From positions 1-46,089 of the forward strand of contig JBBQRQ010000034.1 in assembly GCA_038214755.1 (NCBI GenBank): DNA of 46,089 nt. The letters are read 5' to 3'. Source of the stretch: Verrucomicrobiota bacterium (GTDB lineage Bacteria > Verrucomicrobiota > Verrucomicrobiia > Limisphaerales > CANJXF01). The position numbers and the translations under genes are program-made. The stretch's first letter is position 1; the number at the start of each line of letters is the position of its first letter. This document shows, one piece after another, positions 1 through 46,089 of the stretch. The notes below the pieces were generated by a model, which saw only the letters and a list, made by a program, of their open reading frames with translations, made no database searches and was not told the DNA's origin.

Positions 1-1
1 A

Positions 2-145
2 CGGTATTTCGTCACCTCCGCGTTCAATCGCGATTATCTCCTGCTGATGGGATCGATCATGTTTTACGCCGTGCTGATTGTGACGATGAATTTGATTGTG
101 GACGTTCTGCAAGTCTGGCTGAACCCAAAACTGCGTTTCGATTGA
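2..145 (+). CDS. oppB: Oligo/dipeptide ABC permease, 3' end only (partial)
   Basis: Frame 2 reads RYFVTSAFNRDYLLLMGSIMFYAVLIVTMNLIVDVLQVWLNPKLRFD*, a typical OppB/DppB C-terminus (NRDY...NLIVD...LNP); lies directly before oppC. Confidence 0.9.
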   Translation, partial: RYFVTSAFNRDYLLLMGSIMFYAVLIVTMNLIVDVLQVWLNPKLRFD

Positions 146-513
146 TATGACCCTGCGTCCCCAAAACATTTCACTGAAACATCGGAGCGCGGCACTTACG
201 CCGCTTCAATGTGATTTGAAAAAAGATCTGCCTCCCGGTGAATGGCTTAATCGGAACGGTGCAATTGAGAAAAGAAGTCCGCCCTCACCCCAACCCTCTC
301 CCCCGAGGAGAGGGAGAAACATTCACTGCGTTCTGGGGATGGGAAACCGTTGGGTCATTTCAGTCTTACAAATAGAGAGCGGAGAAATGCAACCGCCATT
401 CACCCATAAGCTGATGGGTTCCATGATCCCCCTCTCCTCGGGGGAGAGGGCTGGGGTGAGGGCGAGCTTCCGTTCCACTCAATGCGCCGCGCTCCGCCTC
501 ACATGATATGACC
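143..513. repeat. ~350-bp nested palindromic insert between oppB and oppC, bounded by a 10-bp direct repeat
   Basis: TGATATGACC at 143-152 and 504-513; outer GGAGCGCGGC/GCCGCGCTCC pair (~184, ~496) and inner CCCTCACCCCAACCCTCTCCCC/GGGGAGAGGGCTGGGGTGAGGG pair (~282-462). Confidence 0.75.
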
Positions 514-1419
514 GAAACCATCGAACCAAACGCGCCCATCGCGGTGATCGAGACTGCAACGAAAGGAATTTCCCTTTGGCGAGCGGCGTGGCGGCGTCTG
601 CTGAAAAATAAAATGGCGGTGTTTGGAATGATCGTGGTGACGATTCTTTTTTTCGCGTGTTTCGTCGGCTACGAAATCGCGCGCGCCAAAGGTTTCAGTC
701 ACGAAGCGCAAAATCTCGCCAGCGGTGCAACACCCCCGAGCGCGCAACATTGGCTCGGCACCGATCCGCTCGGACGGGACATGGTCGGGCGCGTTTTGTT
801 TGGCGGACGGATTTCTCTCATGGTCGGCGGAGTGGCGACGCTGACCTCGCTCGTCATTGGAGTGCTTTATGGCGCGATCTCCGGATTCGTTGGGGGCAAA
901 ACGGATTTAATTTTGATGCGGCTGGTGGATATTCTTTACGCATTGCCGTTCACCATTTTCGTCATCCTGCTCATGGTTGTGTTTGGCCGAAACCTGCTTC
1001 TCATTTTCATCGCCATTGGCGCGGTGGAATGGCTGACGATGGCGCGAATCGTTCGCGGACAAGTGTTGGCGTTGCGGCACCAGGAATTTATTGAAGCGGC
1101 CTTCGTGCTGGGCGCGCGCAAACGCCGCGTCATTCTGCGTCACATCATTCCCAACATTCTCGGCCCGGTGATTGTCTATGCGACGCTGACCGTTCCCGCC
1201 GTCATGCTTTTGGAAGCGTTCATCAGCTTTCTCGGTCTCGGCGTGCAAGCTCCCGATACGTCGTGGGGCGTGCTGATCAAGGAAGGCGCGGATGCGATGG
1301 AGGAATATTCGTGGCTCCTGATTTTTCCGGCGTCAGCTTTGGCGTTGACGCTTTTCTCGCTGAACTTTTTAGGCGACGGCTTGCGCGATGCGCTGGATGT
1401 GCGGAGTGGGAAAAGATGA
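508..1419 (+). CDS. oppC: Oligopeptide ABC permease OppC/DppC
   Basis: HWLGTDPLGRD, GGRISLMVG, EFIEAA.VLG (EAA loop), LNFLGDGLRDALD. Confidence 0.95.
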   Translation: MTETIEPNAPIAVIETATKGISLWRAAWRRLLKNKMAVFGMIVVTILFFACFVGYEIARAKGFSHEAQNLASGATPPSAQHWLGTDPLGRDMVGRVLFGGRISLMVGGVATLTSLVIGVLYGAISGFVGGKTDLILMRLVDILYALPFTIFVILLMVVFGRNLLLIFIAIGAVEWLTMARIVRGQVLALRHQEFIEAAFVLGARKRRVILRHIIPNILGPVIVYATLTVPAVMLLEAFISFLGLGVQAPDTSWGVLIKEGADAMEEYSWLLIFPASALALTLFSLNFLGDGLRDALDVRSGKR

Positions 1420-1422
1420 TGG

Positions 1423-1497
1423 CGTGAAACGTGAACCGTGAAACGCGAAAGGAAAACGTCCCAATTCAATTCACGCTTCACGTTTTACGTTTTCCGT
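1423..1497. repeat. Inverted pair of short heptamer tandem arrays (CGTGAAA / TTTCACG-like)
   Basis: cgtgaaa cgtgaac cgtgaaa cgcgaaa ... ttcacgc ttcacgt tttacgt tttccgt. Confidence 0.8.
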
Positions 1498-1582
1498 CGA
1501 GATAAGCTTCTTACCGAGTGCCGCCCATGTCCGCCTGCCTTTCCCGTTGTCAGAATTCGCCCACCCCTTTAATTTCCCGCGC

Positions 1583-2554
1583 ATGAATTTATTTGTCACC
1601 GGCGGCGCGGGATACATCGGTTCGGTTTTCGTTGAGGAGGCTTTGAACGCGAAACATCAAGTCACAGTTTTCGACAATCTCTCTGAAGGACATCGCGGCG
1701 CGGTCGATGCTCGCGCGGAATTTGTTGAAGGCGATTTGGCGGATCGCGACTCGACGATGGCCGCCATCAAAAAGAAAAAACCGGAAGCGATTATTCATTT
1801 TGCCGCGCACGCCGTGGTGAGCGAATCGATGGTGAATCCGGGCAAATATTTTCGCAACAACGTCGGCAGCGGAATCAACCTTCTGGACGCCGCCGTCGAA
1901 ATTGGCGTGAAAAAATTCGTGTTCAGTTCCACCTGCGCGACTTACGGCCCGCCCGCCCGTCTGCCTATGACTGAGGATTTGCCACAGCACCCGATCAATC
2001 CGTATGGCGAATCAAAACTGATGTTCGAAAAAATTCTTCGGTGGTATCGGGACATTTTTAAGTTGGAATTTGTGGCGTTTCGTTATTTCAACGCGGCGGG
2101 CGCGAGCGAAAAATTTGGAGAACATCATCGCATCGAAACGCACTTGATTCCGAACGTGCTCAACGTCGCGCTGGGGAAAGAGACGCAATGCGAAATTTAC
2201 GGGAGCGATTATCCGACCCCCGATGGCACGGCGATCCGTGATTACATTCACATCATCGATTTGGCGCAGGCCCATCTGCTCGCGCTGAAACCGGGCAAGA
2301 GCGGCTTTTACAATTTGGGAAATGGCGATGGTTATTCGGTCCGAGAAGTAATCCAAACATGCGAGAAAGTTTCTGGAAAAAAGATTCCCGCCGTCGAAAA
2401 GCCGCGCCGCCCCGGCGATCCGCCAAGACTTGTTGCCGCTGCTGACAAAGTAAAAAAAGAACTCGGCTGGAAACCCAAATTCTCAAAACTCGAAGACATC
2501 GTGGCCACCGCCTGGAACTGGCACAAAAAAAATCCAAACGGCTACCCATCGTGA
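1583..2554 (+). CDS. galE: UDP-glucose 4-epimerase
   Basis: VTGGAGYIGS, FSSTCATYG, YGESK, RYFNAAGA, DGTAIRDYIH; ATG 1583 preferred over TTG 1547. Confidence 0.95.
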   Translation: MNLFVTGGAGYIGSVFVEEALNAKHQVTVFDNLSEGHRGAVDARAEFVEGDLADRDSTMAAIKKKKPEAIIHFAAHAVVSESMVNPGKYFRNNVGSGINLLDAAVEIGVKKFVFSSTCATYGPPARLPMTEDLPQHPINPYGESKLMFEKILRWYRDIFKLEFVAFRYFNAAGASEKFGEHHRIETHLIPNVLNVALGKETQCEIYGSDYPTPDGTAIRDYIHIIDLAQAHLLALKPGKSGFYNLGNGDGYSVREVIQTCEKVSGKKIPAVEKPRRPGDPPRLVAAADKVKKELGWKPKFSKLEDIVATAWNWHKKNPNGYPS

Positions 2555-2557
2555 TAT

Positions 2558-2763
2558 TGTAGCGGCGTGCCGGGTAGCATCTGCCTCCGGCGGGTGCGAA
2601 GAGACCTATGCGGAACGCCGATCTCCTGATCGGCTCGGTGCGGGAAGCGCCGAGCCGCGCCGATCGGGAGATCGGCGTTCCGAAGAATGGATTTCGCACC
2701 CGCCGGAGGCAGATGCTACCCGACCCGTGGTAAATCAGCGGCGGTCACAGACGCGCCGCTCCA
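2558..2763. repeat. Triple-nested REP-like palindromes
   Basis: A TGTAGCGGCG...CGCCGCTCCA dyad is interrupted by a GGGTAGCATCTGCCTCCGGCGGGTGCGAA dyad (2572-2721), which itself encloses a GGAACGCCGATCTCC/GGAGATCGGCGTTCC dyad. Confidence 0.85.
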
Positions 2764-2769
2764 ATTAGG

Positions 2770-5169
2770 ATGAAAAACATTACTCTGATTTTCTTCGCCA
2801 TCGTCTTTTACGGGATGGATGCGCGCGCACAAACAGTCCCTGCCCGAATCGATTCCATCCTTGCCGGTGCCGCTATTTCGGATAACGCATGGACCATCCT
2901 GATCGAAAACGAAAATGGCTCGGTCAATTATTATCAACGCGTTCCCACCACTGGCTACGCTCCCGCATCCAACACAAAAATTTTTACCACCGCCGCCGCG
3001 TTTGGGCTGCTCGGCACAAATCATTTTTTTGAGACGCGCATTTACACCAACGGCACGATGAGCGGTGGCGTGTTGACGGGGGATCTGAATCTGGTTTCCG
3101 AGCACGACATGACTTGGAACACGTCGGTTTTTTCGGGAAACGCGCGCGCGGCCCTCGACTACATTGTAGGCAAACTGAAAAGCAACGGGCTGACCTCCGT
3201 CGTGGGAAATGTGCAATGTTACGGAGTTTGTTTTTACAATCGCGGCTCCACCGGCACAGCTCACACCACTGACGCTCCAAGTGTTTATAACGGGGAGGCG
3301 GCGGCTGCATTCCAAGCCGCTTTGATCGCGCAAGGGATCACCGTCTCCGGCACAACCTCTGGACAATCTGGTTTCGCTCCGCCCGGCGGTTTGTTTTACA
3401 CCCACAAATCCTCCGACCTGACCTACGGCGGAAAACCGTTGCGGCTCGACGTCGCGTGCATTCCGTTGTTGAAGGTCAGTCACAACGTCATGGCTGATGA
3501 ACTTTTGCGACACATTGGATTCAAGTTAAGCGGAATCGATTCTTACTCGGCTGGCGCCAACAAAGTTTTACCCTGGCTCGCGAGCGCAGCGGGCGTGGCC
3601 ACTGCTGGAATTGTGATGCAGGACGGTTCCGGTCTATCGCACAACAATCGTTTTTCCGCCCGGCAAACCGTGACGCTGGTTCGCTACATGGTCGGCGCAT
3701 TTCCGAGCTGGGACGATGGTCTTCCCATTGGTTGTGTGGACGGAACGATCAGCAGTCGCTTCTGCGGAACAGATGGCTCAGGAACCGTTCACGCAAAAAC
3801 CGGATCGCTTAGTATTTCCATCGCGTTGAGCGGATACATCGACAACAAGTACGACAAGCGGCGTTATTATTTTTCGTTCATCGCCAACCGCACGAGCATT
3901 GATCAAGCAGCGACGCGCGATGCGATCGACGCCTGCGTCGTTCTGATCGCCGAGGAAAAAGTTTCCCCGCAACTGACGCTTGTCACGAATGTCGGCGACG
4001 GCAATTCGTTGAAAATTTCCTGGTCGGACCCCAATTCGATTCGCACCGGCTATCGCGTTTACACGAGCACGAATGGACTCAATTTTAATGCGCCCATCAA
4101 TCTCGCGTCGAATGCGCAGAGCTACACCCAGAGCGGACTCTTCCCGGGTCAGAAAAAATATTTTCGTGTGTCGGTTCTCAGCGGCGGAGGAGAAAGCCAG
4201 CTTTCGCGCGTTTATGGCGCGCAAGTGGATTCCGCGAGGTCGCGCATTCTCGTCGTAGATGGGAATGACCGCTGGCAAACGGACACCACGGATAATCCGT
4301 CAAAAACCAATCACGCCTTTTGCGCCATCGCCGGGCAAAACATCAGCGGGTTGGCGTTCGACACGGTGCATCACAATGCGTTGCTTAACGGAACCCTTGC
4401 GTTGAGCAATTATTCCGCAGTGGTCTGGTTGCTGGGTGAAGAATCGAGTGTCGATGAAAGTTTTTCCAGCAGCGAACAGGCGCTCGTTACTACCTATCTG
4501 AACTCCGGCGGCAATCTATTTGTTTCTGGCTCTGAAATCGGCTGGGACCTGGATCGTGACAGCGGGCCTACCACGGCGGATCGGAATTTTTATCACAACC
4601 AACTTCGGGCGGCGCTCAATGGAAATGTCAACGATGACGCAAACACGTATGCGGTGGTCGCGGTCACCAATGGAATTTTTTCTGGAAATCCCCCGACCGG
4701 ATTCGACGACGGGACACGTGGAACTTACAATGTTGCTTACCCGGATGTGTTGACGCCGGCGAACAACAGTGTCGCGGCGATTTTGTATTCAGGCGGACTC
4801 GGCGGAGCGGCGGCAGTCACTTACGACGGAGCGCAGGGCGGCGGCAAGTTGGTCAACTTCGGGTTTCCTTTTGAAACGATCACCAACTCTGCGGCGCGCG
4901 ATGCCTACATGTCGGACGTGTTGCGGTTCTTCGGCCTGATCGGCCCGCCGCAACTTTTGCCCGCGCAATTTTTGGCCGCGAACAATTCGGTGTTGTTGAC
5001 TTGGAGCGCCAGCGCTGGATTGAACTATCGCGTGCAATCCAAAACGAATTTAAGCAGCCCGACGTGGACGGACGTTGGTCCCGACGTGACCGCAACGAAT
5101 ACGATTGCTTCACAAACGCAGCCAATCGTCGGCGGGCAAAAATTTTATCGAGTCATGTTGGTGAACTGA
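2770..5169 (+). CDS. dacB: Secreted D-Ala-D-Ala carboxypeptidase/endopeptidase (peptidase S13, PBP4-like) with FN3-like, alpha/beta and C-terminal Verrucomicrobia-type domains
   Basis: Signal peptide; SxxK (ASNTK), SxN (SHN), DGSGLS and KTG motifs; FN3-like LKISW...GYRVY...YFRVS; C-terminal YRVQSKTNL..PTW...FYRV. Confidence 0.85.
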   Translation: MKNITLIFFAIVFYGMDARAQTVPARIDSILAGAAISDNAWTILIENENGSVNYYQRVPTTGYAPASNTKIFTTAAAFGLLGTNHFFETRIYTNGTMSGGVLTGDLNLVSEHDMTWNTSVFSGNARAALDYIVGKLKSNGLTSVVGNVQCYGVCFYNRGSTGTAHTTDAPSVYNGEAAAAFQAALIAQGITVSGTTSGQSGFAPPGGLFYTHKSSDLTYGGKPLRLDVACIPLLKVSHNVMADELLRHIGFKLSGIDSYSAGANKVLPWLASAAGVATAGIVMQDGSGLSHNNRFSARQTVTLVRYMVGAFPSWDDGLPIGCVDGTISSRFCGTDGSGTVHAKTGSLSISIALSGYIDNKYDKRRYYFSFIANRTSIDQAATRDAIDACVVLIAEEKVSPQLTLVTNVGDGNSLKISWSDPNSIRTGYRVYTSTNGLNFNAPINLASNAQSYTQSGLFPGQKKYFRVSVLSGGGESQLSRVYGAQVDSARSRILVVDGNDRWQTDTTDNPSKTNHAFCAIAGQNISGLAFDTVHHNALLNGTLALSNYSAVVWLLGEESSVDESFSSSEQALVTTYLNSGGNLFVSGSEIGWDLDRDSGPTTADRNFYHNQLRAALNGNVNDDANTYAVVAVTNGIFSGNPPTGFDDGTRGTYNVAYPDVLTPANNSVAAILYSGGLGGAAAVTYDGAQGGGKLVNFGFPFETITNSAARDAYMSDVLRFFGLIGPPQLLPAQFLAANNSVLLTWSASAGLNYRVQSKTNLSSPTWTDVGPDVTATNTIASQTQPIVGGQKFYRVMLVN

Positions 5170-5218
5170 TGCGCGCGGTGGTCATGTCGAAGTTCCGTTG
5201 CAGCGGCCTCAAAGTATA

Positions 5219-5285
5219 GGAGCGCGAACGTTCTCATCCGCGAGTGAATATTTTGAAACACGCGGACGAAGAACGTCCGCGCTCC
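5219..5285. repeat. GGAG-type REP-like dyad between convergent genes
   Basis: GGAGCGCGAACGTTCTCATCCGCG ... CGCGGACGAAGAACGTCCGCGCTCC. Confidence 0.7.
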
Positions 5286-5287
5286 GT

Positions 5288-5711
5288 TTATTTCGAATCC
5301 GGCAGCACCAGCTTCACTGTGGGGAAATAAGTTTTTACCCGCGCCGGATCACGAGTCACCAGCATCAGGCCTTCGGCTTCGGCGTGGGCGCCGATGAAAA
5401 AATCCGGCAGCGGAATTTTCGAGCCTTCCTTTTTTCCTTCTGCTTTCAGCCTGTCCAAGTAAAGCGCAAACGCTTTTGCCGCGGGAGCAGCCGCCGAGAT
5501 TGGCAGCGGAAGTAGAGTCAGCCCGATCTTCGAGGTGTTGTGAAACTTTTTCTCGATCCGGCGCGCGGACTGAGGCTTCTGAGATGGTTATCGTATTCAC
5601 CGCCGCGCCTTCAGTCGAAGCTGCTTGGGCAATCTGTTCTTTTGCCCATTCGTGCCACGGGCTATTTTTATCGCGCGCGTCAATGATGACACTCGTGTCG
5701 AACAAAATCAT
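5288..5711 (-). pseudogene. PIN-domain (VapC-like) toxin, frameshifted near 5527
   Basis: MILFDTSVIID...SEA in one frame; after a shift at GAA GAT C GGG the other frame gives GLTLLPL...IPLPDFFIGAHAEAEGLMLVTRDPARVKTYFPTVKLVLPDSK*, the canonical PIN C-terminus. Confidence 0.85.
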
Positions 5712-5929
5712 CGGGTGAATTTCTTCAGTTCATCCCATGAACAATCAAAGCGCAATGGGCTGGCTTCCAACGCGTGAAGAACTTCCTCTTTGGTTCGCTT
5801 CACAATTGGTGCGGAAACTTTGCGTAGCACGATCTCGTTTTCTCCGTACATTTCGGGCGCATAATAATCTCCCGGATGCGCCATTGGCAGATAGACGCGT
5901 TTCTCATTGTCAACTTTGGTGGTGTTCAC
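5708..5929 (-). CDS. AbrB/MazE-like antitoxin
   Basis: 73 aa, TTKVDNEKRVYLP...PGD...EIVLRKV; ATGA overlap with the PIN gene; GTG start. Confidence 0.7.
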   Translation of the reverse strand: MNTTKVDNEKRVYLPMAHPGDYYAPEMYGENEIVLRKVSAPIVKRTKEEVLHALEASPLRFDCSWDELKKFTR

Positions 5930-5992
5930 GTTGGGGAAGTTTTCACATTAGTAATTTCTTTTCAAGCCATTTGCCTGCGTTGATGGTTGACT

Positions 5993-6269
5993 GGGCGCAT
6001 CTCAGTTTCGTGCAATCATCCTTTCGTCCCGGAGGGACGTTTGACAATAGCCCGGTGTTTCCAACGCCGGGTGGGCGTTCCGGGGTGAGAAGTCCCGAAG
6101 GGACGACTGAGTGGAGAATTGACCTCGCTGGCAATGCTTTTTCGATCCGTCCCTGCGGGACTCATTCTGTTTTTCACCACGACCCGGCGTTGAAACGCCG
6201 GGCTATTCTCGATTGTCCCTCCGGGACAAAAAACGGATTTGCTCCCGTGCAAGAAACTGAGATGCGCCC
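5993..6269. mobile_element. MITE: IS-type terminal inverted repeats enclosing a tri-hairpin REPIN-like dyad
   Basis: TIR GGGCGCATCTCAGTTTC(G/T)TGCA, 21/22 match; flanks GGTTGACT/TGTTGACT (7/8 direct repeat); internal inverted arms 6025-6228 begin with GTCCC-GGA-GGGAC. Confidence 0.85.
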
Positions 6270-6277
6270 TGTTGACT

Positions 6278-7945
6278 TCACTTCACCACCATTTCGTTGA
6301 ACGGAAAAACATAGGCTTGCAGATAAACTAAAATGCCCATTAACACGGCCAGCGCGATGCTGTGGAAAAAAACGTAGCGCAGAATTTTTCCCTCGTGCCC
6401 ATACCAGTTGGTCGCCGTGCTCGCCACGACGATACTTTGCGCGTCCACCATTTTCCCCATCACGCCGCCGGAACTATTCGCCGCCGCCATCAGCACCGGA
6501 CTGACTCCGGTTTGTTTTGCGGTGATGGTTTGCAAACTGCCGAAGAGAACGTTCGAAGCGGTATCGGAGCCGGTGAGAGCGACGCCCAGCCAGCCGAGCA
6601 GCGTCCCGAAAAATGGATAGAGCGATCCGGTTTTTGCCAAGGCGAGTCCGAGCGTCGCATCAGCGCCGGAATATTTTGTGACGTAACCGAGCGCCAGCAT
6701 CGCGGCAATGGTCAGAAGGGAAAAACGCACGCGCACTAAAGTTTGGCCGTAAATTGAAACGAGTTCGCGCAGAGGGAATTTTGCGATCAAACCAAAACAA
6801 ATTGCGGCGGCGAAAATTCCCGTGCCCGTTGCCGATAACCAATTGAAAATAAAAATAGCTTCCTCTGGTTTGGTGGGTTGTTCGGTCGTGGGCGCGGGGA
6901 CGACGGGATAAATTCGCGCGACTTGGTTATGCAGAGATGCCACAGGAAACGATGGCGACGAAAAATGATTCGCCGCCTTTTTGAAGGCAGGGATTCCCCA
7001 GAGGAAGACAAAGACGCTCAAGACAATCCACGGAATCCAAGCCTGACGAATTCTTGCGCGAGAATGAATGAAGGTTGATGCGCCAATGGATTGCTCAAGG
7101 GTTGATGGATGTTTCCACACGGTTTTCGGCCGCCAAAATTTTAAGAGGACAATCACCGCGACAATGGAGGAAACCGACGCAATAATATCGACGAGCCACG
7201 GGCCATGAAAATTGGAAACAAGAAATTGTGGAACCGCAAACGCAACTCCCGCCGTCAAGGCCGCGGGCCAAATTTGCAGCGTCGCGCGGAAACCGGCCAT
7301 CGCCCACACCACCCAGAATGGAATGATCACCGAGAAAAAAGGGAGTTGTCGCCCGACCATTTTGGAGAGGAGGAGTTCGTCGATGCCGGTGACTTTGCTC
7401 AGAGCGATGATGGGCGTGCCGAGCGCGCCAAACGCGACGGGCGCGGTGTTCGCAATAAGAGAAAGGCCGCAAGCGGAGAGTGGTTTGAAACCGAGTTGGA
7501 TGAGAATGGCGGCGGTGACGGCGACGGGTGTTCCGAATCCTGCCGCGCCTTCAAAAAATGCGCCGAACGAAAAGGCGATGAGGATGACCTGAATTCGCGG
7601 GTCGGGCGCGATGGTGGCGAGATGCGTGCGCAAAATTTCAAAAAGCCCTTTGTTGACGGTGAGTTGGTAAAAGAAAATCAAATTTAAAATGATCCAGCCA
7701 ATGGGAAATAAACCGTAAGCGGCGCCGAACAGTGTGCTGGCCAAAGTTGATTGGAGAGGCATCCGGTAAACACCCGCCGCGATCACGACCGCGCAAAAAA
7801 GTCCGAGCACCGCCGCGAGATGAATTCGGATTTTTAGAAAGGCAATTGAGCCGAGCAACACGATGATAGGAATCGCCGCGACGAGCGTGGAGAGCGTGGC
7901 GTGGTGGAGCGGGTCGTAGTTTTGAAACCAGATCGCGTTGGTCAT
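6278..7945 (-). CDS. lldP: L-lactate permease (LctP family)
   Basis: FGAFFEGAAGFGTP, ANTAPVAFGALGTP, GSDTASNVLFG, NSSGGVMGKM motifs; highly hydrophobic. Confidence 0.93.
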   Translation of the reverse strand: MTNAIWFQNYDPLHHATLSTLVAAIPIIVLLGSIAFLKIRIHLAAVLGLFCAVVIAAGVYRMPLQSTLASTLFGAAYGLFPIGWIILNLIFFYQLTVNKGLFEILRTHLATIAPDPRIQVILIAFSFGAFFEGAAGFGTPVAVTAAILIQLGFKPLSACGLSLIANTAPVAFGALGTPIIALSKVTGIDELLLSKMVGRQLPFFSVIIPFWVVWAMAGFRATLQIWPAALTAGVAFAVPQFLVSNFHGPWLVDIIASVSSIVAVIVLLKFWRPKTVWKHPSTLEQSIGASTFIHSRARIRQAWIPWIVLSVFVFLWGIPAFKKAANHFSSPSFPVASLHNQVARIYPVVPAPTTEQPTKPEEAIFIFNWLSATGTGIFAAAICFGLIAKFPLRELVSIYGQTLVRVRFSLLTIAAMLALGYVTKYSGADATLGLALAKTGSLYPFFGTLLGWLGVALTGSDTASNVLFGSLQTITAKQTGVSPVLMAAANSSGGVMGKMVDAQSIVVASTATNWYGHEGKILRYVFFHSIALAVLMGILVYLQAYVFPFNEMVVK

Positions 7946-7954
7946 CGGCGTTAT

Positions 7955-8121
7955 TTAACCTGAATTTTAAAGTTCTATCTACAGAAGCTAACGGAGAAAA
8001 CGAAGACACAAAACGCTTGTAGTAATCCGACGTTAAATAGATTTGCCGAAATGGTGGGAAATCTTTTTCTTCGTTCGCTTTGTTTCCTTCTGTTGGATTC
8101 AGCTTCGGTTTTCGGATGTAA
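7955..8121. repeat. Degenerate palindromic/MITE-like element overlapping the cutA 3' end
   Basis: ACAGAAGCTAACGGAGAAAACGAAG ... CTTCGTTCGCTTTGTTTCCTTCTGT inverted pair with weak outer inverted ends. Confidence 0.5.
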
Positions 8122-8494
8122 CAGAGGTAGCAATCCACTCCAAGTAGCGTTTCGATCCTGAACCGACTTTCAGCACGATGAATTCCGGGGTCTCGTAGGG
8201 ATGATTTTTTAAAACGCATTTTTCTAATGTCTTCAAACGCGATTGCGTCGTTTTCAAAATCAGCAAAACTTCGGCGCTGCGCGAGAGTTTATTTTTCCAC
8301 CAATAATGCGATTCAATATTCGGAATGAGATTGGCGCATGCCGCAAGTCGCGATTTCAAAATTATTTTTGCGAGTTGTCGCGCCACTTTCAGATTGGGCG
8401 CCGTCACCAGCGCCACTGCAAAAGCACGGGATGATTGGATGGTTGGATTGTTGGATAAATGGATGGTTGGATTCCTGGGATCGCTGCGGTTCAT
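8099..8494 (-). CDS. cutA: Divalent-cation tolerance protein CutA (start uncertain; N-terminus runs through octamer repeats)
   Basis: LVTAP...A..LA...L..RLAACAN...I.SHYWW...E.LL.LKT...HPYETPEFI. Confidence 0.9.
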   Translation of the reverse strand: MNRSDPRNPTIHLSNNPTIQSSRAFAVALVTAPNLKVARQLAKIILKSRLAACANLIPNIESHYWWKNKLSRSAEVLLILKTTQSRLKTLEKCVLKNHPYETPEFIVLKVGSGSKRYLEWIATSVTSENRS

Positions 8495-8525
8495 AAATCC
8501 ATTCATCCAATTATCCATTCATCCG
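8429..8525. repeat. Inverted octamer tandem arrays (TGGATTGT / ATCCATTC-like)
   Basis: ggatgatt ggatggtt ggattgtt ggataaat ggatggtt ggatt ... atccattc atccaatt atccattc atcc. Confidence 0.85.
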
Positions 8526-8528
8526 TTT

Positions 8529-8858
8529 TTAAACGATGGTGAGCGGCCCATCGAAAATGGTGAGGCTGATGACTTCGGTTTTGGCGAAGTGCGGGCCGTG
8601 TTGTTCTCCGCGCGGCGCGAAGAAAAAAGTTCCGGGTTTGTAAATCACGCCGGACTCTTCCCATTCGCCGGAAAGAATGTAAGCGGATTCGTTGGCCTGC
8701 GGATGGATGTGTGCGGGAACGGTCGTGCCGGATTTGAATTTGCGGAGGACGGTGAGGCCGCCGGTGGTTTCGTGTTTGTGCAAAACGAGAAGCTCGACTC
8801 CTTCGTACGGGCCGGGCTGCCACGATTTGTCTTCTGCGAGAGAAATGTATTGGAACAT
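8529..8858 (-). CDS. Cupin-domain protein (ChrR-like cupin)
   Basis: PAHIHPQANESAYILSG...PGTFFFAPRGEQHGP metal-binding cupin motifs. Confidence 0.85.
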   Translation of the reverse strand: MFQYISLAEDKSWQPGPYEGVELLVLHKHETTGGLTVLRKFKSGTTVPAHIHPQANESAYILSGEWEESGVIYKPGTFFFAPRGEQHGPHFAKTEVISLTIFDGPLTIV

Positions 8859-8947
8859 GCTCTAATCCAAAACTGCTGAAGAAAATTTGCAAGGCTGCAT
8901 TCGCGCGAATGGAATGCGCCTACGACACCCAAGTCTCCCTACAAGGG

Positions 8948-9582
8948 CAGCCCGGAGGGCTGCTGGAAATTAGCCGGGGATAACATCCCCGGTCGCGCGT
9001 TAGAATAATATTGCGCCCTGAAAAGGCGCGGGAAAGATACACCGCATGTCCTCGACCCATCTCAGCCTTCATGCTCACGTTGTTTTCGGAACCAAACATC
9101 AACGTCCTTTGATCGCAGCGGAATGGCGTTCGCGATTCCATGCCTTTATCGGCGGCGCGATTCGCACGGTGGAAGTGATTCCCGAATCTGTCGGCGGTGT
9201 GGCCGATCATGTTCATCTTTTGATTGGATTTCGCGCAACGCATCGGCTCGCGGATGTGATGCGCGACGTGAAACGGGTTTCGTCGGCGTGGGTGCATGAA
9301 ACGATTGGCGATAAAGAATTTGAGTGGCAGGACGGATATGGCGCGTTTTCGGTAAGTGCGTCGGCTAGAGAAAAAGTAAAATCCTACATCGCGAATCAAG
9401 AAGAACATCATCGCACGAAAACGTTTCAAGAGGAGTATGTGGAATTGTTGAAATTAAGCGGGGTAGAATATGACCCGAAATATTTGTGGTGATTTCCGCC
9501 GCCCCTGCCGGGGCGGGATATTTTTTGGATCACGTGACCGGGGATGTTATCCCCGACTAATTTCCGCAAGCCCTCCGGGCTG
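8948..9582. mobile_element. IS200/RAYT-like element: Y1 transposase between ~90-bp inverted tri-hairpin arms
   Basis: Left arm 8948-9035 and right arm 9493-9582 are inverted copies; the first 47 nt match at 43 positions. Confidence 0.85.
9046..9492 (+). CDS. tnpA: HUH Y1 transposase (IS200/IS605 TnpA or REP-associated tyrosine transposase type); no tnpB
   Basis: HVVFGTK, DHVHLL (HUH), WQDGYGAFSVS, YIANQ (catalytic Tyr). Confidence 0.92.
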   Translation: MSSTHLSLHAHVVFGTKHQRPLIAAEWRSRFHAFIGGAIRTVEVIPESVGGVADHVHLLIGFRATHRLADVMRDVKRVSSAWVHETIGDKEFEWQDGYGAFSVSASAREKVKSYIANQEEHHRTKTFQEEYVELLKLSGVEYDPKYLW

Positions 9583-9731
9583 ATTCTGCCGTGACCAGTT
9601 CTATTATCAGCACACAAAAGTTTTTTCGATTAGGCCAATAGTTTCCTATCTCATCTCGCTCGGTTGCCATTCGGCACGAACGATTTTAAAAAATGGTTGT
9701 CTTTCTTACCGGTGGGCTTAACGTCTCTGGC

Positions 9732-9968
9732 GTGTTGACAACCCTTTCTACCAAAGGCCAGATCGTCATCCCGCAAGCGGTGCGGGAACGCAAAAACCTG
9801 CAACCCGGGGATGAGTTAGAGATTCAGGAGACCGCTGGCGGGTTTGAGGTCCGCAAAAAAAGCCGCAACGAAGGTTTGGTTAAACACCTTCTCGCTTGTC
9901 CAGTCAAAGGTGAGGGATTGCCTCCCAACCGCCGCAAACAGTCTCCGCGCCGGCGGATTCGCTTCTGA
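9732..9968 (+). CDS. AbrB/MazE/SpoVT-family antitoxin
   Basis: TTLSTKGQIVIPQAVRERKNLQPGDELEI; GTG 9732 is the likely start (ORF open from 9693). Confidence 0.88.
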   Translation: MLTTLSTKGQIVIPQAVRERKNLQPGDELEIQETAGGFEVRKKSRNEGLVKHLLACPVKGEGLPPNRRKQSPRRRIRF

Positions 9969-10387
9969 TGTTTCTCGCCGATACCAATTTACTTTCCGAG
10001 CCGCGGCAAAAAAATCCTGACGCTGGCGTTTTGAAGTGGCTCTCCGATCAGGAAGAAGAGCTTTTTATCAGTGCGATCAGCCTTGCCGAAATTCAGTCGG
10101 GCATCAGCCGCCTGGCCGACGGCAGAAAAAAAAGCGCCCTCCAAGAATGGTTCGATGCGCTGCGCGAAAACCATCGCGGTTCCATCCTCGACTTCAACGA
10201 AGCAGTGGCCTTGCGCTGGGGAGAGTTGGATGCGGAGTTGGAGCGCAAAGGAAGAAAAATGCCGATTGAGGATAGTTATCTGGCCGCCACTGCGCTGCAA
10301 TATGATCTTACTGTCGCCACTCGCAACGAACGCGATTTTAGCGAAGCGCCGGTAAAAATAGTTAATCCGTGGAAGCCGGGTTCTTAG
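9968..10387 (+). CDS. vapC: VapC/FitB-like PIN toxin
   Basis: FLADTNLLSE...SAISLAEI...DSYLAATA...TVATRNERDF...VNPW; TGATG coupling to the antitoxin. Confidence 0.92.
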   Translation: MFLADTNLLSEPRQKNPDAGVLKWLSDQEEELFISAISLAEIQSGISRLADGRKKSALQEWFDALRENHRGSILDFNEAVALRWGELDAELERKGRKMPIEDSYLAATALQYDLTVATRNERDFSEAPVKIVNPWKPGS

Positions 10388-10457
10388 CTCGAAAACATTT
10401 TCGGAAGAATGTTAGCTCGGGAGCTCACGACTTCTTTCCGTCGCGAGAAGAAAAACT

Positions 10458-11030
10458 ATGTTGATGCTGCGCGAAAAAGTTCCCGCCGATTGGTTGCCGA
10501 AAGTTCTGTCAAATTTGCCAGCGGTCCTGGTAGATCACGCGCACCTCGAACGCAAAGCTGCTACGACCGCATTGAACCTGGAAAAATATCGCGATCTTTA
10601 TCCGCGCGTTGAAGAGTTGAACGCAATCGCCATCGAGGAGTTGCAACATTTTCAGTTGGTGCTCGAATTGTTGAAGGGGCGCGGCATTCCATTTGGCCAG
10701 GCTCATCCGAGTCCGTGGATTACCGGACTGATGCGTTCGATTCGCAACGGGCAACGACATCAAGTCATCGATCATTTGATTTGTTGCGCGCTCATTGAAG
10801 GGAGGAGTTGTGAAAAATTTCAAATTCTCGCGCGTGAACTTCAAACACTCGATGCGGAGTTGGCAAATTTTTACGCGAGCTTGGTCGAGTCGGAAGGAAA
10901 TCATTATGCAACTTATCTTTTGATGGCGAAGGGTATTGATGAGGCCGAGACGGATCGCAGGCTGGATTTTTATTTGGATTTAGACGCCCATCTGATTCGC
11001 CAGCCGAATCCGTTTCCGATGTTGCATTGA
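10458..11030 (+). CDS. miaE: tRNA ms2i6A37 hydroxylase MiaE-like ferritin-fold protein
   Basis: LVDHAHLERKAA, EELQHF, ALIEGRSCEKF, L.ESEGNHY di-iron motifs. Confidence 0.85.
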   Translation: MLMLREKVPADWLPKVLSNLPAVLVDHAHLERKAATTALNLEKYRDLYPRVEELNAIAIEELQHFQLVLELLKGRGIPFGQAHPSPWITGLMRSIRNGQRHQVIDHLICCALIEGRSCEKFQILARELQTLDAELANFYASLVESEGNHYATYLLMAKGIDEAETDRRLDFYLDLDAHLIRQPNPFPMLH

Positions 11031-11039
11031 GAAGATCCG

Positions 11040-11197
11040 GGGTAGCATCTGCCTCTGGCGGGTGCGGGTTTTTCGATATTGGATTATTGGATGGTTGGAT
11101 TGTTCAGGTTTTCCAATCCGTCGAACCTTGAACATCGAACCTTCAACGCGGACCAGCGAATGGGTGTCTTCGCACCCGCCGGAGGCAGATGCTACCC
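11040..11197. repeat. GGGTAGCATCTGCC REP dyad with internal octamer/heptamer arrays
   Basis: GGGTAGCATCTGCCTCTGGCGGGTGCG ... CGCACCCGCCGGAGGCAGATGCTACCC. Confidence 0.9.
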
Positions 11198-11224
11198 TGG
11201 GGTTTGGTGAAAAATATCGCTATC

Positions 11225-11770
11225 TCACGCCAGCATCTCGTGCAATGCCTTGAGCAGTTTTTCCACGTTGAAAGGTTTTGGGATAAACTCAATGTCGTCG
11301 CCAAGTTTTTCTTTGATGGTATCCCCCTGCATCAATCCGCTGATGGCGATGAATTTCAGGTGAGGGTTTTGCGTTTTTAACGCTTTGATGACAAGCCATC
11401 CATCACCGGCATCATCATGTCGGTAATGACGACTTTGATTTTTTCTCTGAACTGTGGATAGAGGGCGAGCGCGTCCGCGCCGTGGTTGGCCGTGACAATA
11501 TAATAGCCGTAATTAGCCAGGATGGATTTAGCCAGATCGAGGATGGCAGGTTCATCATCAATGATCATGATGGTGTGACCGTTGCCGCGTAAACCTTGCC
11601 GCGTGGGAGACGTAGCCTCGGCTACCATGGCATCGGTGGCGGGCAGGTAAACGTTGAAGCTGGTCCCTTTTCCTACTTCGCTTTTCCAGTCGAGAAAGCC
11701 GCCATGGCTTTTGATGATGCTGATCACGGTGGACAAGCCCAGTCCCGTGCCTTTGCCGATTTCTTTAGCG
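11225..11770 (-). pseudogene. C-terminal fragment of a hybrid sensor kinase (HATPase end plus receiver), truncated and frameshifted
   Basis: KEIGKGTGLGLS..., IMIIDDEP...VITDMMMPVMDG; shift near 11390, then IKALKTQ...FIAISG...FIPKPFNVEKLL...LA*. Confidence 0.8.
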
Positions 11771-12090
11771 ACGGTCGCGGTGGATAACCGTGGCAGCAAC
11801 CCGTTTGCTTATGAGTGTCGCTTTAATGGAACGAAGATTGAAGGCGCGACCAACTATGTTTTGACTATCATGAACGTTCTGTCTTCCAAGCCTGGACTTT
11901 ACCCCGGCCGTCGTCAGCAATCTTATCCACACCCCCTTGGTAGGGTCTGCCCAATACGAATTACCTAGTGCTTACATCCACCAATCTGGTGAATTGGGAA
12001 CCGCTTGGCATGGCCAGTTCGCCCAACGGATACAATAATCGACCTTGATGCAGCCAACTACCTTTTGCGCTATTACCAAAACTTCCGTTC
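11770..12090 (+). pseudogene. Decayed Ig-like / C-terminal domain fragment of a secreted protein
   Basis: VDNRGSNPFAYECRFNGTKIEGATNYVLTI.NV (Ig-like); a later frame gives VLTSTNLVNWEPL; several frame breaks. Confidence 0.55.
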
Positions 12091-12104
12091 AACCGTAAGC
12101 AACA

Positions 12105-12235
12105 GGTAGCATCTGCCTCCGGCTGCGACGGGTTCATTTCGACAACTCGATGTGAAGGTTGGATTGTTGGATGGTTGGAAAACGTTGAACATTGAATCGG
12201 AGAAAACTCACACTCGCATGAGGTGGATGCTACCC
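12105..12235. repeat. Degenerate GGGTAGCATCTGCC REP dyad
   Basis: GGTAGCATCTGCCTCCGGCTGCGA ... TCGCATGAGGTGGATGCTACCC, with internal ttggattg and ttgaaca repeats. Confidence 0.8.
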
Positions 12236-12252
12236 GCGTTCTCTCTGAAGAA

Positions 12253-12327
12253 TGGAGCCAGTTTTCGGGATCGAACCGAAGACCGACGGTTTACAAAACC
12301 GTTGCTCTACCACTGAGCTAAACTGGC
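12253..12327 (-). tRNA. tRNA-Thr(TGT)
   Basis: Reverse complement GCCAGTTTAGCTCAGTGGTAGAGCAACGGTTTTGTAAACCGTCGGTCTTCGGTTCGATCCCGAAAACTGGCTCCA: cloverleaf, TGT anticodon, encoded CCA. Confidence 0.97.
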
Positions 12328-12672
12328 TTGCGAGCATTTACCCGATGTGGCCCAAAATTATTTTTCCACCCTCCGTTGGTAAATGACCGACTCTCTATAC
12401 CTGCCCTCGCTGGACTGGTCAAGCCAGCGGGCAGCGAAAATTCTATTGGCGTCTTGTTCCCGTAGCGCAGGTTTCCAATCGGCAGGGCGTTGAACATCCA
12501 GCGGCTGCGATTAAGATTCCGCGCTCCTGTCGCAATGGCAACCTCACGGTGCCTCCAGCGTTAAGACCAACTGCAAAGTCCTTGCAGGAATCTGGGCGGA
12601 GCGGCGACTCCGCCCTACCATGGTGATTGTGTCACGATGCGTCCGTCGAAAACAGAATGGTAAAAATTTCTA

Positions 12673-12700
12673 TTGACTACTTCACGGTGGAAACTAGATT
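12673..12700 (+). promoter_or_regulatory. Putative sigma70 promoter for the basic repeat protein
   Basis: TTGACT-N16-TAGATT, 9 nt before ATG 12710. Confidence 0.5.
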
Positions 12701-12709
12701 CGGACTCCT

Positions 12710-13186
12710 ATGCCAAATACTATATCCGATTTATCGGTGGCTCAACTCAAGCGAGCCATTCAAATCAAGGAACAAATCAACAAATTACAAAGCGAACTCG
12801 GTTCTCTACCGGGTTTTAAAACTTCTGCGCGAAAGCCAGCGGCCAGTTCGAGTATGTCTGCGGCCACTCGCGTCCGGATGTCCAACATGGCCAAAGCGCG
12901 TTGGGCTAAAATCAAGCGCGGGTCCAGGTCGGCAACGAAAAACAGATCGTCCGGCAGGTCCACATTGAGCGCCGCCGCCCGTCAAAGAATCTCAGAAGCG
13001 GCCAAGGCGCGTTGGGCCAAGATCAAGTCCGGTAATAAAGGATCCGGCGTTAACACAGCCGCCACTGCCACAGCAAAGGCGCGGAAACCAATGAGCGCCG
13101 CACGACGCGCGCAACTTGCCGCGGCAATGAAGGAACGCTGGGCGAAGATTAAGGCCAACAAAGGCACGCCAAACAAACTCACGTAG
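12710..13186 (+). CDS. Highly basic protein with an N-terminal coiled coil and three S-x3-R-x3-(S/A)-x2-(A/M)-K-x-RWAKIK repeats; putative nucleoid/DNA-binding protein
   Basis: Repeats SAATRVRMSNMAKARWAKIK, SAAARQRISEAAKARWAKIK, SAARRAQLAAAMKERWAKIK; K/R/A/S-rich. Confidence 0.8.
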   Translation: MPNTISDLSVAQLKRAIQIKEQINKLQSELGSLPGFKTSARKPAASSSMSAATRVRMSNMAKARWAKIKRGSRSATKNRSSGRSTLSAAARQRISEAAKARWAKIKSGNKGSGVNTAATATAKARKPMSAARRAQLAAAMKERWAKIKANKGTPNKLT

Positions 13187-13341
13187 CCGCAAGTCTCTGC
13201 GCTCTCCCGCCCGCAACAGAAGTGGGTTGCATCTGTCTCCTGCGGGTGCGAGACGAGGGTTCGATCAATGAAAAAGAGCGCGGACAGCCATGCCCGCGTG
13301 AGCCGAGGCGGTGCTGATTCCGGCCGTTCGTCACGGTGAGT

Positions 13342-13451
13342 TGGCTGTTGTCAGAATAAATTTCCGAAAAGGTGGGCGACGACCTGCGGGTCGTCGCGGC
13401 AAACCCGCAGGTTTGCTTCACCTTTTCGGAAATTTATTTTGAGAACACTCT
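13342..13451. mobile_element. Small MITE-like palindrome with IS-like ends
   Basis: 33-nt inverted ends (28/33 match; ...TCA(G/A)AATAAATTTCCGAAAAGGTG) enclosing two short hairpins. Confidence 0.7.
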
Positions 13452-13583
13452 ATCCTTCGCGCGGACAAAGGCTGTCTGCGCTCCTTTCCTGGAGCAACCA
13501 CGGTCCTCACGCTTCCTCTCTTCCGTAATTCAATTCCTTTTTTTTGATTGCAGTCGTCTGGCTTTCTACCGAGCTTGAAAACA

Positions 13584-16268
13584 ATGAAATCACTTTTCGC
13601 TTGTCTCTTGCTCTCTTTCGGATTGGTTGCGCCATCGCGGCTGCTAGCGTTTGAGCTTAAACAGAACGACCACATTGCCGTTATTGGCAATGCGCTCGCT
13701 GACCGAATGCAACATGACGGTTGGTTGGAGTCGCTGATTTACGCCAGCTTCCCTGACAAGGACTTGGTCTTTCGTAATCTTGCCTTTGCCGGAGATGAAA
13801 TTGTTTTCCGCCATCGCTCGGAAAATTTTGGCTCGCCCGATGATTGGTTGAACAAGGTCAAAGCCGATACCATTTTTGCTTGCTTCGGATTCAATGAATC
13901 GTTCAAAGGCGATGTGGGTCTCGATACTTTCAAAGATGACCTCGCCAAATTTTTGAAGGAGACCAAATCGAAAAACTACAGTGGCCGGGGAAGTCCGCTC
14001 ATCATTTTATTCTCGCCCATCGCCAATGAGAAACTGAACGACTCCAACTATCCTGATCCCAGTTCGAATAACGAGAATCTGCGCAAATATAGCAGCGGCA
14101 TGGCTGACGTGGCGAAAGCTCAGGACGTGCTATTCGTCAACCTGTTCGCTATCTCCCAGAACCTTTACGCTCAAGCTGCAAAAAAAGATCAATCACTCAC
14201 GATTAACACACTTCATCTCAGCGAGGCGGGCAATAAAGCGCTCGCCCTGGAAATTTTTCGAACTCTAATCAACCAAAAGCTGCCAGCGAAACGGTTGGAA
14301 AAAATTCGTGACGCAGTCCTCGACAAGAACCATGAGTGGCATGCCCGCTATCGAACGATGGACGGTTATAATGTTTATGGAGGCCGCTCCAAACTCACCT
14401 TTCCCAGAGCGGGTAAAGATTCGGAAAAGATTTCCAACTACGATGTCATGCAGGAGGAGATGACGCAGCGCGATGTCAAGACAGCCAATCGAGACAAGCG
14501 CATTTGGTCGGTGGCGAAAGGAAAAGACATAAAAGTCGATGATTCGAACCTGCCTATGGTAGAGAAACTCGAATCGAACAAGCCGGACGTGCCGCCTTTT
14601 CTGGGTGGTGAAGAGGCCATTCAACACATGACAGTGGCGAAAGGTTGCAAGGTCACTCTCTTCGCCAGCGAGGAAAAATTTCCTGAACTCATCAGCCCGG
14701 TGCAAATGGCCTTCGATACGAAAGGCCGTCTCTGGGTAGCTTCGTGGGCCAGTTATCCCGAACGCACTCCCACGAGTATGGTAGGCGACAAGTTGCTCGT
14801 CTTCGAGGATACCAACAACGATGGCAAAGCAGACAAAGTCACGACCTTCCTCGACGACTTGAATTGTCCAACTGGTTTTCAATTCTACAAAGATGGTGTG
14901 TTAGTCATGCAAGCTCCCGACTTATGGTTTGTTCGCGACGTGGACGGTAATGGCAAGGCGGACTGGAAGGAGCGCGTCCTCATGGGCATGGATTCGGCCG
15001 ACTCACATCATACCGCGAACTCAATGGTGTTAGACCCGGGAGGCGCGACTTACTTGAGTGACGGAGTATTCCATCGCACTCAGGTTGAAACCGCCATTGG
15101 CCCGATTCGCAACAACGACGCTTGTATCTACCGTTTCGAGCCGCGCACGGGCAAGTTCGAGCGATACATCCCGTACGGTTTTGCCAATCCGCATGGACGA
15201 GTGTTCGACTACTGGGGAAACGACATCGTGACGGACGCGACTGGCAACAACAGTTACTTTGGTCCTGCATTCAGCGGACATCTGGACTATCCCGCCAAAC
15301 ATTCAAAGCTGGAAGACTTTTGGAAACGTCCATCGCGTCCTTGTCCTGGAACGGGTATCCTGTCCAGCCGCCATTTTCCAGAAGAGTTTCAGAACAATTT
15401 TTTGAACCTGAACGTGATTGGTTTCCAAGGCATCTATCGAGTAAAGGTCAGCGAAGATGGTTCAGGGCTAAAGGGAGAGACGATTGAAGATAATCTCGTT
15501 AAATCGGACGACCCCAACTTCCGTCCCTCAGCGGTGAGCGTTGCGCCGGACGGCTCTATCTATTTCACGGACTGGGCCAAGCCCCTCATCGGACACATGC
15601 AACATCATATCCGCGATCCTAACCGGGACAAGACCCACGGCCGTATTTACCGCATCACTTACGAAGGACGACCTCTATTGCAGCCGGTTGAAATTTACGG
15701 CCAATCGATCACGAAGTTATTGGAAGCGCTCAAGACGCCGGAGAACGATGTCCGCACTCGCGCCAAAATTGAGTTGGGGAAACATGATTCCCCGAAGGTT
15801 ATCGCCGCGACAAAAAAGTGGGTCGCCGCGCTCGATCCCAAGGTCAAGGATTACGAGCATCACATGATGGAAGCTCTATGGGTCCATCAATGGCATAACG
15901 TCGTGGATGAACCATTATTGAAAAGGATGCTGCGTTCTCCAGACTACCATGCGCGCGCGGCGGCAACCCGCGTGCTTTGCTATTGGCGCGATCGAGTGGC
16001 AGACCCGCTTGCCTTACTCGAAGCGCAGGTCAAAGACCAGAGTCCGCGCGTCCGGCTTGAAGCGGTAAGAGCATGCAGCTTCTTTACCAATAGGAAAGCG
16101 GCGGAAGTGGCTTTGCTCGTCCTCGACCAGGAAGCCGATCCGGGCAAACCCGACTACTACATCAAATATTGCTTGGATGAAACGATGAAGGCATTGGATA
16201 GGTATTTGGTTGCTTCCAAGAAAACAAGCCTCACTGATTCAGTGAGCGATAATGCCGCCATTAAATGA
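13584..16268 (+). CDS. PVC-type membrane-bound dehydrogenase-like protein: SGNH-like domain, beta-propeller and HEAT repeats
   Basis: Signal peptide; IAVIGNALAD..QH (SGNH-like); LFASEE.FPEL..PVQMAFD.KGRLWV; DTNNDGKAD; FRPS...APDGSIYF.DW...GHMQH..RDP; HEAT-like C-terminus. ATG 13584 is the likely start. Confidence 0.85.
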   Translation: MKSLFACLLLSFGLVAPSRLLAFELKQNDHIAVIGNALADRMQHDGWLESLIYASFPDKDLVFRNLAFAGDEIVFRHRSENFGSPDDWLNKVKADTIFACFGFNESFKGDVGLDTFKDDLAKFLKETKSKNYSGRGSPLIILFSPIANEKLNDSNYPDPSSNNENLRKYSSGMADVAKAQDVLFVNLFAISQNLYAQAAKKDQSLTINTLHLSEAGNKALALEIFRTLINQKLPAKRLEKIRDAVLDKNHEWHARYRTMDGYNVYGGRSKLTFPRAGKDSEKISNYDVMQEEMTQRDVKTANRDKRIWSVAKGKDIKVDDSNLPMVEKLESNKPDVPPFLGGEEAIQHMTVAKGCKVTLFASEEKFPELISPVQMAFDTKGRLWVASWASYPERTPTSMVGDKLLVFEDTNNDGKADKVTTFLDDLNCPTGFQFYKDGVLVMQAPDLWFVRDVDGNGKADWKERVLMGMDSADSHHTANSMVLDPGGATYLSDGVFHRTQVETAIGPIRNNDACIYRFEPRTGKFERYIPYGFANPHGRVFDYWGNDIVTDATGNNSYFGPAFSGHLDYPAKHSKLEDFWKRPSRPCPGTGILSSRHFPEEFQNNFLNLNVIGFQGIYRVKVSEDGSGLKGETIEDNLVKSDDPNFRPSAVSVAPDGSIYFTDWAKPLIGHMQHHIRDPNRDKTHGRIYRITYEGRPLLQPVEIYGQSITKLLEALKTPENDVRTRAKIELGKHDSPKVIAATKKWVAALDPKVKDYEHHMMEALWVHQWHNVVDEPLLKRMLRSPDYHARAAATRVLCYWRDRVADPLALLEAQVKDQSPRVRLEAVRACSFFTNRKAAEVALLVLDQEADPGKPDYYIKYCLDETMKALDRYLVASKKTSLTDSVSDNAAIK

Positions 16269-16289
16269 ATCGCGAAAAAACGTCTAGTC

Positions 16290-16393
16290 GGGTAGCATCT
16301 GCCTCCGGCGGGTGCGAAAAGATTTTTCACCACCGAAATTTTTTGCTTTCCAGAAAATATTTTCTTCGCACCCGCCGGAGGCGGATGCTACCC
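16290..16393. repeat. GGGTAGCATCTGCC REP dyad
   Basis: Near-perfect inverted ~29-nt arms. Confidence 0.9.
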
Positions 16394-16440
16394 CGTTATC
16401 CTCGATGTTTCTTGTGGGTAGAATATCGGAGGCAATGGTT

Positions 16441-16568
16441 TTTAACGCAAAGGACGCAGAGGTTTTCGCAGAGGAACGCGAAGTGGCGACCTTTTCCTGC
16501 CAAGCTCTTTTCCTTTTACTATTTCCTTTTGCGACCTCTGCGCTAACCTTTGCGCCCTCTGCGTTAAA
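16441..16568. repeat. AACGCAGAG-type inverted repeat element
   Basis: TTTAACGCAAAGGACGCAGAGG ... CCTTTGCGCCCTCTGCGTTAAA. Confidence 0.8.
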
Positions 16569-16589
16569 TCTGGAAATAGATAAAATCCT

Positions 16590-18485
16590 ATGACCCCCAA
16601 GAAACGTCGAAGAAGTTGTTTTGTAGTTCTCTTACTCATCGTTCTTACTTTGGCAACATCGTCGGGATTCTCGGATGACGCTCCGCCGAAAACTTTTTTT
16701 CTGCCGAAAGGTGCCACGGCGGCCTTCTACATTCTTGGACGCCTTTCCAACAAAGAGTTGATTGCCGCGCCGCGCAGTGAATTCGTTTACGTCGCTTTAC
16801 TACAAAGGCCGGGACTGGAGCGGAGGTATAGGTTGGAGGCGCTCGAAGGTTTGGCGAAACTTCGGAATACGGACTCACTTATTGAGCTTATCAGAGGTCT
16901 CGCCGAACTGGACAAGAAGGGGGATGAAGTTAATTCGGTGTTGCGCGATTTATCGAACCTTCTCCTTAAATCCAGTCAGCAGGAATTAACGGCTAAACGA
17001 ATCGGCCTGGAAAAACTCGCCGTCGAATCGCGGCTTTCCATGATAAGACAGATTGGTTACGCGGCAATGGTTACAGCCGACGGGACAAATGGGCCGGCGT
17101 GGAAAGTCGCGGAGTCCAATCCAGGACAAGTCGCAGACCTCCTTCGTTCCATAGAGTTAATTCCTCGGCCCATGCTGCGCGCGGAATTCTATCCCAGGAT
17201 CGAGCCACTGGTTCATTCCGCTGACTCTGGCGAGACGCAACGAGCGGCCATTGGAGCCATCGTGTCGATACCGGGTCACGAGGAGGAAACCTTTGCCACA
17301 CTCGCCTCATTGGTAAAGGCCGGAACAGAACGCACCACCGCCGCAGCCAGCCTTCAACGAATTCCTCGGAAGGCATGGCGCAAAGAAGAGGCGGAGCCGT
17401 TGATTGTCAGTCTGATGACTTACTTGAAGAGCGTCCCTGTGGAGCGGCGCACTGAAGCGGAAGTAGTCTCCACATTTCAGTTGGCCAACGACCTTGCTAC
17501 AATGCTGTCGCCAGACAAAGCGAGGTTATACGGCAAAGAGCTTCGAGTTTTAGGTGTCAGTGTGTTTGTCGTTCGCACTATCCCAGAGCAAATGCTCTAT
17601 GACCGGAGCCTTGTCGTTGTCGAAGCGGGGAAGCCTGTGGAAATTATTTTAATCAATGAGGATTCGATGCCGCATAACCTTGTCGTGGTGAGGCCGGCCG
17701 CATGGGAGGAAGTAGGTCAGGCCGCCGAGAAAATGTCGCCTGAACCCGATGAGCAAGGGCGTCTCTACATCCCTCATACTCCACAGGTTTTATTCGCTAC
17801 CAGGCTGGTGGAACCGGGACAGCAGGTTAAACTCAGTTTCATCGCGCCCACACAAGCAGGTGACTATCCCTATGTCTGCACGTTCCCCGGTCACTGGCGG
17901 CGAATGGTCGGCACATTGGCTGTAGTTAAAGATGTGGAGGCTTACCTGGCTGACCGGAATAATCTGCCAAAGCCTGCCTTGACTGAATGGAAAATGGAGG
18001 ACCTCGCCCCTGAACTTGGCAAGGTAGGCCCCGGACGAAACCTGGCTCGGGGTCGTGAACTATTCACCCAGCTTGCCTGCGCGGGCTGTCACAAGTTCGG
18101 CAAAGAAGGCGTCAACTACGGACCGGATTTAACCGATGTATTGAAACGCTACCAAGGCAATCGCGCTGAAGTCTTGCGTCAGATAATCGAGCCATCGCTT
18201 GTCATCAGCAATCGCTATCGTAGTTACCAAATGGAACTCAGAGACGGCGAGACGGTGACGGGTATGATCATGAAAGAGGATACGCAAAACATAACGCTAC
18301 AAACCGGACCATTGGATGCCTTGGTGCAGGTTGTGTCGAGGAGCGAAATCAAATCTCAGAAGCCGCAAGTTTCTTCACCGATGCCGATCGGATTACTGAA
18401 CACACTGTCGAAGGAGGAAATTTTTGACCTCATGGTTTGGCTGGAGCTTGGGAGTAACGCAATCGTCCACGAACATCAGCGTTAG
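16590..18485 (+). CDS. Exported HEAT-repeat + cupredoxin (azurin/auracyanin-like) + c-type heme domain protein
   Basis: Signal peptide; MPHNLVV and YPYVCTFPGHWRRM (type 1 Cu); CAGCH heme site, GPDLT and SPMP (PVC heme-binding domain). Confidence 0.88.
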   Translation: MTPKKRRRSCFVVLLLIVLTLATSSGFSDDAPPKTFFLPKGATAAFYILGRLSNKELIAAPRSEFVYVALLQRPGLERRYRLEALEGLAKLRNTDSLIELIRGLAELDKKGDEVNSVLRDLSNLLLKSSQQELTAKRIGLEKLAVESRLSMIRQIGYAAMVTADGTNGPAWKVAESNPGQVADLLRSIELIPRPMLRAEFYPRIEPLVHSADSGETQRAAIGAIVSIPGHEEETFATLASLVKAGTERTTAAASLQRIPRKAWRKEEAEPLIVSLMTYLKSVPVERRTEAEVVSTFQLANDLATMLSPDKARLYGKELRVLGVSVFVVRTIPEQMLYDRSLVVVEAGKPVEIILINEDSMPHNLVVVRPAAWEEVGQAAEKMSPEPDEQGRLYIPHTPQVLFATRLVEPGQQVKLSFIAPTQAGDYPYVCTFPGHWRRMVGTLAVVKDVEAYLADRNNLPKPALTEWKMEDLAPELGKVGPGRNLARGRELFTQLACAGCHKFGKEGVNYGPDLTDVLKRYQGNRAEVLRQIIEPSLVISNRYRSYQMELRDGETVTGMIMKEDTQNITLQTGPLDALVQVVSRSEIKSQKPQVSSPMPIGLLNTLSKEEIFDLMVWLELGSNAIVHEHQR

Positions 18486-18574
18486 ATGTTGGTTGGATTG
18501 TTGGATTGTTGGACGTTCAGTTGTACAAACGTCGAACATCGAACATCGAAATGAGACTTCGCACCCGCCGGAGA

Positions 18575-18864
18575 CCTTGGCATTCCCCACAATTGGTTGC
18601 CGATTTTTCAATCCCAAAGGGATTGCATCTTTCAGCCCAGGGTTGCGAGGCACGAGCTACCCTGGGTGAACTCCACCAAGGGGATCAACCCTGAAGGGGT
18701 TGCAGCAGACCAATTTTAGGCGCGGAAAGAGATGCAACCCCGTTGGGGTTGAAAGAATTCTTTACGTCATCCCAACGTAGCTCGTGCCTCGCAACCCTGG
18801 GCTAAGTGATCCCAATCCTTTCAGGATTGAAGAAACACACGTTGAGATATGGGTAATGACAAGG
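18575..18864. mobile_element. MITE with IS-type TIRs carrying a tri-hairpin REPIN-like dyad, inserted into a GGGTAGC REP arm
   Basis: TIR CCTTG(G/T)CATT(C/A)CCCA, 13/15 match; CCGGAG duplicated (18568-18573 and 18865-18870); removing the insert restores CGCACCCGCCGGAGGCGAATGCTACCC. Confidence 0.85.
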
Positions 18865-18894
18865 CCGGAGGCGAATGCTACCCGTCTGATTGAT

Positions 18895-19839
18895 CTACTT
18901 CTCCTGTTTTAAAAAATCTTCATAGGCCAGTTGTATGCCTGCCTCCAGGCTGACCCGTGGTTTCCAGCCGAGCGCAAACAACCGCGAGCTATCCAGAAGT
19001 TTGCGCGGAGTTCCGTCCGGTTTGGAGTTATCCCAAATAATCTCGCCTTTGAAACCTATGATCGCTTTAATCAGTTCTGAGAGCGCGCCAATGGTCACTT
19101 CATCGCCGGAACCGACGTTGATGAATTGCGCCTCACTATAATTTTGCATCAGAAAAACACAGGCGCATCCCAAATCATCCGAGCACAGAAATTCGCGCAA
19201 CGGTTTCCCGGTCCCCCAACAAGTCATGGTTGCCGCATTGGTTATTTTCGCCTCGTGAAATTTTCGAATCAACGCCGGCAAAACGTGTGACCCATTCAAA
19301 TCATAGTTATCATTGACGCCATATAAATTCGTCGGCATGGCGCTGATGAAATCGTTGCCATATTGTTGGCGATAGGCCTGGGTCATTTTGATTCCGGCAA
19401 TTTTGGCGACGGCATACCACTCGTTGGTCGGTTCCAACGGGCCGGTCAAGAGATATTCCTCCTTCAGCGGTTGCGGCGCGAGCTTGGGGAAAATGCAGGA
19501 ACTGCCGAGGAACAAAAGCTTTTTCACTCCGGCCAGGTGCGACTGATGGATCAAATTATTTTGCACCTGAAGATTTTCAAAAAGAAATTCCGCAGGTTGT
19601 GTGCTGTTGGCCAAAATCCCGCCGACCTTTGCCGCCGCCACAAATACGTATTCCGGTTTTTGCTTCGCGAAAAACTTTTCCACGGCGGCCGTATCCAATA
19701 GATCCAACTCGGCCCGCGTTTTGCCAATCAAATGGCTGAAGCCCTGCGTCACCAATTCGCGCCAAATGGCGCTTCCCGCCAGGCCGCCGTGACCGGCGAC
19801 ATAGATGCGAGCGTCTTTCGGTATTTCCATATCAACCAC
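18895..19839 (-). CDS. fcl: GDP-L-fucose synthase
   Basis: [55 protein letters not shown]. Confidence 0.95.
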
Positions 19840-19994
19840 TCAGCTACCGGGATTGCCGGAAAATTGCAAGCAACACTGTCCTTGTTTGGGATAAAGTTTA
19901 AAAAAAATTGACACAACTTAACTCAACCTCTGGTTTTTTATCCTGCGGCAGGTATATTCACGGCATTGAGCAGCTTCTGATGAAGAGATGTCTC

Positions 19995-20010
19995 TGGTAT
20001 CGGCGCTGTT
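19995..20010 (+). promoter_or_regulatory. Degenerate sigma54 -24/-12 site for pilin 1
   Basis: TGGTATCGGCGCTGTT, positionally equivalent to the better site at 20646; has GT instead of GC at -12. Confidence 0.45.
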
Positions 20011-20023
20011 TAACCCGTATATC

Positions 20024-20095
20024 GCGGTTGGTTCCAGGCAATACGTGAACAAACTTAGTAATAATATAAACCGCCTGGCGCCGAGTTCACGCCGC
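20024..20095 (+). ncRNA. Candidate structured (pseudoknotted) 5' leader, copy 1
   Basis: GCGG/CCGC, CCAGGC/GCCTGG and CGTGAAC/GTTCACG pairings in interleaved order; near-identical copy 651 bp downstream. Confidence 0.55.
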
Positions 20096-20118
20096 ACAAA
20101 AGGAAAGTAAGAAATAAC

Positions 20119-20487
20119 ATGCAAACAAAAACAAATCGCAACTCAGCGTTCACCCTCGTAGAAATCATGATCGTCGTCGCGATCATCGGTCTTTTGGCCG
20201 CTATCGCGATTCCAAACTTCATTCGCGCTCGCGCTAAATCGCAACAGAACGCCTGCATCAACAACCTTCGCCAATATGACGGAGCTTTGCAGCAACTCGC
20301 TCTGGAAAACAGGCTCGCCTCCAGTGCGACCTACACGATGGCTGACTTGAAACCCTACATCAAATTGAATTCCACGAACGGCCTTCCCGGTTGCCCTGCA
20401 GGGGGAAATTATATTGCCGGTGCAACGATTACTAATGCGCCTACCTGCGACAAAGCCGCCGCGCCTGACTATCACACCGCCCCATAA
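20119..20487 (+). CDS. Type IV pilin-like prepilin 1
   Basis: Short basic leader, then A|FTLVEIMIVVAIIGLLAAIAIPNF; C...CP.GG.Y...C...H pattern. Confidence 0.92.
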   Translation: MQTKTNRNSAFTLVEIMIVVAIIGLLAAIAIPNFIRARAKSQQNACINNLRQYDGALQQLALENRLASSATYTMADLKPYIKLNSTNGLPGCPAGGNYIAGATITNAPTCDKAAAPDYHTAP

Positions 20488-20514
20488 GTAAATTGTTTAG
20501 TTCTAATCCAACAG

Positions 20515-20552
20515 AGGCCCGAAAGAGAAATCTTTCGGGCCTTTCCCTTTTT
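20515..20552 (+). terminator. Intrinsic terminator after pilin 1
   Basis: AGGCCCGAAAGA-gaaa-TCTTTCGGGCCT followed by a T-rich tail. Confidence 0.85.
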
Positions 20553-20645
20553 CGTGATTTGGGGGCGAGAGAATCGTTCCTATTTTTTCCCGGGGTTACT
20601 CCGGTGGCAACAAACAGTGCTCTAATTCATCGATGGAAGCGTATC

Positions 20646-20661
20646 TGGCATCAGTGCTGCT
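20646..20661 (+). promoter_or_regulatory. sigma54 -24/-12 promoter for pilin 2
   Basis: TGGCATCAGTGCTGCT (GG-N10-GC). Confidence 0.7.
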
Positions 20662-20674
20662 TAGCCAATATATC

Positions 20675-20746
20675 GCGGATGGTTCCAGGCAATACGTGAA
20701 CAAACTTAGTAATAATATAAACCGCCTGGCGCCAGGTTCACGCCGC
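20675..20746 (+). ncRNA. Candidate structured (pseudoknotted) 5' leader, copy 2
   Basis: Same three pairings as copy 1; the 3 differences fall in predicted unpaired linkers. Confidence 0.55.
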
Positions 20747-20769
20747 ACAAACAGAAAGTAAAAAATAAC

Positions 20770-21138
20770 ATGCAAACAAAAACAAATCGTAAGTCGGGTT
20801 TCACCCTCGTAGAAATCATGATCGTCGTCGCTATCATCGGTCTTTTGGCCGCTATCGCGATTCCGAACTTCATTCGCGCTCGCGCTAAATCGCAACAGAA
20901 CGCCTGCATCAACAACCTTCGCCAATATGACGGAGCTTTGCAGCAGTTCGCTCTGGAAAACAAGCTGGCTTCCACTTCCACCTACACCACGAATGACCTG
21001 GCGCCCTACATCAAGTTGACCACAGCCGGCGGCCTCCCTGCCTGCCCTGCAGGCGGAACTTATACGGCTGGTGCGACGATCACCAATGCTCCTACATGCA
21101 ACAAATCAGCTTCGCCTGATTATCACGTGGCCCCATAA
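20770..21138 (+). CDS. Type IV pilin-like prepilin 2
   Basis: G|FTLVEIMIVVAIIGLLAAIAIPNF; N-half nearly identical to pilin 1, C-half diverged. Confidence 0.92.
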   Translation: MQTKTNRKSGFTLVEIMIVVAIIGLLAAIAIPNFIRARAKSQQNACINNLRQYDGALQQFALENKLASTSTYTTNDLAPYIKLTTAGGLPACPAGGTYTAGATITNAPTCNKSASPDYHVAP

Positions 21139-21156
21139 GTTGATTTTGGAATCAAG

Positions 21157-21192
21157 AAAGGCCCGAAAGAATCTTTCGGGCCTTTCCCTTTT
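21157..21192 (+). terminator. Intrinsic terminator after pilin 2
   Basis: AAAGGCCCGAAAG-aat-CTTTCGGGCCTTT followed by CCCTTTT. Confidence 0.85.
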
Positions 21193-21268
21193 CGGCGGCC
21201 TGAGGCGGGGAAAACGTTTCGATGGATTTTATTCTGGCGATGAGGTTTTGGAAACCACGTTTTCCTAA

Positions 21269-21284
21269 TGGCACTTAGGTTGCT
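21269..21284 (+). promoter_or_regulatory. sigma54 -24/-12 promoter for pilin 3
   Basis: TGGCACTTAGGTTGCT matches the consensus TGGCAC-N5-TTGCW exactly. Confidence 0.8.
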
Positions 21285-21343
21285 CAAGAATAATGATGAA
21301 TAGAGCCGAGCGTCCTTTGACTTAGAGCAAAAACGAAAAATTC

Positions 21344-21709
21344 ATGAACACAAAAACAAACACAACATCTGGTTTTACGCTGGTGGAGATTATGATCGTG
21401 GTAGCCATCATTGGCCTGCTTGCTGCCATTGCCATCCCGAACTTCGTTCGCGCTCGCGCCAAATCGCAACAGAAAGCCTGCATCAATAACCTCCGACAAA
21501 TTGATGGCGCGATTGCGCAGTGGGCGTTGGAATACAAAAAAGTCTCAGCGGATGCCGTCACACTCAATGATTGCAAGCCTTTCATGAAACTCACCACCGC
21601 TGGAGAAATTCCGACTTGCCCGGCCCTGGGCACTTACGCAGTGACCATCGTGTCAAATCTAGCGACTTGCACTCTTTCTGTCGCTCCTGACTATCACGTG
21701 TCCGACTAG
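21344..21709 (+). CDS. Type IV pilin-like prepilin 3
   Basis: G|FTLVEIMIVVAIIGLLAAIAIPNF...KACINNLRQ...CPALG.Y...TC...PDYH. Confidence 0.92.
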   Translation: MNTKTNTTSGFTLVEIMIVVAIIGLLAAIAIPNFVRARAKSQQKACINNLRQIDGAIAQWALEYKKVSADAVTLNDCKPFMKLTTAGEIPTCPALGTYAVTIVSNLATCTLSVAPDYHVSD

Positions 21710-21845
21710 TCTCGGTGAAAGCCGAACAGGTTTCGTGTTTCATCCTCTTCAACGAGGCGCGAGTCTCACGGAGCGGTCAGAAAAATTTTAGGATGGGACG
21801 GAAAAAATCTCGCCAAACCACGAAACTCTTTTCTAAATCCGTCGC

Positions 21846-22589
21846 GTGAGCGCGATTCTTGAAATCAAAAACCTCCGGGTCGAATATCGGAGCCGCGAAG
21901 CCGGCCAGGGCCTTAAAATTGCCGTTAACGATTTGAACCTGAGCGTTCAAGCCGGAGAAGTTTTCGGGTTCCTCGGACCCAACGGCGCGGGCAAAACGAC
22001 GACCATGAATGTTTTGCTCGGCTTCGTGAACGCCACGAGCGGCACCGCTTCCATTTTCGGCGTCGATGTCCGGCAACCCATCGCGCGCCAGCGAATTGGT
22101 TATCTTCCCGAACTGACCTACTACTACAAATTTCTGAACGCGGAAGAGCTACTGCGATTCTACGCCCGAATTTTTAAAATCCCACCGGCGCAGCGTGAGT
22201 CGCGCATCGACGCCGTTTTGAAATTAGTCGAATTGGAATCAGCTCGAAAAAGGCTGATTAAAACATATTCAAAAGGAATGCAGCAGCGGGTGGGACTGGC
22301 CCAGGCGCTCATCAATGATCCCGATCTGCTCATTCTCGACGAGCCGACCAGCGGCCTGGACCCCATCGGTCGCATGAAAGTCCGTGAGATTATTCAGCGC
22401 CTGAAAAACGAAGGAAAAACCGTTTTCTTTTCCTCGCACGAACTCGGTGAGGTGGAAACGGTGTGTGATCGCGTGGCCATCCTCAATGACGGACAGCTCA
22501 AAGTGGAAGGTCGCGTCGGCGATTTGGTTCAAGAATACCAGTGCAACCTCGAACAAATCTTTTTGAAAATTATCGGGCACCAAGTGTAG
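21846..22589 (+). CDS. ABC transporter ATP-binding protein (PilH/XapD-like by context)
   Basis: GPNGAGKTT, YSKGMQQR, LILDEPTSGLD, SSH. Confidence 0.92.
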   Translation: MSAILEIKNLRVEYRSREAGQGLKIAVNDLNLSVQAGEVFGFLGPNGAGKTTTMNVLLGFVNATSGTASIFGVDVRQPIARQRIGYLPELTYYYKFLNAEELLRFYARIFKIPPAQRESRIDAVLKLVELESARKRLIKTYSKGMQQRVGLAQALINDPDLLILDEPTSGLDPIGRMKVREIIQRLKNEGKTVFFSSHELGEVETVCDRVAILNDGQLKVEGRVGDLVQEYQCNLEQIFLKIIGHQV

Positions 22590-22764
22590 CGGCAGTGCAT
22601 CCTGCCTGCCGTAGAGCCGTGGCGTCTCGCCCGGCGGATTGAACAAACCATGCGAAAATTTATGAACTATCTGACAGTGAAAAACGCATCTTCTCAGTCC
22701 GGACGACGAGAATCCGGGCGGCGAGACGCGCGCCCTCTACGTCAGGCGAGACGCCCGACGCTAC
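22586..22764. repeat. GTAG-type REP dyad; its GTAG supplies the ABC gene's TAG stop
   Basis: GTAGCGGCAGTGCATCCTGCCTGCCGTAGAG...CCCGGCGGA / TCCGGGCGGC...CTCTACGTCAGGCGAGACGCCCGACGCTAC. Confidence 0.8.
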
Positions 22765-22786
22765 TTAAATTACGGCTTGACTCACT

Positions 22787-23563
22787 ATGAACAACGCCCT
22801 TGCTGTCGCTGGAATCGTCATCAAGGAGATGTATCGCCGGAAAGATTTTTACGTTTTATTCATCCTCACCGCTCTCATCACCATGGTGATGGGATCCTTC
22901 AAATTTTTTCACGACGACAAAATTGTTCGTTACCTCAAAGAAATTTGTTTATTGCTGATTTGGATTTCTTCATTAGTCGTCGCCATCACCACCGGCGCCC
23001 GGCAACTGCCCGCTGAAAAAGAATTTCGCACTATTTTTCCGCTCCTGGCCAAACCGATCACGCGCGGCCAATTGATCCTCGGAAAGTTTTTCGGCTGCTG
23101 GCTCGCGTGCGGATTGGCCTTGGTCCTTTTCTATCTTTTTTTCGGAATCATCAGCGGCGCGCACGAACATCAGTGGCCAGTCCTGAATTATTTTCAGGCG
23201 CTTTGGTTGCATTGGATTTTTCTGGCTGTCGTGCTGGCATTGGTGCTTTTAGGCTCGGTCGTTTTTACCGCCGTGTCTTCCAACGCGACCATTAGTTTTA
23301 TCATCATCGCCGGAATTTTGTTCGTAGGGCGCCACCTCAATCAAGTCGCGCTGCATCTCTCCGAGCCTGCTCAATCGATTGTTTACGCGATCTATTTTGC
23401 CATCCCGCATCTGGAATTTTACGACGTGCGTGACTTGATCATCCACAACCTGCCCTTGATTCGTTGGAGCGTGTTCGGGCTGGCGACGCTTTATGGAATG
23501 GCCTACGCCGTTTTTTTTCTCTACGCGACCTGGCTGATTTTCCGGAGAAAAAGCTTGAACTGA
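22787..23563 (+). CDS. ABC-2 type permease (PilI-like by context)
   Basis: Six-TM pattern; LPAEKEFRTIFPLLAKPITRGQLILGKFFG. Confidence 0.88.
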   Translation: MNNALAVAGIVIKEMYRRKDFYVLFILTALITMVMGSFKFFHDDKIVRYLKEICLLLIWISSLVVAITTGARQLPAEKEFRTIFPLLAKPITRGQLILGKFFGCWLACGLALVLFYLFFGIISGAHEHQWPVLNYFQALWLHWIFLAVVLALVLLGSVVFTAVSSNATISFIIIAGILFVGRHLNQVALHLSEPAQSIVYAIYFAIPHLEFYDVRDLIIHNLPLIRWSVFGLATLYGMAYAVFFLYATWLIFRRKSLN

Positions 23564-23564
23564 T

Positions 23565-24530
23565 ATGGATACGAAATCCGAAGGCCGCTATCCGAAATCC
23601 GAAGACGGAAGAACCTGGATTTCGGGACTTCGGAGTTCGGATTTAGCGATGTGCTCACCCTTACTCGTTTTGTCTTTGCTGTTCGCCCTTTGCTTGAGCT
23701 TCGGCTCAACCCTTGAACCGTGGCGCCAAAACTGGAGTGGCGGTCGGAATAAATCGGCCAACGTGTTGAATGTTTTGATCGGCGACAGCCGCGCCCTGTT
23801 CGCGAACCATTTTTTTGCCCGAGCCGACGCCTATTTTCACAGCGGATATTACCCGAGCATCTTCGACACGCGAAAGACCGAGGAGCCATCGCACATGATC
23901 AATGGCGCAGGAGAAGAAGGTCGCGAGGAAGAACATCACGACGAAAACGAAAACGGTTTTCTCGCAGCGCCCAAAGATTGGATTGATCGCTTTGGCAGAA
24001 ACTTTTTCCCATCGCACCACAGCCATTTGGAAAAAAATGGCGATGAGCGGGAAATTCTGCCCTGGCTGCGATTGTCGGCGGAGTTGGATCCGCAGCGAGT
24101 AGAGACATACACCATTGCTTCATATTGGCTGCGCAGCCGTTTGGGAAAAGTTGATGAGGCCGAACAATTTTTGCGCGAGGGATTGCGGGCCAATCCCGAC
24201 AGCTACGAAATTTATTTTGAACTGGGCCGCATCTACGACGAGAACCGGCGCGATGCAAAAATGGCGCGCAATCTTTGGGAAGTCGCCTTGCGAAAATGGG
24301 AAGCGCAGTTGCGAAAATCCGAAGCGGAAAATAATCCTGCCGGAAAACCCAATGACTTGGTTTATGAAGGCATTGTCGCGCGGCTGGCGAAGCTGGAAGA
24401 GGCGCAGGAGAATTTTCCGCAAGCGCTCCGTTATCTGAAATTGCTCAAAGAGAAATCGCCAGCCGCGGCCCAGATTCAGAAACAAATCGACGAACTGGAG
24501 CAGAAAGTTAAAGGCCATTCGGCGCCATAA
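23565..24530 (+). CDS. Membrane-anchored TPR protein with His/Glu-rich insert (true start may be ATG 23649)
   Basis: N-terminal TM; ADAYFHSG; LDPQ.VETY...A.YWL...EAEQFLREGLRANPDSYEIYFELG (TPR). Confidence 0.8.
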   Translation: MDTKSEGRYPKSEDGRTWISGLRSSDLAMCSPLLVLSLLFALCLSFGSTLEPWRQNWSGGRNKSANVLNVLIGDSRALFANHFFARADAYFHSGYYPSIFDTRKTEEPSHMINGAGEEGREEEHHDENENGFLAAPKDWIDRFGRNFFPSHHSHLEKNGDEREILPWLRLSAELDPQRVETYTIASYWLRSRLGKVDEAEQFLREGLRANPDSYEIYFELGRIYDENRRDAKMARNLWEVALRKWEAQLRKSEAENNPAGKPNDLVYEGIVARLAKLEEAQENFPQALRYLKLLKEKSPAAAQIQKQIDELEQKVKGHSAP

Positions 24531-24567
24531 TTTTTTTGTCCGCCAACCCAGCCTTTTTTTTCCATGG

Positions 24568-24706
24568 ATCGGTTGCCGAAATAGATTGCCGGATAGGAGT
24601 GCCGATTCCCCAACCGGCAGGAGAGCGATTGAATCCAACGAGCCGAACTGGAGTTCGGCGTTCCGTTCGCAGGGCGCCTTTCCAGAAATTTATTTTGGCG
24701 ACCAAT
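24568..24706. repeat. MITE-like palindrome with internal GGAG REP remnant
   Basis: ATCGGTTGCCGAAATAGATT ... AATTTATTTTGGCGACCAAT inverted ends. Confidence 0.55.
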
Positions 24707-24785
24707 TTGGAAAACAAAATTGAAAGTTGTTGAAATCCAGTGGGCGCGTTCTACTATTTCGGCGCGTTAGAAAGCGCAAGCCGGT

Positions 24786-24862
24786 CGGGACGTAGCGTAG
24801 CTTGGTAGCGCGTCTGAATGGGGTTCAGAAGGTCGTGAGTTCAAATCTCACCGTCCCGACCA
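24786..24862 (+). tRNA. tRNA-Pro(GGG)
   Basis: CGGGACGTAGCGTAGCTTGGTAGCGCG-TCTGA-ATGGGGT-TCAGA-AGGTCGTGAGTTCAAATCTCACCGTCCCGACCA. Confidence 0.95.
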
Positions 24863-24976
24863 TTTTCTCCGCAGGCCGCTGGTTGAACCATTCCCTTCGT
24901 CTCAACTCGGACCAGCCCTGTCCCGAAATTATCCAGCCGTCGCCCCTCGCCCGCCCTGCTCCACTTCACCAGTCGG

Positions 24977-24992
24977 TGGCATATCCGATGCT
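24977..24992 (+). promoter_or_regulatory. Putative sigma54 site before a small ORF
   Basis: TGGCATATCCGATGCT (GG-N10-GC), about 13 nt before ATG 25005. Confidence 0.5.
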
Positions 24993-25004
24993 ACCATCGA
25001 GAGT

Positions 25005-25184
25005 ATGATTACAATTTGCCTGACAATCTATCTCGTGTTGGCCGCGACATTTATTTTCTCGCTCGCGTTTGCAGCAGCGCGTCCCGTTCCGCAACCCGAT
25101 TACGCCGACCAATTGATCCAACTCATGCTCAGAACGGAACTGCGTTCCAAGCCGTCAGTCTGGCAAATGGATACGGCGGCATGA
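25005..25184 (+). CDS. Small hydrophobic-N-terminus protein (59 aa)
   Basis: MITICLTIYLVLAATFIFSLAFAAARPVPQPDY...; TM/signal-like. Confidence 0.5.
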   Translation: MITICLTIYLVLAATFIFSLAFAAARPVPQPDYADQLIQLMLRTELRSKPSVWQMDTAA

Positions 25185-25221
25185 CATGACAAAGGCGGGA
25201 TGAGTTTTACGTCCTTGAGAT

Positions 25222-25410
25222 ATGAATCTGATCGAAGACGGGATCCGGCAAGCCGAATTTGAGGAAGCAAAATTGACGCGCCTCATCGCAGAGGCGGAGC
25301 AGGTCGAATTGTCTTCGGCTAAATCGAGAGTCGTTTGGCGCAAACAAGCGGACCTGGTTCATAGCATCAGAAACCGCCTGAAACAGCAGCGCAACGAAAG
25401 GGGCTTTTAA
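25222..25410 (+). CDS. Small coiled-coil hypothetical protein (62 aa)
   Basis: ATG start; amphipathic helical composition. Confidence 0.45.
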   Translation: MNLIEDGIRQAEFEEAKLTRLIAEAEQVELSSAKSRVVWRKQADLVHSIRNRLKQQRNERGF

Positions 25411-25508
25411 GAATTTTTTTCGCGCGCGACTTATCCATGGTCGTCTCCGCTCAAAATATGGTCATTCGAGATTTTACGAAAGAGGCTTGAATCCTTGGGA
25501 GCCAAGAA

Positions 25509-25622
25509 ATGATACCCAAACTCGTTCAATTCATTTTGTGGCTGGCGGATGGCGTGATTTACGATCTTCAGGAACGCGCCTCGTCAAGGCGCAGCGAGTT
25601 GTTAGAACCCATGGTGCAATGA
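25509..25622 (+). CDS. Possible 37-aa small protein
   Basis: MIPKLVQFILWLADGVIYDLQERASSRRSELLEPMVQ*; GGAG upstream. Confidence 0.3.
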   Translation: MIPKLVQFILWLADGVIYDLQERASSRRSELLEPMVQ

Positions 25623-25638
25623 ATGTCGGCTTAAATCC

Positions 25639-25746
25639 ATGACCACGAAAAAATCTAAAATCAAAACATTGAGAGACGCGGTTTTGCTTTTGGGCTACAC
25701 GGTTCTCGCCGGGCTTCTACTCTTCCAGTTTTTCGGTTTTCTCTGA
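25639..25746 (+). CDS. Possible 35-aa single-TM peptide
   Basis: MTTKKSKIKTLRDAVLLLGYTVLAGLLLFQFFGFL*: basic N-terminus plus TM. Confidence 0.4.
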   Translation: MTTKKSKIKTLRDAVLLLGYTVLAGLLLFQFFGFL

Positions 25747-25920
25747 CGGTGGACTGGCCGCTAGTTTCCATTTCTTTCCGCTGGCAAAAACTTCCCACCG
25801 TTTTCATCTCTTATTTTTCTTGTCGTGCCCTGAAGTGAATTCCTCGGAATTTATCCAGCAATCCTGGGACGCCGCCACCGGAGGAAGTTCAAGGGAATTT
25901 TCTGGATGGAAAGCGAGTCG

Positions 25921-25981
25921 AAAAAAAAGAGCCGCCGGGAAAACCTAAACCCGGCGACCCTTGAACCAAGGAGCCTACCGG
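25921..25981 (-). ncRNA. Candidate sigma54-dependent sRNA (~60 nt)
   Basis: Minus-strand TGGCATGAATCCGGCT (25992-26007), then CCGGTAGGCTCCTTGGTTCAA and terminator GGGTCGCCGGG-loop-CCCGGCGGCTC-T8; no ORF. Confidence 0.5.
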
Positions 25982-26075
25982 TTATGAGAATAGCCGGATT
26001 CATGCCACAACCTAAGAGTGCAAATTAATTTTAAATCCCGCGCGTTAGTTTTTTGTTTAATGCCTCTTCCCGGCT

Positions 26076-26863
26076 GTGGACACCTCAAGCCGTCCGAGCT
26101 TGTCCGTGGTGGACAATCCGACGGGGACGCCCACGACGTATAATTTGGTCAGCAATCAAACCATTCCGTCGGCGTCGGGCAAAATCGGCATGTTCACCTG
26201 GGGAATGGCGGGCGGAACTCCTTCGGGTTTTCGCATTCAAAATCTCAACTTGTCGCCCGTGGGTTTGGCCGGAAATTTTTCATCACTGACGAATTGGAGC
26301 GCCGTCATTCCGCCGCGCGCCGTCGGCAGTTCCGCTACGCTCACCAGCACTTCGTTGTGGTCGCGCGCGATTGGCGGCAGTGCAGGAGTGTTGACGGAAA
26401 TGGGCGACTCGTTTGCGGGCAACGACACAGCGGGGCAAATCGATTTCACCGGCCCAACTCTCGTGACGGGAAACGACACCTGGACCAATTACACGATGGC
26501 GGCGCGCATCACTCCGTTCGACGACGATGGGCAGGGAATTTTGTTGCGCTAAAAAATGCGACGAGCTTTTTTCGCATCGCATTGCGTCCGCAAAATTCCA
26601 CAATTGGCATCCCCCGCGGACTTTCCATTCAGAAAAATGTGAATCGCGTCTATTCGGAAATCTATCGCGACAATCGGGTGAAATATGACCCATTGCCCGG
26701 CAAACCCCACGATTTTATTGCGTTGATCAACAACAACTCGCTCCAGGTCATGAATTGGGGTTTTGCCGACGGTCATGCGGAAATGGGTGACTGCATTGCA
26801 AACCTATTTCAAACTGACCAACAGTTTTATGACCAGCGGCGCAGAATTCGGGCCAGGGCCATA
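26076..26863 (+). pseudogene. Chimeric decayed fragments: beta-rich secreted protein plus H-X9-DG prepilin-associated C-terminus
   Basis: ...DDDGQGILLR|(frameshift at ~26550)KNATSFFRIAL...; then NWGFADGHAE; another shift to ...FGPGP*. Confidence 0.6.
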
Positions 26864-26872
26864 GTAGAACCG

Positions 26873-26964
26873 GGGTAGCAGCTGCCTCCGGCGGGTGCGA
26901 AATAACAATGTCTGGTTCAAAATCTTGAATCCTTCCACGCACCCGCCGGAGGCCGATGCTACCC
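26873..26964. repeat. GGGTAGCA(T/G)CTGCC REP dyad
   Basis: GGGTAGCAGCTGCCTCCGGCGGGTGCG ... CGCACCCGCCGGAGGCCGATGCTACCC. Confidence 0.9.
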
Positions 26965-26995
26965 CCGGCTTTCGCTCCCGCGACAAATTGGAATA

Positions 26996-29029
26996 TCACG
27001 CTGGACGATACTTGCGCCTCTTTGATTTGCCGTAGCTCACTTTTTGCGGCGCGGCGGAAACGATTTCTCCCGTCGCTCGTTTCAATTCGCGAATCTGGTC
27101 GCGCAGCAGAGCCGCTTTTTCAAATTCTAAATTATTCGACGCAACAATCATTTCTCCTTCGAGTTCACGGATCGTTTCTGTGACATCAATGTTGCCCGCC
27201 GCCTCGTTCAGCACCATGGCCGCTTTCCGTTTCGCGCTGTGATAAACGGCGAGGCTGTCTTCCACCGCGCGACTCACACTGCGCGGAGTGATGTTGTGTT
27301 CCTTGTTGTAAGCGATTTGTTTCGCGCGCCGATATTCGGAAATGGCGAGAAATTTTTGAATACTTTGCGTCATCACATCCGCGTAGAGAATCACCCCTCC
27401 ATTGAGATGTCGCGCGGCGCGACCAGCGGTCTGAATCAAACTGGTAGCGCTGCGCAAGTATCCTTCCTTGTCCGCGTCGAGAATTGCCACCAGCGAAACT
27501 TCCGGCAGATCCAAACCTTCGCGCAGCAGATTGATTCCGACCAACACGTCGAACTCGCCTTTGCGCAGCGACCGCAAAATTTCCACGCGCTCAATCGCAT
27601 CGATCTCGCTGTGCAAATATCGAACATTGATTCCGACATCGCGCAAATAATCGGTCAGTTCTTCCGCCGTGCGTTTGGTCAAAGTGGTGACGAGAATGCG
27701 TTGTTTCAACTCGACCCGTTGACGCGCCTCATTAATCAAATCGTCGATCTGACCTTTCAAGGGTTTCACCGTAATTTTCGGATCGATCAAACCGGTGGGC
27801 CGAACGATTTGTTCGACGACATGACCTTGCGACCAATTGATTTCCGTCGGCGCGGGCGTGGCGCTCACGTAAATCGTTTGGTTTTGATGCGACTGGAATT
27901 CCAAAAAATTCAGGGGCCGGTTATCCAGGGCGCTCGGCAAACGAAAACCGTGTTCCACCAGAACTTCTTTGCGCGACCGGTCGCCTGCATACATCCCGCC
28001 GATTTGCGGGATGGTCGCGTGCGATTCATCCACAATCAGCAAAAAATCGCTCGGAAAAAAATCGAGCAACGTGTTCGGCGTCGAGCCGGGCGCACGACCG
28101 CTCAGATGGCGCGAATAATTTTCTATCCCTGAACAAAAACCCATTTCCTCCATCATTTCCAAATCGTATTCCGTCCGCATCTTGATCCGTTGCGCTTCGA
28201 GCAGTTTGCCGACTTTTTCAAACTGCGCGATGCGATCACCGAGTTCTTCCCGAATGGTGAGGATGGCGCGCTTGGTTTTATTTTCCGTGGTGACGAATTG
28301 TTTGGCGGGATAGATCACCGTCGAATTAAGCGATTCGAGTTTGTTGCCGGTCAAAGGATCGAAGCGGGTAATGCGCTCAATTTCTTCGCCGAAAAATTCG
28401 ATGCGCAAACCTTCTTCGGAATGCGATGGGCGAATTTCCACCGTGTCGCCGCGCACGCGAAATTCTCCGCGCTCGAAAGCAATGTCGTTTCGCGCATAAA
28501 GCAGACTCACAAAACGACTGAGCAACTGTTCGCGCGACATTTGCATCCCAACATGAATGCCGATGACGAGCGCCTCGTAATCTTCTTTGCTGCCGATTCC
28601 GTAAATGCAGGAGACGCTGGCGACCACGATGACATCGCGCCGCGAAAAAAGTGAACTCATGGTGGAAAGACGCATCCGCTCGATCTCCTCATTCACGCTG
28701 GAATCTTTTTCGATGAAGGTGTCAGTGCGCGGGATGTAGGCTTCCGGCTGATAATAATCGAAGTAGCTGACAAAATATTCGACGGCGTTGCGCGGGAAAA
28801 AACTTTTAAACTCCGCGTAAAGTTGCGCCGCCAGAGTTTTGTTGTGTGAGATGACGAGCGTGGGCCGCTGGACATTTTTGATGACGTTGGCGACGGAAAA
28901 AGTTTTGCCCGAACCGGTGACGCCGAGAAGGGTTTGATGCTGTGCGCCGGAGAGCAGACCTTCCGTCAATTTCGCGATGGCTTGCGGCTGATCGCCGGCG
29001 GGTTGGTAGGAAGAAACGAGTTCAAACAT
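26996..29029 (-). CDS. uvrB: Excinuclease ABC subunit B
   Basis: [42 protein letters not shown]-terminal UVR domain FEKAALLRD. Confidence 0.98.
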
Positions 29030-29037
29030 TTTCCAAT

Positions 29038-29421
29038 TTAGATGAACTCGAGAGAAATTTCATTTTTGAGCCGACGAAAATCTTTATCTTGAGTTGCCAG
29101 CGTTAAACCAAGACTTCGTGCGAGGGTGAATGGATAAGCATCGTCGAAATCCAACTCGAAATTTTTATGCGCAGTCAATACCTTCGCGTAGTCCATTTTT
29201 TCCAGATGCAAAATACTCAAGGCGGGTAGAACATCTTCCAGAAATTCCTGATAACGATTTTCGCGCTGTTTACGAAATGTGATGACTCCAATCGAATGAA
29301 GCGAGAAATCAGAAATGCCACATTGTTCAACGTGGTTTTGGAGAAATTTTTTGCAGCGCTCTTTATTCGCCTGATCGAGGAGAATTTCGAGAAAAATATT
29401 CGTATCAATAAGATAACTCAT
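29038..29421 (-). CDS. PIN-domain toxin
   Basis: [10 protein letters not shown]...SDFSLHSIG...LDFDDAY...ATQDKDF; overlaps the antitoxin stop. Confidence 0.88.
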
Positions 29422-29636
29422 CGCCACTCGTTAGCGTTATGTTGCAACTTCACGGAGGTCATGTGGCCAAACGCGCCAGCCAAGCCCCCTTCCCAATTAA
29501 ATTTGAAAATATGTTTTGCGGCTTTTCTGGGTTTTGACTTGGCGTTTTGCGTGAGTCGATCCAAAAACGAAAGCAATTTTCTTTGCGACTCAGTCGGCCG
29601 CGCCTCAATTTTGGCCAAAACATTTTCCGTGTTCAT
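29418..29636 (-). CDS. DUF2281-like antitoxin
   Basis: KIE..P.E.Q...L.F.D.L...FKFNWEGGL...TSV.LQH....WR. Confidence 0.75.
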   Translation of the reverse strand: MNTENVLAKIEARPTESQRKLLSFLDRLTQNAKSKPRKAAKHIFKFNWEGGLAGAFGHMTSVKLQHNANEWR

Positions 29637-29910
29637 GGGATTAAATTATCAGCAAGAGGAGTTGAATCAAGTTCACGGATGGACTTCCGGTCTTTCAACT
29701 CGCTTTGGCAAAAGTTTGTCAAAAGCAAAATCGAACAGGCGAGAGAGAGCACGGTGGCATTCTGCATCTCCGTTGCGTTTTAGCTGCTGAGCAAAGTATT
29801 GAATTGCAGTGGCGCGTTTGTGACGCGAGCGATATGCGGAAAACTCGGCGACTTCATTGGTCGCAGAAAATATTGAAGAACAACAGCGATGGTGCGTCAA
29901 TCAACGCCAG

Positions 29911-30786
29911 ATGCATCTACTCCTTATTGCCGCGTTGTTTCTTGTTTGTTCATTCAGTACGCAAGCCGCTGACGAGGTGAGGGTGCGTCGCGACGCCGTG
30001 CGCGACTGCCGGGGCACCTATGGAAGGCCTCTGGTCACAAATGGTGTTGCTGATACCAGGAAGTTGCTCGCGGAATTGGAAGACATTCACGCGGATACTT
30101 TTCATTGGGCCATTCATTCCTACACCAACGAATGGGATGAATTTAAAAAATTTCTGCCGCTCGCGCGGGAAAAAAACATCAAGGTCTGGATCACGCTGAT
30201 GCCGCCAAGCGAATCGCCGCCGCGTTCCAAAATGTATTCCGAACCGTTCCGGCTGGATTACGAACGTTGGGCCAGGGAGATCGCGCAACTCAGTTTGAAG
30301 GAAACAAATCTCGTGGCATGGAGCATCGATGATTTCACGCATAACCTGAAAATTTTCACGCCGGACTATTTGGCGAAGATGATGAAGGCCGCGCGCGAAA
30401 TTAATCCGCGGTTGGCCTTCGTCCCGTGTTGTTATTTTAAAGCAATTACGCCGGAGTTCGTAAAAAATTACGCCGAACAACTCGATGCAGTTTTATTTCC
30501 GTATCGCGACGAATCGTCCGGCGCGAATTTGAAAAACCCGGACAATGTCACCAGCGAGATTAAGACTTTGCGCAAATTAGTCGGACAGGAAATGCCCATC
30601 ATCCTCGACGTTTACGCGTCCGCGCACAGCCGCCTTGGCGCGACGACGACGGAGTATGTGGAGAAAGCGGTCAGCGATGGTCTTCGCGCCGCCGACGGCG
30701 TTTTGATTTACACCCATCAAGATCCAAAAACGAATGCAGAAAAATATGAAGTGATCAAACGGCTTTTCAAATCCCACACGAAGTGA
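29911..30786 (+). CDS. Secreted TIM-barrel / glycoside-hydrolase-like hypothetical protein
   Basis: Signal peptide MHLLLIAALFLVCSFSTQA; beta/alpha periodicity; AWSIDDF acidic motif. Confidence 0.6.
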   Translation: MHLLLIAALFLVCSFSTQAADEVRVRRDAVRDCRGTYGRPLVTNGVADTRKLLAELEDIHADTFHWAIHSYTNEWDEFKKFLPLAREKNIKVWITLMPPSESPPRSKMYSEPFRLDYERWAREIAQLSLKETNLVAWSIDDFTHNLKIFTPDYLAKMMKAAREINPRLAFVPCCYFKAITPEFVKNYAEQLDAVLFPYRDESSGANLKNPDNVTSEIKTLRKLVGQEMPIILDVYASAHSRLGATTTEYVEKAVSDGLRAADGVLIYTHQDPKTNAEKYEVIKRLFKSHTK

Positions 30787-30814
30787 ATTCCAAATATCTT
30801 CCACGCGATTACTA

Positions 30815-30886
30815 ACCACAGAGGCACGGAGGCACAGAGATGGAAAGATGGGATTTAGATTCTCTGTGCCTCCGTGCCTCTGTGGT
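30815..30886. repeat. ACCACAGAGGCACGGAG perfect palindromic element
   Basis: ACCACAGAGGCACGGAGGCACAGAG ... CTCTGTGCCTCCGTGCCTCTGTGGT. Confidence 0.9.
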
Positions 30887-30989
30887 AAAAATACGGTAAC
30901 TCCTCAACAAAATTCTTTGTTCAAAATTTTTGTCCGTTGCCACCCGTAGATAAATTTTCCGGCGGCTTTCGGTAAAACTTTCCCTCGAT

Positions 30990-32399
30990 TTATCGCGCGT
31001 TTGCGGTGTCTTCCGGGAGTGGCTGGCCTTTGGTTTCGGGCAAAAATGGCAGAGCAATTAAGCCAACAAAAAAGACGAGGCTCACCCAAGAACAGGCGTT
31101 GCGAAAGGCTTCCAGTTTGGCGTCGGCTGTGATGGCCCCCGCGGCGAGATGGGCTTGCAGCAAACCGAGAGTGAACGGTCCGCTGGCCGCGATGAATCTG
31201 CCCACGTTGTAACAAAAACTTGTGCCAGTGCTGCGCAGTCGTGTGGGAAAAAGTTCGGGCAAATAGATGGCGAATCCGGCAAACAATCCGAGCTGGCAAA
31301 AGCCCATGATCGGAATGAGAACAAAGATATGCCACGGTTGATTTAAAAATTTGAAGACCGCAACGGTGCTGAGAAAAGCGCAAACGTATCCGATGGCAAA
31401 AATCGGTTTTCGCCCGTAGTGATGCGCGAGTTTAGTGAAGGCGAGCATTCCAAAAAAGGCGCCGGCGTTCTGCATGATCATGTTGATGCCGGTCCACATC
31501 AGACGTTTGCCGGGAACTTGAGCGGCGGGAACATTTTGCGCTTTCAAAATTTTTCCGATCACGTCGCCAACAAGTTCAGGACTGAAAAATCCAACGCCCC
31601 AAAGTCCTACGACGCCCGCCACGCAGAGAAGCATTCCGAGCAAGGCGTGTTTTCGCCAACGCGCTTCGCCGAACATCGACGCATACGAACCAAAACGAAC
31701 GCCGGTCCGCCGACCTTCTTCGCGCGCGCGCACCCATTTTTCCGGTTCTTTCAAACGCAGTTGAATGAAGACGCAAAGAAACGCAGGCGCCGCTCCAATC
31801 CAAAATAAATATTTCCATGATGTTCCTGGTTTCAAAGTGGTGGTTTCCAGATATCCGACGCCGACAGCAATTAATCCGGCAGTAACATTGCCGACGGCGG
31901 AAAGCGCTTGCAGCAATCCGAGCGCGTGAGGGCGAGCGCGATCCGGCAGGCCATCGGCCACCAGAGCGACCGCGAGTCCGAAAACGCCGCCGACTCCCAA
32001 TCCTGTGACGAATCGGTAAATGGAGAAATCAATAACATTGCGAGAGAACGCGGACAAACCGGTGCAAATGGAATAAAGCAACACGGTCATCGCGAGCGTG
32101 CGCGCGCGGCCAATTTTGTCGCCGACTGCGCCGAAAATTAAACCTCCGGTCGCCCAACCCGCGACGAAAATTGCGGTGGTGTTTCCGCCCCATTTTTTGA
32201 GGATTTCAGGCGAGGCTCCTGGCAGCAGAGCGCCAATGGCCGGATTTCGCGCAATAATAAAAAGCTGTTGATCGAGACAATCGAAAAGCCAGGCGAGCGA
32301 CGCGACGACAAAAACAAACCAGTGATAGCGGTTTAAAGTTTTCCACCACGGAAGATTGTCGGGAGCGATGGAACTTTCGGTTTTTGTTTCGGATTCCAT
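30990..32399 (-). CDS. MFS transporter
   Basis: G.VGDKIGRARTL, RFVTGLGVGG, ELFPTRLRSTG, PETKG; 12-TM pattern. Confidence 0.92.
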   Translation of the reverse strand: MESETKTESSIAPDNLPWWKTLNRYHWFVFVVASLAWLFDCLDQQLFIIARNPAIGALLPGASPEILKKWGGNTTAIFVAGWATGGLIFGAVGDKIGRARTLAMTVLLYSICTGLSAFSRNVIDFSIYRFVTGLGVGGVFGLAVALVADGLPDRARPHALGLLQALSAVGNVTAGLIAVGVGYLETTTLKPGTSWKYLFWIGAAPAFLCVFIQLRLKEPEKWVRAREEGRRTGVRFGSYASMFGEARWRKHALLGMLLCVAGVVGLWGVGFFSPELVGDVIGKILKAQNVPAAQVPGKRLMWTGINMIMQNAGAFFGMLAFTKLAHHYGRKPIFAIGYVCAFLSTVAVFKFLNQPWHIFVLIPIMGFCQLGLFAGFAIYLPELFPTRLRSTGTSFCYNVGRFIAASGPFTLGLLQAHLAAGAITADAKLEAFRNACSWVSLVFFVGLIALPFLPETKGQPLPEDTANAR

Positions 32400-32502
32400 T
32401 TTCCCATAGCAACACAGGTTTTAACTGCGAGCCAAGAATATCTTTTTTGGATTTTACGGCGGGTCGAAAATGTTTTTTGTGGATCGGAAGGCCTCTCGTT
32501 GA

Positions 32503-32784
32503 AGTAGGACGGAGCGTATCGCCCGTCCGGGCAAAGGGAAAATCAGATTAGAAAAGTTTCCCCTCTTTGCCCCGGGCAGGCGAGACGCGCTCCCCTACTC
32601 TAGATGCTGCGGGTGCGACCTTGGATGGGTAGCACAGGCCACTGGCCTGTTCCGAGCGGCGACTCGCCGCTCGGAACGGGAGAAAGCCGTCGAACGTTTC
32701 CGTGCATCTGTTTTTAAGGCAACCGTCCTTCACATTCCGTCCGGCCAGTGGCCGGACGGCACAAGCGGGTCGCCTGTGCCACCC
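32503..32784. repeat. Two further GTAG-type REP dyads
   Basis: AGTAGGACGGAGCG...CGCTCCCCTACT (32503-32599) and GGGTAGCACAGGC...GCCTGTGCCACCC (32627-32784). Confidence 0.75.
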
Positions 32785-32814
32785 ACTTCAGCTTCGGAGT
32801 TCGGGGTTCAGAAG

Positions 32815-32844
32815 AAAAAGCCCGTTCTTGCGAACGGGCTTTTT
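32815..32844 (-). terminator. Intrinsic (bidirectional-type) terminator ending the ribosomal operon
   Basis: AAAAAGCCCGTTC-ttgc-GAACGGGCTTTTT. Confidence 0.88.
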
Positions 32845-32868
32845 GGGCGTGATTCTTTTAGAAAAACT

Positions 32869-33360
32869 TTAAGCTTTGACCGCCTCAGTTTTCTCAGCGG
32901 CTTTCTTTTTCCTGGCTTCGGATTTTTTTAACTTCTTCGCTTCAGAAGTTTCTTTTGCGTCGGCACCGGGTGTTTCACTCTTGGCGGAAATTGGCTCACT
33001 GACGGGAACATCGACCCATTCCAGAATTGCGAGGTTGGCGGCATCGCCCTGGCGTTGATTCAATTTTATGATGCGAGTGTATCCGCCACGACGTTCCTTT
33101 TGCGTAGGAGCGATTTCGTTGAAAAGAATTTTCACGGCATCTTCCTGGCGCAAACGCGCGGCGGCGAGACGGCGGTCATGAAGCGTCCCGCTCTTGCCGA
33201 GTGTGACCATTTTCTCGGCGACGGAGCGGGCGGCTTTGGCTTTGGCCAAAGTGGTTTCGATTCTTTTGTGGATGATCAGGCTGCAGACCATGTTCGCGAG
33301 CATCGCGTTTCGGTGCGAACCGGTGCGGCCTAACTTGGCTGTTCGTTTGAGATGGCGCAT
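32869..33360 (-). CDS. rplQ: 50S ribosomal protein L17 (with C-terminal extension)
   Basis: MRHLKRTAKLGR..SHR.AM...R.GGYTRIIK. Confidence 0.98.
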   Translation of the reverse strand: MRHLKRTAKLGRTGSHRNAMLANMVCSLIIHKRIETTLAKAKAARSVAEKMVTLGKSGTLHDRRLAAARLRQEDAVKILFNEIAPTQKERRGGYTRIIKLNQRQGDAANLAILEWVDVPVSEPISAKSETPGADAKETSEAKKLKKSEARKKKAAEKTEAVKA

Positions 33361-33370
33361 AAATTTTTAT

Positions 33371-33439
33371 TGTAGCGGCGTCTCTGCGAGCGCCGCATTT
33401 ATTTGAGAAATTTGCGGCGCTCATAGAGTCGCCGCTACA
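33371..33439. repeat. TGTAGCGGCG REP dyad
   Basis: TGTAGCGGCGTCTCTGCGAGCGCCGCA ... TGCGGCGCTCATAGAGTCGCCGCTACA. Confidence 0.9.
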
Positions 33440-33442
33440 AGA

Positions 33443-34453
33443 TCAGGCCGCGTTGTCTTCTTTCGGCGGTTCCAATAAAGTTGGATCGATATTCTGGCCG
33501 AGCGCAAGGTTGAGCGACTGCAATTTGTCTTTGATTTCGTTAAGCGATTTTTTCCCGAAGTTGCGATACTTGAGCATTTCGGCTTCGGTTTTCATCGCGA
33601 GTTGGCCAACCGTCGTGATGTTCGCGTTGTTCAAGCAATTCGCCGCGCGGACGCTCAACTCGATTTCGTTGACGCTCATGTTCAGCAATTTTCTCATGCG
33701 CGATTTCTCGTCGTCCTGCTTGTCGGCGACTTCCTCAAATTCAACCGCGTTTTTGTCGTAGCCGACAAACACGTCGAGATGATGTTGGAGAATCGCGGAA
33801 GCCTGGGTGAGCGCGTCCTCGGGAGAGATGCGGCCGTCCGTCCAAATCTCGATGAGCAAACGGTCGTAATCCGTGCGTTGTCCGACGCGCGCGCTCTCAA
33901 CCGCGTATTTGACGCGAGTGACCGGAGAGAACAATGAATCGATGGCAATGACGCCGATGGCTTGATCGGGCTTTTTATTTTCGTCGCCCGGCAAAAATCC
34001 GCGACCGACTTTTACCTCAAGCTCCATCTCGAACTTTTTCTTTTTGTCGAGGGTACAGATGTGTTGCTTGGGATTGACGAGTTCGACGTTTTGATTGAGT
34101 TCGATGTCGGCGGCCGTCACGTCGCCGTCTTTGTTGACAGAAAGCAAAAGGGTTTGCGGTTCGCGGCTGTGCGCTTTGAACAAAATCTTTTTGAGATTGA
34201 GAACGATGTCGGTGACATCTTCCACGACACCTTCGACGGTGGCGAACTCATGCATCGCCCCATCAATCTTGATGGAAGTAATCGCCGCGCCTTCCAACGA
34301 GGAGAGAAGCACGCGCCGAAGCGAGTTGCCAATGGTGTGTCCGTAACCGGTCTCAAACGGGTCCGCGATAAACTTGGCGTAAGTTTCCGTGGCGGTTGAA
34401 TCTTCCTTGGTCAACCTCTTGGGCATTTCGAAACGTCCTAAACGTACTGGCAT
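33443..34453 (-). CDS. rpoA: RNA polymerase alpha subunit
   Basis: PFETGYGHTIGNSLRRVLLSSLEG, ELSVRAANCL, NFGKKSL; start at MPVRLGRFEMP. Confidence 0.98.
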   Translation of the reverse strand: MPVRLGRFEMPKRLTKEDSTATETYAKFIADPFETGYGHTIGNSLRRVLLSSLEGAAITSIKIDGAMHEFATVEGVVEDVTDIVLNLKKILFKAHSREPQTLLLSVNKDGDVTAADIELNQNVELVNPKQHICTLDKKKKFEMELEVKVGRGFLPGDENKKPDQAIGVIAIDSLFSPVTRVKYAVESARVGQRTDYDRLLIEIWTDGRISPEDALTQASAILQHHLDVFVGYDKNAVEFEEVADKQDDEKSRMRKLLNMSVNEIELSVRAANCLNNANITTVGQLAMKTEAEMLKYRNFGKKSLNEIKDKLQSLNLALGQNIDPTLLEPPKEDNAA

Positions 34454-34625
34454 AATTTTCTTTCTAACAATTTTAATCTGACCGTTGCGGCTGTTTATTC
34501 CCGTGACCGCAGCGGCCCGTATAATTGTTTTGGATTGGTGGATGATGGATTTTTGGATTAATGGAACGAACACGCAACGTGTCTTATCCAATCATCCAAC
34601 AATCCAACAATCCGGTTTCATTTCT

Positions 34626-35234
34626 TTAGCGGGAATAAAATTCTACGACAGCCTGCTCGTTGGCGATGGGCTGGATTTCCTCGCGCGTTGGAACGCGCAT
34701 GACGGTTCCTTTGAAAGTATTTTTGTCGAGCGAAAGCCAATCAGGAACCACGCGGCTCGTCGAAATTTCCAAACTCTTTGTGGCCAATTGTCGGGAGACG
34801 TTTGAATCTTTTACTTCAACGACGTCGCTCACTTTCAAGGCGTAGGATGAAATATTTACTTTGCGACCGTTCACTTTGACGTGGCCGTGGCCGACCAATT
34901 GGCGGGCCGAGGCGCGGGTGTTGCCGAAGCCGAGATGGAAAACAACGTTGTCCAAACGAGTCTCCAAAATTTGCAACATGGTTTCGCCGGTGACACCGCG
35001 ACGCTTGAGCGCTTTTTCATAAACTCCGCGAAACTGGCGCTCCATCAAACCGTAGTAGTAACGAAACTTTTGCTTCTCGATCAGGCCGAGAGCGTAGTCG
35101 GTGTTCTTGCGGCGGGATTTCGGGCCGTGAACGCCGGGGCCGTAATTGCGGCGCTCCAAATATTTCGACGGACCAAAAATGGGAACGCCGAAACGTCGGC
35201 TGATGCGAGTGCGAGGACCTGTGTAACGAGCCAT
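34626..35234 (-). CDS. rpsD: 30S ribosomal protein S4
   Basis: MARYTGP...EKQK...LETRLDNVV...VVEFYSR. Confidence 0.98.
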   Translation of the reverse strand: MARYTGPRTRISRRFGVPIFGPSKYLERRNYGPGVHGPKSRRKNTDYALGLIEKQKFRYYYGLMERQFRGVYEKALKRRGVTGETMLQILETRLDNVVFHLGFGNTRASARQLVGHGHVKVNGRKVNISSYALKVSDVVEVKDSNVSRQLATKSLEISTSRVVPDWLSLDKNTFKGTVMRVPTREEIQPIANEQAVVEFYSR

Positions 35235-35240
35235 AATTAA

Positions 35241-35320
35241 ATGCGGAACGCGGAACGCGGAACGCGGAATAATTGCGCGACGCGAACCAACTTTGAACTT
35301 TGAACTTTGAACTTTGAACT
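35241..35320. repeat. Two adjacent heptamer arrays (GCGGAAC)n and (AACTTTG)n
   Basis: gcggaac x3 plus gcggaat; aactttg x4. Confidence 0.9.
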
Positions 35321-35329
35321 CATGAAAAA

Positions 35330-35935
35330 CTAGACACGGCGTTTCTTGCGAGGGCGGCAGCCGTTGTGGGGAATGGGTGTGCAATCTTTAATCGCGTTGA
35401 TTTCCAAACCGATGGCTTGCAACGCGCGGATGGCGGATTCACGACCAGAGCCGGGGCCTTTGACACGGACTTCGATTTCTCTCATGCCGTGGGACATCGC
35501 CTGACGAGCGGCGTCCTGGGCGACTTGTTGGGCGGCGAACGCGGTGCTCTTGCGCGAGCCTTTGAATCCAACGCGCCCGGCGCTGGACCAGCCGAGAACG
35601 TTGCCTTGCATATCGGTGATGGCGACATGCGTGTTGTTGAACGTCGCAAGAATATTGGCGATGCCGACGGAAATATTTTTCGCGCCTTTGACTTTGATGA
35701 TTTTTCGCGCGTTGGGGTCCTCAGCGAGCAATTCGGCGGCGGTCGGAGCGGATGGCGCGGCGACGGCTTCGGTGGTGGCCGGGGCTTTCGCCGTTTCCGG
35801 AGCGCCGGGAGTTTTCTCCTTCCTCTCCGGTTTTGCGTGACCCTCCCCCGCGGGAGCTTTGGCGGCTTTTTCAGCGGCCTCGGGTTTCGCTTCTTTTTTG
35901 GGGGCGGGTTTTTTTGGTTTGGTTTCTTCAGCCAT
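35330..35935 (-). CDS. rpsK: 30S ribosomal protein S11 with Ala/Pro/Lys/Glu-rich N-terminal extension
   Basis: [38 protein letters not shown]. Confidence 0.97.
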
Positions 35936-35963
35936 GGGAAAGTTAAGTTGAGGGTTGGGGGAA

Positions 35964-36359
35964 TTAGTGAATGCCCGTCTTGGCGTTCGGGTTGCGCTGC
36001 ACGCCAACTGTTTTGCGCGGACCTTTGCGCGTGCGCGCGTTAGTCGAGGTGCGTTGGCCGCGCACGGGCAACCCGCGCAAATGACGAACACCGCGATAAC
36101 ACTTGATCCCTTGCAGGCGTTTCAAATTCATGCCCAGTTCGCGCCGCAAATCGCCTTCGATCACATACTTTCCCTCCTGAATCGCATGAACGATTTGGGA
36201 AAGTTGCGATTCGTCCAGGTCTTTGGCGCGAATGCTCGGATCGATTTTGGCTTTGTCCAAAATGATTTTCGCGTTCGACGGGCCGATGCCGTAAACGTAA
36301 CGAAGCGCGATGTCGATGCGCTTTCCGCCGGGAATTTCTACTCCAATGATGCGTGCCAT
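35964..36359 (-). CDS. rpsM: 30S ribosomal protein S13
   Basis: [10 protein letters not shown]...YGIG...[20 protein letters not shown]. Confidence 0.98.
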
Positions 36360-36390
36360 AAGTTGTTAAATCGTTGAGTCGTTAAATCGT

Positions 36391-36504
36391 TCAGCCCTGT
36401 CGTTGTTTGTGGCGGGCGTTCGTGCAGATGACACGAATGACGCCTTTGCGTTTGATCACTTTGCAATTTTCACACAGTTTTTTTACTGATGCGCGAACCT
36501 TCAT
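36391..36504 (-). CDS. rpmJ: 50S ribosomal protein L36 (Zn-binding form)
   Basis: [37 protein letters not shown]. Confidence 0.97.
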
Positions 36505-36517
36505 ATTCTTTTCAAAA

Positions 36518-36736
36518 TTATTTTTCCGCCAAAACAATGCGGCCTCTCGACAAATCAAAAGGCGACATTTCCAAATCCACTTTGTCACCGGGCGCCAGTT
36601 GAGCAAACTGCGTTGTCATCTTTCTCGAAACGTGCGCCATGACCCGATGCCCATTCGCCAGACTGACCCGAAACAAATTCTTCGGGAGCGCTTCGACTAC
36701 GATGCCTGCAACTTTGATAGCGTCTTCTCTCGACAC
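36518..36736 (-). CDS. infA: Translation initiation factor IF-1 (divergent)
   Basis: EDAI.V.G.VVEALP...FRV.L.NGH.V.AH.S.KM...[19 protein letters not shown] start. Confidence 0.88.
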
Positions 36737-37473
36737 GTTAAAATTTCCGGCTCCGATTCGGTCACTAAAACCGTGTGCTCAAAATGGGCGGACAATGAAC
36801 CATCTTTGGTTACCACTGTCCAGCCGTCTTTTAAAATCTTCACGTCGGGTTTGCCGGCGTTGACCATCGGCTCAATCGCCAGCGTCATTCCCGGTTTCAA
36901 CTTCGGCGACGATTTTTTTTCCACGAAATTCGGGATCTGCGGTTCCTCGTGCATCGAACGTCCGACGCCGTGTCCGACAAATTCCCGAACCACGCTGTAG
37001 CCATTTCCTTCCACGTAATTTTGGATCGCGCGCGAAATATCCACCACGCGATTTCCCACCACGGCCTTGGCAATGCCCACGTAAAGCGCGCTCTCCGTCA
37101 CGTCCATCAAGCGTTGCGCAAAGACTCCGCAACCACCGACGGCCACTGTCTTGGCCGTGTCACCGATAAATCCATTGTAAACCACGCCGCAATCGAGACT
37201 GATGATATCGCCAAATTCCGCGCGCCGATCATTGGCCAATCCATGCACGACCTGTTCGTTGACTGAAATGCAGAGGTGACACGGAAATTTTCGATAACCC
37301 AGGAACGCGCTCTTCGCTCCGTAACTTTTGATTCGCTCCGCTGCAAAAGTATCAATGTCGCGCGTCGTGACTCCCGGCTGAATGAACGCCCCGATCTCTT
37401 CCAAAACCGCTCTGGCTACCGCGCCGGATTGCCGCATCGCTTCCGACTCGCGTTCATTTTTCAGCAGAATCAT
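36697..37473 (-). CDS. map: Methionine aminopeptidase type I
   Basis: CISVNEQVVHG, DIISLD, GDTA, GHGVG..MHEEP, EPM, SAHFEHT. Confidence 0.97.
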   Translation of the reverse strand: MILLKNERESEAMRQSGAVARAVLEEIGAFIQPGVTTRDIDTFAAERIKSYGAKSAFLGYRKFPCHLCISVNEQVVHGLANDRRAEFGDIISLDCGVVYNGFIGDTAKTVAVGGCGVFAQRLMDVTESALYVGIAKAVVGNRVVDISRAIQNYVEGNGYSVVREFVGHGVGRSMHEEPQIPNFVEKKSSPKLKPGMTLAIEPMVNAGKPDVKILKDGWTVVTKDGSLSAHFEHTVLVTESEPEILTCREKTLSKLQAS

Positions 37474-37597
37474 CTGACTCTTTTTTCTGATCTCAATCTC
37501 ACTCGTAATCCGAATTTCAATTCGTCCGCCTCCTCACGTCGGCGGCTACGAAGAATTTCAATTTCATCGGAGTCGCGGAGATTAAATTAAGAGTGAA

Positions 37598-38977
37598 TCA
37601 GAACCGCCCTTTGAGCCTGCCCTTCTTCAAAAATCCATCGTAATGGCGCATCAACAAATGCGATTCCATCTGGCGCATGGTGTCGAGCATCACGCCGACC
37701 ATGATCAACATGCTCGTGCCGCCGAAAAATTGGGAAACGATTGGATTAATTCCCATGGCGTTGCCCAGGATGATCGGAATTACGGCAATGACGGTTAAGA
37801 AAATTGCTCCCGCCAAAGTGATCCGGCTCATGGTGCGATGGAGAAAATCGCTCGTCGCCTGTCCCGGACGAACACCCGGAATGTAACCGCCGGATTTCTT
37901 CATGTCGTCGGCGATTTGCAATTCGTTGAATTGCGTCGCCACCCAGAAATAGGAAAAAAATAAAATCATCAGCGCGTAGAGAACGATGTAAAGAATTGAG
38001 CCTTGACCCAAAAGAGCCGAGAACTTGAAGAGGAACGGCACTTCAAATTTTCGTCCGACAAATTCGAAAATTTGCGCGGGAAACATCAAAATGGCCGAGG
38101 CAAAAATGACCGGCATGACGCCCGCATAATTGACGCGCAAGGGCATGAAGGAACTCCCGCCGGAATAAACTTTTCGCCCGACGGCGCGTTGCGCGTATTG
38201 GACTGGAATTTTTCGCTGCGCCTGAGTCACGGCAATGACTCCGGCGATGACCGCGAGCAAAAGCAAAAGTAGGGCGATGGCGTGACCCCAATTGTATTTT
38301 ACTTCGATGCCCTGGCCGGGAAAAAACATTTCCACCAGTCCCTGCCCCGCCTTGGGCAAGCGCGCGAGAATGCCGATGGTGATGATGAGAGAAATTCCGT
38401 TGCCGATGCCGCGGTCGGTGATTTGTTCCCCGAGCCACATGAGCAGCATCGTCCCGGTGGTCAGAACGAACATGGTTTGAATGCGATAAAACCAGAGGTT
38501 CTCGTAGAGCACGAGTTGCCCCTGAAATCCTTTGAAAACGCGTTCCGCATTTTCCCAACCGAGCGCCATGACAAATCCTTGTCCGAGGCAAAGCAGCACC
38601 GTCAGGTAACGACCATATTGAACAATTTTTGTGCGGCCACCTTCTTCGCGAGCCAGCTTGCTGAGTTGAGGAATCACTGCGGTCAACAATTGAATAATAA
38701 TTGTCGCGCTGATGTAGGGCATGATGCCGAGCGCGCCGACCGCGCAGTTTTCAAAACCGCCGCCGGTGAACAGGCTGTACATTCCCATCAGCGAATTGCC
38801 GCCGGATGCGCCAGCCGCTTCGAAGTAAGCTTTGAGCGCGGCGTTGTTTAAACCTGGCGTTGGAATCAAGGCGGCCAACCGGCAAATCGCCAAAACGATC
38901 AGCGTGAAAAAAATCCGCGATTTGAGTTCGGGAATTTTAAAGCAATTGGCGAGCGTGCTGGTGATGGCGGTGAACAT
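37598..38977 (-). CDS. secY: Preprotein translocase SecY
   Basis: LGIMPYISATII.QLL, WLGEQIT..GIGNG.S, AGVMPVIFA, IPGVRPG, GGTS.LI.VGV. Confidence 0.98.
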   Translation of the reverse strand: MFTAITSTLANCFKIPELKSRIFFTLIVLAICRLAALIPTPGLNNAALKAYFEAAGASGGNSLMGMYSLFTGGGFENCAVGALGIMPYISATIIIQLLTAVIPQLSKLAREEGGRTKIVQYGRYLTVLLCLGQGFVMALGWENAERVFKGFQGQLVLYENLWFYRIQTMFVLTTGTMLLMWLGEQITDRGIGNGISLIITIGILARLPKAGQGLVEMFFPGQGIEVKYNWGHAIALLLLLLAVIAGVIAVTQAQRKIPVQYAQRAVGRKVYSGGSSFMPLRVNYAGVMPVIFASAILMFPAQIFEFVGRKFEVPFLFKFSALLGQGSILYIVLYALMILFFSYFWVATQFNELQIADDMKKSGGYIPGVRPGQATSDFLHRTMSRITLAGAIFLTVIAVIPIILGNAMGINPIVSQFFGGTSMLIMVGVMLDTMRQMESHLLMRHYDGFLKKGRLKGRF

Positions 38978-38988
38978 GCGAGAGAAGA

Positions 38989-39459
38989 CTAACGACGCGG
39001 CCCTTGAACTTTTTTGGCAATGACTTCACAACTGCCGCCGAGCTTTTCAATTTTCGCTTTGGCGGATGCGCTAAAGGCGTGCGCGGTGATTTTCAATTTT
39101 TTGGAAAGCTCGCCACTGCCGAGAATTTTAATTCGCTTCACCGGGCCGTTGGCCAAACCCACATTGCGCAAAGCCAATTCATCCACCGTGGCGCCATCTT
39201 CAAATTGATTGAGCGATTCCAAATTGACGGGAACATATTCAATGGTGTGACGAGCGTTGTTGAAGCCGCGTTTTGGAATGCGCCGGATGAGCGGCATCTG
39301 GCCGCCTTCAAATCCGATACGAATCGAACTGCCGGAGCGCGCGGTCTGGCCTTTGCCTCCGCGACCGGCGGTTTTTCCGTGGCCGCTGGATTCGCCTTGG
39401 CCCAATCGTTTGCGACGGTGCTTCGATCCGGGACGAGGTTTTAAATCATGTAAGCGCAT
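38989..39459 (-). CDS. rplO: 50S ribosomal protein L15
   Basis: GKTAGRGGKGQ.ARSG, FEGGQMPL.RR.PKRGF. Confidence 0.98.
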   Translation of the reverse strand: MRLHDLKPRPGSKHRRKRLGQGESSGHGKTAGRGGKGQTARSGSSIRIGFEGGQMPLIRRIPKRGFNNARHTIEYVPVNLESLNQFEDGATVDELALRNVGLANGPVKRIKILGSGELSKKLKITAHAFSASAKAKIEKLGGSCEVIAKKVQGPRR

Positions 39460-39465
39460 AAAAAA

Positions 39466-40119
39466 TTAAGCGGTGGCGACGATGGGTTGAACTTCAGCCG
39501 GCTTCTCCACCTTCTTTATAATTTCGATGCCGCGACTACGATAAATATCTTCGCGCAAACGGAGTTGCCGCAAAGCGCCGAGTGTGGCCTTGACTACATT
39601 GGCCGCATTGTCGGAACCGAGCGACTTGCTCAAAATATCTTTTACTCCAGCGGATTCGAGAACGGCGCGAACGGTTTTTCCAGCAATGATGCCTGTTCCC
39701 GGAGAAGCGGGGCGCAGCAGAATTTTCGCGCCGCAAAAAGTATAAAGCACTTCGTGCGGAATGGTGGTGTCTTTCAAAGAAACTTTCACCATGGCCGATT
39801 TGGCCACCTCGCCGCCTTTGCGGATGGCATCGGCGACTTCGCCGCCTTTTCCGAGGCCAATTCCGACGCGGCCTTTTTTATCACCGGCCACAATTAAGGC
39901 GCTGAAACTAAAACGGCGTCCGCCTTTCACCACTTTGGAAGAGCGATTGATGAAAACAACTTTCTCAACCAGGTCTCCGCTTTTCCCCTCGCCTTGTTGG
40001 CCGTCGTTGCGTCGGCGCGGCCCGCGATTTTGCCCGCGTCCGCCGAAACGATGGCCGCCGCCGGGACCGCCCGCTGGAGGACTGCCTTCTCCGCCAAAAC
40101 TTTTATTTACTTCTGCCAC
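39466..40119 (-). CDS. rpsE: 30S ribosomal protein S5
   Basis: [41 protein letters not shown]. Confidence 0.98.
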
Positions 40120-40140
40120 AATTTTTTTCTCCTGGTTAAT

Positions 40141-40506
40141 TTAGAATTTCAAACCGGCTTCGCGCGCCGCGTCGGCCAACGCTTTTACTTTTCCGTGATA
40201 ACGCGCGCCGGAGCGGTCGAAGACGACGGACTGGATTCCTTTTTCTTTCGCGGCTTCCGCAGCCAGTTTTCCGATGCGCGTCGCGGTGACGACATTTGCG
40301 CCAATTTTTTCGGCTTTGCCCACTGCTTTGCTTCTGGTCGAAGTCGAGACAATGGTCTTGCTCGCGGCGTCATCAACGAATTGCACGTAAATATTTTGAT
40401 TGGTGAACCGAACACTCATGCGCGGACGTTCCGCAGTGCCGATCACTTTTTTGCGAATGCGCCAATGACGCAATTTCGACAATTTCTGTTTGACTTGAGT
40501 TCTCAT
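40141..40506 (-). CDS. rplR: 50S ribosomal protein L18
   Basis: GTAERPR..., VVFDRSG..YHGKVKALADAAREAGLKF; start MRTQVKQ (the upstream ORF extension is REP-derived). Confidence 0.97.
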   Translation of the reverse strand: MRTQVKQKLSKLRHWRIRKKVIGTAERPRMSVRFTNQNIYVQFVDDAASKTIVSTSTRSKAVGKAEKIGANVVTATRIGKLAAEAAKEKGIQSVVFDRSGARYHGKVKALADAAREAGLKF

Positions 40507-40514
40507 TTTTTCTC

Positions 40515-40615
40515 TGTAGCGGCGTGTCTGTGACCGCCGCAAAAATTTCTTTAATCAGCGGCGCTCACAGAGCCGCCGCTACAAAATCTGCGGCGGCCAC
40601 AGACGCGCCGCTACA
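40515..40615. repeat. Three TGTAGCGGCG REP units
   Basis: One forward and two reverse copies of TGTAGCGGCGCGTCTGTGACCGCCGC. Confidence 0.9.
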
Positions 40616-40618
40616 AAT

Positions 40619-41155
40619 TTATTGAACGGTCTTGCCTTCCTTGCGGATGACTTTCTCGTCGGAGTATTTCACGCCTTTGCCCTTGTAAGGTTCCGGCGGA
40701 TAATAAGCGCGAATTTCGGCCGCGACTTGCCCGACGACTTGTTTGCTCGGCCCTTCGATCAAAACTTTGGTGTTCTCTTCCACCGTCACTTTGATCTGAT
40801 CGGGGATCGGATAATTAACCGGATGCGAATATCCCAAACTCAGATTCACCACTTTTCCCTGCACGGCCGCCTTGAAACCGACGCCGTTAATTTCCAGCCG
40901 TTTGCTGAAACCAACGCTGACACCTTGCACCATATTGTTGACCAAGGCGCGACCCAAACCGTGCATCGCTTTCGCTTCCGCATCTTCGCCATCGCGCGAG
41001 ACCACAATTTTGTCGCCTTCAATTTTGAGGCTGGTGCGGCGAGGCAACTCCATATCGAGTTTGCCTTTCGGACCTTGCACTGAAACTTTTTTGCCGGAAA
41101 CGTTCACCTTCACTGCGGCGGGAACAACAATCGGCGATTTTCCAATTCGTGACAT
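40619..41155 (-). CDS. rplF: 50S ribosomal protein L6
   Basis: MSRIGK.PI, GPKG.L, LGYSHP, PEPYKGKG. Confidence 0.98.
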   Translation of the reverse strand: MSRIGKSPIVVPAAVKVNVSGKKVSVQGPKGKLDMELPRRTSLKIEGDKIVVSRDGEDAEAKAMHGLGRALVNNMVQGVSVGFSKRLEINGVGFKAAVQGKVVNLSLGYSHPVNYPIPDQIKVTVEENTKVLIEGPSKQVVGQVAAEIRAYYPPEPYKGKGVKYSDEKVIRKEGKTVQ

Positions 41156-41164
41156 AAATTTTTT

Positions 41165-41190
41165 TGTAGCGGCGCGTCTGTGACCGCCGC
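41165..41190. repeat. Single TGTAGCGGCG REP unit
   Basis: TGTAGCGGCGCGTCTGTGACCGCCGC. Confidence 0.85.
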
Positions 41191-41201
41191 ATTTATTTCA
41201 A

Positions 41202-41588
41202 TTACCAAATGTAGCAAAGCAATTCTCCGCCAATATTTTTTTTGCGCGCATCGTTGCCGGTCATCACGCCTTCGGAAGTCGAAACAATCGAAACACCCAA
41301 TCCGCCGCGCACGCGGGAAATTTCCGTCGAGCCAGTGTAGCGGCGCAACCCGGGCGTGCTCACGCGGCGCAAACCTTCGATCACACCTTTGCGTCCCTCG
41401 TATTTCAATTTCATCTTGATCGTCTTTTTGACTTTGCCTTCGACGCCGACCTCGCTGACGTAGCCTTCTTTCTTTAAAATTTTCGCGATGCTCTCCTTCA
41501 TTTTGGAATGCGGTAATTCGACTACAGGCAGCAAGGCCAGGCTCGCGTTGCGAATCCGCGTCAACATATCTGAAATTGGATCGGTCAT
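41202..41588 (-). CDS. rpsH: 30S ribosomal protein S8
   Basis: TDPISDMLTRIRNA, RVS.PGLRRY, GGELLCYIW. Confidence 0.98.
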   Translation of the reverse strand: MTDPISDMLTRIRNASLALLPVVELPHSKMKESIAKILKKEGYVSEVGVEGKVKKTIKMKLKYEGRKGVIEGLRRVSTPGLRRYTGSTEISRVRGGLGVSIVSTSEGVMTGNDARKKNIGGELLCYIW

Positions 41589-41651
41589 ATTTAAATCTTA
41601 ATCGTAATCTGACTGTCAATTCGCTCTGCCGACAGAATGTCGGCAGCACTT

Positions 41652-41921
41652 TTACCAGCTCGCCTTTGTGACTCCCGGAATCAATCCGTTCAACGCCGCT
41701 TCGCGAAAGGTCAAACGCGAGCAACCGAATTTCCGCAGATAGGCGTGGCGACGGCCCGACATTTTGCAACGGTTGACCACGCGCGTCGGACTGGCGTTGC
41801 GCGGCAATTTTGACAGCCCGGCGTAATCGCCTTTCGCTTTCAAGTCGGCGCGAATTGCCGCGTATTTTTTTACCGTGTTGCGCTTTTTCTTGTTGCGCTC
41901 GAGCCATGATTGTTTAGCCAT
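41652..41921 (-). CDS. rpsN: 30S ribosomal protein S14 (89-aa zinc-independent type)
   Basis: [15 protein letters not shown]...RKFG.SR..FRE.A..G.IPGV.KASW. Confidence 0.97.
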
Positions 41922-41954
41922 AAAAAACTTTTAACGATTTAACAATTTAACAAT

Positions 41955-42500
41955 TTAACGTCCCTCAGCGAACGGCATTCCCATCATTTTCAAAAAGTCC
42001 AGCGCTTCTTCGTCCGTCGGCGCGCTGGTCACGAAGGTGATGTCCATGCCTTGCGTGCGTTTGATTTTGTCCAATTCGATTTCCGGAAAAATAGTTTGGT
42101 CAGCAATGCCGAGGGAATAATTTCCGCGACCATCAAACGACCGGGTCGAGATTCCGCGAAAATCGCGAATGCGCGGAAGGGCCGTCGCCACGAGACGATC
42201 AAAAAATTCATACATCACTTCGCGGCGCAACGTGACACGACAACCAATCGGTTGGTTTTCGCGCAGCTTGAAATTCGCGATGCTCTTGCGCGATTTGCTG
42301 ATGACCGGCTTGCGTCCGGTGATGAGCGTCATATCTTTGACGGCATCATCAATCGCGCCTTTTTCCAGCGAAGCGCTCACGCCCATGTTCACCACGATTT
42401 TTTCCATCTTGGGAACCTGATGGATGTTTTGATACTTCCGCTTTTCTTTCAAAGCGGGAATCACTTCGCTGACATATTTTTCGTAAAGTCTCGGTTTCAT
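41955..42500 (-). CDS. rplE: 50S ribosomal protein L5
   Basis: [34 protein letters not shown]. Confidence 0.98.
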
Positions 42501-42505
42501 TTTTC

Positions 42506-42585
42506 TGTAGCGGCGCGTCTATGACCGCCGCTGAAATATTTTTATTTAATTTTTAATTGGCGGCGGTCACAGACGCGCCGCTACA
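42506..42585. repeat. TGTAGCGGCG REP dyad
   Basis: TGTAGCGGCGCGTCTATGACCGCCGC ... GCGGCGGTCACAGACGCGCCGCTACA. Confidence 0.9.
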
Positions 42586-42591
42586 AAATCA

Positions 42592-42870
42592 TCACGCCGC
42601 AACTGGCTCTTTTGCCGCCCGTTTTTTCGATCCGTCAAAACTTTCCACGGCCATCACGTTGGAAATGTGAATCGAGCCTTCGCGCTCGACAATCGCGCCT
42701 TGCGGATTGTTTTGATTTTTTCGCGTATGCTTTTTTTGCATTTTCGCGCCTTCCACAATCACGCGCTGGCTCTTCACTTTGACTTCGATGATTTTGCCGC
42801 GCTTGCCTTTTTCCGAGCCGGCAATCACCACCACTTCGTCGCCTTTTTTCACATGAAATCTTTTCTGCAT
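42592..42870 (-). CDS. rplX: 50S ribosomal protein L24
   Basis: HVKKGDEVVVIAG.EKGK.G, EGSIHISNV. Confidence 0.97.
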   Translation of the reverse strand: MQKRFHVKKGDEVVVIAGSEKGKRGKIIEVKVKSQRVIVEGAKMQKKHTRKNQNNPQGAIVEREGSIHISNVMAVESFDGSKKRAAKEPVAA

Positions 42871-42879
42871 AATCTTTTT

Positions 42880-42995
42880 TGTAGCGGCGCGTCTGTGACC
42901 GCCGCAAAAATTTCTTTCAATCAGCGGCGCTCACAGAGTCGCCGCTACAGGTTTAAATTCTCTCCATCAGCGGCGGTCATAGACGCGTCGCTACA
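42880..42995. repeat. Three TGTAGCGGCG REP units
   Basis: One forward and two reverse copies, same layout as 40515-40615. Confidence 0.9.
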
Positions 42996-42998
42996 AAT

Positions 42999-43364
42999 TC
43001 AGATCACTTCCGGCGCGAGAGAAATTATTTTCATGAACTTCTTATCGCGCAATTCGCGGGCGACCGGACCGAAAATCCGGGTCCCTCGCGGATTATTGTC
43101 TTTGTCGATAATGACGATTGCATTGCTGTCAAAACGCAAATACGAACCATCATTGCGGCGAATCGCCTGACGGGTGCGAACCACCACTGCGTTGACCACT
43201 TCGCCTTTTTTGACGGTGCCGTCGGGGGTGGCTTCCTTGATGTGCGCTTTGATCACGTCGCCAATGAACGCATAACGTTGATTGCGGCCCAGGACACCAA
43301 TCGCCGCCGCGCGTTTTGCGCCGGTGTTGTCAGCCACATCCATGATGGAACGAATTTGTAACAT
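42999..43364 (-). CDS. rplN: 50S ribosomal protein L14
   Basis: [32 protein letters not shown]. Confidence 0.98.
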
Positions 43365-43372
43365 AAAATCTT

Positions 43373-43711
43373 TTAACCGGCTTTCGCGACTTCTTCACCC
43401 TTTTCGACCACTTCGGTCAAACGCCAGCGTTTCAACTTCGAGAGCGGACGGGTTTCTTCGATCAAAACTAAATCGCCGACTTTCGCTTCGCTCTTTTCGT
43501 CGTGCGCGTAAAATTTGGAATAAGCTGTGACAACTTTTTTGTATTTCGGATGCGGATAACGCCGCTCGACGCTGACCACAATCGTCTTGGTCATCTTGTT
43601 GGAAAGGACTTTGCCCAAACGTTCTTTGCGGGTGCCGCGGGTTGCCTTTTCGGGCCCTGCTTTTTCGGGAGCCGTTTGTTCAGGAGCAATAGGTGTTGCT
43701 GTTTCAGCCAT
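43373..43711 (-). CDS. rpsQ: 30S ribosomal protein S17
   Basis: [31 protein letters not shown]. Confidence 0.98.
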
Positions 43712-43714
43712 AAA

Positions 43715-43936
43715 TTATTTCTTCGCTCCTTTGGATTTCTTCGGACCGTTGAGGCGCACGTGAGAGATCTGGGTTTCGAGGCGGGCGATGTCCTTGCGCA
43801 AATGACGCAAACGCGCCGGTTTCTCCAATTGGCTGCTCGCCTGTTGCAAGCGGAGATTGAACATCTCCTGGCGCAGATCGCGGCTCTTGGCCGACAATTC
43901 CACGTCCGTTAAATCTTTAATTTCCGACATTTTCAT
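43715..43936 (-). CDS. rpmC: 50S ribosomal protein L29
   Basis: EL...L..E.FNLR.Q....L..P...R..RKDIAR..T. Confidence 0.96.
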   Translation of the reverse strand: MKMSEIKDLTDVELSAKSRDLRQEMFNLRLQQASSQLEKPARLRHLRKDIARLETQISHVRLNGPKKSKGAKK

Positions 43937-43944
43937 ATTCGCTC

Positions 43945-44364
43945 TTAGGTCACCTTGTGGCGGGAAATAAATTTCGTTTTGATCGGCAATTTCGTCGCGG
44001 CCAACCGCATCGATTCGCGCGCCACGATTTCCGTCACTCCGTCCACTTCAAACAAAACATTCGCCGGACGAATCACGGCGACCCAGGATTCGAGCGGGCC
44101 TTTGCCTTTGCCCATGCGCGTTTCCAACGGTTTTTTCGTGAACGATTTGTGCGGGAAGATTCGAATCCAAACTTTGCCGCGTCGCTTCATGTATCGAGTG
44201 ACCGCGACGCGCGCCGCTTCAATTTGCTTCGTGTCCAGCCAGCAACGCTCGATGGATTGCAATCCGTATTCGCCAAACGCAACCGTATTTCCGCTCATCG
44301 CCATTCCGGCGCGGCTGCCGCGGTGCATTTTGCGGTACTTCACTCTGGCGGGCATCATTGGCAT
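43945..44364 (-). CDS. rplP: 50S ribosomal protein L16
   Basis: [33 protein letters not shown]. Confidence 0.98.
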
Positions 44365-44405
44365 AAATATTTTTCGTTAAATCGTGAAACGTGAATCGTG
44401 AATCG

Positions 44406-45080
44406 TTACGCCGCAACGGGCGCATTTGCTTCTTGTCTCACTTCCTTTTTCTCGGCCTTCACATCGCCTTTGCAGACCCAGCATTTCACGCCGAGTTTTC
44501 CATACATCGTATTGGCTTCCGCAAATCCGTAATCAATGTTCGCGCGCAACGTGTGCAACGGAACGCGGCCTTGTAAATATTGTTCGACCCGCGCGAGTTC
44601 CGCGCCGCCGAGACGACCCGCGCAACGAATCTTGATTCCCTCGGCGCCAAAATCCATCGCCGTCTGAACGGCTTTTTTCATGGCGCGACGAAAGGAAACG
44701 CGGCGTTCCATCTGGAGCGCGACATTTTCCGCCACGAGTTGCGCGTCGATTTCCGGCTGCTTGATTTCCTGGATGTCCACGTAAACTTCTTTGCCGGTCA
44801 TCTTGCTCAATTCTTCCTTGAGCTTGTCGATCTCCGCGCCTTTGCGACCGATAACGACGCCGGGTCGCGCCGTGTAAATCGTAATGCGGCAACGATTGGC
44901 CGCGCGCTCGATTTGAATTCTCGGAACGGATGCGCTCTCGAGTTTCTTTTTCAAAATCTCGCGAATCTGCCGGTCTTCATCGAGCAGCTTGCCGAATTCT
45001 TTTTTGTCGGCATACCACTTCGAGCGCCAGTCTTTATTGACGGCCACACGGAAACCAATTGGATTTACTTTTTGACCCAT
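44406..45080 (-). CDS. rpsC: 30S ribosomal protein S3
   Basis: [38 protein letters not shown]. Confidence 0.98.
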
Positions 45081-45219
45081 AATTAAATCACTGGATGACG
45101 GGATTGGTGGATGAATGGATCGATGCGAAGACAGCGATGCGGCGTCGCAATCCAACAATCCACAAATCCATAAATCCAATTATCTGTTGTGTTCATTTCG
45201 GTTTGGCTGTTCGTAAAAT

Positions 45220-45552
45220 CTATTCGTCGGAGACAACAATCTTCACGTGACAGTTGCGTTTCAAAATCGGCCCGGCGGAACCGCGCGCTTTCGGAGTAAA
45301 TCGTTTCATCGTCGTAGCTTGCCCGGCGACCGCGAATTTCACTCTGAGATTTTCCGGTTTTGCGCCGTTATTATTTTCCGCATTGGCGATGGCGGAATTC
45401 AAAGTCTTCGCCACCACTCGCGCCGATTTGCGCGAGACAAATTTGAGAATCGCTTGGGCTTCCAATGCGGGCAGTCCCTGAATCTGTCGCACCACTTCGC
45501 GCATTTTCTGCGCGGACATCCGCACGTTTTTGGTAATGGCTTGAACTTGCAT
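45220..45552 (-). CDS. rplV: 50S ribosomal protein L22
   Basis: VRMSAQK.R.V, SAIANAENN, KRF.PKARG. Confidence 0.97.
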   Translation of the reverse strand: MQVQAITKNVRMSAQKMREVVRQIQGLPALEAQAILKFVSRKSARVVAKTLNSAIANAENNNGAKPENLRVKFAVAGQATTMKRFTPKARGSAGPILKRNCHVKIVVSDE

Positions 45553-45556
45553 ATTA

Positions 45557-45838
45557 CTATTTCGCTTCCGCTTTCGCAGTGTGCGCGCCGTGTTTCTTGA
45601 ACGTGCGGGTCAGCGAAAATTCACCGAGCCGATGGCCCACCATGTTTTCCGTCACGAAAACTGGATTGAAAATTTTTCCGTTGTGCACGCTGAAAGTCAG
45701 CCCCACGAAGTCGGGCGTAATCATTGAGCGGCGCGACCAGGTTTTGATCGGTGATTTTTGATTCGTGCTTTTCGCTTTGACGATTTTATCCATCAGCGAA
45801 GCCTCGATAAACGGACCTTTTTTAATCGAACGTCCCAT
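45557..45838 (-). CDS. rpsS: 30S ribosomal protein S19
   Basis: [34 protein letters not shown]. Confidence 0.98.
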
Positions 45839-45879
45839 AAAAATTTTTCAACGATTCAACGATTCAACGAGGTTGCGAT

Positions 45880-46089
45880 TTATTTGTGTTTCATCGGACG
45901 ACCATCGCGGCGCACGAGAATAAATTTGTTGGAATATTTGCGTTTGTTACGAGTGCGGTATCCCTTCGTGATGACACCCCACGGAGTGACCGGATGTCCG
46001 CCGCCAGAAGTTTTACCAGCACCGCCGCCCATCGGATGGTCAACCGGGTTCTTCGCGACCGCGCGGCTCAACGGATGAATTCCGCGGTG
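45880..46089 (-). CDS. rplB: 50S ribosomal protein L2, 3' end (partial)
   Basis: [12 protein letters not shown]...HP.TPWG..TKG.RTR. Confidence 0.96.

Follow-up and report, generated by a model that had tools for sequence, protein, structure and literature searches.

The window analyzed here, a stretch of 46,089 nucleotides from a bacterium of the Verrucomicrobiota order Limisphaerales, carries a tandem array of three short genes for type IV pilins, each with its own sigma54-type box (Table 1). The first two pilins are preceded by nearly identical leaders, and the question raised by this locus is whether these leaders form an RNA structure that acts on the pilin messages or owe their likeness to duplication of the DNA. 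The original prediction had drawn three helices in them, interleaved as a pseudoknot. As judged by sequence comparison across genomes, a conserved three-helix pseudoknotted leader RNA that is tied to the sigma54-type pilin genes of this one order is well supported, and its most probable role appears to be that of a protective structure at the 5' end of the message.

Table 1. Features of the pilin locus, in positions of the window; putative start sites follow from the usual sigma54 spacing between box and start site.
Feature	Position	Strand	Remarks
Sigma54-type −24/−12 box, pilin 1	19995..20009	+	GT replaces GC at −12; putative start site ~20021
Pseudoknot leader RNA, copy 1	20024..20095	+	Covariance model 86.6 bits
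Copy 1, P1	20024-20027/20092-20095	+	
Copy 1, P2	20029-20039/20073-20083	+	
Copy 1, AAU	20040-20042	+	
Copy 1, P3	20044-20050/20085-20091	+	
Copy 1, AU-rich linker	20051-20072	+	22 nt
A-rich unstructured spacer	20096..20118	+	Includes ribosome-binding region
Type IV pilin 1	20119..20487	+	122 aa; N-methylation motif
Intrinsic-terminator-like hairpin and U run	20514..20552	+	3' of pilin 1
Sigma54-type box, pilin 2	20646..20660	+	Putative start site ~20672
Pseudoknot leader RNA, copy 2	20675..20746	+	Covariance model 84.3 bits
Copy 2, P1	20675-20678/20743-20746	+	
Copy 2, P2	20680-20690/20724-20734	+	
Copy 2, P3	20695-20701/20736-20742	+	
Type IV pilin 2	20770..21138	+	122 aa
Intrinsic-terminator-like hairpin	21156..21192	+	3' of pilin 2; 15-nt perfect arms
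Sigma54-type box, pilin 3	21269..21283	+	Leader without RNA motif
Type IV pilin 3	21344..21709	+	121 aa; without motif

The two leader copies are 72 nt long each, are offset by 651 nt, and differ at three positions (20028, 20083, and 20084). The duplication, the length and AU-richness of the linker, and the distance of 23 nt between the end of each leader and its ATG (20119 and 20770) are as had been predicted, and so is the absence of the leader from pilin 3: a search of the whole genome found only the two copies. P2 pairs as drawn in the original prediction but is longer, comprising 10 pairs and one U–C mismatch, so that position 20083 falls inside the helix—as U–G in one copy and U–A in the other—and the claim that all three differences lie outside the helices does not hold. 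The identity of the two window copies is no evidence by itself since the duplication of pilins 1 and 2 continues into the coding region, with 93% identity over 300 nt.

The genome that contains the window encodes RpoN and, on several contigs, 82 proteins whose N terminus bears a pilin-type motif, most of them 230–290 aa long, as well as at least five full-length PilB-like and at least five PilT-like ATPases; the pilin family linked to the leader motif is represented there only by the three short pilins of the window. An ABC ATPase, an ABC-2 permease, and a TPR protein follow 3' of the pilins (window 21846–24530, plus strand), and the same ATPase and permease likewise lie 3' of the pilin at locus L440. 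Pilin-linked ABC modules exist in Myxococcus and Geobacter, and the genes of the window resemble these. Elsewhere, the window contains an Acido-Lenti-1 RNA (6183–6228, plus strand; 44.5 bits, exceeding the Rfam gathering score), REP-like intergenic inverted repeats with arms of 44–51 nt (18616–18821 and 22597–22755), and two tRNA genes (12256–12327, minus strand, and 24786–24859, plus strand).

A DNA search of 40 relatives showed that the similarity extends into the leader in many families and yielded 31 leaders from 30 loci; 30 of these leaders served to train a covariance model (L027, which was misaligned, was left out). This model matches 111 of the 151 genomes and 75 of the 98 genera sampled of the order, and none of 150 other genomes of the phylum, with 30 candidates scored per genome. 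Outside the order but within the class, approximately 130 genomes gave four weak matches (E 0.003–0.034), which come with neither a pilin nor a sigma54 box and were treated as chance; one of them, at L448 (683–753, minus strand), keeps P3 and a short P2 and is probably chance as well. A pattern scan of GTDB contigs matched at least 125 stretches, and viral contigs gave no match to the pattern. Among the matches listed, 73 of 80 pattern loci fit the covariance model; 61 of these 73 are recorded as Verrucomicrobia or Limisphaerales—the naming of the lineage rests on these—and the remaining 12, not so recorded, have the same pilin type. Homologous pilins of other classes show no motif at 29 loci (best E 0.48). 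They keep the sigma54 box, and their leaders are unrelated, 10 of 28 being more stable than shuffles (z < −1.5).

Nested folding of the single copies is unremarkable compared with shuffles (z −0.82 and −0.41), and the structural support therefore comes from covariation across genomes. In a structure-blind alignment of the 31 leaders, 93.3% of the cells are paired and 13 of 20 pairs show changes on both sides; none of 500 shuffles scores as high, and slid registers reach 36–45%. When 101 distinct sequences were aligned by fitting them to the model, pairing in P1 and P2 came to 96.9%, a value that leans to the model. Joint changes were counted by branch on a tree of 229 pilin coding sequences, which allows for kinship; 3 of 264 instances had been dropped before the column profile, and 32 of the remaining 261 had too little coding sequence for the tree. 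All nine pairs of P2 lie above the null (p 0.001–0.036), with up to 42 compensatory events versus 9.8 expected. Three pairs of P3 (6 versus 0.5, 5 versus 0.3, and 3 versus 0.0 events) and one of P1 (4 versus 0.1) do so too, and the other pairs of these two helices say little because they hardly vary. Each of the 13 column pairs with the strongest covariation belongs to a helix or extends P3 by one pair; the tree-based analysis brought out no tertiary contact by covariation. G–U combinations outnumber A–C combinations by 210 to 41, which marks the plus strand as the RNA. P2 consists of 9–10 continuous standard pairs with 90–100% pairing per column. When metagenomes were scanned separately with a pattern, all 82 of 82 matches linked to a pilin could form P3 versus 20 of 42 others, and the 5' strand of P1—unselected by the pattern—is present in 76 of the 82. 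The predicted three-helix pseudoknot is thus conserved across genomes of the order and covaries on the pilin tree, with P2, P3, and one pair of P1 backed by compensatory changes. A competing GGUU/AACC pairing, which had been proposed alongside it, found no such backing: it shows no significant joint changes and reads C–A at one pair in 52 of 229 sequences. Pairings of GCGG with CCGC in the linker, of AAU with the linker, and of G37 show no significant joint changes either, several of these candidates being too invariant to test.

The family combines invariant and free parts. Among unpaired residues, the AAU after P2 is conserved at 96–99% and the linker residues G37, U41, U44, and A49 at 96–98%. 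Over the 218 parsed instances—the set also used for the ribosome-site analyses—pairwise identity amounts to 91–96% in P1 and P3, in the upper P2, and in AAU, the values for P1, P3, and AAU, like the 96–99% above, being inflated because part of the set was picked by a pattern holding these words; it is 88% in the linker core, 29–36% at free positions, and 0.54 in lower P2, which varies freely. Divergent copies (L301, L309, L313, and L452) have altered sequences in P1 and P3 and keep the pairing. L296 and L298 of family f115 keep P1 and P2, have lost P3, and carry a new small hairpin in the loop; AAU is absent from L307, L310, L313, and L315; and in L452 and L455 the linker is short and lacks the conserved core.

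The gene context is uniform. The 264 distinct matches in 265 loci are followed directly by a pilin in 246 cases and lie at contig ends in 10, and hand inspection of the other 8 revealed one false match, one masked pilin, two variant pilins, three short ORFs before a pilin, and one pilin-like start with a different ORF. A conserved 107-aa ORF lies between motif and pilin at two loci of one genus, L437 (3820–3497, minus strand) and L438 (1069–1392, plus strand). At L439 (~650–1372, plus strand), motif and pilin-like start continue into a different 187-aa ORF with acidic repeats, which suggests that the pilin leader was reused for another ORF. A sigma54-type box lies 5' of 221 of 262 leaders (4% in shuffles), and P1 begins 12–14 nt past the −12 C in 146 of the 221, closer in 2, and 15–25 nt past it in 73. 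With start sites placed by the usual sigma54 spacing, P1 of the main group would begin at about +2 to +4, which agrees with the expectation that the leader starts near the beginning of a sigma54 transcript. On the 3' side, the median distance to the AUG is 22 nt; the spacers contain 53% A across the family and GAAAG in 158 of 218. Helices, strand, link to pilins, and position behind the sigma54 box can in this way be read from the compared genomes.

For the function of this RNA, we favor—with slightly less than even confidence—a compact 5'-terminal fold that shields the pilin mRNA from RNase E/G. A lineage-wide cis-acting domain would make up the extreme 5' end of the message for the main pilin, with P1 tying the first transcript nucleotides to the end of the domain. 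P2 bears a loop of approximately 35 nt, the first part of which pairs back as P3. The partner strand of P3 lies just before P1, so that P3 can stack on this short helix and clamp it. Helix grooves are the probable docking sites of those unpaired residues that are conserved (AAU, G..U..AU, and UAA), which, together with P3, would brace P1 with its 4–5 bp. The fold would thereby block 5'-end-dependent decay by RNase E/G and leave translation initiation open, allowing for a high output of the major pilin. Start site, stacking and docking, and the protective function are what we infer; the helices beneath them rest on the covariation. According to the accessible part of PMC3997798, RppH and RNase E require single-stranded 5' ends, and 5' structure stabilizes mRNA for this reason. 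In the available portion of PMC9943677, pseudoknots hinder the scanning of RNase E, and stem-loops orthogonal to its path are bypassed.

Several observations fit such a clamp. The ribosome region is mostly open, with an unpaired fraction of 0.70 when the element is free; no terminator lies between leader and AUG, a U5 run being absent from 218 of 218 instances; RNase E/G family members occur in all 61 genomes of the order examined; and, as described above, some copies lose P3, AAU, or the linker core. The decay route is an assumption because an RppH orthologue was not found in the genome of the window and RNase J was found in none of the 61 genomes. With the entire domain closed by P1, the fold could protect only if it conceals the 5' end, which depends on the placement of the putative start site, and the 73 copies whose P1 starts late would have longer free 5' ends. 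Pilin 3 has a sigma54 box yet lacks the motif, and the 3' half of the element, when freed, shows a somewhat stronger pairing with the ribosome region of its own copy than shuffles show. The identity found in P1 and P3, in the upper P2, in AAU, and in the linker core exceeds what a clamp needs, as a simple hairpin would protect. Such conservation resembles that of riboswitch aptamers and keeps a riboswitch or a protein site among the candidates.

The next in plausibility, although unlikely, is a riboswitch aptamer for a metabolite, an ion, or a nucleotide signal that switches pilin synthesis on. A ligand at the junction of P1, P2, and P3 might lock the fold; in its absence, the domain might open, and either the 5' end and the AU-rich linker would be exposed to RNase E/G or the 3' half would cover the ribosome site. 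The pseudoknot with its highly conserved paired and unpaired residues and the single consistent gene class speak for it, and the shortness of P1 and the modest nested subfolds (−7 to −12 kcal/mol) are what a fold that depends on a ligand should show. With the 5' strands blocked, the openness of the ribosome region falls from 0.70 to 0.59, but this drop is close to the value of a shuffled element (0.65), and removal of the element gives 0.77. Pairing of the 3' half with its own ribosome region amounts to −9.1 kcal/mol—compared with −7.5 for shuffled elements and −8.3 with the regions of other copies—and beats shuffles in 67% of the 218 instances, which is a weak hint at a switch by such predicted pairing with no clear platform for it. 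The lack of a terminator, the lack of covariation in the alternative GGUU/AACC pairing, the short and variable junction strands (2–3 nt and 1 nt), the loss of AAU, linker core, or P3 in some copies, and the confinement to one order speak against a riboswitch. In its favor, the genome of the window encodes a c-di-AMP cyclase, and a class II c-di-GMP riboswitch controls the type IV pilin operon of C. difficile, as stated in the accessible part of PMC11477304. GGDEF domains are absent from the genome of the window, which is 97% complete, and were detected in 39 of the 151 genomes sampled from the order, mostly as one copy, and in 27 of 111 carriers of the leader; the other 84 carriers argue against c-di-GMP and GGDEF-made cGAMP, both of which had been considered at the outset, and c-di-GMP is an unlikely ligand. 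With rather low probability, the leader would represent a new riboswitch class for a signal other than c-di-GMP that gates pilin through ligand-dependent protection of 5' end and linker from RNase E/G and not through a terminator or ribosome-site switch.

Third in plausibility, and doubtful, is a site bound by a protein that might read the conserved face of P1 and P3 and the AU-rich linker; this protein could be a regulator specific to the lineage, a feedback factor of pilus assembly, or ribosomal protein S1 as an enhancer of translation. That P1, P3, and the upper part of P2 conserve the bases of their pairs alongside a variable lower P2 would suit such a reader, as would the AU-rich linker and the A-rich spacer, and the narrow range could match one protein family; however, the genes beside the pilins (ABC ATPase, permease, and TPR protein) offer no candidate, and CsrA was not found in the genome of the window. 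The absence of any RNA function, with the likeness due to gene conversion, to a duplication of recent date, or to a site beside the promoter that works at the DNA level, draws on the shared coding identity of the window copies and the adjacency of the element to the promoter but is largely refuted and very improbable given the occurrence throughout the genomes and genera of the order, the many independent compensatory changes, the G–U excess, and the pilin-linked pairing of P3 in metagenomes, and with it falls the caveat that duplication or gene conversion alone could explain the identity.

Whether it acts as the favored 5'-terminal clamp or otherwise, the leader apparently represents an undescribed family of pseudoknotted leader RNAs of one Verrucomicrobia order. 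As had been anticipated from its mismatch to the consensus structures of c-di-GMP-I/II and cGAMP riboswitches, a scan against Rfam 15 left it unmatched both at the gathering threshold and up to an E value of 10, and the motif at 8 further loci is unmatched up to an E value of 5. No description was found in the literature consulted, which includes the main texts of PMC11109978 and PMC8632094 and one supplement of the latter; the supplements of PMC5737381 and PMC11109978 may hold the motif. The system offers an uncatalogued fold with more than 250 natural variants and one class of target genes; its sequence is short and simple to make, which lends itself to probing, crystallization, and reporters. 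Should the leader prove to be a riboswitch, it would point to a signal that controls pili in a lineage that is widespread and mostly without c-di-GMP enzymes, and its ligand would reveal a signal for surface attachment in Verrucomicrobia that abound in soil and sediment.

By context and by strand order, the c-di-GMP-II riboswitch is the nearest known element. In it, the loop of a long hairpin folds back to pair with a strand just 5' of the closing P1. The leader shares with it the location in front of a pilin, the pseudoknot of loop and 3' strand, and this overall order of strands. According to the accessible part of PMC9495366, the c-di-GMP-II riboswitch contains a kink-turn as well as a pseudoknot; the leader has the pseudoknot and no kink-turn, its P2 being continuous, and the reach is supplied by a linker of 22–24 nt. 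It also has neither an Rfam match nor a terminator platform, and most of its hosts have no detected GGDEF domain, and membership in this class was rejected on kink-turn, Rfam, and cyclase. The c-di-GMP-I and 3'3'-cGAMP riboswitches (GEMM) were rejected as well, with no Rfam match and a pseudoknot built on one hairpin in place of a Y-shaped three-helix fold. In viral exoribonuclease-resistant RNAs, a short P1 near the 5' end is braced by a pseudoknot. The short 5'-proximal P1 of the leader recalls these, but the 3' strand of its pseudoknot precedes the 3' strand of P1, the 5' exonuclease RNase J was not found in the 61 genomes of the order searched, and no Rfam match links the two. Stem-loops that stabilize mRNA at the 5' terminus—the leader of E. 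coli ompA is an example—are simple hairpins with little sequence conservation. With those treated in the accessible part of PMC3997798, the leader has in common a structure where a highly expressed mRNA would begin, hosts with RNase E/G, and an open ribosome site behind it. The obstacles to RNase E in the available portion of PMC9943677, together with riboswitches that act on decay, are likewise compact pseudoknots of the 5' UTR upstream of protectable sites; the leader has no known ligand and differs from the coaxial H-type knots described there in that its P1 closes the domain and both ends exit together. From the 5'-terminal stem-loops it differs as a three-helix pseudoknot with unpaired residues conserved order-wide, and, if it acts as a constitutive clamp, it would be a natural, sequence-conserved pseudoknot stabilizer of bacterial mRNA, useful for studies of decay and for expression design.
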